A DNA stretch of 64,000 nt, taken from the NCBI GenBank assembly GCA_964016885.1, contig OZ024755.1, positions 29,698,001 through 29,762,000 of the forward strand. Direction: 5' to 3'. The first letter of the stretch is position 1, and each line of letters begins with the position of its first letter. The stretch is from Eledone cirrhosa (taxonomy: Eukaryota). The notes under the pieces are model-generated. The model was not told the DNA's origin and made no database searches. It worked only from the letters and a program-made list of their open reading frames with translations. Made by a program: the position numbers and the translations under genes. This document shows, in pieces, positions 1 through 64,000 of this stretch.

Positions 1-871
1 CCTATTAATTATTTCATTAATTGCATTTTAAATATTATTCAGTTGCCTCGAGTGTTTTGTTATTTTTTGTTGATTCCATTCAATTTTATGGACAAACCGT
101 TCCTGAATAATTTTCCTTGCTGAACTATGTTTAATTACGTTATAAATAACGTATGCGTTCGTACAAGAAATTACTTCATTATGTCCCTACATTACCAGGC
201 CCCGGTAATTGTTGCCGTCTGAAGAAGTGTATACGCTTAGAAAGTCAGAATAATTATATAGGTGGTACAGAGGGAATGAATTCATTTTCCTCGAGAGATA
301 TTATTGAGAAAAATATTTAGCCCGCATAAATACGTATACGTGTGTGTGTCTGCGTGTACCTGCGTAGGTATATGTGGTTGTGTGTGTCTTAACGACTTTG
401 ATTAGAAATGTCTCCAAAATATATAAAGAAAAAATAAGAAAATCTGCTTTTCTTCGGGCACATCTGGGTTACCAATGTCACGAAATAGAACTTTCTTCTT
501 CAATACTTAAGAATTAAGAGTACACACGACTGCGAACTCACAACAATTTAACACTCATATGGTTTCCATTAATGGTTTCTAAAAATAAGTAAATTTCGTA
601 CAGGGATTATAATCAACACTCTAGAAGCAAATAACAAAATCACGTTGAACGTTATCATAGTTTTCTCTGCATATGTCCTTATATTTCAACGATTTATAAA
701 AAAAAAAGCAAGGTCTTTTCGTAATAGGAAATCAATTAATCTGGCAATATACGGAAAATTAGTTTCATTCTGCTTGCAAAAATCCTCTCAAACCTATTCA
801 TTTGTATCATTATGCAAACAAAAGATAGCATTCCCTGTGTGGTAATGTGTGTATAACCCATGTGTGTTATT

Positions 872-918
<47 letters not shown>

Positions 919-994
919 TTGTTTTGGGGGAAGTCAGTGAAATGGATCTGGTGTACACTAATACATATACATATGTATATATATATATATATAT

Positions 995-1170
995 GAAAAT
1001 GTTTAACCCCGACGGCAGAGCTCAAGCCGTTTCGACGGCTTAGCCGTCGAAACGGCTTCAGCTCTGCCGTCGGGGTTAAACATTTTCCTATTACCCACTC
1101 GACTACCCTAAGTATTGAGTACTCTGGTGCGTTACAGTCCACCTGGTTCCTTACCACACATCCTTCGTTA
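995..1170 (+). mobile_element. PLE pLTR palindrome, family A (arms 995-1040/1042-1087, unpaired tail to 1170) containing the 3' half of a hammerhead
   Basis: 46-bp inverted arms with 1 mismatch around a 1-nt loop. Right arm reads GAAACGGC-loop-GCCGTC (stem III plus GUC). Homologous to 17612-17813 and 39170-39343. Flanked by (TA)n. Confidence 0.8.
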
Positions 1171-1178
1171 TCTATCTA

Positions 1179-1223
<45 letters not shown>

Positions 1224-1228
<5 letters not shown>

Positions 1229-1423
1229 ATGTATACTTCTACTTATTCCTCGGAGAATTAACTGTTGTGTAACTACTTCTAAATATGTGTGTGGGTGTGT
1301 GTGTGAGAGAGAGAGAACACACGCACACCATTATATATATATATATATATATATATATTATGTATACTTCTACTTATTCCTCAGAATTAACTGTTGTGTA
1401 ACTACTTCTAAATATGTGTGTGG

Positions 1424-1503
<80 letters not shown>

Positions 1504-1520
1504 ACACGCACACCATTATA
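1224..1520 (+). repeat. Local direct duplication of a ~120-bp segment with internal (GA)n
   Basis: tatgtatacttctacttattcctc...aactgttgtgtaactacttctaaatatg...acacacgcacaccatta occurs at ~1228 and ~1359, separated by (TA)n. Confidence 0.8.
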
Positions 1521-1532
1521 TATATAGAGAGA

Positions 1533-1623
1533 GAGTTAAAGAATAGAGGTGTAACACACAAGTTATTATATATTGGTGAACGGAATAGAAAATGCTGACA
1601 AATTGTTCACAGTTGAAAAATGG
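1533..1623 (-). repeat. Dispersed ~90-bp repeat, probable PLE 3' tail; second copy at 60813-60903
   Basis: agttaaagaatagaggtgtaacacacaag...cacagttgaaaaatgg is nearly identical at both loci and both abut a microsatellite at the same end. Confidence 0.6.
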
Positions 1624-1854
1624 ACCTGTGTCATTTGGAGACGAGGTCATATATTTTATCGTTCCTGAGGTTTTTAACCCTAGGAAAGGAAAATGCTTCT
1701 CTGATGATCTTTGTTTTTCCATTAATATCCAAGTGATATCTAATGTTTTGCAAAGTGAAACTGTACAGTAAGGGCCATTTGAATAGGTAAATATTTATAT
1801 TATATTTTTTAATTTTGAAAAATTGGTTGAATTTTACTTGTTCTGCTTATCTTG

Positions 1855-1885
1855 ATATATATATATATGCATATATATATATATA

Positions 1886-1955
<70 letters not shown>

Positions 1956-1971
1956 TATATATATATATATA
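1855..1971. repeat. (TA)n microsatellite with periodic GC interruptions
   Basis: Direct reading; same array type continues at 2758-3183. Confidence 0.95.
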
Positions 1972-2355
1972 TGTATAGATAAGAAATGTATAACCTGTAA
2001 AATAAGCCCCCATATTAACTGTAAAACTAGAAATGTAGTGTATAGCATAAGATGTACTGAAGGACAATGTAGAAATAAAAATATAGTGTACATAGGTGAG
2101 ACAGCTCGTAGTATAGGGGAACGGATAAATGAACACTGGCGAGACCTTCAAGATAATAAAGAATCATCTGTACTCTACCAACATGCTAAGATAGAACACA
2201 AGGGTAAATTAGAGAACATAGAAATAAGAATAGAATCTACACACAGAAAAGATGCAATGTTTAGACAAATTACAGAGGCAATAAACATAAAAGAATTACA
2301 ACCAAAATTAAATAGAAAAGATGAGTGGAACAGCAACATCACAACTTACAATTAA
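1972..2355 (+). pseudogene. GIY-YIG endonuclease domain of a PLE with upstream Cys motif (Neptune/Nematis-like); RT part missing
   Basis: CIDKKCITC...[13 protein letters not shown]...[16 protein letters not shown]...RQITEAINI...LNRKDEW. The N-terminus of ORF 1852..2355 is microsatellite read-through. Confidence 0.88.
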
Positions 2356-2552
2356 GGACAAAATGAAAACACACACACATAGAACAAACAACCAACCAAT
2401 AACATGTAAATAAATAAATAAATGAACATAAACACACACAGACACCCGGATGTGGCGCATGCGCAAACTGAGCACACAACACACACACAGAAACAAAATG
2501 GCGTAGGACAGAAAAAAAAAGGAGAGGCACAGAAACAAAGAAAGGAATCCCC

Positions 2553-2597
2553 AGTCACTGAAGAGGTCACAGAGTGTGTGACGAAAGGACTATGACT
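2553..2597 (+). ncRNA. Minimal type-I hammerhead ribozyme
   Basis: AGTCA-CTGAAGA-G-GTCAC(agagtgt)GTGAC-GAAA-ggac-TA|TGACT; stems I and II pair fully. Confidence 0.85.
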
Positions 2598-2757
2598 ATA
2601 TATAAACAACTATCTGGTTGTGGAACCAACCAACCAACCAGAAATTTATAAAATAAATTTATGAATTTGTAAATGTATAAATATATAATAAATTGAAGTG
2701 AAAGCAACTGGTGCGTGTGTTTCTTATTGGCAACATGACTCTCCCAAAGTATAACAA

Positions 2758-3089
2758 TATATATATATATATATATATGCATATATATATATATATATAT
2801 ATATGCATATATATATATATATATATGCATATATATATATATATATATATATATGCATATATATATATATATATATATATGCATATATATATATATATAT
2901 ATATATGCATATATATATATATATATATATGCATATATATATATATATATATATGCATATATATATATATATATATATGCATATATATATGCATATATAT
3001 ATATATGCATATATATATATATGCATATATATATGCATATATATATATATGCATATATATATATATATATATATATATGCATATATATA

Positions 3090-3159
<70 letters not shown>

Positions 3160-3183
3160 TACATATATATATATATATATGCA
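2758..3183. repeat. (TA)n microsatellite with periodic GC interruptions
   Basis: Direct reading. Confidence 0.95.
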
Positions 3184-4208
3184 TAACATAATTTGTTTTC
3201 AGTTTGAAACTTTAGCAAAATATGGGAATTAATTTAACAATTGTTTGTAAGAAGAAACAAATATTTTCTTCAGTCAGACACGCTTCTCCAATTAAAGTTC
3301 TATTCACAATTCGAACTGAGTTTGACAAAAAGATAAAATGTTCAGATAAACAAGATTCTCAATTGATCTTACATTTAGCATACTCATTATAATCTTTATA
3401 ACCATTATTATTTGTGTTGTTAATACTATTAATATTGATAATAATATAAGAAAACAACGAGGAAGATGATATATGTTCGTTAGTATTGCGACAATGCTGA
3501 TAGATAAGCAATTATTTCAAAGAAAAGTAATAAAAATCTGATTCTAAAAAAGCAAACATGGACAATATCAGTATAAAAAATATGCTGAGCGTTGTATTAA
3601 TAGTGGGGTATTTGCCTCTGGTAAATCACGCCACTGAAGTCAGATTTCCTTTACTGATAAGAGGAGAGTCCAAATGTTTAGCTGAGTGTCACTGTCCAGA
3701 GTTACTTGCTGCGATTAGTCCCAACCACCGTATATTTCACCCTCAACCAGCTTTTGTCTAATATACTAGATATCCTTATCTGACCACTTCCAATTTCCCC
3801 CTTCAGCACATGAATCACACTAAGAAAAACTGGGACCGGCCACCGTCGAGACCTCAGGCATACTTGGATCCCGTATTGCTTAGCTCCTCCGCAAAATCAG
3901 AGCATCGGCGGCCCCTCTGAAGAAGGAGCCCTGCGTGGTTGGGTGGCTGTTGCAGCGGGTGTCATTGGCCATCGTCCGGGAGAATAATTTTGCCGTCTTG
4001 TCAGTGGGGCGCAGCACTTCTGCCCTCTTGCTCTTGGCCCAAAGTCCAATCGCCCTCCTCTCTTCTGCGACACCAAAGCTCTTGCCATCCCCTTCCCGTT
4101 CTTTTTCTTCTTTCTTTCTCTTTTTTTTTCTATATTTCCTTATTCTTTCTTTCCTTTTGTTTCCCCTCTTTTTTTATTATTTCTATATTGAGAATAAACA
4201 CTTATTAT

Positions 4209-4390
4209 TGGATTGGCAGTATCGGTAGAGAATCGGACGCCATGCTTTCCAGCATAGTTACGTCCCTTTACGGTCTGAGTTCAAATCCCGTCGAGGTTAA
4301 CTTTGCCTTTCATCCTTACGGGGTCGATAAAATAAAGTACCAGTAATGTACTGGGTAATTGCTGGCCTTGTGCCTAAAGTAGAAACAATT
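4209..4390 (+). mobile_element. tRNA-derived SINE, family S1
   Basis: A box TGGCAGTATCGG, B box GAGTTCAAATCC, central GCCTTTCATCCTTACGGGGTCGATAAAATAAAGTACC (MetaSINE-like domain), tail CTTGTGCCTAAAGTAGAAACAATT. Confidence 0.9.
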
Positions 4391-4987
4391 ATTTGTACAC
4401 AGATTGAATTAAAGTTCTACAATGGACTTGGCCTACCCCCATTCCTTCCTACGCGTGATAACAGCCGATCGACATAAATCCACATGTCCATAATTGCAGT
4501 GCCTCGTCTGATTTCTTAAAGGAGGATGTCGTTTGAAGCTGAGACAATATTCTCGGTAATAGAGTGGATGCAGTTAATTAGGTTCAACCAGCCAGATTTC
4601 GTGATTGCTAAAGAACTGTATGCCGATCCAAGCTTTGATTTGCGCTTGGCCCTCGACGGCAACTCCACAAAAAATATCACAATTTAGGTATCTCTCTTCC
4701 CCATAAAAGCAATGATGACATTGGTCTGGCTCCAGAAACTTGTCTACCCGACAGCCTTGTGTGCTGTTTCCGTCCATAGTAATGGTGCAGAACCCTTTTC
4801 AGAAGTTCGTCCTCAAAATTTGTATGGCAAAGTTCATTGCCCACCAAACATTAATCTACGTTTTAATTACATTATGTAACACAGTAGCATATAAATATTT
4901 AAAATTCATAAATTTATCATGCATACTAATTTCACATCAATTAATAAGAAGCATTTAAAGTTACCTTTAACTAATTTAGATTGCTTT

Positions 4988-5150
4988 ATATTTCCCGGCG
5001 CCTATGACGCTTCGTCCTCGAGGAGGCACCTTAATTTTGACAACCAAAAATTTGAAAGAAAAAAATAATAAACAATCTTCGGCCTCCAGGACGCATGGTA
5101 GATTTTTTAGACTTATTTTAGGAAAAAAGTAGCGCCTTGGACGCTGGGAA
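4988..5150 (+). mobile_element. pogo/Tigger-type MITE (~165 bp)
   Basis: Termini tatttcccggcgcc..gacgc and gcgcc..ggacgctgggaaa; homologous copies at 47807 and 53732. Confidence 0.7.
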
Positions 5151-6191
5151 AGAGAGTCACTATGGATATATAATAGTTCATTTAAATCACTTCGTCAACA
5201 TAAGGTTAACCTTAGCCTGTAACAGACACCGCTTCACCAACAAATCATACCGTGGAACCAAAACTGTTACAACGTGTATTGGGAATCAAGCTTCTTCGCA
5301 ATAAGGTGAATCAAGCCTGTCCCTATAAAGTGAGTTGTTTCCTTGTTTGGTAGGGGGTGGTTGACAATTAAGAGAATTTTATTATTTCTAATTTGAATCA
5401 TAAAACCAAATTAAATGTAAACAATTTTACTGCTTTTCTTTGCATCAATATTATTATATTGACGCTGTCGTTCTTATTGTCTTTTTTTTTTTGTTGTTGT
5501 TGCTTTTGTTGTCATTGATTTTGTTGTTCTAACTGCCGTTGTTTTAAAATTGATCATTGTTCTCATTTGTCAGTGTTGATAAAAAAACAAAACAATTCTA
5601 ATCTGTCATTGTTCATGTTCATATTGTTATTATTGATGTTGCTTTATTTTCTTTCTTTTTTTTGCTTATATTATGCTGTGTTATTTGCTGATGTTGATAG
5701 ATTTTGTGTTATCGACGAAATTATTATATTTTCTAAAATTGTTTTTATTAGGTGGTGTTTCTTAACTTATTTATTTTCTTTTGCGTTGTTAAATTCTATG
5801 GCAGTTTTTGTGTCGTGCAAGTTGATCTTTTTGATCTCGTTAGTAATGTTCATAATACTAAGATAAATATGATGGATATGCCGAGAAGGAGAAGGAGAAT
5901 GAGAAGGCCAGACGGGGTAAGGAATTCATGCAGGTGAAAGACGAAAGAAAAAAGGTCGAAGAATGTTAGTAGAAGAGAAAATAGATTTTATAATTATATC
6001 AATATTGCAATCATCCTTCTGATTGTTGTTGATGTTGTATATCTTTGTTGTTGTTGTTATTACTCCATTCTTTATATATAAAACGATATGCACATCAAAT
6101 GCCAATTCATTTGCATAAAAAATCAGATGGGATTCTGAAAGGAATGGATAAATATATTCGTGTGTGTGTGTGTGTGCGCGCGCACTTTCTA

Positions 6192-6231
<40 letters not shown>

Positions 6232-6239
6232 TAGAAAGT

Positions 6240-6297
<58 letters not shown>

Positions 6298-6421
6298 TTG
6301 AAAAAAGGGAAAGAATGACTTCACTTATAGTTTTAAACAATTTGAGTTAATTTTACAAAATTATGATTTCGTAGATCTGTTAACTTCGGTGGACAGATTT
6401 TTAAAGATTCCTAGATAACTT

Positions 6422-6466
<45 letters not shown>

Positions 6467-6529
6467 ATTAATCTCCAGAGTCTAGCTATTGAGCAGTTAA
6501 TTTTATTGATTTTTTTCAGTTACATATAT

Positions 6530-6870
6530 TGACTGTTGAATGGCTCTGTTATATTTAACCATTCTGTTGAGAGCTTTAATTCGATTTGTGATATTTTGCA
6601 TTCTCGCAATAATACACAACTGAATCATTCGCTTAATAGAGGTGTTACCTCCCTTGCTGAATCCCACGAGGGGTCAGTAATAGCTACACTATCTATAGCA
6701 TATTGGAGCAAAACCCGTTGAAAACACGACTGCCTTGTTCATCATCTCACCAGAAGCCCAACATTCTTTATGTAGGCGGACAGTACCTGATTTGGAGTCG
6801 CAGAAACCAATACTGGATTTTACCATCAGTCCAGGGTCCGGGAAAGTATCAACACATATATTTTTATTGT
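6530..6870 (-). pseudogene. Possible highly decayed Tc1/mariner (Tc3-like) transposase fragment
   Basis: Minus-strand translation gives DGKIQYWFLR and YYCENAKYHKS, resembling DG.QYYW.DLR and FQQDNA.IH.S; many stops. Confidence 0.25.
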
Positions 6871-7051
6871 TTGACCCGAATTACTTGGTCGTTTTGATTT
6901 TGGCTGTGCGGATGATATGTTTAACCATCATCTCAGTGTGTTTGGCCCTTAACGTATGTTGTAGCTCTGATTCATATGATTCATCGAGCGCTTGCCACAC
7001 ATATCGGACGTTGATTTTCGTTAATTCCTGAGCTGAAAACGATTCTCGCTA

Positions 7052-7110
<59 letters not shown>

Positions 7111-7142
7111 AAAGTTAACTGGTGTATTTATATATATATTTA

Positions 7143-7258
7143 TTTATTTCACGTTGCTCCTTCTACCTGGGGTTGCGACCGATAGATAGTATTAGCAATT
7201 GGAAAGACCAATGGAAACATTGTTTCCTCGGTCCGATTTGACGAAAGTCGATCGTTCC
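7143..7258 (+). mobile_element. 3' part of SINE family S2 (full copy at 62047-62260)
   Basis: Near identity to 62145-62260; flanked by TA repeats. Confidence 0.8.
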
Positions 7259-7279
7259 ATATATATATATGAATACATC

Positions 7280-7432
7280 AGTTAGTCAGACAGCATGCTT
7301 ATTGGCATAGAGTTACAGCCATTTACGTTCGGAATTAAAAAACCGCCAAGGTTAGTTTTGCTTTTCATACCTACGGGATCGATAAATAAAGTACCGGTAA
7401 TGTACTGGGGTCCTCAAATTGTTGGCTTTGTC
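7280..7432 (+). mobile_element. Degenerate S1 SINE
   Basis: gcttttcatacctacgggatcgataaataaagtaccggtaatgtactggg core. Confidence 0.7.
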
Positions 7433-7582
7433 ATTATTATCATCATTTACTTCATGTTGTCTCATAAAAAGCATAATGTCTGTTTCTTTTGAAATATTTA
7501 TTTTCCATGTTTCATGACTTGTTACACTTCGTGCCAGATATATTAAAATATTTGGTTCCTAATTCCCTTTCAACTAATATAA

Positions 7583-7732
7583 GAGAATATCATGCTATTG
7601 TTTTATTCTCTGGGAATATCATGATTTTGTTATATTCTCTGAGAATATCATGCTATTGTTATATTCTCGGAGAATATCATGATATTGTTATATTCTCGGA
7701 GAATATCATGATATTGTTATATTCTCTGAGAA
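7583..7732. repeat. 29-bp palindromic minisatellite, 5 units
   Basis: Unit gagaatatcatgatattgttatattctc(t/g); each unit has self-complementary ends. Confidence 0.9.
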
Positions 7733-8426
7733 TTGCTTGTTTAGCCTGCTTTTCAATAAAAGAATTTAATTTTTTTAGGATCGATTCTAGTAATCACATA
7801 TTTTTATATTGTATTCTATAAAGAATTCTGTCATAGTTATATTTCTATTCTATTAAATAATAGGATACCTGTGCATTGTTAGTTTGTAGTATAGTGTTTG
7901 TTTTGTTTGAATGTCCAGTTTAACAATTACACACACTGATTACACAAGTGTTCATGTTTGCTCTTGATCTAGGTTCAAACATTTGCAGATTATTTTCCTA
8001 CGCGTTTTGTAGATGACACAAGGTGTTTTAAATCAGTTTAACTTGCATTACACTATTGATTTCTCAGATTTACACAATACTAACATTTGCAAAGCAGGGA
8101 TGTAAGTCGATTGAGTTGGTCAGAGAACACGGTTTGTGATTATTTTATCGACCAGCGGGGATAAAAGGCAAACTTGACTCCAGTCGTATTTGAAGTCAAA
8201 ACTACCCCTGCGAATGGCCCGCCCACTTAGAATCTATTATTGCATTAAATGGAATCATATATATTATATTCTGTTTTATTGGTTTTTATGTCGGGGGTTG
8301 TCTTTGATTCAATTTCGATATTCACAGATTAGGTTTCAATCATAGAGTAATTCCATGTGAGCAGTTATCTTTGTTGGCAGAGATTATATATATGCCTACA
8401 TTACATCCTTTTAGTAAACTGGCTTT

Positions 8427-8786
8427 ATATATATATATATATACATATATATATACATATACATATACAGATATATATATACATATATATATATATTTAT
8501 ATCTACATATATATACACATATACATACATATATATATATATTTATATATATACATATATATATATATTTATATCTACATATATATATACATATACATAT
8601 ATATATACATATACATATATATATACATATACATATATATATACATATACATATATATATACATATACATATATATATACATATACATATATATATACAT
8701 ATACATATATATACATATACATATATATATACATATACATATATATATACATATACATATATATATACATATACATATATATATAC

Positions 8787-8817
<31 letters not shown>

Positions 8818-8842
8818 CATATACATATATATATACATATAC

Positions 8843-8894
<52 letters not shown>

Positions 8895-9014
8895 ATACAT
8901 ATACATATATATATACATATACATATATATATACATATATATATATATACATATACATATATATATACATATACATATATATATATATACATATACATAT
9001 ATATATACATATAC

Positions 9015-9046
<32 letters not shown>

Positions 9047-9142
9047 ACATACATATACATATATATACATATATATATATATACATATACATATATATAC
9101 ATATACATATATACATATACATATATATACATATACATATAT

Positions 9143-9193
<51 letters not shown>

Positions 9194-9194
9194 C

Positions 9195-9229
<35 letters not shown>

Positions 9230-9308
9230 CATATATATACATATATATATATATATATACATATATATACATATACATATACATATATATATATATACAT
9301 ATATATAC

Positions 9309-9359
<51 letters not shown>

Positions 9360-9510
9360 CATATACACATATATAACTACATATATATCTATATATAGAT
9401 ATACATATATATACATATATATATACATATATATATATACATATATATATATACATATATATATATACATATATATATATACATATATATATATACATAT
9501 ATATATATAC

Positions 9511-9583
<73 letters not shown>

Positions 9584-9730
9584 CATATATATATATACAT
9601 ATATATATATACATATATATATATACATATATATATATACATATATATATATACATATATATATATACATATATATATATACATATATATATACATATAT
9701 ATATACATATATATATACATATATATATAC

Positions 9731-9778
<48 letters not shown>

Positions 9779-9846
9779 ACATATATATATGTATGTATAC
9801 ATATATATATATATATGTATGTATACATATATATATATACATATAC

Positions 9847-9891
<45 letters not shown>

Positions 9892-9895
9892 AATG
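8427..9895. repeat. Long (TA)n/(TACA) compound microsatellite
   Basis: Direct reading. Confidence 0.97.
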
Positions 9896-10117
9896 TATAT
9901 TTTTGCCCATATGAGTCTGTGAGTATTGATTTATTATTTTCTAGATCGTACAGGCAGACCTTATGTTGTTGAATTAAGATTTTTCACTCTAGCGATCTTA
10001 TTAGTCAAATGCAACTATAACATGTAAATGTTCATCAAATATTAATTTATACTGCTCAGAAGCGATTCCTAGAGCTGAAATGATTGTAAATGACCTCTCT
10101 GAGTCTAAACTCTAAGC

Positions 10118-11100
<983 letters not shown>

Positions 11101-11427
11101 AATGTGGATAATAATAAATATTACCCAATCTCAGGTATGAAAATAGCTCAGGTATGTAAAATACTAAGTATACTACAGAGACGAAATACAATATAAATGA
11201 CAAACATTTATATTATATTATTTATATTATATTATATTATATATATATATATAAATATATATATAAAAATATATAAATATATATAAATATAAATATATAA
11301 ATATATATATATAAATATATATATATAAATATAAATATATAAATATATATATATAAATATAAATATATAAATATATATATATATAAATATATAAATATAA
11401 ATATATATAAATATATATATATAAATA

Positions 11428-11900
11428 TACAATATTAAATAAATGGAAAACTATATTTATAAAACCATATCTATTTCATTATATATATTTCGGGGATATC
11501 ATATTAACAATATGCTATGCCTTCATCAGACAAAATACAATATAAACAGTTTTATAGATAAATATATTCGACATACCGTAATAAACATCAACTTCATTTG
11601 AAGAGGTTTACGCTAGCAGACTGCTAGCGTAAACCTCTCCAAATGAAGTTGATGTTTATTACGGTATGTCGAATATATTTATCTATAAAACTGTTTATAT
11701 TGTATTTTGTCTGATGAAGGCATAGCATATTGTTAATATGATATCCCCGAAATATATATAATGAAATAGATATGGTTTTATAAATATAGTTTTCCATTTA
11801 TTTAATATTGTAAATATACTCCAAATATTTGTCGAGTGCTTTTATATCAGTTATAAATATTTACTAGTTGTAACCCAACAATTTTAAATATAACTTTACA
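11428..11900 (+). mobile_element. PLE pLTR palindrome (192-bp arms centred on 11620, unpaired tail 11813-11900) with a hammerhead in each arm
   Basis: 11428-11619 is the reverse complement of 11621-11812 (1 mismatch seen). Flanked by AT arrays. Confidence 0.88.
11703..11768 (+). ncRNA. Type-I hammerhead ribozyme (mirror copy at 11472-11537 on minus strand)
   Basis: TATTTTGT-CTGATGA-stem II (aggcatagcatatt gtt aatatgatatcccc)-GAAA-tatata-TA|ATGAAATA; stem I 8 bp including G-U; palindromic stem III. Confidence 0.8.
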
Positions 11901-11910
11901 TGTATATATA

Positions 11911-11942
<32 letters not shown>

Positions 11943-12010
11943 AATATATAAACATATATATATAAATATGTATATATAAATATATATATATAAATATATA
12001 TATAAATATG

Positions 12011-12042
<32 letters not shown>

Positions 12043-12101
12043 CAAATATATATATATAAATATATATAAATATACAAATATAAATATATATATATATATA
12101 A

Positions 12102-12218
<117 letters not shown>

Positions 12219-12328
12219 GATTACTCCATAGGTCAGCTCTGATCGAGTTGTCTCTCTCACCCTTTATGAATCAAGTACCAAAATGTAAAAATGACAATAT
12301 GTGGCTTGAGGGAAATTAGACTATATTA

Positions 12329-12500
12329 ATTGGCAGTATCGGTAGATGGTCGGACGCCATGTTTTGACGCATAGAGTTACGGCCATTGCTATTTTGAGTT
12401 CAAATCCCGCCGAGGTTAACTTTGCCTTTCATCCTTACGGGGTTGATAAAATAAAGTACCAGTAATGCACTGGTTAATTGCTAGCCTTGTTAGAAATAAT
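12329..12500 (+). mobile_element. S1 SINE
   Basis: A/B boxes and core match the family. Confidence 0.9.
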
Positions 12501-12899
12501 TTTTTCTACTTTTGGCACAAGTCGTGCTACCATCCAATTATTCCGACGTTTGGTTGGGCGCATTAATTTCCTTGATTTTCTCGTCGGTAAGGCATAATTT
12601 ATATGAAATTATATAACAATTCTTTAATTATGTATCAGAAGAAGTCATTATACTATGTTGCTGCTGTTACAGCTTTTATTTCTATTCATCTACTGGATGT
12701 CTGTTGCCTATATATTAATTGTAGTTAATAAACTACTTCTTCAAGCAATAAAACACATCTGGGCGAAAGTAATGAACTTTGTTGAACACATAAACGGTTT
12801 TAATGAAAGACAAATCTATTGCCGCCTGTAGGTTGAATGTATATAAACGGATGTACACAGATATAAATGTGTACACGCACAGCCACACACACACACACA

Positions 12900-13605
<706 letters not shown>

Positions 13606-13658
13606 TATATATTAAAAGTTATGTTTGTATAAATACAGTGTGTAACCAAAACTGCAGC

Positions 13659-13732
<74 letters not shown>

Positions 13733-13785
13733 TACACATCTTTGATATGTAAGCATACCAGAAAATAAAAGAACCTCCTTGTAAA

Positions 13786-13828
13786 CCTTTAATCGATTTT
13801 CGGACCTAATTGAATCCTCATCAGAAGG
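13786..13828 (-). ncRNA. Minimal type-I hammerhead ribozyme in a PLE pLTR remnant (~13728-13865)
   Basis: Minus strand: CCTT-CTGATGA-GGATT(caatta)GGTCC-GAAA-ATCGAT-TA|AAGG; palindromic stem III. Confidence 0.85.
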
Positions 13829-14107
13829 CGTGTATGTCATCCAACCAAACACAAAGAAACATTTATTTCATGGGTATATAAACCATTTCACATTTAGTGG
13901 TATTCCGAAATGAACATACTAGATTGCATATAATTAGTGTTCGTCTTGGTAGTTAATTAAGGTATATTTTAAGAAGTGTGCCACCAACCAAAGTGTATGA
14001 TAACATTATATCTGTATGAATACAGAGTGTGTAACCGAGACTGCAGCATTGTGTAAATACATATACACATTTTTAATATGTAGACATGTATACTAGTTAC
14101 TACAACT

Positions 14108-15080
14108 CCTTTGATGCAAAACTCCACCACTTGCAAACTGCGCATCAACACGAGGTACTTTTCTCCACCAAGTTCGATCACCAACAGCAGAGTTCAAAGA
14201 GCAAAGATCAAGTCCGGTCTATAGGTTGACATTATCAAGCCATTGTTTTGACTGCCGGCCTCTGCTTCTCTTTCCAGTCAACCTTCCTTTCGATCACGAA
14301 CAGCAGTGTTCAAAGAGCAAAGATCAAGTCCAGTCCATAAGTTGACATTGTCAAGCCATCGTTTTGACTGCCGGCCTCTGCTTCTCTTACCAGCCAACCT
14401 TCCTTCTAGTAATATATAATACCTTTCGATCACGAACAGCAGTGTTCAAAGAGCAAAGATCAAGTCCAGTCCATAAGTTGACATTGTCAAGCCATCGTTT
14501 TGACTGCCGGCCTCTGCTTCTCTTACCAGCCAACCTTCCTTCTAGTAATATATAATTGTTTCTACTTTTGGCACAAGACCAGCAATTACCCAGTACACTA
14601 CTGGTACTTTATTTTATCGACCCCATAAGGATGAAAGGCAAAGTTAACCTCGACGGGATTTGAACTCAAACCGTAAAGGGACGTAACTATGCTAGAAAGC
14701 ATGGCGTCCAACCCTCTACTGATACTGCCAATTCACAATACCTTTCGATCACGAACAGCAGTGTTCAAAGAGCAAAGATCAAGTCCAGTCCATAAGTTGA
14801 CATTGTCAAGCCATCGTTTTGGCTGCCGGCCCTTGCTTCTCTTACCAGCCAACCTTCCTTCCAGGCATAACCTACTCACACCACGAATTGATCTTTTTAT
14901 ATGACCGTATAGTTTGAGTATTCTTGACTTGACAATTGATGTAATTAGTCTAAGTCCGGTAATGTTGAGCAGCTCACTGATACAGATACGGTTGTGTTAT
15001 ATGGTCTTGACTGTATTAATTGGACGACAAGGTCACTTCAGAAGACATGTATACATGCCAGAAAATATGCACCTCCTTGT
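14108..15080 (-). mobile_element. RTE-clade LINE 3' relic with internal 4x tandem amplification of a ~116-135-bp segment
   Basis: Reverse complement matches 22950-23165 (EGRLAGKRSRGRQ..RWLDNV..WTGL). Units start ~14173, 14289, 14424 and 14743. Confidence 0.8.
14554..14736 (-). mobile_element. S1 SINE between tandem units 3 and 4
   Basis: Full-length family match. Confidence 0.9.
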
Positions 15081-15087
15081 TAATTGA

Positions 15088-15258
15088 AATAATTGTTTCT
15101 ACTTTTGGCATAAGGCTAGCACTTATCCCAGTTCATTACTGGTGCTTTATTTTATCGACCCTGTAATGATGAAAGGCAAAGCTAACCTCGGCGGGACTTG
15201 AGCTATAGCCCTATGTTGAAAAGCATGTAGTTTGACGCTCTACCAATACTGCCAATCC
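15088..15258 (-). mobile_element. S1 SINE with internal deletion
   Basis: Family match. Confidence 0.85.
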
Positions 15259-15259
15259 A

Positions 15260-15332
15260 AATCGATTAACGGATGTAATTGGATCCGCATCAGAAGGTGA
15301 GCATATCATCAAATCAAACCCAAGTAAACACA
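15260..15332 (-). mobile_element. Decayed paralogue of the 13786 hammerhead/pLTR
   Basis: aatcgattaacggatgtaattggatccgcatcagaagg aligns to aatcgattttcggacctaattgaatcctcatcagaagg; core mutated. Confidence 0.65.
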
Positions 15333-15859
15333 TAGTTGATAGGTAAATACTTCTTTACTATTAATATTATTTTGCAATGGTCCAGGTAGATAAGGAATTT
15401 TTTTTTATTGCTTTTATTATGGAAAAATGGACGGTATAATCCATTATACACTTAACATATTTACTGTAAAAGAGACAATATGGCTGGTAAACTATGGAAA
15501 GAATTCATAGATATAATCTATTATAGTCACAAACGTTAATCATAAGCCAACTCATGGGACAAAATCGACATGGAATAGCCACATAATTTATATTACATAT
15601 AGCTTTCGTTAGACAATTAACTGATAAATTCATTTTTATTATGTTTCGATCCACAGCTTAGTGGGCTTAAACCCCACAAAATGCGTTGTTTTCAATATGG
15701 AAAATAAAAATATAGTGCATGTTGTTTAGATTTGCCAGAGAACTGTCGTAGAGTGGTGGAATAAAATTAGTTAGATCATGTCTCGATTGTTGTTCCTCTT
15801 GACATAAACATAAAAATAATAGATACAAACTATGGCAATATTATAACTATTAAAATTAA

Positions 15860-15951
15860 GGGCGGTGGATTGGCAGTATCGGTGGAGGGTTGGACGCCAT
15901 GCTTTCCAGCATGGTTACGTCCCTTTACGATCTGAGTTCAAATCGCGCCGA
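15860..15951 (+). mobile_element. 5' half of an S1 SINE (A and B boxes only)
   Basis: ggcggtggattggcagtatcgg...gagttcaaatcgcgccgag, then an abrupt switch to other sequence. Confidence 0.88.
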
Positions 15952-16215
15952 GAACAGAAATGACGGGCGACAGGAGTATCCACACCGAGTCGTATGTCCC
16001 TCAGATGTTCGGCAAAACGGTCCGCCATACGACGTCCCGTTTGTCCGATATATAAAGACCCGCAAAGGGAACACCGGAGGGCATAGACAACGTGGGTGGA
16101 TGTGCAAGTGAAGGAATGGCGGATACGGAAAGACCCGTTAGGGATGTAAGAGTGGTGAGGGTGGAAATAAAGGGACAAGTGCTGCAGTGGGAACGGGAAC
16201 GGGAAAATGTGGTAC
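15952..16215 (-). pseudogene. PLE (Neptune-like) GIY-YIG endonuclease fragment
   Basis: SFTCTSTHVVYALRCSLCGSLYIGQTGRRMADRFAEHLRDIR..PVARHF; upstream CSTCPFI motif in another frame. Confidence 0.88.
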
Positions 16216-16549
16216 TAGTATCTACATTTATATTATATATATTTATATCTATATTTTTAAGCATTGGTCAATCAATGATAAACATTGATTGCCAGATAAA
16301 TTAACTATAGATATATATATATATAAATGTATATGTGTGTAAATATGCGCGCGTGTATGTGTATGTCTGTGAGTCTGTGTGTGTGTGTGTGTAAAATTTG
16401 TCGGCAATATACTTGATAAACTTTACATCTGGATAAAAATGATTGTTAAGAATCTAATTTAGAGAAGCTTATATGTATAACAATTCTTAACAATCTATTT
16501 CATTGGGATGCAAAAATATATTGCTGACTAATTTCACAGATATATCCCA

Positions 16550-16826
16550 AAAGTCAGCTCAGAAGTGACACAGAGGTGACTGAGGTTAGCTGGACATGCT
16601 CACCGACATCCAGAGTTGACATTGCACTCAGTGCTCCTGTCGGAGCCCCTACATGGACACACTAGAAGAGGAAGACCAAGGTTAACGTATGTTGATGCCC
16701 TAAGGACAGACACTGGTCTGTTGGAGACGCAGGACATGGCAGCGATAATGAGGGACAGAGACCGCTGGAGAGAACTCGCCCATGGATCTCGGGAATTTTA
16801 CCCGCCTTAGATAGATAGATAGATAT
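16550..16826 (+). mobile_element. RTE-type LINE 3' end with (AGAT)n tail
   Basis: LRLAGHAHRH...RRGRPRLTYVD.L..DTG......MRDR..WR. Confidence 0.75.
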
Positions 16827-17212
16827 ATGATATTTGCTACTCCTTAAATGATGAGCTTTCAGGCAGTTTATGGTGGCTGTTATATCTAGTAACAATTTTA
16901 TACATGTCTGTAATGTACAAATATACATTATTGTACACCATGCTGGATCAATGGACATATGAAATGTTCAGCATCAGGTGAATATATCTTTTTCTCATAA
17001 TATTAATCAGAAACTTCTCTGACTACCGGGCCAGTTCTGACAGGATGAACAGAGTTAATTAATTAAGATGGCCAATTCTGTTCTTTTGCTCATGAAACTG
17101 TAGTAAGGGGTAATTTGTTAAGCCTTCTAGTTTAAGGTTTATCAACGAAGACTCTTCCCCTAGGGTGAGATGCTTGTGAAGTTTTTATCTTTACTGGGGT
17201 CTACCGTTTTTG

Positions 17213-17413
<201 letters not shown>

Positions 17414-17476
17414 CTCGCGTAATCTTTTCAAATTCCACCCCGCTCGTCCCTTCAATCTATCTTATTTCTCATTCTT

Positions 17477-17512
17477 TCTTCTGATGAAAGACTACCATCC
17501 GAAACGTTAAGA
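17477..17512 (+). ncRNA. Minimal hammerhead motif with decayed stem II in a PLE 3' remnant (~17411-17600)
   Basis: TCTT-CTGATGA-aagactaccatcc-GAAA-CG-TT|AAGA. Confidence 0.6.
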
Positions 17513-17611
17513 TTCTCTTCCTGCTATTTCAATCGTTAATCTAATATATTCCTCCCATATACTGTACCGACTGTGTTGTTATTTCTGTTTACATTTTACA
17601 TATATAGGTAT

Positions 17612-17810
17612 GAGTAGGACCCCGACGGCTGAGCTCAAGCCGTTTCGACGTCTAATTCTGGACTAAGTCATTTAGTCCAGAATTAGCCGTCGAAACGGCT
17701 TGAGCTCAGCCGTCGGGATCCTACTCGTTCCTATTACCCACTCTACTACCCTAAGTATTGAGTACTTTGGTGCGTTATGGTCCACCTGGTTCCTTACCAC
17801 ATTTCCTCCG

Positions 17811-17813
<3 letters not shown>
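17612..17813 (+). mobile_element. PLE pLTR palindrome, family A (arms 17612-17726 centred on 17669, tail to 17813)
   Basis: Inverted arms with 2 mismatches; tail nearly identical to 1088-1170; GAAACGGC..GCCGTC half-hammerhead. Confidence 0.85.
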
Positions 17814-17858
<45 letters not shown>

Positions 17859-17863
<5 letters not shown>

Positions 17864-18106
17864 GTAAGTTTCTACACAAAACGAAGGTTATAGAGAAAAT
17901 TGAGGTTGGTAATGGCACATGGAATATATAAGAGACAGAATACTTTTTTGTGAAAAAACATATAATTTTATAAGGTAAGGAAAGAATAAAGGGTATAAAA
18001 AAAATACCCTTTATTCTTTCCTTACCTTATAAAATTATATGTTTTTTCACAAAAAAGTATTCTGTCTCATATATTCCATGTGCCATTACCAACCACAATT
18101 TTCTCT
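17859..18106 (-). mobile_element. PLE pLTR palindrome, family C (arms 17892-17996/18004-18106, tail 17859-17891)
   Basis: ~105-bp inverted arms around an A7 loop; homologous to 30024-30135. Confidence 0.85.
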
Positions 18107-18113
18107 CTCTCTT

Positions 18114-18207
<94 letters not shown>

Positions 18208-19139
18208 CTAAACTTAATGATGGTAAAACTAATTGAGAAGGAAAGGACGTAAGCTGTGGTAGTCAAGACGGTATTTCTAGGGTATATCTTGATGTGAGAA
18301 ATAATGTAACTTCTTTAAAAGTAGCTGAAATGCCTATAAAGCTATCTCTGCAGTCTTATAGGAATAGATGCATTCCATGGGGACAATATGGTGGACGCTT
18401 TAGAATCTGAAGTAATATGGAAAAAATAAAGATATAAATATTGTAGTTGTTGGTCGAGTTATTGTGATTCTCATATTTGGTAATATCAAAAGCTTAAAGA
18501 TAGAACTCTTTTACCTATTTTAATTATCTATGTATGTCGCTGATTTCACATACTGGTGTTTGATGCTTCTCATCGCCTTCTATTAAGATTTCTAAGTATC
18601 ATATCAAAATCACAAATCATTTCTCTCTCATTCTCTTTCTCACGCTGTGTCTCTTTCTCTAACTCCCACTTTATAACTCTTTCTTTTTCTCTCTCTCTCT
18701 CTCTCTCTCTCGCTTTCTCTCTCTCTCTCTCTCTCTCGCTTTCTTTCTCTCTCGCTTTCTTTCTTTCTCTCTCTCATTATCTTCCTTTAAACAGATAATT
18801 TTCAAAGCCATATAGCAGAGAATTAATAAAAGACAAGAATTCTTAGCTATAGGAAAGGAGATGATGAAAAAAAACTGAAATGGTTGTTTAAAGAATAATG
18901 ATCCAGTGTCTTACATTAAAATCCCATTTTCAAACTCATGAAATTCGAAGAAGTGCCAAACTGAATCCACTGCGTGAATAATAATACTCAAGAGGCTTGA
19001 ATTAAATATAACATTTTCATATAAGTATTTCTGAAAATTGTTATACAGATGAGACCCTTTAAGAAAGCTATCCACGTGAAAACAAACTCGCCATATTTCT
19101 TATTCATACATCCCACTTGAAATTAAATACAGTGGAATG

Positions 19140-19322
19140 GCTCTTCCAGCGCATATCCCTTGCCATCCTCCGGGGAAACGCCTTCTCCATTCCGTCCGCC
19201 GGGGCTGTGGGGAGGCCGGCACGTGGGACCCCATATGCACATAATACAGAGAGATAGGGAGGGCGAGAGAGATGGAGTTTATGACAGTGGGTGTTCGGCT
19301 TTTCCGTGTGCCAGATTATCAT
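19140..19322 (-). repeat. Unclassified GC-rich dispersed repeat; second copy ~25401-25540 (+)
   Basis: ggaaaagccgaacacccactgtcat...atggggtcccacgtg..ggcctcccca shared by both loci. Confidence 0.65.
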
Positions 19323-19864
19323 AGATCTTTAATTATAAATAAGAGATTAATCATTTAAGTAAATACTCTCTCACTCTCCATAAATATCTACACTTATCTC
19401 TCCCAATCCCCCTTTGTATATCAATTACCACCAAACCATCCCCCTCTCAATAAATGTCTTGTAGATGATGTTTTTATATTCTGGGGCTTTGTTTCTAACA
19501 GTTGAAGCCTAATGTGGGTACAGGCTGTGTTGGATTATTTGCTTTAATTAACACTAGGAAGTAATGTATAGGTACATATCCAACAAGCTTGAGAATAGCG
19601 ACAGCATTAACAGAAAGGGCAGTCCCTGGATAGATTTACCTTCTCTATTCAGGGAAAACTGATAACTATAACTGACCAATCAAAACAAAACATGCTATTA
19701 AAGTGAGGGAAGAAAGAAAATGGAAAGGAGAAAAAGAAAAAAGTATCGAGTGCCGTAAGAAAAGGAGATTGGGAGGGACAGTCACTACACTCCAGTCTGA
19801 GAGGTGCCATATGTAAGAGTTGGCAGGAATACAGATTTGAACACAGCGAGTCTGGCTTTTACAT

Positions 19865-20045
19865 CTAACCCCTTTCTACTGCACCAGCTTCCGAGTTGCT
19901 TGTATATAATTTAGCCTCCTGACTTCTATCATTCGTGAACAAGGCCCCGAGATGTTTGAACTTCTCCACCTGCTTCCATGTAACTCCAATTTCATGTAGA
20001 GTACATTGAGCAGGCTTCCAGGAGAGCACGAATGTCTCAATCGTT
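19865..20045 (-). pseudogene. RTE LINE RT C-terminal fragment
   Basis: KQVEKFKHLGALFTND resembles the RTE VE.FKYLG..FT.D motif. Confidence 0.6.
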
Positions 20046-20819
20046 GCAACAGACCTATCAATTTTATGTTGGAAGTCCCCCTTTGCAAATTCCAGCCGAC
20101 TGATCTTACATCCGCCAGTCTTGATACCACTACTAACCCAGTTGGTAAACTTCCTCAGTTTGTTCAAGGATTTCTCTGAGTTTGAATGCAATATTTTCCT
20201 CATAACTGGTGATGACATCCTTATCAGCCAGAACTTCCCAGTTTAACCTGTGGGTCAATTTTGAACTACCATTTTCTTTAGGTAGGCTCAAATTGCGGAT
20301 AATTAGATGGTGATCAGTTGACAGCTCTCTCTTTTAACATGAACATCCAACACAGAAACGAAGAGATCAGATAGAATAACAAAACCAATTACTGATCTCT
20401 TCGGCCGTATATATTTCTGGATATCTTTGCGCTGGAAGAAGGTGATCATAAGGGAAGGCCATTACTAAAACGCAAATCTAATACGGCGTTTGCGTTCGTG
20501 GTTAGATTGGGTTCGCCCTTCCTTCTAATCACTCCTTTCCGTGTCAGGTGGTCAGAGCTAACATGTGCATTGTAGTAAATTAGAATATATGACTCAGTCC
20601 TAACTACATCAACATTGCAGTGGTTTCATCATTGAAGGATCTCTATATAGACTCATTTTCGTGCATAAACTTGCACCACCCACAGAGACGTTTCTTTAAG
20701 CCTAATTATCAAGGGGTAACTCCTCCTTCCCAATGGATTCTAGTCTATGATACCTTCCGAGAGCCATGGACACCTGAGTATCTCCTATCCCAACTGTGCC
20801 GTCATTTCTGTCACCACAC

Positions 20820-20975
20820 CTGAATAGAGGAGTTTCCATCCTCCAACCAAATCTACCCTACCAGTGACATAGAATTTGTTAAGGAAACCCCATCTACACC
20901 GAGCAGGTAGTGGCTGGCCTCCTCCACTACGTCCTGCTCTTTGCCTTTAAGGGCTCTAAAGTTCCATTTGACATT
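20820..20975 (-). pseudogene. RTE LINE apurinic-endonuclease N-terminal fragment
   Basis: WNFRALKGKEQDVVEE...Y.LGVDGVS resembles the TWNVR.L.GKE.ELV.E motif. Confidence 0.5.
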
Positions 20976-21269
20976 TGTTGAGGGTTGCTTTCTTTCTGGA
21001 ACCCTCTTTGTGTTCCCTTGATATATATAGAGAATTTCTAGAGATGCCTGCAACTGCATGCCTGTATAGGACTCACGCACTTATACACAGAATATTCACG
21101 CACACATATACACAGAAACATTCGTGGACTAACGTGACATATAATCCCATGACGCTATGTACATATGCCCATTATATACACATACTAGCTCAATCACTTA
21201 TTTACAAAAGCTTATCTTCCCTTTGCTTTTGGTGCTACAGTTGCTGCTCTTTGTAATGTTGATGTTTAA

Positions 21270-21684
21270 CCCTTTAGCATTTAAACCGGCAATAGCCGGC
21301 CAGAATTCTCTCATCTCTTTCTGTTCAAACCGGCTGTAACAGGCCACTCCTACTGATGTTAGGGTGTTGTTCTGAAATGAAATAATTGTTTCTACTTTAG
21401 GCACAAGGCCAGCAATTATCCAGTGCATTACTGGTACTTTATTTTATCGACCCCGTAAGGATGAAAGGCAAAGTCAACCTCGGCGGGATTTGAACTCAGA
21501 TCGTAAAGGGACGTAACTATGCTGGAAAGCATGGCGTCCGACCCTCTATCGATACTGCCAATCCACCGCCCTCACCGTTCTCAAATGAAATAATATCAAA
21601 ATCTCGTAGATTCGAATTATGTGGGGTAAAGTCTTTACCCAGAAAATACCATAGTATATATAGAGTAATGTAAATGCTAAAGGG
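21270..21684. mobile_element. piggyBac-like MITE with TTAA TSD, interrupted by a SINE
   Basis: TTAA|CCCTTTAGCATTTA...TAAATGCTAAAGGG|TTAA, a perfect 14-bp TIR. Confidence 0.85.
21384..21572 (-). mobile_element. S1 SINE with ~18-bp TSD
   Basis: gttct(g/c)aaatgaaataat on both sides. Confidence 0.92.
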
Positions 21685-21792
21685 TTAATTTAATGTTGGT
21701 ATTGCCGCTATTGCTGTTTGAGTTGTTGTTGTTGTTACCGTTGCCTGTCTCTTGGCCCCTTGATCATAGACCATTAATCCTTCTTTTTGTTT

Positions 21793-21851
21793 TAAGACAG
21801 TGGGCTATAAGACAGTGGGCTATAAGACAGTGGGCTCTAAGACAGTGGGCT
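21793..21851. repeat. 15-bp tandem repeat x4
   Basis: taagacagtgggct(a/c) repeated. Confidence 0.9.
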
Positions 21852-22949
21852 TGAGGAAAATTCAAATGTTATCTATCTCTAGTAGATAGTGGGTCCCACG
21901 TGGTCGTCTGTTTGTTTGGAATCCCAATTCTTGTTATTTCACATTACATAGGTTGGCAATGTCCGTGGGAAAAGTATTGCCTGTTCAATTTCCCTTCTCC
22001 CACGCACCTATCAATTAATGGGGCTGGTATCTATATCGATGTTGTAAAGAATTCTTTTAATTGGATATTTCTGATACTGTATTTACTGGTAAATCTTTAT
22101 TAACATTGCTTTATACCACGCCCTTTTCTTTTCCCCCTCCTACTTTTCTTCTTCGTCTTCTTCTTCACCAGTTTTTTCTCCTTTATTTTTCTCTCCTCTT
22201 CTTTCCTTCTTTTCTCATTTTCATTTCTGTATTCTTTTTTTCTACACTTTCTATTTCATTTCTTTTCTTCTTCACTTCTTACTTTTCCTCTCCATTCACT
22301 CATCATGCTTCCCCACCTCCTCGTCTTCATGTAACATTTCCTTTCTTCTCTTCTTTATCCTCATCTCCTCCTCTTTCTGTTTCTGCTCCTCCTTTCATTT
22401 TCTCTTCTCTCATCTTCCTACTTTCTTTTCTTCTCTCTTCCCGCTAAATGTTCATCTGTTCATCTGTGGTTTCTTGTTCATACAAAATTAGCTTTTGTTT
22501 GCTATTTGGTAATAACTGAGAGGGTTTCAGAAATTCATGACCATTGTGAACATTTGTCGAGTTTGACATTACATGTCTTCTTTATTCTACTATAACCAAA
22601 ATAATATTATTGATCACTACTAGTTAATCTGCTGCAATGATTGATAATGCAATCAGCCAATCTAAACTTTGATGATATTTAATTTCAAATAAAATGTTGT
22701 TTCTCTTATTAATGGTAATAAGGAGAATCGCAATAAAGAAACTGCTTTGGGTTTTACTATTAATTATTACCAGTTAGGAATAGCAAAGTCAGTTAAAATG
22801 CCGTATAGTATTAGTTACGTGTTTGTATATTTTAAGTTCAGATCTCACCTAAGGTTAGACCTTGCCTTCCATCTTTCTGAGATCGATAAATAAATAGCAA
22901 TAAACTTTGTAGTTATGATCCAAGAGTACTCAAACTATACTTTTATATA

Positions 22950-23176
22950 AAAAGATCAACTCGTGGTGTGAATAGGTTATGCCTGGAAGGAAGGTTAGCT
23001 GGTAAGAGAAGCCGAGGCCGGCAGCCAAAACGATGGCTTGATAATGTCACCTTATGGACTGGACTTGATCTTTGCTCTTTAAGCTCTACTGCTGATGATC
23101 GAACTTTGTGGAGAGAGATATCACATGTTGATGCGCTGTCTGCAACTGACAGAGTTTAGCGTCACGAATAAATGAT
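22950..23176 (+). mobile_element. RTE (BovB-like) LINE 3' end
   Basis: LEGRLAGKRSRGRQPKRWLDNV..WTG.......ADDR.LWR. Confidence 0.8.
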
Positions 23177-23726
23177 CCCATAAAATCCATCCTGAAAATG
23201 TGTTCCATAGATTTTATGATAGAAATGTCATAAGCTAACAGGATCGTGTAGAAGAACTATCATAAAAGGTGTTGCGATACTTAACAAAGACCATACATTC
23301 AGGAACTAAGCGATGTATGCTGCTCTCCAACCAACTACTTTATTTCATATTGCTTTATTTTATCCCTCTCAACAGAATTTATGAATAACTGTAGCGGCTA
23401 CGGGTTTGCTTTGCGGCGGATTGACGTCACCTTCAGGCGAAGGATTCATGAACTTAGTCTCTTAAGGTTTATGAAGCCGAGATAAACTCCTGTCGAAATG
23501 TTATTTCTTTTCTTATGTATAAGTACGAGCAATAATTAAAGTACTTCTAATTCTGAAATATGTTTATTTCCTTAATGCTTGAAGTTGAAACTAATCGAGT
23601 CAGTTACAGAGGAATCACTGACATCAAATGTATAAATTTATACGCAATACATTCAACTATTTACAGCTCAAAAACAAAGTTCAATGCGATAGACTTGAAA
23701 ATCAGAATACTTGGAAACTAAACTAA

Positions 23727-23920
23727 ATAATTGTTTCTACTTTTGGCACAAGGCCAGCAATTACCCCCAGTGCATTACTGGTGCTTTATTTTATTGACCT
23801 CGTAAGGATGAAAGGCAAAGTTAACCTCAGAGGGATTTGAACTCAAAACGTAAAGGACCATGATTCTATGCTGCAAAGCATGGTGTCTGACGCTCTACCG
23901 ATACTGCCAATACACCGCCC
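23727..23920 (-). mobile_element. S1 SINE
   Basis: Family match. Confidence 0.9.
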
Positions 23921-23935
23921 TAAATTAAACTAAAC

Positions 23936-24122
23936 GATTGTTTCTACTTTTGGCACAAGGCCATCAATTACCGCAGTACATTACTGGTACTTTATTTTAT
24001 CGACCCCGTAAGGATGAAAGGCAAAGTTAACCTCGTCGGGATTTGAACTCAGACTGTAAAGGGACGTAACTATGCTAGAGAGCACAGCGTCCAACCCTCT
24101 ACCGATACTGCCAATTCACCGC
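23936..24122 (-). mobile_element. S1 SINE in tandem with the previous copy
   Basis: Family match. Confidence 0.9.
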
Positions 24123-24419
24123 TCAATCCAAAATAAATAATGCAGGCGATTTAGATCTGGATGGAGTTCTCGGGTTTCTATCAGCTCTTGCCTTTAATAT
24201 ATCAACTGAACCATGTTGTGTATAAGAAGGGGCGAACAGAATATAGAGTTATTTTAATAATTCCATGCAAAGCCACTTTATGACCTTCAACCATTTTTTT
24301 TTTTTTTTATTCCCGAGGATATCCATCACAATCGAAGAAATAATATCAACTGAAGATGGAAATAGGTTCCATGTCTCGACTCACTGAAAACTAACCTTTT
24401 ATTGGACGGTGTTCAAAGA

Positions 24420-24426
24420 AAAGAAA

Positions 24427-24514
<88 letters not shown>

Positions 24515-24680
24515 AAAAACAAAGAAAAAAACAAAGAAAAACAGAAAAACAAAGGAAACAAAGAAGGAAAAAAGGAAACAAAGAAACAAAGAAAAGAAAC
24601 AAACAAACAAAGAAAGCAAAGAAATATAGAAAAAGAAAGAAAGGTAAGAAACAAAGAAACAAAGAAATAAAGAAAGAAAG
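24420..24680. repeat. (GAAA)n microsatellite and decayed purine-rich extension
   Basis: Direct reading. Confidence 0.92.
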
Positions 24681-24879
24681 AATGACTTGAGATGGAAACA
24701 AAGACATCTACAAAAAGAGTGGATAAGAGAGAAATATAATTTTTAAAGAGGTAAAAAGAGAAGAGAAACAACTGCAGAATAAAATAAGTTATTTAACTTA
24801 TTTTATTCCGCATAAAATAAACTGTATGATTGGCTAGTTAAGTTATATATACATAATGTACATGATTGAGTTTATACAT

Positions 24880-25070
24880 AATTGTTTCTACTATTGGCAC
24901 AAGGCCAGAAATTACCCAGTACATTACTGGTACTTTATTTTATCGACCCCGTAAGGATGAAAGGCAAAGTTAACCTCGGCGGGATTTGAACTCAGAATGG
25001 CAAGGGCCGTAACTCTATGCGCCAAAGCATGGCGTCCGACCCTCTACCGATACTGCCAATCCACCGCCCC
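24880..25070 (-). mobile_element. S1 SINE with 17-bp TSD
   Basis: ttgagtttatacataat on both sides. Confidence 0.93.
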
Positions 25071-25125
25071 TTTTGAGTTTATACATAATCAGACTCATTA
25101 ACTGCTTAATGAACACAACCACAAG

Positions 25126-25392
25126 CGAGGGCTTTGTTTCAGGGGGGGGGGGGGATTTAACAGGGGACAAGCCTCTCCCAATTTTTCAAACGTCTATATT
25201 TTTTGTTTATTTGATATGATAAATTCCTTTTAACCTTATTTTTTTTTTTTATATCTGAACTTCATTTCAATATGTAGAATGTTCCTTATGTGATAGGGTC
25301 CAGGAGAGGCACCATAAGCAATTTATGCTCCTTTAAGAATCAACAAATGTAGGTTTGTCCCCCTCACATTTTCAATGCAAACGAGGCTCCTG
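25126..25392. mobile_element. hAT-like MITE with 8-bp TSD
   Basis: TSD accacaag at 25118-25125 and 25393-25400; degenerate TIR (right end reads CAGG on the minus strand); subterminal ggggacaagcct/aggtttgtcccc. Confidence 0.7.
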
Positions 25393-26112
25393 ACCACAAG
25401 GATATGGTCCGAACGTGGAAGAGCCGAACTCCCACTGTCATCGCCCCCATCTTACTCGCCCCCTCCCCCCCTCTCATCTCTCCGTATGGTGAGCAAATGG
25501 GGTCCCACGTGCTAGGCCTCCCCATAGTCCCGACGGCCAGAATTTATTCTAATGACGGAGAAAGGAAGTGTGAAAGTCATGAGCTTGGCGCAATAGCAAA
25601 ACGTTAGACTAGAACAGTATCTATTTCCTATTTCTTTTTACACTTTATATTTTACATTTAACAGCTTTTTCTTTCTTTCTTTTAGCAAACTGCAGCATGA
25701 ATGCAGATAGCCGGGTGTCTTACACGTACATTTGTTATGTATTTCTATATACATATATTGTGTTTCATTTGAAAGTGTCCACCTCAAGTTTCAATCAGTA
25801 ACTCTCTATATCATAATATACTTCAGTCGATTAGGCGCCTGTAAGCAATCGAAAGGATAGCATTATTGCCCACGCTTTTCTTCTAAGACGAAATGGCCAC
25901 ACATTAAAAACAAATAGGAATGAGAATATGTTTATCAGATACAAGGCAAAAGTAATAAATAATTTCTCTTTTATCACATTTATGTTTTCGAGGTGGGGAA
26001 ACTAACGATAGGCGCTACACACATGCGCAAACGTGCAACCACACATATGCCTAAATACGTGATAGATAGATACATAGAGAGAGAGAGAGAGAGAGATATT
26101 ATTGTATGCATA

Positions 26113-26300
26113 GGGTGGTGGATTGGCAGTATCGGTAGAGGGCCGGACGCCATGCTTTCCAGCATAGTTACGTCCCTTTACGATCTGAGTTCAAATCCCG
26201 CCGAGGTTGACTTTGCCTTTCATCCTTACGGAGTCGATAAAATAAAGTACCAGTAATGCACTGGATAATTGCTGGCCTTGTGCCTAAAGTAGAAACAATT
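26113..26300 (+). mobile_element. S1 SINE with ~15-bp TSD
   Basis: attattgtatgcata on both sides. Confidence 0.93.
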
Positions 26301-26422
26301 ATTGTATGCATATGCATAAGTGCATTCATATGCACACTTCTACAAATATATCTGTACATTACACGCATATATATATACAGATAAACAAATGCAGACTTAA
26401 TACATACATATATTGTGTATAG

Positions 26423-26475
26423 ATATTATCCTTATCGAGCCCTCTGTGGATTTTAGTCTTCACATTTATTATTAT

Positions 26476-26479
<4 letters not shown>
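26423..26479 (+). mobile_element. Tail-only fragment of the PLE family at 31035
   Basis: ttatccttatcgagccctctgtggattttagtcttcacatttattattattacta matches the reverse complement of 31035-31090; ends at (TA)n. Confidence 0.75.
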
Positions 26480-26527
<48 letters not shown>

Positions 26528-26531
<4 letters not shown>

Positions 26532-26636
26532 TACTAACTCGGTATAGTGAACTAACTGTTGTGTAACCACTTCTACCTAACTCGTCCTTTGGACTGAGTG
26601 CTCTACCACTACGGATATTACCTTCCAGTGTTCCAC

Positions 26637-26640
<4 letters not shown>
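26528..26640 (+). mobile_element. Unique island in (TA)n, probable PLE tail fragment
   Basis: Bounded by (TA)n, contains GAGTGCT 44 nt from the end, and shares aactgttgtgtaac.acttcta with 1260. Confidence 0.4.
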
Positions 26641-26671
<31 letters not shown>

Positions 26672-26938
26672 TATAAATATATATTATATATATAAATATA
26701 TAAATATATATAATATATAAACATATAATATATATATATATAAATATATATTATATATTATATACATAATATATAAATATAAATATATAAATATATATTA
26801 TATATTATATACATAATATATAAATATAAATATATAAATATATATTATATATTATATATATAATATATATATATAAATATATCTAATATATATATATATA
26901 TAATATATATAAATATATAAATATATATTATATGACCC

Positions 26939-27087
26939 TGCTTTCCAGCATAGTTACGTCCCTTTACGATCTGAGTTCAAATCCCGCCGAGGTTGACTTT
27001 GCCTTTCATCCTTACGAGGTCGATAAAATAAAGTACCAGTAATGCACTGGGTAATTGCTGGCCTTGTGCCTAAAGTAGAAACAATTA
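26939..27087 (+). mobile_element. 5'-truncated S1 SINE within an AT array
   Basis: Family match. Confidence 0.9.
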
Positions 27088-27380
27088 TATATATAATATA
27101 TATATAAATATATAAATATATATTATATACATAATATATAAATATAAATATATAAATATATATTATATATTATATATATAATATATATATATAAATATAT
27201 CTAATATATATATATAAATATATATTATATATATACATATAAATATATAAATATATATTATATATATAAATATATAAATATATATTATATATATAATATA
27301 TATATAGATAAATATATAAATATATATTATATATATAGATAAATATATAAATATATATTATATATATAATATATATATAT

Positions 27381-29454
27381 TCTTTTACTCTTTTACCTGT
27401 TTCAGCCATCCGACTGAGGCCATGCTGGGGCACCGCCCTTGTTGCTACACATTTTATCTCCAGCCTGTATAGGTTGGCCACTGGTGTAGGAGGGAGTTTG
27501 TTGCTGCTGCCCTTAGGTTTCCCTCGTGTCTTGCTGTGGGCTCATCCGGGATCCTGGATAACAAGGTGTCTAGATGTTTCTTAAAGACATCCACCTCCAC
27601 GTCATGCAAGTCTCGCAGATGCCTCGGCAGCCTGTTGAAGAGTTGAGGGCCCTTGAATCCCAGGCTATTGCAATACCTGCTCCTTATTCTAGATGTGGAA
27701 GACGGGACCTTTGGCACCACACAGTGACGTCCTGTTCGACGGTTGGTCCAGCTCCCAATGCCAAAGTCTGGTGCTAGTCCCTCCAGGATTTTCCACATGT
27801 AGATCACTGCGTATCTCTCCCGTCTTCGCTCCAAGGAGTAGAGGTTCAGTTCCTTCAGCCTCTCCCAGTAGCTTGTCTCCCTCATCTTGGCAATCCTCTT
27901 GGTGTAGCTTCGCTGGATTGCCTCAAGCTCTGTGGTTAGTTTGACACTATGGGGTGACCACAGCTGGGAGCAGTAGTCCAGGCGGCTTAGGACAAAAGTC
28001 CTCCACAGTGTCAACATGGTGTCTCGATCTCTTGTAAGGAAAGTCCTCAAGATCCAGCCAGCGAATCGTCTACATGCTGTCGCCACCTTCATGATGTGTG
28101 AAGAAAAAGATGGATCATCGCTCATGTCTATGCCCAGGTCTCGTATCGATTTTGACACGGGGATATCGGTCCCTCCTGGTCCTGTGTAGCTGTGTTCCGC
28201 TATATTTGTGTTTGTGTTTGCAGGTTTGTATTGTAGGGCTTGGAATTTGCCAGCATTAAACTGCATGTTGTTTTCTTCCGCCCATCTGTATATGGCATCC
28301 AGATCCTGCTGTAAGAGGGCAGCGTCAGCCGGGTTTTTGATTGCCTGTGCTACCTTAGTGTCATCAGCATAGCTAGTGAGGGATGTTGTTGCATGCACCA
28401 CAGAGGGCATGTCCGAGAGAGCCACCAAAAACAGTAGTGGTCCCAGGACTGTCCCCTGAGGCACCCCACTTGTTATCGGTGTTTCCCTCGAGAGGGCCCC
28501 ATTTGCTGCGACTGCCTGGCTTCTGTCCCTTAGGAAGCCATGCAGCCACTCACCTACTTTTCCAGTTATGCCGAGTCCGTGTAGTTTGTGACATATCATT
28601 CCGTGGTCGACCTTGTCAAAGGCCTTCGCAAAGTCAAGATATATCACGTCTACATGTAAGCTGTCTAGTAGTTGCCTCAGTACCCAGTCGTAGTGATGTA
28701 GCAGCTGTGTAAGGCAGCTTCTTCCTGGGCGGAAGCCATGTTGCGTGCTAGTCAGGCGGTCATTTTCTTCGAGGAAAGTGATTAGTTTCTTTCTGACGAC
28801 TCGCTCCATGACCTTACTGATATGCGACGTCAGGGAGACTGGCCTATAGTTCTTGGCCTCCGCTCTACTACCTCCTTTATGGATAGGGCATATTGTGCCT
28901 TCTTTCAGCTCCCTGGGTAGTACACCGCTAGCCAAGGAGCTTCTGAAGAGCATCTTCAGTGGAGTTGCTAAGGCCCGCTTGCATATTTTTAGGAGAACTG
29001 CTGGGAATCCATCAGGTCCAGCAGCCGAGTCTGTTCTAATTTCATCAATGGCGTACACCACATCCTCCTCCGTTATGTCTATGTGGTTGATGGTTGCCAT
29101 TTCTTGATGTAGTGTTGTGGCATCAAAGAACTCCTCTGGCTTCGTTATTTGCATGTGCCTCAGTGGACATGTGAAGACACTTTTGTACTGTTCGTTCAGT
29201 ATTTCACATATCTCTTGGGGATTTTCGGTTAATGAACCGTCCGTGTGGAAGAGTGGTCCAATCTTGCAGTGTACTGAGGCAGTTTCTTTTGCAAATTTAA
29301 AGAAGGCCTTAGGGTTTGTTTTAATGTTTTCTATGGCCCTGTTCTCTTTCCTTGCCCTCTCATTCTCATGTGAAAGCTTGAGTGCAATCTCGGTGTCAAG
29401 TAGTGCACGTTTCAAATAGGATTCCTTCTTGTTTTGGTTTTGTTGACTATTCAT
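27381..29454 (-). mobile_element. 5'-truncated CR1-group LINE with intact 3' end
   Basis: RT ORF, short 3' UTR with hairpin tcagtc-ggat-ggctga and terminal (GTAAAAGA)x2; AT microsatellite on both sides. Confidence 0.93.
27454..29454 (-). CDS. Non-LTR retrotransposon reverse transcriptase (CR1-like), 666 aa, no endonuclease domain
   Basis: [69 protein letters not shown]; no stops or frameshifts. Confidence 0.9.
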   Translation of the reverse strand: MNSQQNQNKKESYLKRALLDTEIALKLSHENERARKENRAIENIKTNPKAFFKFAKETASVHCKIGPLFHTDGSLTENPQEICEILNEQYKSVFTCPLRHMQITKPEEFFDATTLHQEMATINHIDITEEDVVYAIDEIRTDSAAGPDGFPAVLLKICKRALATPLKMLFRSSLASGVLPRELKEGTICPIHKGGSRAEAKNYRPVSLTSHISKVMERVVRKKLITFLEENDRLTSTQHGFRPGRSCLTQLLHHYDWVLRQLLDSLHVDVIYLDFAKAFDKVDHGMICHKLHGLGITGKVGEWLHGFLRDRSQAVAANGALSRETPITSGVPQGTVLGPLLFLVALSDMPSVVHATTSLTSYADDTKVAQAIKNPADAALLQQDLDAIYRWAEENNMQFNAGKFQALQYKPANTNTNIAEHSYTGPGGTDIPVSKSIRDLGIDMSDDPSFSSHIMKVATACRRFAGWILRTFLTRDRDTMLTLWRTFVLSRLDYCSQLWSPHSVKLTTELEAIQRSYTKRIAKMRETSYWERLKELNLYSLERRRERYAVIYMWKILEGLAPDFGIGSWTNRRTGRHCVVPKVPSSTSRIRSRYCNSLGFKGPQLFNRLPRHLRDLHDVEVDVFKKHLDTLLSRIPDEPTARHEGNLRAAATNSLLHQWPTYTGWR

Positions 29455-30022
<568 letters not shown>

Positions 30023-30023
30023 T

Positions 30024-30500
30024 AGAGAAAATTGAGGTTGGTAATGGCACATGGAATATATAAGAGACAGAATACTTTCTTGTGAAAAAACATATAATGT
30101 TATAAGGTAAGGAAATAATAAAGTGTATAAAAAATGACCGGTTTCGATGGGACTGCAAAAGCCATCTTTTCAAATGTTGATTAATATTAAGAAAAATTAA
30201 TAATAAGAAGAGTTAAAATGTGAGATTTGAAAATTCAAGTATAAAATTCATTGTGGGATTTCACAGTAGTTTTCATCTTGGTAGCAGCTCGTTGACTGTT
30301 GGGTGCCTTTCTGGTAGTGAATGAGAAGTTATTTGGGGGTGTGGGTTATTTTATAAAGGTCAAATTTAACAATGGCCAGATGGCCAGCTGCTGGTCAGTG
30401 AGGGGGTGGAAGCAATATACATACATATATCTTCCTGTGGTAGGTAGGAGAGGGGAGATTGATAGAAAGGGATTTAGTGCACTTACACCTATATATGCAC
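30024..30500 (-). mobile_element. PLE pLTR, family C, tail-less copy with decayed hammerhead at 30131-30178
   Basis: Minus strand: aacat-TTGAAAA-GATGG(11 nt)CCATC-GAAA-CCGG-TC|atttt; 30024-30135 matches 17892-18005. Right boundary approximate. Confidence 0.75.
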
Positions 30501-30542
30501 ACATACCTTCATCCACACATACATACATATACATACACATAT

Positions 30543-30594
<52 letters not shown>

Positions 30595-30936
30595 GTACAT
30601 ACACACACACATACATATATATACACACACATATATATACACACATATATATACCTATATATATATACATATATATATACCTATATATATATACCTATAT
30701 ATACCTATATATATATATATATATATATATACCTATATATATATACCTATATATACCTATATATATATACCTATATATACCTATATATATATATATATAT
30801 ACCTATATATACCTATATATATATATATATATACCTATATATATATACATATATATATATATACATACATACACATATATACATACATATATATATATAT
30901 ACATACATACACATATATATACATACATACACATAT

Positions 30937-30968
<32 letters not shown>

Positions 30969-31034
30969 AACGGAAAAGATGAAACGAAATTTCATTTCTC
31001 ACTCTTAGTACGGCTGTTACATACATTTATATAT

Positions 31035-31323
31035 AGTAATAATAATAAATTTGAAGACTAAAATCCAAAGAGGGCTCGATAAGGATAAATATATATCAAA
31101 TATATAAGAACCGTAGAGCAAATATTTATTAAATAACAGATTAAAGTTTAAGCAAAGAATCGCTGCTTTCACCCTTAACGGGATCTTCTGAAACAGAAGA
31201 TCCCGTTAAGGGTGAAAGCAGCGATTCTTTGCTTAAACTTTAATCTGTTATTTAATAAATATTTGCTCTACGGTTCTTATATATTTGATATATATTTATC
31301 CTTATCGACCCCTCTTTGGATTT
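31035..31323 (-). mobile_element. PLE pLTR palindrome (130-bp arms centred on 31192, tail 31035-31060) with hammerhead-like core at the centre
   Basis: 31061-31190 is the reverse complement of 31194-31323 (1 mismatch); the arm begins CAGAAGA-tccc-gttaa-gggt-GAAA. Confidence 0.85.
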
Positions 31324-32142
31324 AATACATACATACATACATACATACATACATACATACATACATACATACATACATACATACATACATACATACATAC
31401 ATACAGAGAGAGAGAGACGGGGAAGTGAGAAAGAGGGAGAGAGTGAACCCACCCAGTAACACGATTTGTCATTCGTGTATCCGATTCTTAGTTCTAAAGG
31501 TGATGTATGTCTAATCTAGCAGACATCTTTTAGTAACAGACAAACGCATGCCCGGTACACTTCTAACATTAATCAGATTATGGCCGTGTAATATATTATA
31601 TACTGGGAGTATAATTACTGTCTAAGAAATACTTTCTCCTGATGCTATTGCTCATTAAATATCAGCAGTTTATTCCCCGAAGATAGAGTGTTAGGACATG
31701 ACACTTATTTCGATTCAAAGCATCTGCGTTTTACTAGATACATATATTTTATTACAAAAACTTAATCAAAATTCGGATAAGGTAATCAATTTTTAATTTA
31801 GAAAACAAAATTAATTTCTTCATTATGTTTTATTAGAATCCATTGACGTTCTTACACTTGAAGTGTACATATTTTCATCGGGTGTATGTTTGTGGCTCAA
31901 CAGTCATTTCTTTTCTAGTTGTGTTTGTATTTTTTTACATTATTTTGAGATTATTTCACTTTAGCTGATCTCCTAATTCTAAATGCTACTGATTGTGGAA
32001 ATTCGAGGAAATGTGTAACGAACACAATGTGTATTCAAGAAGACAGCTTCAAGACAGCAAATAAAGATTAGAATCCGGGGAAATTGATGGCGGTCTGTAT
32101 CGGCAAAATATCATTTAGTAAACTAACGTACCCACACCGTAA

Positions 32143-32207
32143 ATAATTGTTTCTACTTTAGACACAAGGCCAGCAATTACCCCCAGTGCATTACTGGTGC
32201 TTTATTT
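32143..32207 (-). mobile_element. S1 SINE 3' stub
   Basis: Only the tail ~65 bp is present, followed by (TAA)n. Confidence 0.8.
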
Positions 32208-32246
32208 GATAATAATAATAATAATAATAATAATATTAATAATGTG

Positions 32247-32370
32247 TTCTTTATTAACCACAAGGGTTTACATAAAGTAGACATTAAGGACATTACAGGA
32301 CAATACAGGACAATACAGGACGGTACAAATGGGCATTTCTGCGTGTAAAAAACATAGGATGTAATAAAAT
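32247..32370 (-). mobile_element. L1/Tx1-like 3' end (duplicate of 32601-32720)
   Basis: ttctttatta.ccacaagggtttacataaagtagac...ggatgtaataaaataa. Confidence 0.75.
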
Positions 32371-32385
32371 AATAATAATAATAAA

Positions 32386-32569
32386 TGTTTCTACTTTAGG
32401 CACAAGGCCAGCAATTATCCAGTGCATTACTGGTACTTTATTTTATCGACCCCGTAAGGATGAAAGGCAAAGTCAACCTCGGCGGGATTTGAACTCAGAT
32501 CGTAAAGGGACGTAACTATGCTGGAAAGCATGGCGTCCGACCCTCTACCATACTGCCGATCCACCGCCT
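32386..32569 (-). mobile_element. S1 SINE in (TAA)n
   Basis: Family match. Confidence 0.93.
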
Positions 32570-32598
32570 TTATAATAATAATAATAATAATAATAATA

Positions 32599-33170
32599 CT
32601 TTCTTTATTATCCACAAGGGTTTACATAAAGTAGACAGTACAGGACAATACAGGACAGTACAAATGGGCATTGGGCATTTCTGCGTGTAAAAAACAAAAA
32701 CAGAGGATGTAATAAAATAACGATGAAAAATTCCCCAATAGGGGCGAGACTTCGGAGGGACATTTGTGGAGAAAGCCCATTAAAAGGCCACAGTGACCCT
32801 GACCACCAGGGCAAGTGCCCTCTCCCAGTTTTCCACCTTTAATTTACAGACACATATTCTGAGTAGGCCCATTCACTCGGGCCATTCTTGCTTCTCTCAC
32901 CCATCTTTCAACAAAATGCTGGGAAGAAAGCACTTCCCTCTCTACCCTGATTTTCCTTTTCAAATGAAATTTGAAAAAGTTAATCAGGGCATCACCGAAG
33001 AGGTAAGTGCTCGTCTTCAGCCCTTTCAAACGTGTCCACCACACTATCTCTTTCGCCATGGTCACCAGACAGATAAAAACTGCCTGCCCTTCCGGCTAAA
33101 GGCAGAGGGCGGGGCAATCCTCACGATGGACTCAGCTGATAGCCGGATCCGTCCTACACTCTCACATCTT
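32599..33170 (-). mobile_element. L1/Tx1-like LINE 3' fragment
   Basis: C-terminal MAKEIVWWTRLKG...FVERW; 3' UTR ends cccttgtggataataaag. Confidence 0.65.
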
Positions 33171-33341
33171 TCAGTTCAAACCAGACATAACTGGCCACTC
33201 ATAGTTACGTTAAGTTATTGTTCTCAATATAAATAATCTCGAAATCTCATAGATTCGATATTATGCGAGATAATTAGGTAAGATAAAGCCTTTACCACAA
33301 AAATACAGTAGTATATATAGAGTAATGTAAGTACTAAAGGG
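33171..33341. mobile_element. Right half of the piggyBac-like MITE family seen at 21270
   Basis: Homologous internal sequence; ends taagtactaaaggg|ttaa. Confidence 0.75.
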
Positions 33342-33524
33342 TTAAATGAATTGAAGTTTATATTTTGTATGAAAACCATATTGCGGACTCTAGATTTTGT
33401 AATATTACTTTTTGACTGATCACAAAATTTAACCTGTGGAATAGTGGGGAAGATATATATATATATATATATATATTGTATCAGATGGGAATATCTACAA
33501 CAATAGAAAATCTCGATATAAATA

Positions 33525-33712
33525 TAATTGTTTCTACTTTTGGCACAAGGCCAGCAATTCCCCAGTGCATTACTGGTACTTTATTTTATCGACCCCGTAA
33601 GGATAAAAGGCAAAGTTAACCTCGGCGGGATTTGAACTCAGAATAACAAGGGCCGTAACTCTATGCGTCAAAGCATGGCGTCCGACCCTCTACGGATACT
33701 ACCAATTCACCA
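33525..33712 (-). mobile_element. S1 SINE
   Basis: Family match. Confidence 0.92.
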
Positions 33713-33789
33713 AATATAACTGCGACAAAATTTGAACTCACATGCATAAGAAATGTTGTGATACTAACTGATGGTATTATAATGATTAG

Positions 33790-34003
33790 CATCAGCAGTA
33801 TCGGTAGAGCGTCAGACAATATGCTGTGTGACAGAGTTATGGCCCTTTACGTTCTGGTGTCAAATCTCATCTAGGTTGGCTTTGCCTTTCATCCTTACGC
33901 GGTCGTTATTAAAACAAAGCATTAGTAATGCACTGGGGAGTCGATTTAATCGACTTTCCCCTCCCACAAAATTGCTGGCCTTGTGCCTAAATCAGAAACC
34001 ATT
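33790..34003 (+). mobile_element. S1 SINE, long variant with extra ggggagtcgatttaatcgactttcccc hairpin
   Basis: Family match plus a ~35-bp insert also seen at 34175 and 50558. Confidence 0.85.
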
Positions 34004-34029
34004 ATAAAGATTATAAGGAACTGAATAAG

Positions 34030-34240
34030 AGTGGCTGTTTAGCAGAAACATTGCAGCGTTCGATGATTCGCGTTATTTGTTCATCCATTTTACATTCTGA
34101 ATTCAAATTCCGTTGCGGTCAAATTTGCTTTACTAATTTCTAAGTTCCATGAACTAAAACACCAGTGATGTACTGGGGGTCGATTTAGTTGACTCACTCC
34201 TGTCAGCCAAATTTCTGGCTTTGTGCCTTAATTAGAAAAG
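34030..34240 (+). mobile_element. Old, diverged long-variant S1 SINE
   Basis: gaattcaaattcc B box; ggctttgtgccttaattagaaa tail. Confidence 0.7.
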
Positions 34241-34983
34241 ATTACGAAGCAATTAGTAATATATATTCATGTCAACTCAGCACTTTCGTTTATTTTACCT
34301 TTCTCAAGCTAATCCTTCTTTAAACACATTTCCCTAACACCACTGTTATCTAGCCAAAATCGAACTGAGAAAGAAGCGAATCAAAATAATATATCCAAAA
34401 GCAATATACAAAGACAATATGCTGGCGTATTAAATCGTTATCTTGTAAAGAAGCAGCTCACTTATCTTATTACAGACGCATGATCAGCCATGTTGAAATA
34501 TTTAACGAAAAGGTATTTTGACACATTTTTCATTTGTTAGACTTTCTCCTTACGTAGCAAACATTGTAATAAGGAAGATATTGTACTTTCTTTGCATCGG
34601 TCGCAATAGCTTCAATAATACTCTCGGGTTATTTCCATTCATTCTGCTATTTTAAGAGCACAAATATATTAATTCTTCCTTCCTTGGTATATGAAGAGTT
34701 GTACCATTTTTGTTTTGTCTGTGTTTAATTATTTGCAGCTTTTCATTCTGGCCCTAAAAAGTGTCTAGTCAAGCTTAGTTACCAACAACTGAAAATCAAC
34801 ACAGGCGCCAGAAACTCTGGACAAAAGCTATGGGAGTAATTTGTCAAGTCAAACGTGATTTCTAGCTAATTGGATACCCACAATGCTTCCATGTAAAGAA
34901 TTTCAAATAATTGTGTTTACAAATGCTCAGCGACATGACATCACACAGTCGCAATATTGCACATATTACATGCGCATGCGTAG

Positions 34984-35085
<102 letters not shown>

Positions 35086-35116
35086 GTATGTATATATATA
35101 TATATATGTATATATG

Positions 35117-35191
<75 letters not shown>

Positions 35192-35704
35192 GTATATACG
35201 TATATATATATATATATGTGTATATATATGTATATAGATGTAGAGAGATAGATATAGATGTATATGCGTGTATGTATATAAGTACTCACACAAATATATA
35301 TAGAGAGAGTGAGATAATTAGCCCGTTAGTTTGGATTTTTTTTAAACTCTCTGAATGGAAAAAAGGATGAGTATTGATGTACATGGACACATGATCCAAC
35401 ATCTTTGATTTGCCGGACCAATGTGTTACCATTGGTCCGGCAACACCAAAGAAGTGGGTTCGTGTCCCATGAACTCATCTTTTTTTTTTTTTTTTTCATT
35501 CAGAGGGTTTTTTAAATCCCAACTAACATTATTTCTATATAGTCAAATCCTGCCAAAGCACATGTTACTACCTAATTTTCAAATTCGCGAGCTGTTTGTA
35601 AACAAACCCGTGTGTGTGTGTCTGTGTGTGTGTGTGTGTGTGTGGGTGTGTGTGGGTGTGGGTGTGGGTGTGTGTGTGTCTGTCTGTCTGTCTGGGTGTG
35701 TGTG

Positions 35705-35739
<35 letters not shown>

Positions 35740-36038
35740 GTGTGTGTGTGTGGTTTAGAGGTTCGACGAGCAGGCAATCTCCCTACATGGCACCAAAGGC
35801 AACATGTTTATCAATGCTATGTTCGTGCAATTAAGAAGACAGTGTCTGCGGAGCCTGGATACATATAAACAGGTCCGTATAGATCACCCATTAAACTAAG
35901 GATAGATATGAAATGCAAGGTCCTATTTCAAAGGCTTATGTGTCCAGACAATGAGTAAAACGTTGGTTCAGATTCATTCGGTCATATGCCAAGAGCAGAT
36001 ACATTTAGAAATGCTGATTAAAACTAATTCAATCATTA

Positions 36039-36221
36039 ATAATTGTTTCTACTTTTCCACAAGGCCAGCAATTACCCCCAGTGTATTACTAGTACTTTAT
36101 TTTATCGATCCCGTAAGGATGAAAGGCAAAGTTAACCTCGGTGGGATTTGAACTCAGACCGTAAAGGGCAGTAACTCTATGCTGTAGATCATGGCGCCCG
36201 ACCCTCTACCGATACTGCCAG
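36039..36221 (-). mobile_element. S1 SINE
   Basis: Family match. Confidence 0.9.
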
Positions 36222-36742
36222 TGGTAAATACACATAAGCAAAGAATAGATCGTTCGACTGCTAAAAATAGCAGCAGCCCAGAACCATTCGACATAGGAAA
36301 GCTCAACTAAATCGCGCCGCTTGAGATGATATACGCGTGTGTTTTTCCTCTTTTAACATACGTGCTTTTTTAGTCTCCTAATTATTATTTAATAGTGATG
36401 AGTATATTGATTAGGACATCCACCGACGAGCAATACCTGATCTATATATCTCCTCACTGAATTGCGAAACAGTTCTCTTTTGAACCCGTTTCGATGATAA
36501 TAGTTGTTATGGTCGGTTCGTATACCGTAATTTGTCCTTTTAATTGAGTTCTATAAACCGAACTACCTATAGTTAATATATTCGTCACCCTGGTGGTTTT
36601 ATATCGCTTATGATTTTTAGACACATAGACATATGCATATGTAAATAAATATATATAGAGATACATATTTGTGTGCGTGTGTGGGGGGGGGGGGGTTGCT
36701 TCCAACAGAAATGGTCGCATTCTTTAAGGGTATGTCAATATT

Positions 36743-36862
36743 TATTTACGACCCCGTAAGGATGAAAGGCAATGAAATGCATTTGAACTTAGAATTTCAA
36801 GGGCCGTAACTCTATGCGTCAAAGCATGGCATCCGACCCTCTACCGATACTGCAAACCCACC
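36743..36862 (-). mobile_element. Partial S1 SINE
   Basis: Head and core present, tail missing. Confidence 0.8.
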
Positions 36863-36935
36863 ATATATGATTATATATATATATATATATATATATATCA
36901 TATATATATATCATATATATATATCATATATATAT

Positions 36936-36975
<40 letters not shown>

Positions 36976-36989
36976 TATCATATATATAT

Positions 36990-37020
<31 letters not shown>

Positions 37021-37147
37021 CATATATATATATCATATATATATATATCATATATATCATATATATATATCATATATATAAAATTCAACATTGTATGTAT
37101 GTTTATTTCAGATTACAGTCTCGTAATTCATTAACTATTGTTTGTTG

Positions 37148-37311
<164 letters not shown>

Positions 37312-37744
37312 TTATAGGATCAGGTCATTTAATTTTATATATGGTTATCACCAAAGAATTAGAGGCTTATTTAATCTGGCTATTGTCGCCTTCTGGCAGT
37401 ATTTGATCATTTGTTGTGTTTCCTTTAGGTTTGTAGATATTAGCATAATTTCATTAATCAAATAACTTGAGGTTGTTATCTCATATACTCTTTGGATTAT
37501 ATCATTACATTCCGTACGTCTCCCAATACGCACAATGCCGCCATTACATTCATGCGCACTACTACATAAAAAGATATTCACCCAGAAATAAAAGGCATTG
37601 TAACATTCATTTTGTTTGTGGGTCTTTGTTTAAATATATACATGTATGTTTGTGTGGGTGTGCATGTGTATGTATGTATATGTGTGTGTGTGTGTGTGCG
37701 TATATATATATGTGTGTGTGTATGTGTGCGTGTGGGGGGGGGTC

Positions 37745-38200
37745 AGGTCACTCTCGAGTGCTACTAGTAACATGTAAACCAGTACAACCTGTCTCATGGT
37801 CTGGACGTCGACGACTAACCAGGCAACCCCACCAAGCTTGCTTGGTGAAGAGGGTGATATTTGGACACCCTGCGGGATAAAATACAAGACCCGGCAACGG
37901 ACGGAGGAACTTAGCAGGGTCAACGGCTATCCAAATAGTACTTTTGTTTCACCTGGGAGTAAAAGACCCCCAGTTGTTGTAACAACACCTTTCTAAAGAG
38001 GGAAACTCTGGAAAAAAAACCTGTGGCTTCGGTAGGATCCTATGATGTTGACCAGTTCTCCTTTTCAGGTAGTGTTTTCGATGCTCAGAGAGTGGAATTG
38101 GTCGAGTGCAAGGCCTTACTCCATTTAAAAAGCCTTCAAAGCACAGGCATTACTTGTTCAGGTTATGTTACAGGCTTGTGTGACTGGCTGTAGCCTAAAC
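37745..38200 (+). mobile_element. Probable LINE (RTE-like) 5' UTR relic
   Basis: GC-richer island with hairpin caccaagc-tt-gcttggtg and a ctaaagagggaaactctg motif reminiscent of RTE 5' regions. Confidence 0.3.
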
Positions 38201-38256
38201 GTGCACCAAACTCTATAATCTGACAAGCGATTGCAAGACTCTTAGCAGAGTTTGCA

Positions 38257-38298
<42 letters not shown>

Positions 38299-38539
38299 CG
38301 TTCCTGTGTAGATAATTCTCTATGTTTAGCAGAAGAGTTTCCACTAATAGCAAACGTATGAAACGTGGGTGCTGACGTAAAAACCATGGATTCCGTCAAA
38401 CCAATGTTACATATGGTTGAAGCTTCTAAGCCTGAGATGGCGTCTCAACTAAGAGAGAATTTCCACTGCCATGCTGCAATCCCCATTCAACGGGAAAACT
38501 TTGAGGGTAAACCACGAGGAACTATCACGTACCTGAGTC

Positions 38540-38770
38540 AATCCATCGTTGTTGGAAGCCATTGAAAATTTCACCTGAGGGGAGAGAATATGGTAACTTG
38601 AGTACATCATCTTTTCCAAAGCCGATTAGTTTAGTAACATGGTCTTTTGGAGGGTTTCGTTTTCGCTCAGTCAGATACAGTTTATTGGGAGCTAACATCA
38701 CTGATATACACCTGACCATACATGTCAGGATTATTGAAAACAGAGCAGTATTGTTTCAGGAGTATAGTTT
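38540..38770 (-). pseudogene. Internally deleted relic of the LINE family at 40000-41948
   Basis: ILLKQYCSVFNNPDM and [20 protein letters not shown] match two segments ~900 bp apart in the intact copy. Confidence 0.75.
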
Positions 38771-38966
38771 TAGCATATATAGATATAGATATATTTGATA
38801 TATCTCACATGAAATGATACAGCCAATTTTCCACACAATACAATTAGTTAGCACCCCGAAAGTTTAATTGGGAATATACTCAGGTATTTCCTAATGTTTG
38901 TTGAGTGAGTTGGGATTTGGCCGGAGTATCGCTATTAGCTTTCTCCGATTATGTATTTATATAAGA

Positions 38967-39153
38967 GTGGTGGATTGGCAGTATCGGTAGAGGGTCGGAC
39001 GCCATGCTTTCCAGCATAGTTACGTCCCTTTACGATCTGAGTTCAAATCCCGCCGAGGTTGACTTTGCTTTTCATCCTTACGGGGTCGATAAAATAAAGT
39101 ACCAGTAATGCACTGGGTAATTGCTGGCCTTGTGCCTAAAGTAGAAACAATTA
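38967..39153 (+). mobile_element. S1 SINE
   Basis: Family match. Confidence 0.93.
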
Positions 39154-39169
39154 TCTATTTATATATATA

Positions 39170-39343
39170 TAACGAAGGAATTGGACCATAACGCACCAGA
39201 GTACTCAATACTTAGGGTAGTAGAGTGGGTAATAGGAAAAAGTATGACCCCGACGATCAGAGCTCAAGCCGTTTCAACGGCTGTTTCTGGACTAGCGGTC
39301 AAAACGACTTGAGCTCTACCGTCGGGGTCAAACTTTTTCCTAT
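39170..39343 (-). mobile_element. PLE pLTR palindrome, family A, older copy (arms ~39232-39343, tail 39170-39231)
   Basis: Reverse-oriented homologue of 995-1170 with several arm mismatches; flanked by (TA)n. Confidence 0.82.
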
Positions 39344-39875
39344 ATATATAAGAGAATGTGTTAAGATTAATTAAAGTTGAAGAATAAACATTTAACTGCT
39401 CTTATATATCCTAAATATGTACACATATGATCAATATTATGAAATATTTCTCTACACGAATGTACTGATAACTCTGAGTTTTCATCTAAGGATTTACGTT
39501 TGTTTTCATAGGTAAAGTATTGAAGATATTCGATAATGTCAACACCAGTATGTGACGGTCACTTTATCTTATCGACCTCTCGTAGATAAAAGGTTATGGT
39601 GATCTCGACAGTATTTGAAAAACGTTCACATTATTTATATTTCAGATCTTTCAAACTACAAGATCCACTTAGATCGTGACAACGAAAACAACTGATGAAT
39701 TACAGAATGCAACAAGATAATTATCTAATTAGTGCTTTGTCAGATCACTCCTCGAACATCCCTCTTAAATCTGCTATGAATTCCCTGTGTAATTATTATC
39801 ATTTCGTGTTATTGCTAAGATTTACCTTATTCTTCAAATTATTCTAACAATAAGTAGTTTGCAAATCAAGAATTG

Positions 39876-39922
<47 letters not shown>

Positions 39923-39999
39923 TATTTCATTTATATATATACATATATATAAATACATATATATATATATACATATATATACATACACATATATACATA

Positions 40000-41948
40000 C
40001 AGAAGAGAATTACTGTTTGCGGAGACATATCCGGGTGTGGGTGGTTTGTCCGGGATTACTTGGAGGAATTTGTCCAAAGACTTCTTGAATTTTGTGTGGT
40101 CAGTTTCTGTTTTGACGTGTCCTGGTGTGATGTTGACGAGAGCAGGGCCGATTGAGGTGAAATAATTGTGCCGTATTGTTGTTATGAGTTGCGATTTAGA
40201 TTTTTGAATGGGACGGATAGCACGGGGCCCAAGCCTTGGGTGTATCTTGAAGGCGATGCCAACATCATTTGGGCAGTGATGATGGAAGATTTTCCACATC
40301 ATGCAGATAATATAACGCTCACGGCGACGTTGGAGTGAGTAAAGTTTCAGGTTTTCTAATCGACCCCAGTAGTCAAGGTATGACATGCCATCTATCTTTT
40401 TCGTGATTGCCCTTTGAGGAGCTTCAAGTTTCATGATACTTTGTTTCGTGTGGGGAGACCACAGTGGACAACAGTATTCAAGGTGTGGTCGGGCGAAAGT
40501 AGAGAAGAGAAGGATAATGGTGCGGGAATCTCTCGACTGGAAGGTTCTGAGGATCCAGGAACACATTCTGCGGGCCATGTCAACTTTGCTGCTTATATGC
40601 GTGGTCCAGCTTATGTTGCTGTCCACGGTTACTCCCAAGTCTCTGATGTTGTTAGATGCCACGAGAGTTTCCCCGGAGGGAAGGGAGTACGGGAGTTTCA
40701 GAGCATCCTCTTTTCCAAAGTGGATCAGTTCGAATTTGTCTTCGTTCAGTAACATGTTGTTCTTTTCTGCCCATTGGGTAACAGCCAGTAGGTCTGACTG
40801 AAGGCTTATCCGGTCATCCACGCCATTGATGACCTTTTGGAGCTTGGAATCATCAGCGAAAATTTTAATGTTGCTGTGTTTGATGATGTCAGTGATGTCA
40901 TTAATATAGATGATGAAGAGAAGTGGGCCCAACACAGTGCCTTGTGGGACCTCACTACTGACTTTGGCTGGGCTTGATTTGACTCCCTCAACTACAACAT
41001 GTTGGGTTCTGTTTGACAGGAAGCTCTTGATCCACTGCAGCAGCTTTCCAGTGACACCAATATTGGACAGCTTTCTCAGTAGAATGTTATGATCAACCCT
41101 GTCAAAGGCCTTGCTGAAATCAAGGTAGATAACATCAGTGTTGGAACCCTCTCCCAAGGCTCTCAAAATGTCATCAAAGTGATGCAGTAGCTGAGTCAGG
41201 CAATCCCTTCCATTACGGAATCCATGCTGGTTGGAGTTCAGCATATTGTTACTCTCAAGGAAGTGGGTCATTCGCGATCTCACCACTCGCTCAAATACCT
41301 TAATGATATGAGAGGTGAGTGAGATTGGACGGTAATTCACGGCAAGGGATTTGTTTCCCTTTTTGAAAACTGGGACAACAGACTGGGATAGAAGGTTTTC
41401 TGGCACATATCCAGCATCCAGTGAGTTCCGCCACAGATTGGCAAGAGGAGATGCAAGTTGGTGTTGACACGCCTTCAAGACACAAGCAGGGAACCTATCG
41501 GGACCTACTGCTGAATTATGCTTGATTTCCTTTATTGCCGCCAAGACATCAGGGGCGCCAAACGTTATGTCCGATAAGGTGTAATGGGGAGTAACATCGC
41601 CGATACAGCCCAGATCGGCCATATCAGGATTGCTGAAAACAGAGCAGTATTGTTTCTGCAGTATCTCACCCATGGTTTTAGCATTGTCTTGAAGAGTGCC
41701 ATTTTCATCAATTAGAGGGCCAACAGTAGAGCCAGTGATTTTGTGTTTTTTTGCAAATGAAAAGAACAATTTGGGATTGAGTTTGATTTTCTCAATGGCC
41801 CAGGCCTCTTCAGCTCTTCTCTGATTGTTGATGAGGGACATTATGTTGTTTTGGAGGTTATGTTTTTTAATCTCTAGTGATGAAATGGCAGTCAAGTTGA
41901 TGTGTTGCTGCTGACAATATTTCAGCTTGTTGATTTTTTTGTTCGTTC
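40000..41948 (-). CDS. Second CR1-like LINE reverse transcriptase, ~650 codons open, truncated at both ends by (TA)n
   Basis: [45 protein letters not shown] (G>E), [16 protein letters not shown]. The ends of ORF 39931..42411 are microsatellite read-through. Confidence 0.88.
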
Positions 41949-42091
41949 TATATATATACATATACACATATATATATACATATACACATATACATATATA
42001 TGTATATATATACATATATATATATATATACATATATATATACACATATATATATACATATATACATATATATATACACATATATATATAC

Positions 42092-42180
<89 letters not shown>

Positions 42181-42363
42181 CATATATATATTTATATACA
42201 TATATATATATATATACATATATATATTTATATACATATATATATATACATATATATATATACATATACATATATACATATACATATACATATATATATA
42301 CATATACATATACATATATATATATATATATATACATATATAAATATTATATATATATATATA
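41949..42363. repeat. (TA)n/(TACA) microsatellite
   Basis: Direct reading. Confidence 0.95.
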
Positions 42364-42949
42364 GAGAGAGAGAGGGGGGGGAGATCTATGCATGCAAGTA
42401 AGAGCGAGCAACAGATAGTGTAAATGAAGAGAATTTTAATGAATAGAGAAATAGATAGTGAAATGTGCATTGCTTCGAATATGTGGGCATTTACGCGTAT
42501 TTATATGTACGTGTAAATTGTAGAGATTTCATGATTATGTATTTAATGAGTTGCCCATTTCTCCTGAGGTAATCAGCAAACAAATTAATAAGATATCAAT
42601 CACGTAGAGCAATTACTGTCGTGAACGTAATTACTGTAATATATTTAACCAAAACGTTAAAAACACAAACAGAAATTTAATGTCATTAGTATAGATCTTA
42701 AGCCCAGATGCCAAAGACTAATTATGAAAAAAAAATGAAAATATCGTTTGGAATATTTAACATATATCGTGAATTAATTAGATTGCAAGACGGTATGCAA
42801 TTTCACCTTTATTGAAGTCGTATTTCAACTTTATGGATTTCCAATTATATATGTCATTTTTTTCTTTAATTGTTCCTTACCCTCTCCCTGTGTTTTCTTC
42901 CCTAAGTTTAGCTCTTTTACAGATAAACACACACACAGACATACATATA

Positions 42950-43303
42950 TAAAATATATACAATACATAAATGTAATATATATAATATATCTATAATATA
43001 TATAATATATAATATATATAATATATCTATAATATATATAATATAATATATAATAGATATAATATAATATATAATAGATATAATATATATATATATTTTA
43101 TATAATATATATGTATAATATATATAATATAATATATAATAGATATTGTATATATATATATTATATATAATATATATATATAATATATATATATTATATA
43201 TTATATATATTATATATACATAATATATATATATAATATATATACATAATATATATATATTATATATTATATATACATAATATATATATATAATATATAC
43301 ATA

Positions 43304-43376
<73 letters not shown>
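42950..43376. repeat. AT-rich compound microsatellite
   Basis: Direct reading. Confidence 0.9.
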
Positions 43377-43379
<3 letters not shown>

Positions 43380-43714
43380 CGTATGTACGTGCGTGTTAGT
43401 TTCTTTGCGAAAAATATTCACACTGTATATAAACACACCTATTTCATTATTGTCATATTACATATTAAAGCATTGCTAATTAACTCAAACATATCTCCTG
43501 TCAACATGGATCGACATCTAAAGCTACAATGTATACCAATATGATATATAAAAGAGGCACTCCTAACATCAAACATTAGTTCGTCAATAACTATCTTCTT
43601 GCGTAATTTTCTTTGGGGTTAATCCTGAGATTATTTTATTTTATTTTTAGATGTTTTGCTAAGTTATATCAACTTCAATTTTCTAACTATTATACATTAG
43701 TAAAAGCGCTGGTA

Positions 43715-43930
43715 TCATCATCATCATCATTTAACATCCATCTCCCACGTTATCATGGATTAGACGGTTTTGTTCCACCTGCTGCAGGTTTTCTACTTCT
43801 GGATGCCCTTCCTAACACCAACCACATTTACAGTGTGCACTGGGAGCCTTTTTACCGTGTCTGCTACACGGCCACTTTACAGCGTGGACTGAGTGCTTTT
43901 TGTTGTGTCACCGACACGACCACTTTCAGT
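43715..43930 (-). mobile_element. Decayed SINE/RTE-tail repeat ending in (TGA)n
   Basis: (tca)n-tttaacatccatctccc...ctggatgcccttcctaacaccaacc, an RTE-type 3' tail. Confidence 0.55.
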
Positions 43931-44153
43931 GGACGGAAATGGGTGGATGGAGTAGGGCGCATACTGGTGTTAAAAAGTGTATACTGACTGTATGTTTAAG
44001 ATTGTATGCAAAACATACTATGATAAAAAGTAATGTATGATATCATAAAGTATATAGTGATAAAAGGAGATTTATCTCTACTTCCACATTTAGCCAAAGG
44101 AAATTTGTGCCACAGTCTAATTAATCCAAAATCCCAGTTTTCAGTAATATAAT

Positions 44154-44338
44154 AATTGTTTCTACTTTAGGCACAAGGCCAGCAATTACCCAGTACATTA
44201 CTGGTACTTTATTTTATCGACCCCGTAAAGGATGAAAGGCAAAGTTAACCTCGGCGGGATTTGAACACAGACTGTAAAGGTACGTAACTCTGCTAGAAAG
44301 CATGGCGTCCAGCCCTCTACCGATACTGCCAATTCACC
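44154..44338 (-). mobile_element. S1 SINE with 17-bp TSD
   Basis: ttcagtaatataataat on both sides. Confidence 0.93.
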
Positions 44339-44746
44339 ATTCAGTAATATAATAATGATAGTAGATTTTTTAATGACAGCAGTGATTCCAAAATTCAATT
44401 TAACCCCAAATCGTATGAGACTGAGATATTCTGCGATTCAGTCCTCTTGGCGGCTGCTGCTGCTTCTTCCGATGTAGATGGCCTGGCAGGGAGAACACCG
44501 AAAGGCCTAGGTGGCGTTGATGGTAGTCCATGAGAAAGAAAAACAGATACGGAAGAAATGGTATGTCTCAAGACCAGCAAATTTGAATGTCGATGAGCTC
44601 CACATCAGTACGAGTTTTATCTTTATTTTATCGATCCAGGAAGAGGTTAACCTTACACCCAAATAAGAGAGGAGCCTCTAGAAAATATGTCCAAACCACT
44701 AGAAAATCTCTCCAAACCACTGCCAAAAGATATTTAACTCTCTCAA

Positions 44747-45156
44747 CCCTTTCATGACCGCATTTCTAATGAAATACACTCTATTTTAATCAATTAATGA
44801 AGAATTTTGAGGGATTTACTAAAAGGATTGGCAGTATCGGTAGAGGGTCGGACGCCATGCTTTGACGCATAGAGTTACGGTCCTTGCCATTCTGAGTTCA
44901 AATCCTGCCGAGGTTAACTTTGCCTTTCATCCTTACGGGGTCGATAAAATAAAGTACCAGTAATGAACTGGGTAATTGCTGGCCTTGTGCCAAAAGTAGA
45001 AACAAGTATTAATTATTTCATTAATAAGATAGTAACTCGTAAGGTTCTTATATAAAATTATGATGGAAGATTTTTATTTAAATTTGAAATCTTTAAAATG
45101 GATCGTTTTATTTCATAAAACCAAAGCTGGTTTTGGCCATGTTGGTAACTAAAGGG
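44747..45156. mobile_element. Decayed piggyBac-like MITE containing a SINE
   Basis: tcaa|ccctttcatgacc...ggtaactaaaggg|ttta imperfect TIR and TSD. Confidence 0.5.
44825..45005 (+). mobile_element. S1 SINE
   Basis: Family match. Confidence 0.92.
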
Positions 45157-45619
45157 TTTAAAGAAATAAGACATATTCTATAAAGCAATAACATCACAAA
45201 CGTCGATAACAAGGAAAAAATACCAAGTCATATTTTGAGTTACAGCTCATATACATTTGACGTAGGCTTGTTAGTGTTTAATTTTCTAAACGATCCAACA
45301 CATTTTCTATAAGAAGATGTATCAGTTTCCCATGATATTTTGCATGCGCTATAATATAGACGCCGTCAATTTTGTGGAGTTCCCTTCGCAACCCTTTGAT
45401 TCAGGTTTGACTCCCATACACTGGATGTCTATGACGTAGGGCTGGGGAAATATGGAGAAGTATTAACTAGCTGCCATTAAAAGATAAATAAATTTGAGAA
45501 TTTTCAAATATTCATGCTTTGCTTCAAATTAAAAGTGATCTCATGAATTTCTTGCAGCGAGAAATAAAATGAAATAGCCATGAGAAGGCGGAGGGTGTGC
45601 CTCTACGTAGTTGCTTGAC

Positions 45620-45925
45620 GGAAAAACTCATATGAGTCAACGGCCATCTAAAAAAAAGAAAAACAATTCCTGCCGAATCAATGTGTGGCAGTAGTTTCAG
45701 CTACACACATCAAAAGACTGGTGTAGTGGTTCTGAGAACAATGCGGCTTTGCTGATGATCAATGCAAATTGACAATGCAAAGGCGCTCCCGCTTAAGTTA
45801 GAAGAAAACTATTAACCTTCAGGAGAAGCAGCGTCCCCTGATTGTACTCAGTAACCGAAACAAATATGAAGTACACCAAATCCAATGCTCTCGTTCTTAT
45901 TTGCGAGTGTAAACTCGGCCAGATT
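45620..45925. repeat. Unclassified dispersed repeat; other copies at 52697-52962 (same orientation) and 53358-53560 (inverted)
   Basis: gactggtgtagtggttctgagaacaatgcggctttgc...gaagtacaccaaatccaatgctc shared. Confidence 0.8.
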
Positions 45926-46764
45926 ACATTAGATTGACGTGTTAGAAATAACAGCCAAATACCTCTCAAATCAAAATCTACCACGCCCAAATATGGAAAG
46001 AGGCATTGAATCATGAATTCTTTTTATGAAAAAAAATAGATATGAAACGGAACGATTCCTGTAAACAAAAGCAAAAATAGTTACAAAGAAAATCTAGATT
46101 ATCTCGCCTTTTCTTAAAGCAGGGTTGAGATATCTGGTGGACACATACAATAGCAACTGGTAAAATACGAATCTCACGTTCTTTTTTTTTCTCTCTTGAA
46201 ACTTAAGAAAATTAAAAGAATTCTACTTTATCAATAGATGTACATGATTCTGCCAGATACGTTATGTCGGATAAATCACATTTTATATGTTGTGGCAACA
46301 GGCTACACTCATGATGGCTTCAAACTTAATTACAAAAGAAATACAAACTAATATCTTTCCTCAAGAAAACAGTTATAATCGACAACCAAATTAAATAAAA
46401 TATTTAAAAGAATAATTCAGTAAACAATCACGTTGTTGTTTAAAATATAAATACGTACGGCAAACAGAAACGAAGTTTTTAATTATAATCTTTTGGGAAA
46501 TGACTGTCTCTCTATCTGAATGTGTACAGTTATACATTATCTTGGAGTAATTATGTGGCAGTGATAAATAGATTATCACAAAGCCAAAGAATTAATTACG
46601 AAGTAAATGTATCATATGTCCAAATCAGTTGTTACTGATTTTTTTTTTATTGTTTTTCATTTATTGCTCTAAATCTAAACGGAAAACAAAAGAACAGCAA
46701 TTAAACTTTAATTATAAAGTAACTACACACACACACACACTCACATAAATATATATATATATAT

Positions 46765-47310
46765 GTTCGCATGCCAACACAAGAGCAAGAATGAAGTGTT
46801 CATTCTACTAACATGGCTATAAAATTGAGGCTTGTTTGCAAACGAATCAAATGTTGTTATTAATATTCGAAAAAACTCAGATTACATTTATTGTATTCAG
46901 CCATGTAGAGTGAAATTTTCTTATTTGAATTTAGCAAAGCCGGCCATTTATCGCTCGTATACAGGAAACTGACTGTCTAGTCTGCTGATATGCAAATATG
47001 GCTGATCAGTGGATCTGCTAATATGCAGATCTGACTGATCAGCCAGTCTGCTAATATGCAAATCAGGCCGTTCAGTCACTGTATTTTTGAAAATAGCATA
47101 TATTTTCACTAGCTCTGACAGTTTGGCAGGTGAAAAGTGAACTGTACTGATGAAGGGTGATAACCAGAAACATTAGTGTCTGCAGTTCTGTTCGCATGCC
47201 AACACAAGAGCAAGAATGAAGGGTTCATTCTACTGACATGGCTATAAAATTGAGGCTCGTTTGCAAACGAATCGAATATTATTATTAATATTAAAAAAAA
47301 CACAGATTAC

Positions 47311-47314
<4 letters not shown>
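46765..47314 (+). repeat. ~130-bp direct repeats (46765-46890, 47189-47314) enclosing a 33-bp x3 tandem with octamer motifs
   Basis: tgttcgcatgccaacacaagagcaag...cagattacattta occurs twice; tctgct(a/g)atatgca(a/g)at units at 46981, 47014 and 47047. Confidence 0.85.
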
Positions 47315-47349
<35 letters not shown>

Positions 47350-47806
47350 AGGAAAACAATAATGAAGATTTGAAGATGCACCTAATTATTTTTACATACA
47401 TCCCCGTTTAAAATATATAATGAAGAGAAATTATTTCATACAAAATATATCATATATGTATTTTTTTAAATAAAGGTAGATTTTTTCAGAAATAGTCATG
47501 GTTATCTAATTATTTTTGGGCTAACTGGTTTCGCTCTGGTTAGCATTAAAAAGTTTCATTTTGATTTATGATGGTGCTGGATATATATTTTGCTCACGTG
47601 TTGCCATGTGACATTTTGAATGATATCCTCTATTTTTATTGACAAATGGAAGAAAGAACAATACATGCATGATGTAGAACTAATATTTATTTATTCAAAG
47701 ATTTGCGGCTTATTCGTTTAATCAGTCAATATAGAGATTGCTTCAGGGAATGAGTGTAGTATGTAATATCGTGGCGAATTGGGTTTATAACCTAACGAAA
47801 CCTATT

Positions 47807-47960
47807 GTATTTCCCGGCGTCGAAGACGCTACTTTTTTTTCCTCAAATAACCCTCAAAAATCTACCCGGCATCCTGGAGGCCGAAGGTTGTTTTCTTTTC
47901 CAGATTTTTGCTTCTCAAAATTAGGATGCGTCGGCGAGGACGAAGCGTCTTCGGCGTATC
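47807..47960 (-). mobile_element. pogo/Tigger-type MITE
   Basis: gtatttcccggcgtcgaagacgc...gcgtcttcggcg; reverse homologue of 4988. Confidence 0.72.
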
Positions 47961-49269
47961 TGTACATGTCACTATGTTACAACTAATTAAATGTGTGTGT
48001 GTGTGTGCGTGTGCGTGTGCGTGTGTGTGCGCGCGCGTTTGTATGCGTGGGTGGGTGTATATGATTTCTTTATTTTTATAATTCTTTCAACATTTGCAAT
48101 AAAGAGTGAAATTAATTCTATCAAAAATAGAATTCACCATCACTGGAATTTAGATAACAGGTATCGAAATAATTTTCATATCGAAGTTTTTCAAATGATT
48201 TGCAGCTTTACTTTACTGCTTATAGATTCTCTTTTGAACGGGTTGGATAGTTGGCCATTTATGTAGGGTGACACCTTCAACTTTAGACATTCAGAAGAAA
48301 AAAAAGCAGCGTCTTATTAAAAATAAATTTATAATCTTTAGACTGAAAACTGGAATCATTAGAATTCTTAATTTTCTGAGATTGTGAACTGAGCCTTTAA
48401 TAAGAGAAGTTAGGTGAGTAAAACAGATAATGGGGAAATGTGTAAATATATATAAACCGATAAAGATGAGGATTATAGATGATAACATTGGAAATGTTCG
48501 GATATGAGCAAAGAAATGATAAGGAGGAATATTGCTGACGATAACGAAGATAACGTTTATGAAGAGATTTTTTACGGTGACAACGTAGACGATGACACAA
48601 GAGCAACGATGGAGCCAGCACTGGTTGTGATGTCGCTACTGATGATGAGGTTGAGTTGATGATGAGGGTGATGGTGATGGTGATTGGGATGAAGACGGCG
48701 ATGATAATGATGGAGCAAAAGAAGAACAAAGATAGGATGAGGAGGAAAATATGGCAGCAATGATTGTGGCGACCATTGTTATAATATTGGCGGCGTTGGT
48801 GAAGTTAATAGAGATGACAAGATACAAATAGTTAAATGATACAAACTATGGCGTCCGTAGGGATAACGTTTTGTGTTTCTTTTCACAAACAAGCTCCTAA
48901 CATGAATGTCCACATAATAGAACAACCAAGTTTAAAAATCAAAGACAGCAACAACAACAACAACAACAACAACAGCAGCAACCACAACTTAGTACGAAAA
49001 AAATATGACAGAATTACAGAATTTTACAACGTCAACACCACCTCATAAGCTACAAATTAATAAAATGAACACGACATAAAACAACAAAACTTTAGCCCAA
49101 GCACTAACACCACCACAACGACAATGACAACAACTATAACAGAAACAAACAAAAACAAAAACAACAACTAACAACAAAAAGACCAACAACATCAACAGGA
49201 ATAGCAACAGCAACAATAAAAATACTTTTAGAGCAACAGCTGCAAAAGGAACAGAATGTTTCAGAGAAA

Positions 49270-50410
49270 GACCTATATTAGGCCCAAACAGCTAAAATAA
49301 ATAAAATTCAAAAAGTATGGATCCGATGTAGCCATCCTCCCAGAGGAGTTGACAGCAACAGAAGAAAAAAATGTTATGTATAAATCCATTTCCACAAAGA
49401 AGAAACGGCCTGGGTCAGCCACACATACGGAAGTAGACGGGCACTTAAAGACATAATACCCTGCATAGAACACAACGCCTGCGCCTGTCATTGTGCGGGC
49501 ACATCAGTGCTCTTTAAGAGTGGAGATCTGACCGTAAAACCCTCGATGGTTCCATGTAAAACTGCCAGCTATGTTATTTTCCCTTCATATTTAGGAAGAT
49601 TATCAGTAAGGGTCAGGATTTCTTGAAAGCCCCCAGAGATAAATATCTGGTGCATTATATCCAGCGTAACCTTGTTAGCGTGTGATACCCTCTTGGAAAT
49701 AAAGAGAACATGTAGAGAACACGGGTCTGAGATCAATTTTTAGATGCTCCTCGCAGATTGTCTCTTTAAGATGCAGCCTTGGGTGAATGAAGACTAAAAT
49801 TAAGCACCTTGCATCTGGAATGTTGCCAGGCGCTTACAGCCGTCTACCTGTCGGGCAATGCGGTCAATGAAAATTCCACTCAAGATTTCTGTAGATGACT
49901 AGTGTTTAGTAGGTGCAGAGATGTTCTCGGGCAGACTCTGGGCGTCGACGATATCAAACAGAGAAGTCTGTTGTGGGGGAATGTTCGAACCATGGACTAT
50001 GGAAAACGTCCAGAAATTCTTGGCTTGGCAGTGCAACAGGGAAGTACTGCTGGTTCGAGATAATCTCTACGTGCACGGAAGTGCTGTCAGACGCGTCTGT
50101 GCGAGATAGATGCAGTTCTGTACGCGCTCGTCCAGTGTTCGTGCATTACTGACTTGTGGAGTTTTGTCGAACAGCTATTATTGCGTGTAGGTCTGACCCG
50201 GTTATCAACCGGGTGTTCTTGGGGAGTAGGGTGGTTTATGAGTGGTGGGGTTCCCTGGATTTTTGCACCCACTATTATGGAATGTTTATTGTTATAATTG
50301 AATTATTTATTGTTTTTACACGTTTTTTATGTAAACCACCACTATCCCTGTTTTTGTTTTTTTGTTTTTTTCGTCCATATTTCAGCACTTGTGGCCAATA
50401 AAAATTTTTA
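49270..50410 (+). mobile_element. Decayed L1/Tx1-like LINE 3' portion
   Basis: zf-RVT-like QKFLAWQC.R.VL.VRD.L..HG....VCAR; 3' end cacttgtggccaataaa followed by (TTA)n. Confidence 0.65.
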
Positions 50411-50423
50411 TTATTATTATTAT

Positions 50424-50626
50424 AGTAGTATCGGCAAAATGTCGGACACCATGCCCTGCGGCTTAGAGTTACGGCATTTTACGTTCCGAGCTTAAATCTC
50501 ACCAAGGTTAGCTTTGCCTTTCATCCATACGATAAAATAAAGTAGCAGTAACGCACATGGGTCGATTTAATCGACTTTCTTACCCGCCAAAATATTGCTG
50601 GCCTTGTGCCTAAATCAGAAACCATT
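50424..50626 (+). mobile_element. S1 SINE, long variant
   Basis: Family match with gtcgatttaatcgac hairpin. Confidence 0.85.
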
Positions 50627-51801
50627 ATTATTATGTAAATGATTTGGCAAAAGCATAAAGTAGCTTTTGTTTTAAAGACGAAACTTCAACGATACCATAA
50701 AATAAACGTAGTATTCATTTTTGACGAATTAGTATCGACAGTGAATTTTCTTATTAGATAATTTCCTCCCATCTCTTGTGATACCATATTCTGATTTTGT
50801 GGACTTGGTGAACAAATACATTTTTGTAAAACAATCTTAATTGCATCTTAAAGCAATTTGCTTGTTACAATTTCTCTTAAGCAATATATTTACAGAGCGC
50901 CGTTGTTACCTTTGCGTTTTTTTCTACCACTAACTCTTCACCACACACTTCTCTCTGTCTGGTAATTTTCCGTTCCGCATCTTTTATTTCCATCTCTTTC
51001 GTTCAAGGACCTACTCTTCACACTGTTGTGCAATCAAAAGTCTTTCGAGTAGTATCGTTTCCCCGAGGCTCAGATATAAACAATCGTGATATTTGAAGTG
51101 GGAATATGTCTGGTTGAGGAATGAAATTGTATGAATTATATTTTAGTTTTGCTTCTAGAAAAAACACTACTCACCTTCCAGTTTGTATTTTCCCCCTTTA
51201 TGTTCTTCAATGGAATCTATTTTTAAAATTTTTTTTTTTTAAAGACAAGTAATAATGATATGTAAGTGTCACAGATGGGTGAGTGGTGAAGATTTCAGAA
51301 TATTCTCGGTTGCATATTCACAGTTATCCCAACTAGATTTAAGTAGGTACCACAGATTGCTTCAGATCAGGACTGGAGGCAACATCACCACTGTAAAATA
51401 AAAAGTGTTTCTTTTGCTTGCGGGAATCTTCAAATTCTTATATACGTTTTGTTCAGACAATTATTTGCATGGCTAAGTTATTTGGTCAGCTGAAATGCTG
51501 GAAATAACAGCTTAAACATTCAGAAATCACGTCATACCGTCTCAAAAAGGAAACATTTCACAATTTTGTCATAAGTTCATAAATAGAAGTGAACGTCAGA
51601 GCTTGGAAGAATTGGATCATTTGTCTATTTGATCAGGGTTGATCAAAGCGTTTCAATTTCAGTTAAGGCGTAAAAATATATTCTTGTACAGAACAGAGCT
51701 GCTTAACCCATTTTCCTCATTCATGTATACCTACTTTCCTAAGTGATTTATCCTGGACAATGACTTCCTCTTCTCGTTGTACACACACACACATATATAT
51801 A

Positions 51802-51842
<41 letters not shown>

Positions 51843-52172
51843 GCGGCGGGGGGGGGGGGGGATTATGTGCATGTATACATATATGTTTGACTATGTGTGT
51901 CTGGGTCTGTGCATGTGTGTGTGTACCATTGAGTGTGTCCCTGTGTTTTTGTGTCACTGTGAGGATGTGTATGTGTGTCAGCGTGTAATACAATCAACAG
52001 CTAGGATAAGATTGGTTATATGTTTCATTAATTATTTACATGAAATTTGCTCCATAACGCGGGATTTATAAATACAAAAATTGCTATCTAATGATCCGTC
52101 TCCGTTCGTTTAATTGGAGAACTAGAAAGAGAGAGATTGGGGCTTCAGGAGAAAGGAAGAATGACAAGATGG

Positions 52173-52210
<38 letters not shown>

Positions 52211-52372
52211 TGTTTCTTTATTAGCCACAGGGGGGCACAAAAGAAGGGGACAAATACAAAGGGGGAAGTTTACATACAATAAAAACGTATAAAATATTAT
52301 CACAAATGCAATTTAAAAAAATAGATAGATAGATAGATAGGACTAGTCAGTAATGATATACTTAGAAACATA

Positions 52373-52561
52373 GTTAAGATCATTAGGACCAAGTCTAACC
52401 TATTCCAGTGGGAGAATAGCGACTCCGTCATTAAGTGATTTAACTCCTTCGACTCCAAAAAAGCGAAGTTCCCGCAATTCGACATTGTAGATTTTTACCC
52501 GTCGATCTCAGAGACACTGTTAAACAAAGCGTTGGACTTTGCTACCACTTACACTACCATC
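52373..52561 (+). pseudogene. PLE reverse-transcriptase fragment (motif A)
   Basis: QWENSDSVIK*FNS...[25 protein letters not shown], a PLE-type FDI..FYPSI motif with one in-frame stop. Confidence 0.78.
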
Positions 52562-53230
52562 CATGTATTAGTTACTTTGTAACTTTACATAGCAATAATC
52601 AGGTCCCCACTTCTTTCCCATTGGGTGGCATTTTGAGAAGGTGTCATTTAACATGGCCTCAGGTCGATTCATAATATTTGAGTGAAATTGGTTGGTTGCC
52701 GAATCAATGGGTGGCAGTAGTTCCAGCTGCATCGAAAGACTGGTGTAGTGGTTCTGAGAACAATGCGGCTTTGCTGATGATCAATGCAAATTGACAATGG
52801 AATGGCGCTCCTGCTCGAGTTAGAAGAGAACTATTGACCTTCAGGAGAAGCAGCTTCCCCTGATTGTATTCAGCAACCGAAACAAATATGAAGTACACCA
52901 AATCCAATGCTCTTAGGGGCGGCCCTGGTTCTTCATATTTGCGAGGGTAAACTCGGCCAGATAAGATTAAATGAAAATGCATGTAACCTTGAAATTGCCA
53001 GGCGATATATGAAATGAGATCAATATTAAAACCCTCTAACAAGAAATATATAGTGACAGCATATTCCAGCTTTTCTTATTTGTAACAAATAATGAATATT
53101 TACCTAAGCAGATCGAAATTTCGTGATCGATTTTACATTTTCCAGTTGATGGGAAGATATTCGAAGAATCAATTACTCGGAAAATATTAAAATATGTTCC
53201 ATACGTTTTAATTTCTTTGTATTTCTAATA

Positions 53231-53357
53231 TAATTGTTTCTACTTTTTGGCACAAGGCCAGCAATTACCCAAGTGTATTATTGGTACTTTATTTTTATTT
53301 TATCGACCCCGAATGGATGAAAGGCAAAGTTAACATTGGCGGGATTTGAACTCAGAA
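53231..53357 (-). mobile_element. 5'-truncated S1 SINE
   Basis: Family match. Confidence 0.85.
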
Positions 53358-53731
53358 ATAGTTCTTTTCTAACTTGAGCAGGAGCGCCTTTCCATTGTCA
53401 AATCGCATGGTTCATCTGCAAAGCCGCATTGTTCTCAGAACCACTACACCAATCGTTTGATGCGTGCAGCTGGAACTACTGCCACCCATTGATTTGGCAG
53501 GACTTTTTTTTTTTTTTTTTTTTTTTTTTAGATGGCCGTTGACTCTTATGAGTTCTTCCGCCCTTTGTCAGGTTTTGTAATTTTTGTCCTGCAGGGTGTT
53601 CAAAATCATTTATATAGCTCTATACAAAATCATTTTAATCATTCTACTTTTGAAACAAGCGTATAGATTGCCAATCTAAACCTATGGGGAACGGGGAAAA
53701 ACCAGAAGGTTTTTGTTTGGTTTGGAACATA

Positions 53732-53867
53732 GTATTTCCCAGCGCCGAAGTCGCTTCGTTCTCCAGGACGCACCCTAATTTCGACAACGAAATATCTGAA
53801 AAAAAAAATAATCAACCTTCGACCTCCAAGACGCATGGTAGATTTTTGAAACTTATTTTAGGAAAAA
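53732..53867 (+). mobile_element. pogo/Tigger-type MITE with right end lost
   Basis: Homologue of 4988-5130. Confidence 0.7.
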
Positions 53868-53879
53868 CGATGAACAATT

Positions 53880-55526
53880 ACAAATATTATCCACTGTGGA
53901 GCAGTTCATTGATGACATTAAAATGGAGTTTGGACTAGATAAATGCGCCAAAGCAACGTTCACCAGAGGAAAGCTGCCGAAAAGTTCAGACAATCTTGAT
54001 CGAGGGAATGTGATAAGAGAACTTGATCAAGAGGAAACTTACAAATATCTAGGTGTTTGTGAAGGATACGGAATCAAGCACTCGACAATTAGGGAAAGGA
54101 TAAGGAAGGAATGTTACCGCAGAGTAAGAGCATTCTTAAGAACGAAATTGAATGCAAGGAATAGGATCGATGCCATAAACACGCTTGCCATACCAGTGGT
54201 AACCTACAGTTACAATGTCATCAATTGGTCAAGCACAGAGATCCGTAGGCTCGATACAAAAATTAGCAAATTCTTCACCATGCACAGAATGCATCACCCT
54301 AAGGCAGATACAGATAGAATATATCTCTCTAGGAAAGAAGGAGGACGTGGGTTAATCCAGTTAGATATTGCGTTGAAAACTGCAACAATTGGATTATCTA
54401 CATATCTAAGGGAATCACATGATTGGATGATCAAACTCGTTTTGAAACACGAAAGCATCAAAAGATCATACTCCATTACAAAAGATGCACAAAGATACAG
54501 TAATGGACTACAAATTTCAGAAATTCCATTTACTGCTGAAATGGAAAACACAGAAAAAGCAAAGCAAAAGTAACTGCAAAGAAAGAACTGCTACAGAAAC
54601 TGGCTAAGAAATGGCAAGAAAAGCCTCTGTATGGAAAATACCCAGAAAGAGCTAACAATCCTGATGCTGACAAAACTTTAACCTATCAGTGGTTGGCATC
54701 CTCTGGACTGAAATCGGAGACTGAAGGACTGATTATATCAGCACAAGATCAGTGTCTGCCAACAAAAAATTACCAAGCCAACATAATAAAAAATAGATGC
54801 AACCCATTATGCCGTGTATGTAAATAACAACCAGAGACCATTGATCGTATAATTTCAATGTGCAGTCCTATTGCTCCAACCGAATACCTAAACAGCACGA
54901 CAGAGCTGCACAATACATACATTGGATAATGTGTAAGCATTTTGACCTGCCCCATCAAAATTGGTGGGAGCATCAACCACCTCCCATACTTGAAAAAGAT
55001 CACATCTCAATCTTGTGGAACTTTAACATCCAAACAGGCCGAAAAATAGATGCAAATAGACCTGATATAATATTGAAGGACTTTAAAAAGAGGGTATGCC
55101 TGCTAATTGATATATCCGTTCCAATAGACAAGAATGTATCTATAAAAAGATTTGAAAAATTGAGCAAGTATAAGGACCTGGAGATAGAACTTGGAAAAAT
55201 GTGGAAATTGAGAACTAAAACAATACTAGTGGTTGTAGGCGCTCTAGGAATGATACCTAAGGGGTCTAATGATTACTTATCGCAAATCCCAGGAAGCCCG
55301 CGTATAGGAGAAATACAAAAGATAGTATTAATGGGAACTGCCCATACACTAAGGAAGATTCTGTCAATATAAGTACATCACAAGTCTAAACACCTAAAGA
55401 TGCATGTGTGTGTATGTATGTTCTTTCTTGAACATGGCGGACCTTGTTGTCTCTTGAGGTCACTGGTTGTGACTTGGTGATAACTCGTATGAACATAAAG
55501 CAAGATAAATCCAACTATAATAATAA
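53880..55526 (+). mobile_element. 5'-truncated R4/Dong-like non-LTR retrotransposon (RT C-terminus, zinc knuckle, restriction-like endonuclease), pseudogenised
   Basis: MEFGLDKCAK, YKYLG, HHPKAD..R.Y..RKEGGRGL, LKSETEG...AQDQ, CRVC, ANRPDI...LIDISVP...EKLSKYKDL; frameshifts and stops; ends in (TAA)n. Confidence 0.9.
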
Positions 55527-55740
55527 TACAAGTAGTATTTGTTAAGCCTTCATTACGTTTATTGATTGGCGATGCGCGTTTCGCTATTGATCAGGTCAAG
55601 GTTCGATCTGTATCGCTGGACCTCTGCTGTTGTAATGACAGAATTTACACTCATTTTCGCCCTACACCTCGCTACAGACGTGAATCTAACCATTGAGTGC
55701 TCACCTGGGTGAACCTACAGTAACTTCACGTTACGCTGCG

Positions 55741-55962
<222 letters not shown>

Positions 55963-56182
55963 TTATACAAGTGGAAGGTTAGTAAAATCGAAGTTATGGC
56001 GGTGGCCAAACTCACGGGGTAACAATTAGGTTTGCACGAAGCAGTCATTAAGAATGTATCGATAAATCGATAGGCTACAACTTAGAGTAATTAACATAGC
56101 TTTGATAGCGTGACAAATTGAAAACTGCTGCTACGGGGACATAACCACATGGTTCGGCAAAACAACGAAAATACAACCAGGT

Positions 56183-56245
<63 letters not shown>

Positions 56246-56246
<1 letters not shown>

Positions 56247-56658
56247 GAGGAAGTTATAGTTCACTTGAAGCATTGTGTAATGAGGTATAAACGTTTGTAT
56301 TTGTAAAGCCAAAACAATGCAGGTATGCATATAGAATATAAATGCAAATGCAAAAGATACTGTTGACAATTAGTCTTTTACCTTAAATTTATTTAAATAT
56401 CCTTAATTTTCGAGATAATATCTCTTCTTCGGAGGGAAGTAAAGTTGTTAAACCACCGTTCTAAATAGCTTGACTTGGCAAGTTATTTAGAACACTGGTT
56501 TAACAACTTTACTTCCCTCCGAAGAAGAGATATTATCTCGAAAATTAAGGATATTTAAATAAATTTAAGGTAAAAGACTAATTGTCAACAGTATCTTTTG
56601 CATTTGCATTTATATTCTATATGCATACCTGCATTGTTTTAGCTTCACAAATACAAAC
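56246..56658 (-). mobile_element. PLE pLTR palindrome (~180-bp arms 56293-56658, 6-nt loop 56473-56478, tail 56246-56292) with decayed hammerhead in both arms
   Basis: Arms are reverse complements with a few mismatches; tccct-CCGAAGA-a-GAGAT(att)ATCTC-GAAA-at-ta-agga. Confidence 0.85.
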
Positions 56659-57176
56659 CTTGAGAGAGAGATGTTTATATATAGATAATTATTGCCTTAT
56701 TTGGCTCTTACTGTCCGCAGTAATTATTTTTATTTATACACCTCGGATGGATGAAAGACAAACTGACCTCTGGCAGGATATGAACACAGAACCTAAATGA
56801 TTTTATTCAAATAGATCAATAACATCTTTTTTCCACCACCACCACCACCATCATCATCATCATCTCCCACTTTTATCTTTTTCCTCTCCTTCATCATCAT
56901 CTTCTTCGTCTTCTTTTTCATCATCAACTTTTTCCTCTTCTTTATCATCTGTTCTTCTGCTTCCTCCTATTCGTCATCAACATGATCATCATCATAATCA
57001 TCATCATAATCATCATCATCATCAACATCGTCATTATCATCAACATCGTCATCAACATCATCATCATCATCATCATCATCGCCATCATACACCTCCTGCT
57101 TCTCCTCTCTAATTAAACAGATTCATATTGCGAAATCGAAATGAGAACAGACAGCAACAAGCAATGTGAATCTATA

Positions 57177-57245
<69 letters not shown>

Positions 57246-57668
57246 TTGTGTGATTGTGTGAGTGTCTGTGTGTGTGTGTATGTATGTGTGAGTGTGTATG
57301 TGTGTGTATGTATGTATGTATGTGTATGTCTGTGTGAGTGTGTATGTGTGTGTGTGTGTGTATGTCTGTGTGAGTGTGTATGTATGTGTATGTATGTGTA
57401 TGTATGTGTATGTATGCATGTATGAATGTGTATGTGTGAGTGTGTATGTGTGCATACAAAATATATACATATACATATGTGTATATCTCTCAGTAGATGT
57501 AGATGCATGTTTGTATTTTTTTTATTTATATAAATAAATAAAATGGAATTTATCCTCTATACTCGACCATATTCCATTTTCCTATTATTTATTCATAACA
57601 AAATACGCCTCTCCCCTTTTATTAGAATTTCCAGTCTGTTAATTATATTTATTATATCTCGTATTGTT

Positions 57669-57711
57669 ATTAAACTGACGAAGTCGTTAATGAAAAGAAA
57701 ACTTATTTAAT
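57669..57711 (+). ncRNA. Hammerhead-like motif with decayed stem II
   Basis: ATTAAA-CTGACGA-agtcgttaatgaaaa-GAAA-act-TA|TTTAAT; 6-bp stem I. Confidence 0.5.
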
Positions 57712-58149
57712 CATTTTCGTGTGTTATAATTTACGCAAAAAAATGTCCCCAAAATTGATTAGATAAAAGTAATTTGAAAAACACACATAAACACAAAAAC
57801 ATAATCACAAAAACAAACTATTTTTCATTCATTATTTCTGGTTGTCATTCTCTCATATTATCTACTGCCTATTTATTTATTTATTTAGATATTTATATTT
57901 TTATTTTATATTCAATGAACGCCAACCTGAAGATTTTTGAATAAAGGAAGGAAAATCTTATTAACATAGTATGTAGAAGTTATTTTATGGATTCCCAAAC
58001 CTTAGAAAACGGTCATATCATTTCAAGCTGTATTAAAGAGTGTAGGTAGATAACAGAAGCTATTGTTTGCCGTATATATATACATATGAGTGTGTGTGTG
58101 TCTGTCTGTATGTGTGTCTGCTTGTGTTTCTGTATGTCTGTGTGTGTGC

Positions 58150-58350
58150 GTGTAAATATTCCACGTGCACACACGCACGCGCGCGCGCACGCACGCACAT
58201 GTACACACACAAATACGCACACACATGCAAATACACACATGTACACACACACACACGCAAATACGCACATACACACACACACTGAGTCACACAGAAATAT
58301 ACATAACTAAACGAACAGGCAAAGTTACATACATAGACACAAAGATACAC

Positions 58351-58391
<41 letters not shown>

Positions 58392-58510
58392 TGTGTGTGT
58401 GTGTAAATATTGCACGAGTGCACACACACACACGTACACACACACAAATATACATATAAGTAAACGAACAGGCAAAGTTACATACATAAACACACATATA
58501 CACGTATATA
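58150..58510 (+). repeat. Local direct duplication in low-complexity DNA
   Basis: gtgtaaatatt...taaacgaacaggcaaagttacatacata...tacacgtata occurs twice. Confidence 0.75.
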
Positions 58511-58650
58511 TGTGTGTGTGTGTTTATATATTTATTGCGTATTTATTAGGTTCGATTATGTACACCTAGTAACGAACACACACATACAAACACACACAAA
58601 GAGACAACTTTTTACTTGAAGACAGCGCGTGTATCTTTTGTCATCCATTA

Positions 58651-58681
<31 letters not shown>

Positions 58682-58688
<7 letters not shown>

Positions 58689-58982
58689 TGTAATAAACAA
58701 CATAAGTTAATTATTTCATTTACCAGTGGTTTCTTGAAAGCAAACAAAATGTGCCTTCAATCATCAGAATGAAAAAATCCTGGTGTATTTATTGTCAATA
58801 AATACACCAGGATTTTTTCATTCTGATGATTGAAGGCAAATTTTGTTTGCTTTCAAGAAACCACTGGTAAATGAAATAATTATCTTATGTTGTTTATTAC
58901 ATAACTATTAAGCTCTGTAACCTACATAGAGCACTCTCTTTTTCTGGACTTTTCCTTCCGACTGAATTACTTCATTCACACA
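58682..58982 (+). mobile_element. PLE pLTR palindrome (113-bp arms centred on 58795, tail 58909-58982) with intact hammerheads
   Basis: 58682-58794 is the reverse complement of 58796-58908 (2 mismatches); flanked by (TA)n. Confidence 0.9.
58816..58876 (+). ncRNA. Intact type-I hammerhead ribozyme (mirror copy at 58714-58774 on minus strand)
   Basis: TTTCATT-CTGATGA-TTGAAGGCAAA(ttttg)TTTGCTTTCAA-GAAA-CCAcTGG-TA|AATGAAA. Confidence 0.92.
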
Positions 58983-58984
58983 CA

Positions 58985-59328
58985 TATATATATAACTATA
59001 TATATATATATAACTATATATATATATAACTATATATATATATATATATATATAACTATATATATATATATATAACTATATATATATATATATATATAAC
59101 TATATATATATATATAACTATATATATATATATATATATAACTATATATATATATATATATAACTATATATATATATATATATAACTATATATATATATA
59201 TATATAACTATATATATATATATATAACTATATATATATATATATATAACTATATATATATATATATATAACTATATATATATATATATATAACTATATA
59301 TATATATATATATAACTATATATATATA

Positions 59329-59363
<35 letters not shown>

Positions 59364-59520
59364 CTATATATATATATATATATATATATAACTATATAAC
59401 TATATAACTATATATAACTATATAACTATATATATATATATATATATATATAACTATATATATATATATATATATATATAACTATATAACTATATAACTA
59501 TATAACTATATATAACTATA

Positions 59521-59559
<39 letters not shown>

Positions 59560-59562
59560 CTA
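58985..59562. repeat. (TA)n array with periodic TAAC interruptions
   Basis: Repeated ataactata(ta)n units. Confidence 0.95.
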
Positions 59563-59777
59563 TTTCAATCATATCTTATTTTGTTTGACCCGTTTAGCTT
59601 GTTCGCTTTTTTGGCGAAGGTGGTTAATGGCTTCTTAACCATCGTCTCAGTTTGTATGACCATTTTAACTTATGTTTATAGCCCTTGTATCTTCATATCC
59701 ATGGAGCGCTTGTCTGCACACTACGGAAGTTGCGTTTCGCCAATTTCTACCCGCCGTAATGCGATTCTCGCTAAATT

Positions 59778-59810
<33 letters not shown>

Positions 59811-60065
59811 GTGAGAAAAACCACAGACCCTCCATCGTAACTCTACTTTTGAAAAGCAGAAGAACTGCGAAACCGGTAAAGGAACCAAATAAATATATAT
59901 ATTTTTTTTAAAAATAAGACTCCAGTTGCATTTTCGATTTCATCTTTTTTTCTTTATACTTCCACTCGTGTAGGACACCTCGGTTATTTTTCATTTTTGT
60001 AAAAAAAACCTCACTTTCTAATATATAAATATATATATGCAACCCCGTTCTTCCCCCAACCCTTA

Positions 60066-60110
<45 letters not shown>

Positions 60111-60407
60111 ACACCTACACACCACCTTCAGCCCTCCCCGCTCGGACACCCCGTCTCCGTCTCCCCACTCCACCCGCCACCACCCCTACACACCCCACAC
60201 CCTTCCACCACCTGTTTTACTCCCCTTTTAATTTCAGTTTATTTTGATCATGCTTTTATATTCAAATTTATTTCATTCCTTGTATTTTGATCATGCTTTA
60301 TTTTTTAATTTTGTTTTTATTTTTTTTCATTCGCACCGTTTCCTTTCGCTATATGTCTCTCCACCAATCCTCTACACACCCTTTGAACTCTGTTCCCACA
60401 CACTTCT

Positions 60408-60441
60408 CACCTGAGGAAGGGCTTATGCCCGAAACGTCGCG
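60408..60441 (+). ncRNA. Minimal type-I hammerhead in a PLE 3' remnant (~60110-60531)
   Basis: cac-CTGAGGA-a-GGGC(ttat)GCCC-GAAA-CG-TC|gcg; followed by AATAAA and a tail ending at (TA)n. Confidence 0.78.
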
Positions 60442-60528
60442 TCCCACCAACACCCCACTCTCCAGAGCGTGAAATTAATAAACATTCGTTGTACTGCCTC
60501 TCTGTTTTGTCCCTGTTCAAATTTTTCC

Positions 60529-60562
<34 letters not shown>

Positions 60563-60563
<1 letters not shown>

Positions 60564-60778
60564 GTTATTCCGGGTTGAATCGGAGGTAACCACAGTAAGT
60601 AAGGTACTCAATACATAGCAGAGTATAACAGTTTTAATATAGATGAGATTCTACAGGACTAGAACTGTTTCATTCATTAGAAATCATCAGGAATTCATTC
60701 ATTAGAATCATCAGGAGATTCCTGATGATTTCTAATGAATGAAACAGTTCTAGTCCTGTAGAATCTCATCTATATTAA

Positions 60779-60782
<4 letters not shown>
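60563..60782 (-). mobile_element. PLE pLTR palindrome, family B (arms 60630-60694/60718-60782, duplicated central insert, tail 60563-60629)
   Basis: Inverted arms; homologous to 61767-61902. Confidence 0.88.
60716..60766 (+). ncRNA. Type-I hammerhead ribozyme
   Basis: AGATTC-CTGATGA-tTTC(taat)GAAt-GAAA-CAG(ttctagtc)CTG-TA|GAATCT. Confidence 0.8.
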
Positions 60783-60817
<35 letters not shown>

Positions 60818-61092
60818 AAAGAATAGAGGTGTAACACACAAGTTATTATATATTGGTAAACGGAATAGAAAATGCTGACAAATTGTTCACAGTTGAAAAA
60901 TGGTTTAATTAGGAATAAAACAGTATTACTGATTGTATGGGTTAGTATTCAGTTGTGGTTTTAAGTTTTATATATATATCGAGGGTGTATAAAGTGCAGT
61001 TACTGTAGGTTCAACCACGTGAACAATCAATGCTTAGACTCACATCTGCAACGAGGTGTAGGGATAGACAGAGTGAAAAATAATAATAATAA

Positions 61093-61267
61093 TAATTGTT
61101 TCTACATTTGGCACAAGGCCAGCAATTACCCCAGTGCATTACTGGTACTTTATTTTATCGACCCCGTAAGGATGAAAGGCAAAGTTAACCTCGGCGGGAT
61201 TTGAACTCAGAATGGCAAGAGCCGTAACTCAATGCGTCAAAGCATGGCGTCCGACCCTCTACCGATA
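61093..61267 (-). mobile_element. S1 SINE
   Basis: Family match. Confidence 0.92.
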
Positions 61268-61659
61268 TATATATATATATAATAAGGACACTTTGAAGGA
61301 ATGCCAGAGACAATCGATAATAACTAAATAACTTAAAATGTCACAGTCACAGTGATTGATACTATTATTATTTTTCTATTTTGTTTTTTGGTTTTTTTTT
61401 TATTCTTTTCAAAAGAAAATATATGTGCTCCAAAACCTCCTTGAGACGCATATTTCCAAAATCAACCCCATTTTTATCTAGGACTTTAAATAACTCTGCT
61501 ATGTATTGAGTACTTTACTTACTGTGGTTACCCCCGATTGAACCGCGTGTGTGTGTAAGGAGTGGCACCCCATTCTGAACTTGTTTATAGATTTCTTTCT
61601 GCCTTTGTTACTCTAAATAAAATTATAGCTTTAAAGAATTAGCTTTTAATGAATTCCCT

Positions 61660-62044
<385 letters not shown>

Positions 62045-62046
62045 AA

Positions 62047-62260
62047 GGCGTGCGGCTGAGTGGTTAGAGAATTGGATTCACAATCTTGAGGTTGTGAGTT
62101 CGATTCCTGGACCGGGCGTTGCGTTATGTCCTTGAGCAAGACACTTTATTTCACGTTGCTCCTTCTACCTGGAGTTGCGACCGATAGATAGTATTAGCAA
62201 TTGGAAAGACCAACGGAAACATTGTTCCCTCGGTCCAATTTGACGAAAGTCGATCGTTCC
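62047..62260 (+). mobile_element. tRNA-derived SINE, family S2, full length
   Basis: A box (cggctgagtgg), B box GAGTTCGATTCC, tgtccttgagcaagacactt central motif (V/CORE-SINE-like), structured tail shared with 7143. Confidence 0.85.
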
Positions 62261-62819
62261 TATATATATTTGAGTGTGTCTGTGTGTTCATGTGTATGTA
62301 TATGATCGAAAGAATTAGATAAAAACGGGGTTGATTTTGAAAATCTGCGTCTCAGGAATATATATACGGTAATATTCTAATATGTGAAATCTGACGCCGT
62401 CTCCTCCGATATCGAAATCGCTACCTTCAGTGCCAACTTTTATAAATAAATATATAAACATATATACATATATTCGTGTGGGGGTGTATATGTGTGCGTT
62501 TCTGTGTTGTATCTGTATCCTTTCAAGGGTATAAGTAATAAAACATATAGATTAAAATGTACAACAGAGTTTTTCCACTTCTGCATATTATAGATTTTTA
62601 AATTAATGTCTGTTGATCTTGAGGTAATCTCCCTTTGGGGGTGCTCTTACATAAACCTATATTTTGAATGTAATAACATTAAATGCTTTTCCTTTTCCCT
62701 AATTGGAGAATTCGATATATTTACAATTGGAAACGAAATAAATAATGAAAGCAAAGCAAAACTAAACTACATTACTAATGAAATGCTGTAGAGATTGTAA
62801 CAATGCTGAATCTATGACA

Positions 62820-62900
62820 TATAAGTATATAATATATATATATATATATATAGACTAAATATATATGTACAATATTTATATATATAAATATATATACAAT

Positions 62901-62942
<42 letters not shown>

Positions 62943-63379
62943 TAGAAATAAAATATATATATAAAATATATATATATAAAATATATAGAAATAAAATATA
63001 TATATAAAATATATATATATAAAATATATATATATAAAATATATATAAATATATATATATATATAAAATATATAGAAATAAAATATATATATATAAAATA
63101 TATATAAATATATATATATATATAAAATATATAGAAATAAAATATATATATAAAATATATATATATAAAATATATATATATAAAATATATATAAATATAT
63201 ATATATATAAATATATATATATAAATATAATATATATAAATATAATATATATAAATATAATATATATATAAATATAATATATATATAAATATAATATATA
63301 TATAAATATAATATATATATAATATATATATATAATATATATATATTATATAAATATAATATATATATAAATAAATATA

Positions 63380-63410
<31 letters not shown>

Positions 63411-64000
63411 ATATATATATATATAATATATATAATATATATATATAATATATATATATAATATATAATATATATATATAATATATATATATAATATATA
63501 ATATATATATAATATATATATATAATATATAATATATATATATAATATATAAATATATATATAATATATATATATATAATATATAAATATATATATAATA
63601 TATATATATATAATATATAAATATATATATAATATATATATATATAATATATAAATATATAATATATATATATAATATATATATATAATATATATATATA
63701 ATATATATATATAAATATATATATAATATATATATATAAATATATATATAATATATATATATAAATATATATATATATAATATATATAATATATATATAT
63801 AATATAGATATAAATATATATATATAATATAGATATAAATATATATATATAATATAGATATAAATATATATATATAATATATATATATATATATAATATA
63901 TATATATATATATAATATATATATATATATATAATATATAATAGTAATAATATAAAATATATATATATATACACACACACATATATATATATATATATAT
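62820..64000. repeat. AT-rich compound microsatellite with local higher-order units
   Basis: Direct reading. Confidence 0.95.

Follow-up and report, generated by a model that had tools for sequence, protein, structure and literature searches.

The palindrome at 17859–18106 in a 64,000-nt window of the Eledone cirrhosa genome (G000:C15:29698001-29762000; genome, 3.0 Gb) raises the question of whether its turn marks the 5´ end of a retrotransposon RNA cut by its own hammerhead ribozyme, and how its second arm was made. The palindrome is composed of two Penelope-like retrotransposon 3´ ends placed head-to-head, one tailed and one tailless. The left flank of the target is a (TA)n microsatellite (17812–17858), and the family copies sit within TA repeats, with TA-repeat microsatellite flanks. 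It is followed on the minus strand by 33 of the ~36 nt of the Penelope 'tail' (17859–17891), which was recognized by its shared sequence and would be the start of the tailed cDNA; the same tail is present in 58 of 100 unselected arms and also lies 5´ of the coding region in the full-length copy L085. The tailed arm (17892–18005, minus strand), a pLTR segment downstream of the hammerhead, reads in the window as GGGTAT, eight A (17997–18004) and T (18005), and then continues as ACCC..., its own reverse complement. The inverted arms (17926–17996 and 18004–18074) are 99% complementary, and 3 of 83 aligned positions differ between the two arms of the palindrome. The tailless arm (18006–18106, plus strand) differs from the long arm by one substitution and a deletion of 2 nt, and its end is the second reverse-transcription start site. 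The right flank (18107–18205) consists of extra CT repeats and then TA and GT repeats; a CT/AG extension is a typical feature of tailless arms. The insertion has as its target another palindrome-bearing repeat family that ends in TA (17604–17810; also at 991–1167 and 39182–39351).

At the turn, the two arms overlap by an AT microhomology (18004–18005). T18005 is the last base of the long arm that matches the family and is equivalent to position 30135 of a paralogue in the window, the base with which the predicted 3´ cleavage product begins. Owing to the AT overlap, the turn may lie 0–2 nt earlier, and the run of eight A exceeds the family's six by 2 nt; with these two features, the palindrome considered alone is imprecise. 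A preliminary description had read the arm as GGGTAT-A8-T followed by its reverse complement, had read an antisense GAAA-CCGG-UC|A in the paralogue, and had placed a turn via a 2-nt AT match at the predicted hammerhead cut. Re-reading of the sequence bears out all of these, within the positional uncertainty given above.

Element family and predicted hammerhead

Three long copies (L215, L085 and L105) contain an open frame of 777 amino acids that encodes a reverse transcriptase (RT; Pfam RVT_1, E 4e-7) and, C-terminally, a GIY-YIG endonuclease (E 7e-7), both above the cut-off. With both domains in a single frame, the element is an EN+ Penelope-like element (PLE). A C-x4-C-xx-C linker lies 5´ of the endonuclease, and passages of PMC8557442 name a CX2-5CxxC linker between RT and EN as a Neptune/Nematis feature; by the linker only, the element may be given this clade name. 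L085 contains, in order, an inverted tailless arm, an upstream pLTR with hammerhead and tail, the coding region, the 3´ UTR, a second hammerhead, the pLTR, the tail and a TA repeat, and reaches ~220 nt upstream of the predicted cut. Its long region from the upstream pLTR to the RT frame (L085 1600-2790) starts with an ATG ~170 nt after the cut. The pLTRs occur in direct and inverted orientation with a tail of 30–40 nt at one end, in L085 and in 26 of 26 unselected inverted pairs, in each of which a tailed arm is paired with a tailless one. This inverted-pLTR layout is already known, and because the family is organized in this way, the short palindrome is a very short case of an inverted-pLTR insertion.

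The paralogue at 30024 reads GTGTAT, six A (30129–30134), T (30135) and then GACCGGTTTC, the minus-strand GAAA-CCGG-UC|A. Its tailless arm downstream of the cut (30024–30135, minus strand) adjoins a predicted minimal type I hammerhead, read from sequence (30136–30179, minus strand), with the predicted cut between 30136 and 30135. The hammerhead comprises the core UUGAAAA (U3–A9, 30173–30167), a 5-bp stem II (GAUGG/CCAUC, 30166–30162 with 30150–30146), GAAA (30145–30142), the palindromic CCGG and UC, so the YUGANRA...GAAA...UH arrangement with a 3–8 pair, a stem II and a palindromic helix III is present. The 3–8 pair is U3-A8 instead of C3-G8, and the sequence of stem II varies yet still pairs in two related families. 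Helix I has two contiguous pairs only, or four of six when two U-C mismatches are allowed; a stable helix I would comprise 4–6 bp. According to excerpts of PMC4209133, the U3-A8 variant with a palindromic helix III is reported for minimal PLE hammerheads, and a 2-bp helix I has a precedent in D. virilis. In the fold prediction, the hammerhead stems have +1.4 kcal/mol and a competing fold -8.3 kcal/mol (z -0.3). In the latter, the cut site is hidden by pairing with the 5´ strand of stem II; inefficient cleavage would be expected from such a fold. An Rfam scan of the window returned no hammerhead family among the best 150 of 245 rows, which are hairpin and microsatellite noise.

Further CUGANGA...GAAA motifs are located at 17481, 47147, 13824 (minus strand), 11529/11711 and 58767/58823, two of them within palindromes. 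The other long palindromes of the window (11425–11815, 31059–31325, 56311–56640 and 58682–58908) are probably similar head-to-head insertions.

Arm ends at the predicted cut

To count arms across the genome, we used a 31-nt anchor that ends just before the site and has 2153 matches, each an arm; all counts require an exact anchor of 27–35 nt and thus miss older copies. For a given base, arms were collected whose match to the anchor is followed by departure from the family at that base, and their flanks were read. At the predicted cut, 52 arms diverge, 35 of which end there (31 loci; 1.6% of the 2153 arms); the others are 14 point changes, two arms of one locus with a 9-nt insertion and one deletion start. 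One base upstream, 22 arms diverge, with four end events (one of which is a 13-copy array), one deletion and five point changes, and one base downstream, 7 of 51 arms end, and A8-T is the form of three of these, the palindrome at 17859–18106 among them. At control AT|G sites, 2 of 15 arms end at +13, 1 of 8 at +40 and 8 of 24 (seven events) at a site ~80 nt toward the tail. The peak of ends at the UC| site for which the preliminary description had called is therefore present across the family: 31 loci, versus 7, 2 and 1 at the matched sites, which is 9-fold the control mean and 4.4-fold the highest control (p 1e-4 versus the highest).

The flanks of these loci differ, and no pair exceeds ~97% identity over more than 330 nt among the matches listed; L318/L319 contributed a single count, and so did the tandem array of 13 copies in the +1 control. 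The partners at the 31 cut junctions are 20 inverted arms, 8 microsatellites and 3 others, and the end is constant. Arms with a run of five A number 37; the 30 examined contain seven ends, all followed by T, which lie outside the count of 31. Two further copies have their irregularity at the same base: L121 (G000:C1:98726074) has the 9-nt insertion precisely at the cut in both arms, and L197 (G000:C1336:79944) has its terminal 18 nt re-copied, with two ends at the cut. It is possible that RT jumped across, or realigned at, the template end in both. A 455-bp piece of the element is present in 13 tandem copies in two opposed blocks at L249-L261 (G000:C4:321065944-321071503).

The ends at the cut are a minor class of insertions, ~2% of arms. 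Among the first 100 unselected arms on C1, 96 read through the cut, none ends at it and 31 end within the 290 nt upstream, which corresponds to ~2.3 arms per base genome-wide; four arms (two loci) turn at another hot spot, one created by microhomology, at a 6-bp palindrome 50 nt upstream (+50). We rejected the predicted cut as the normal 5´ end of the mRNA, since L143 alone among the 31 loci represents an upstream pLTR and L085 extends past the cut. In a second family (window 59869), 30 of 53 examined arms end at the cut (136 in all) and 7 of 72 at a CpG control site (527 in all), giving ~77 ends (range 58–95) versus 51 (21–100), so the peak is not separable from the control in this family. 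A comparison of three contig sets of one sample yielded neither joints nor ends.

Origin of the second arm

In the preliminary description, the second arm was made by a single cDNA that ran off the cleaved template, folded back on itself and primed its own copy. Penelope palindromes were earlier ascribed to self-priming in passages of PMC3846280, and the palindrome at 17859–18106, along with L137, L144, L148, L150, L187, L192 and L195, fits a loop of at least 4 nt and a match of 1–2 nt; in these eight copies, the tailed arm is the one that reaches the site. Subfamily variants are usually common to both arms, as fold-back would have it, which indicates that the arms are mostly copied from one RNA or a sister RNA. 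However, a 2-nt subfamily variant distinguishes the two arms in L149 and in L171, and the 2-nt deletion in the tailless arm of 17859–18106 recurs in five other arms. The centres of the 20 site-ending palindromes also speak against fold-back in part: six are A6T6 without a loop, one is A6T5 and two are blunt T-end joins, while seven are hairpin-compatible and four have a partner that starts further back. Of the 26 inverted pairs, 7 have a tailless arm that clearly outreaches the tailed one and contains sequence absent from it. Because 9 of 20 centres have no or almost no loop and the tailless arm can exceed the tailed one, fold-back of one cDNA is insufficient for these pairs, and a second RNA-primed cDNA is needed.

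The position of the outer end also bears on the choice. The second RT start, with slippage repeats of CT/AG, is always where the second arm ends; tailless arms start with AG repeats and also occur alone, as in L193, where the arm runs straight into U6. Fold-back of a single cDNA is therefore an unlikely source of the second arm, and two cDNAs joined by microhomology are the better fit. For the palindrome at 17859–18106, fold-back may have closed the centre, but even then the end point of its second arm requires a second primed cDNA. In unequal site-ending pairs, the tailed arm reaches the site in 12 cases versus 4 for the tailless arm (p 0.08), and later deletion at the palindrome centres could account for the asymmetry in some pairs.

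U6 junctions, mechanism and related systems

The predicted cut is also a junction with small nuclear RNA. In L193, U6 snRNA (Rfam) contributes its 3´ 60 nt, which end in five T and are joined to the first base of the predicted cleavage product. The U6 3´ end has 44 dispersed matches at 43 loci, every one of which was read; a further 28 matches belong to one tandem array of 28 U6 genes at ~1.8-kb spacing (G000:C19:31780681-31840330), one stretch of which was read. U6 is joined at the base after GAAA–stem III–UH in 11 of the 43 dispersed loci, in seven hammerhead-bearing families (L193; L267 and L273; L285 and L287; L275, L290 and L298; L277; L300; L308). The junctions were assigned by comparison with those fetched loci that hold non-chimeric copies; L290 was assigned by 10 matching bases, and for the families of L267 and L277 the evidence is the 3´ half of the core only. 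All 11 cut-joined copies have T5 without added bases, versus 14 of 32 at the other loci (p 0.001). Of the remaining dispersed U6 copies, some are unassigned and the others adjoin different repeats, with the junction position varying. In L284, U6 lies at the centre of another repeat pair without assignment to a cut, and ~20 copies among L266-L307 adjoin short interspersed repeats (5´ parts) or other retroelements (3´ ends) at varied junction positions, with 4–10 T. In the second family, pieces of 18S and 28S rRNA are joined at the predicted cut (L380, L483), the 18S match scoring below the gathering threshold.

Two observations in the window touch on these chimeras. In the repeat family of 17604–17810, where GAAA is present together with a long stem III and UC, the U6 of L267 and L273 is joined exactly after the UC. 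Hammerhead-like ends of three more families are located at 59869, 60411, 60722 and 61773, and U6 is joined at the predicted cuts of these families at other places in the genome.

A hammerhead cleavage product carries a 5´-OH, and ligation of U6 to such an end would account for the junction at the predicted cut. According to passages of PMC6789731, mature U6 terminates in five U and a cyclic phosphate, and 5´-OH RNA is the only RNA to which RtcB joins it. The junction has the form expected of such a ligation, free of microhomology and of extra bases, in the 11 loci, and their DNA would fit a ligase or a template jump of RT equally well; a jump from the cut end to U6 looks alike and also requires an RNA end at the cut.

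The ends might arise without cleavage if RT fell off after the run of six U, where the rU:dA hybrid is weak, or at the ribozyme structure, with an AT/TA match setting the apparent break. The cut sits right behind such a run, stem I is weak, most partners start with T, and an end at the last A is indistinguishable from one at the T in most single junctions. However, in the U6 chimeras the position of the junction is exact to the base, and such chimeras are also present at the cuts of six other families, which have no U-run; far fewer ends are found at other AT|G sites; and the insertion in L121 and the re-copied segment in L197 are also at the site, all of which makes this route improbable. For the palindrome at 17859–18106 itself, a chance truncation, or a longer palindrome that afterwards lost sequence at its centre, is a very remote explanation, since, against the background level of ends, the atypical A8 and the 2-nt ambiguity that would allow it, ends at the site are 4- to 13-fold above background, so most are not chance, and A8-T occurs in three ending versus two read-through arms (p 6e-5).

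Because the hammerhead core is present, the arm ends peak at the cut and U6 is joined there, the 5´ end of the RNA was likely made by cleavage, as the preliminary description had proposed, and these genomic junctions make an in vivo cleavage footprint at the predicted cut likely. The coupling of cleavage to integration stands in a narrower form: the footprint is likely, but it is not general, as 96 of 100 unselected arms read through and none ends there.

The palindrome thus probably arose from a self-cut Penelope template by run-off, with a second cDNA on the other strand and an AT join. The element protein would nick both strands of the TA repeat, and two cDNAs, tailed and tailless, would start at two sites ~35 nt apart. 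On the minority of templates that are cleaved, both would stop at or before the 5´-OH end, and their 3´ ends would anneal by 0–2 nt, followed by fill-in. At 17859–18106, the Penelope-like RNA would have been cut by its own hammerhead, and run-off of the RT at the cut end would likely have followed; the second arm would likely be a second cDNA off the other target strand, joined via the 2-nt AT match. For some cleaved RNAs, attachment to U6 would have come before copying, with an RtcB-type ligase as the probable agent.

Several features are common to known systems. As far as excerpts of PMC8557442 and PMC3846280 describe them, EN+ PLEs with the Neptune/Nematis-type linker share the RT with C-terminal GIY-YIG, the Cys linker, the pLTR hammerhead, the 30–40 nt tail at one end, head-to-head inversions and microsatellite targets; in these excerpts, hammerhead function is unclear or self-priming is proposed, and neither a mapping of copy ends to the cut nor an argument for two cDNAs from arm asymmetry is given. 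The minimal PLE hammerheads in passages of Cervera and de la Pena 2014 (PMC4209133) share type I, a palindromic helix III (dimer expected), U3-A8 and a short helix I. The in vitro work on Poseidon from Anolis, in the portions of Frangieh et al. 2024 (PMC11167929) used here, describes a protein that cuts and extends both target strands from two adjacent RT start sites on the RNA that define the tail, which the two-cDNA model matches. In the same portions, the hammerhead is protein-assisted, uncut RNA is the main template and substrate, and no RNA-seq reads end at the cut, whereas in the Eledone family 1–2% of insertions form a class that ends there. The U6/LINE-1 chimeras made via RtcB (passages of Moldovan et al. 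2019, PMC6789731) share the U-tract U6 3´ end, the need for a 5´-OH and later retrotransposition, but have variable positions and 4–8 T instead of one ribozyme-defined base per family and T5 throughout. R2 with its HDV-like ribozyme (excerpts of PMC3774820) offers a comparable genomic 5´-junction readout of a ribozyme cut; there, cleavage makes the normal 5´ end, whereas here it is a minor class and L085 extends ~220 nt upstream of the cut.

In a limited literature search, no paper described PLE hammerhead cuts as sites of arm ends or U6 junctions, and the word Penelope is absent from PMC11838501. For the minimal hammerheads of animal Penelope elements, papers give low in vitro activity, an unclear function and no RNA ends at the site. 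On balance, we favour a broader reading, in which minimal Penelope hammerheads, including those with a 2-bp helix I and a U3-A8 core, cut in the germ line at the predicted base, the 5´-OH product is ligated to U6 or rRNA and retrotransposed, U6 chimeras form a genome-wide map of cuts, and inverted pLTRs are two cDNAs and not self-priming. Fixed insertions keep rare germ-line events that RNA-seq misses, and U6 junctions offer a route to verifying the cut sites of unusual ribozymes from an assembly only. The arm asymmetry leads to a testable two-cDNA model for Penelope inversions, and in vivo cutting by minimal animal Penelope hammerheads is likely, at the predicted base and on a small share of templates.
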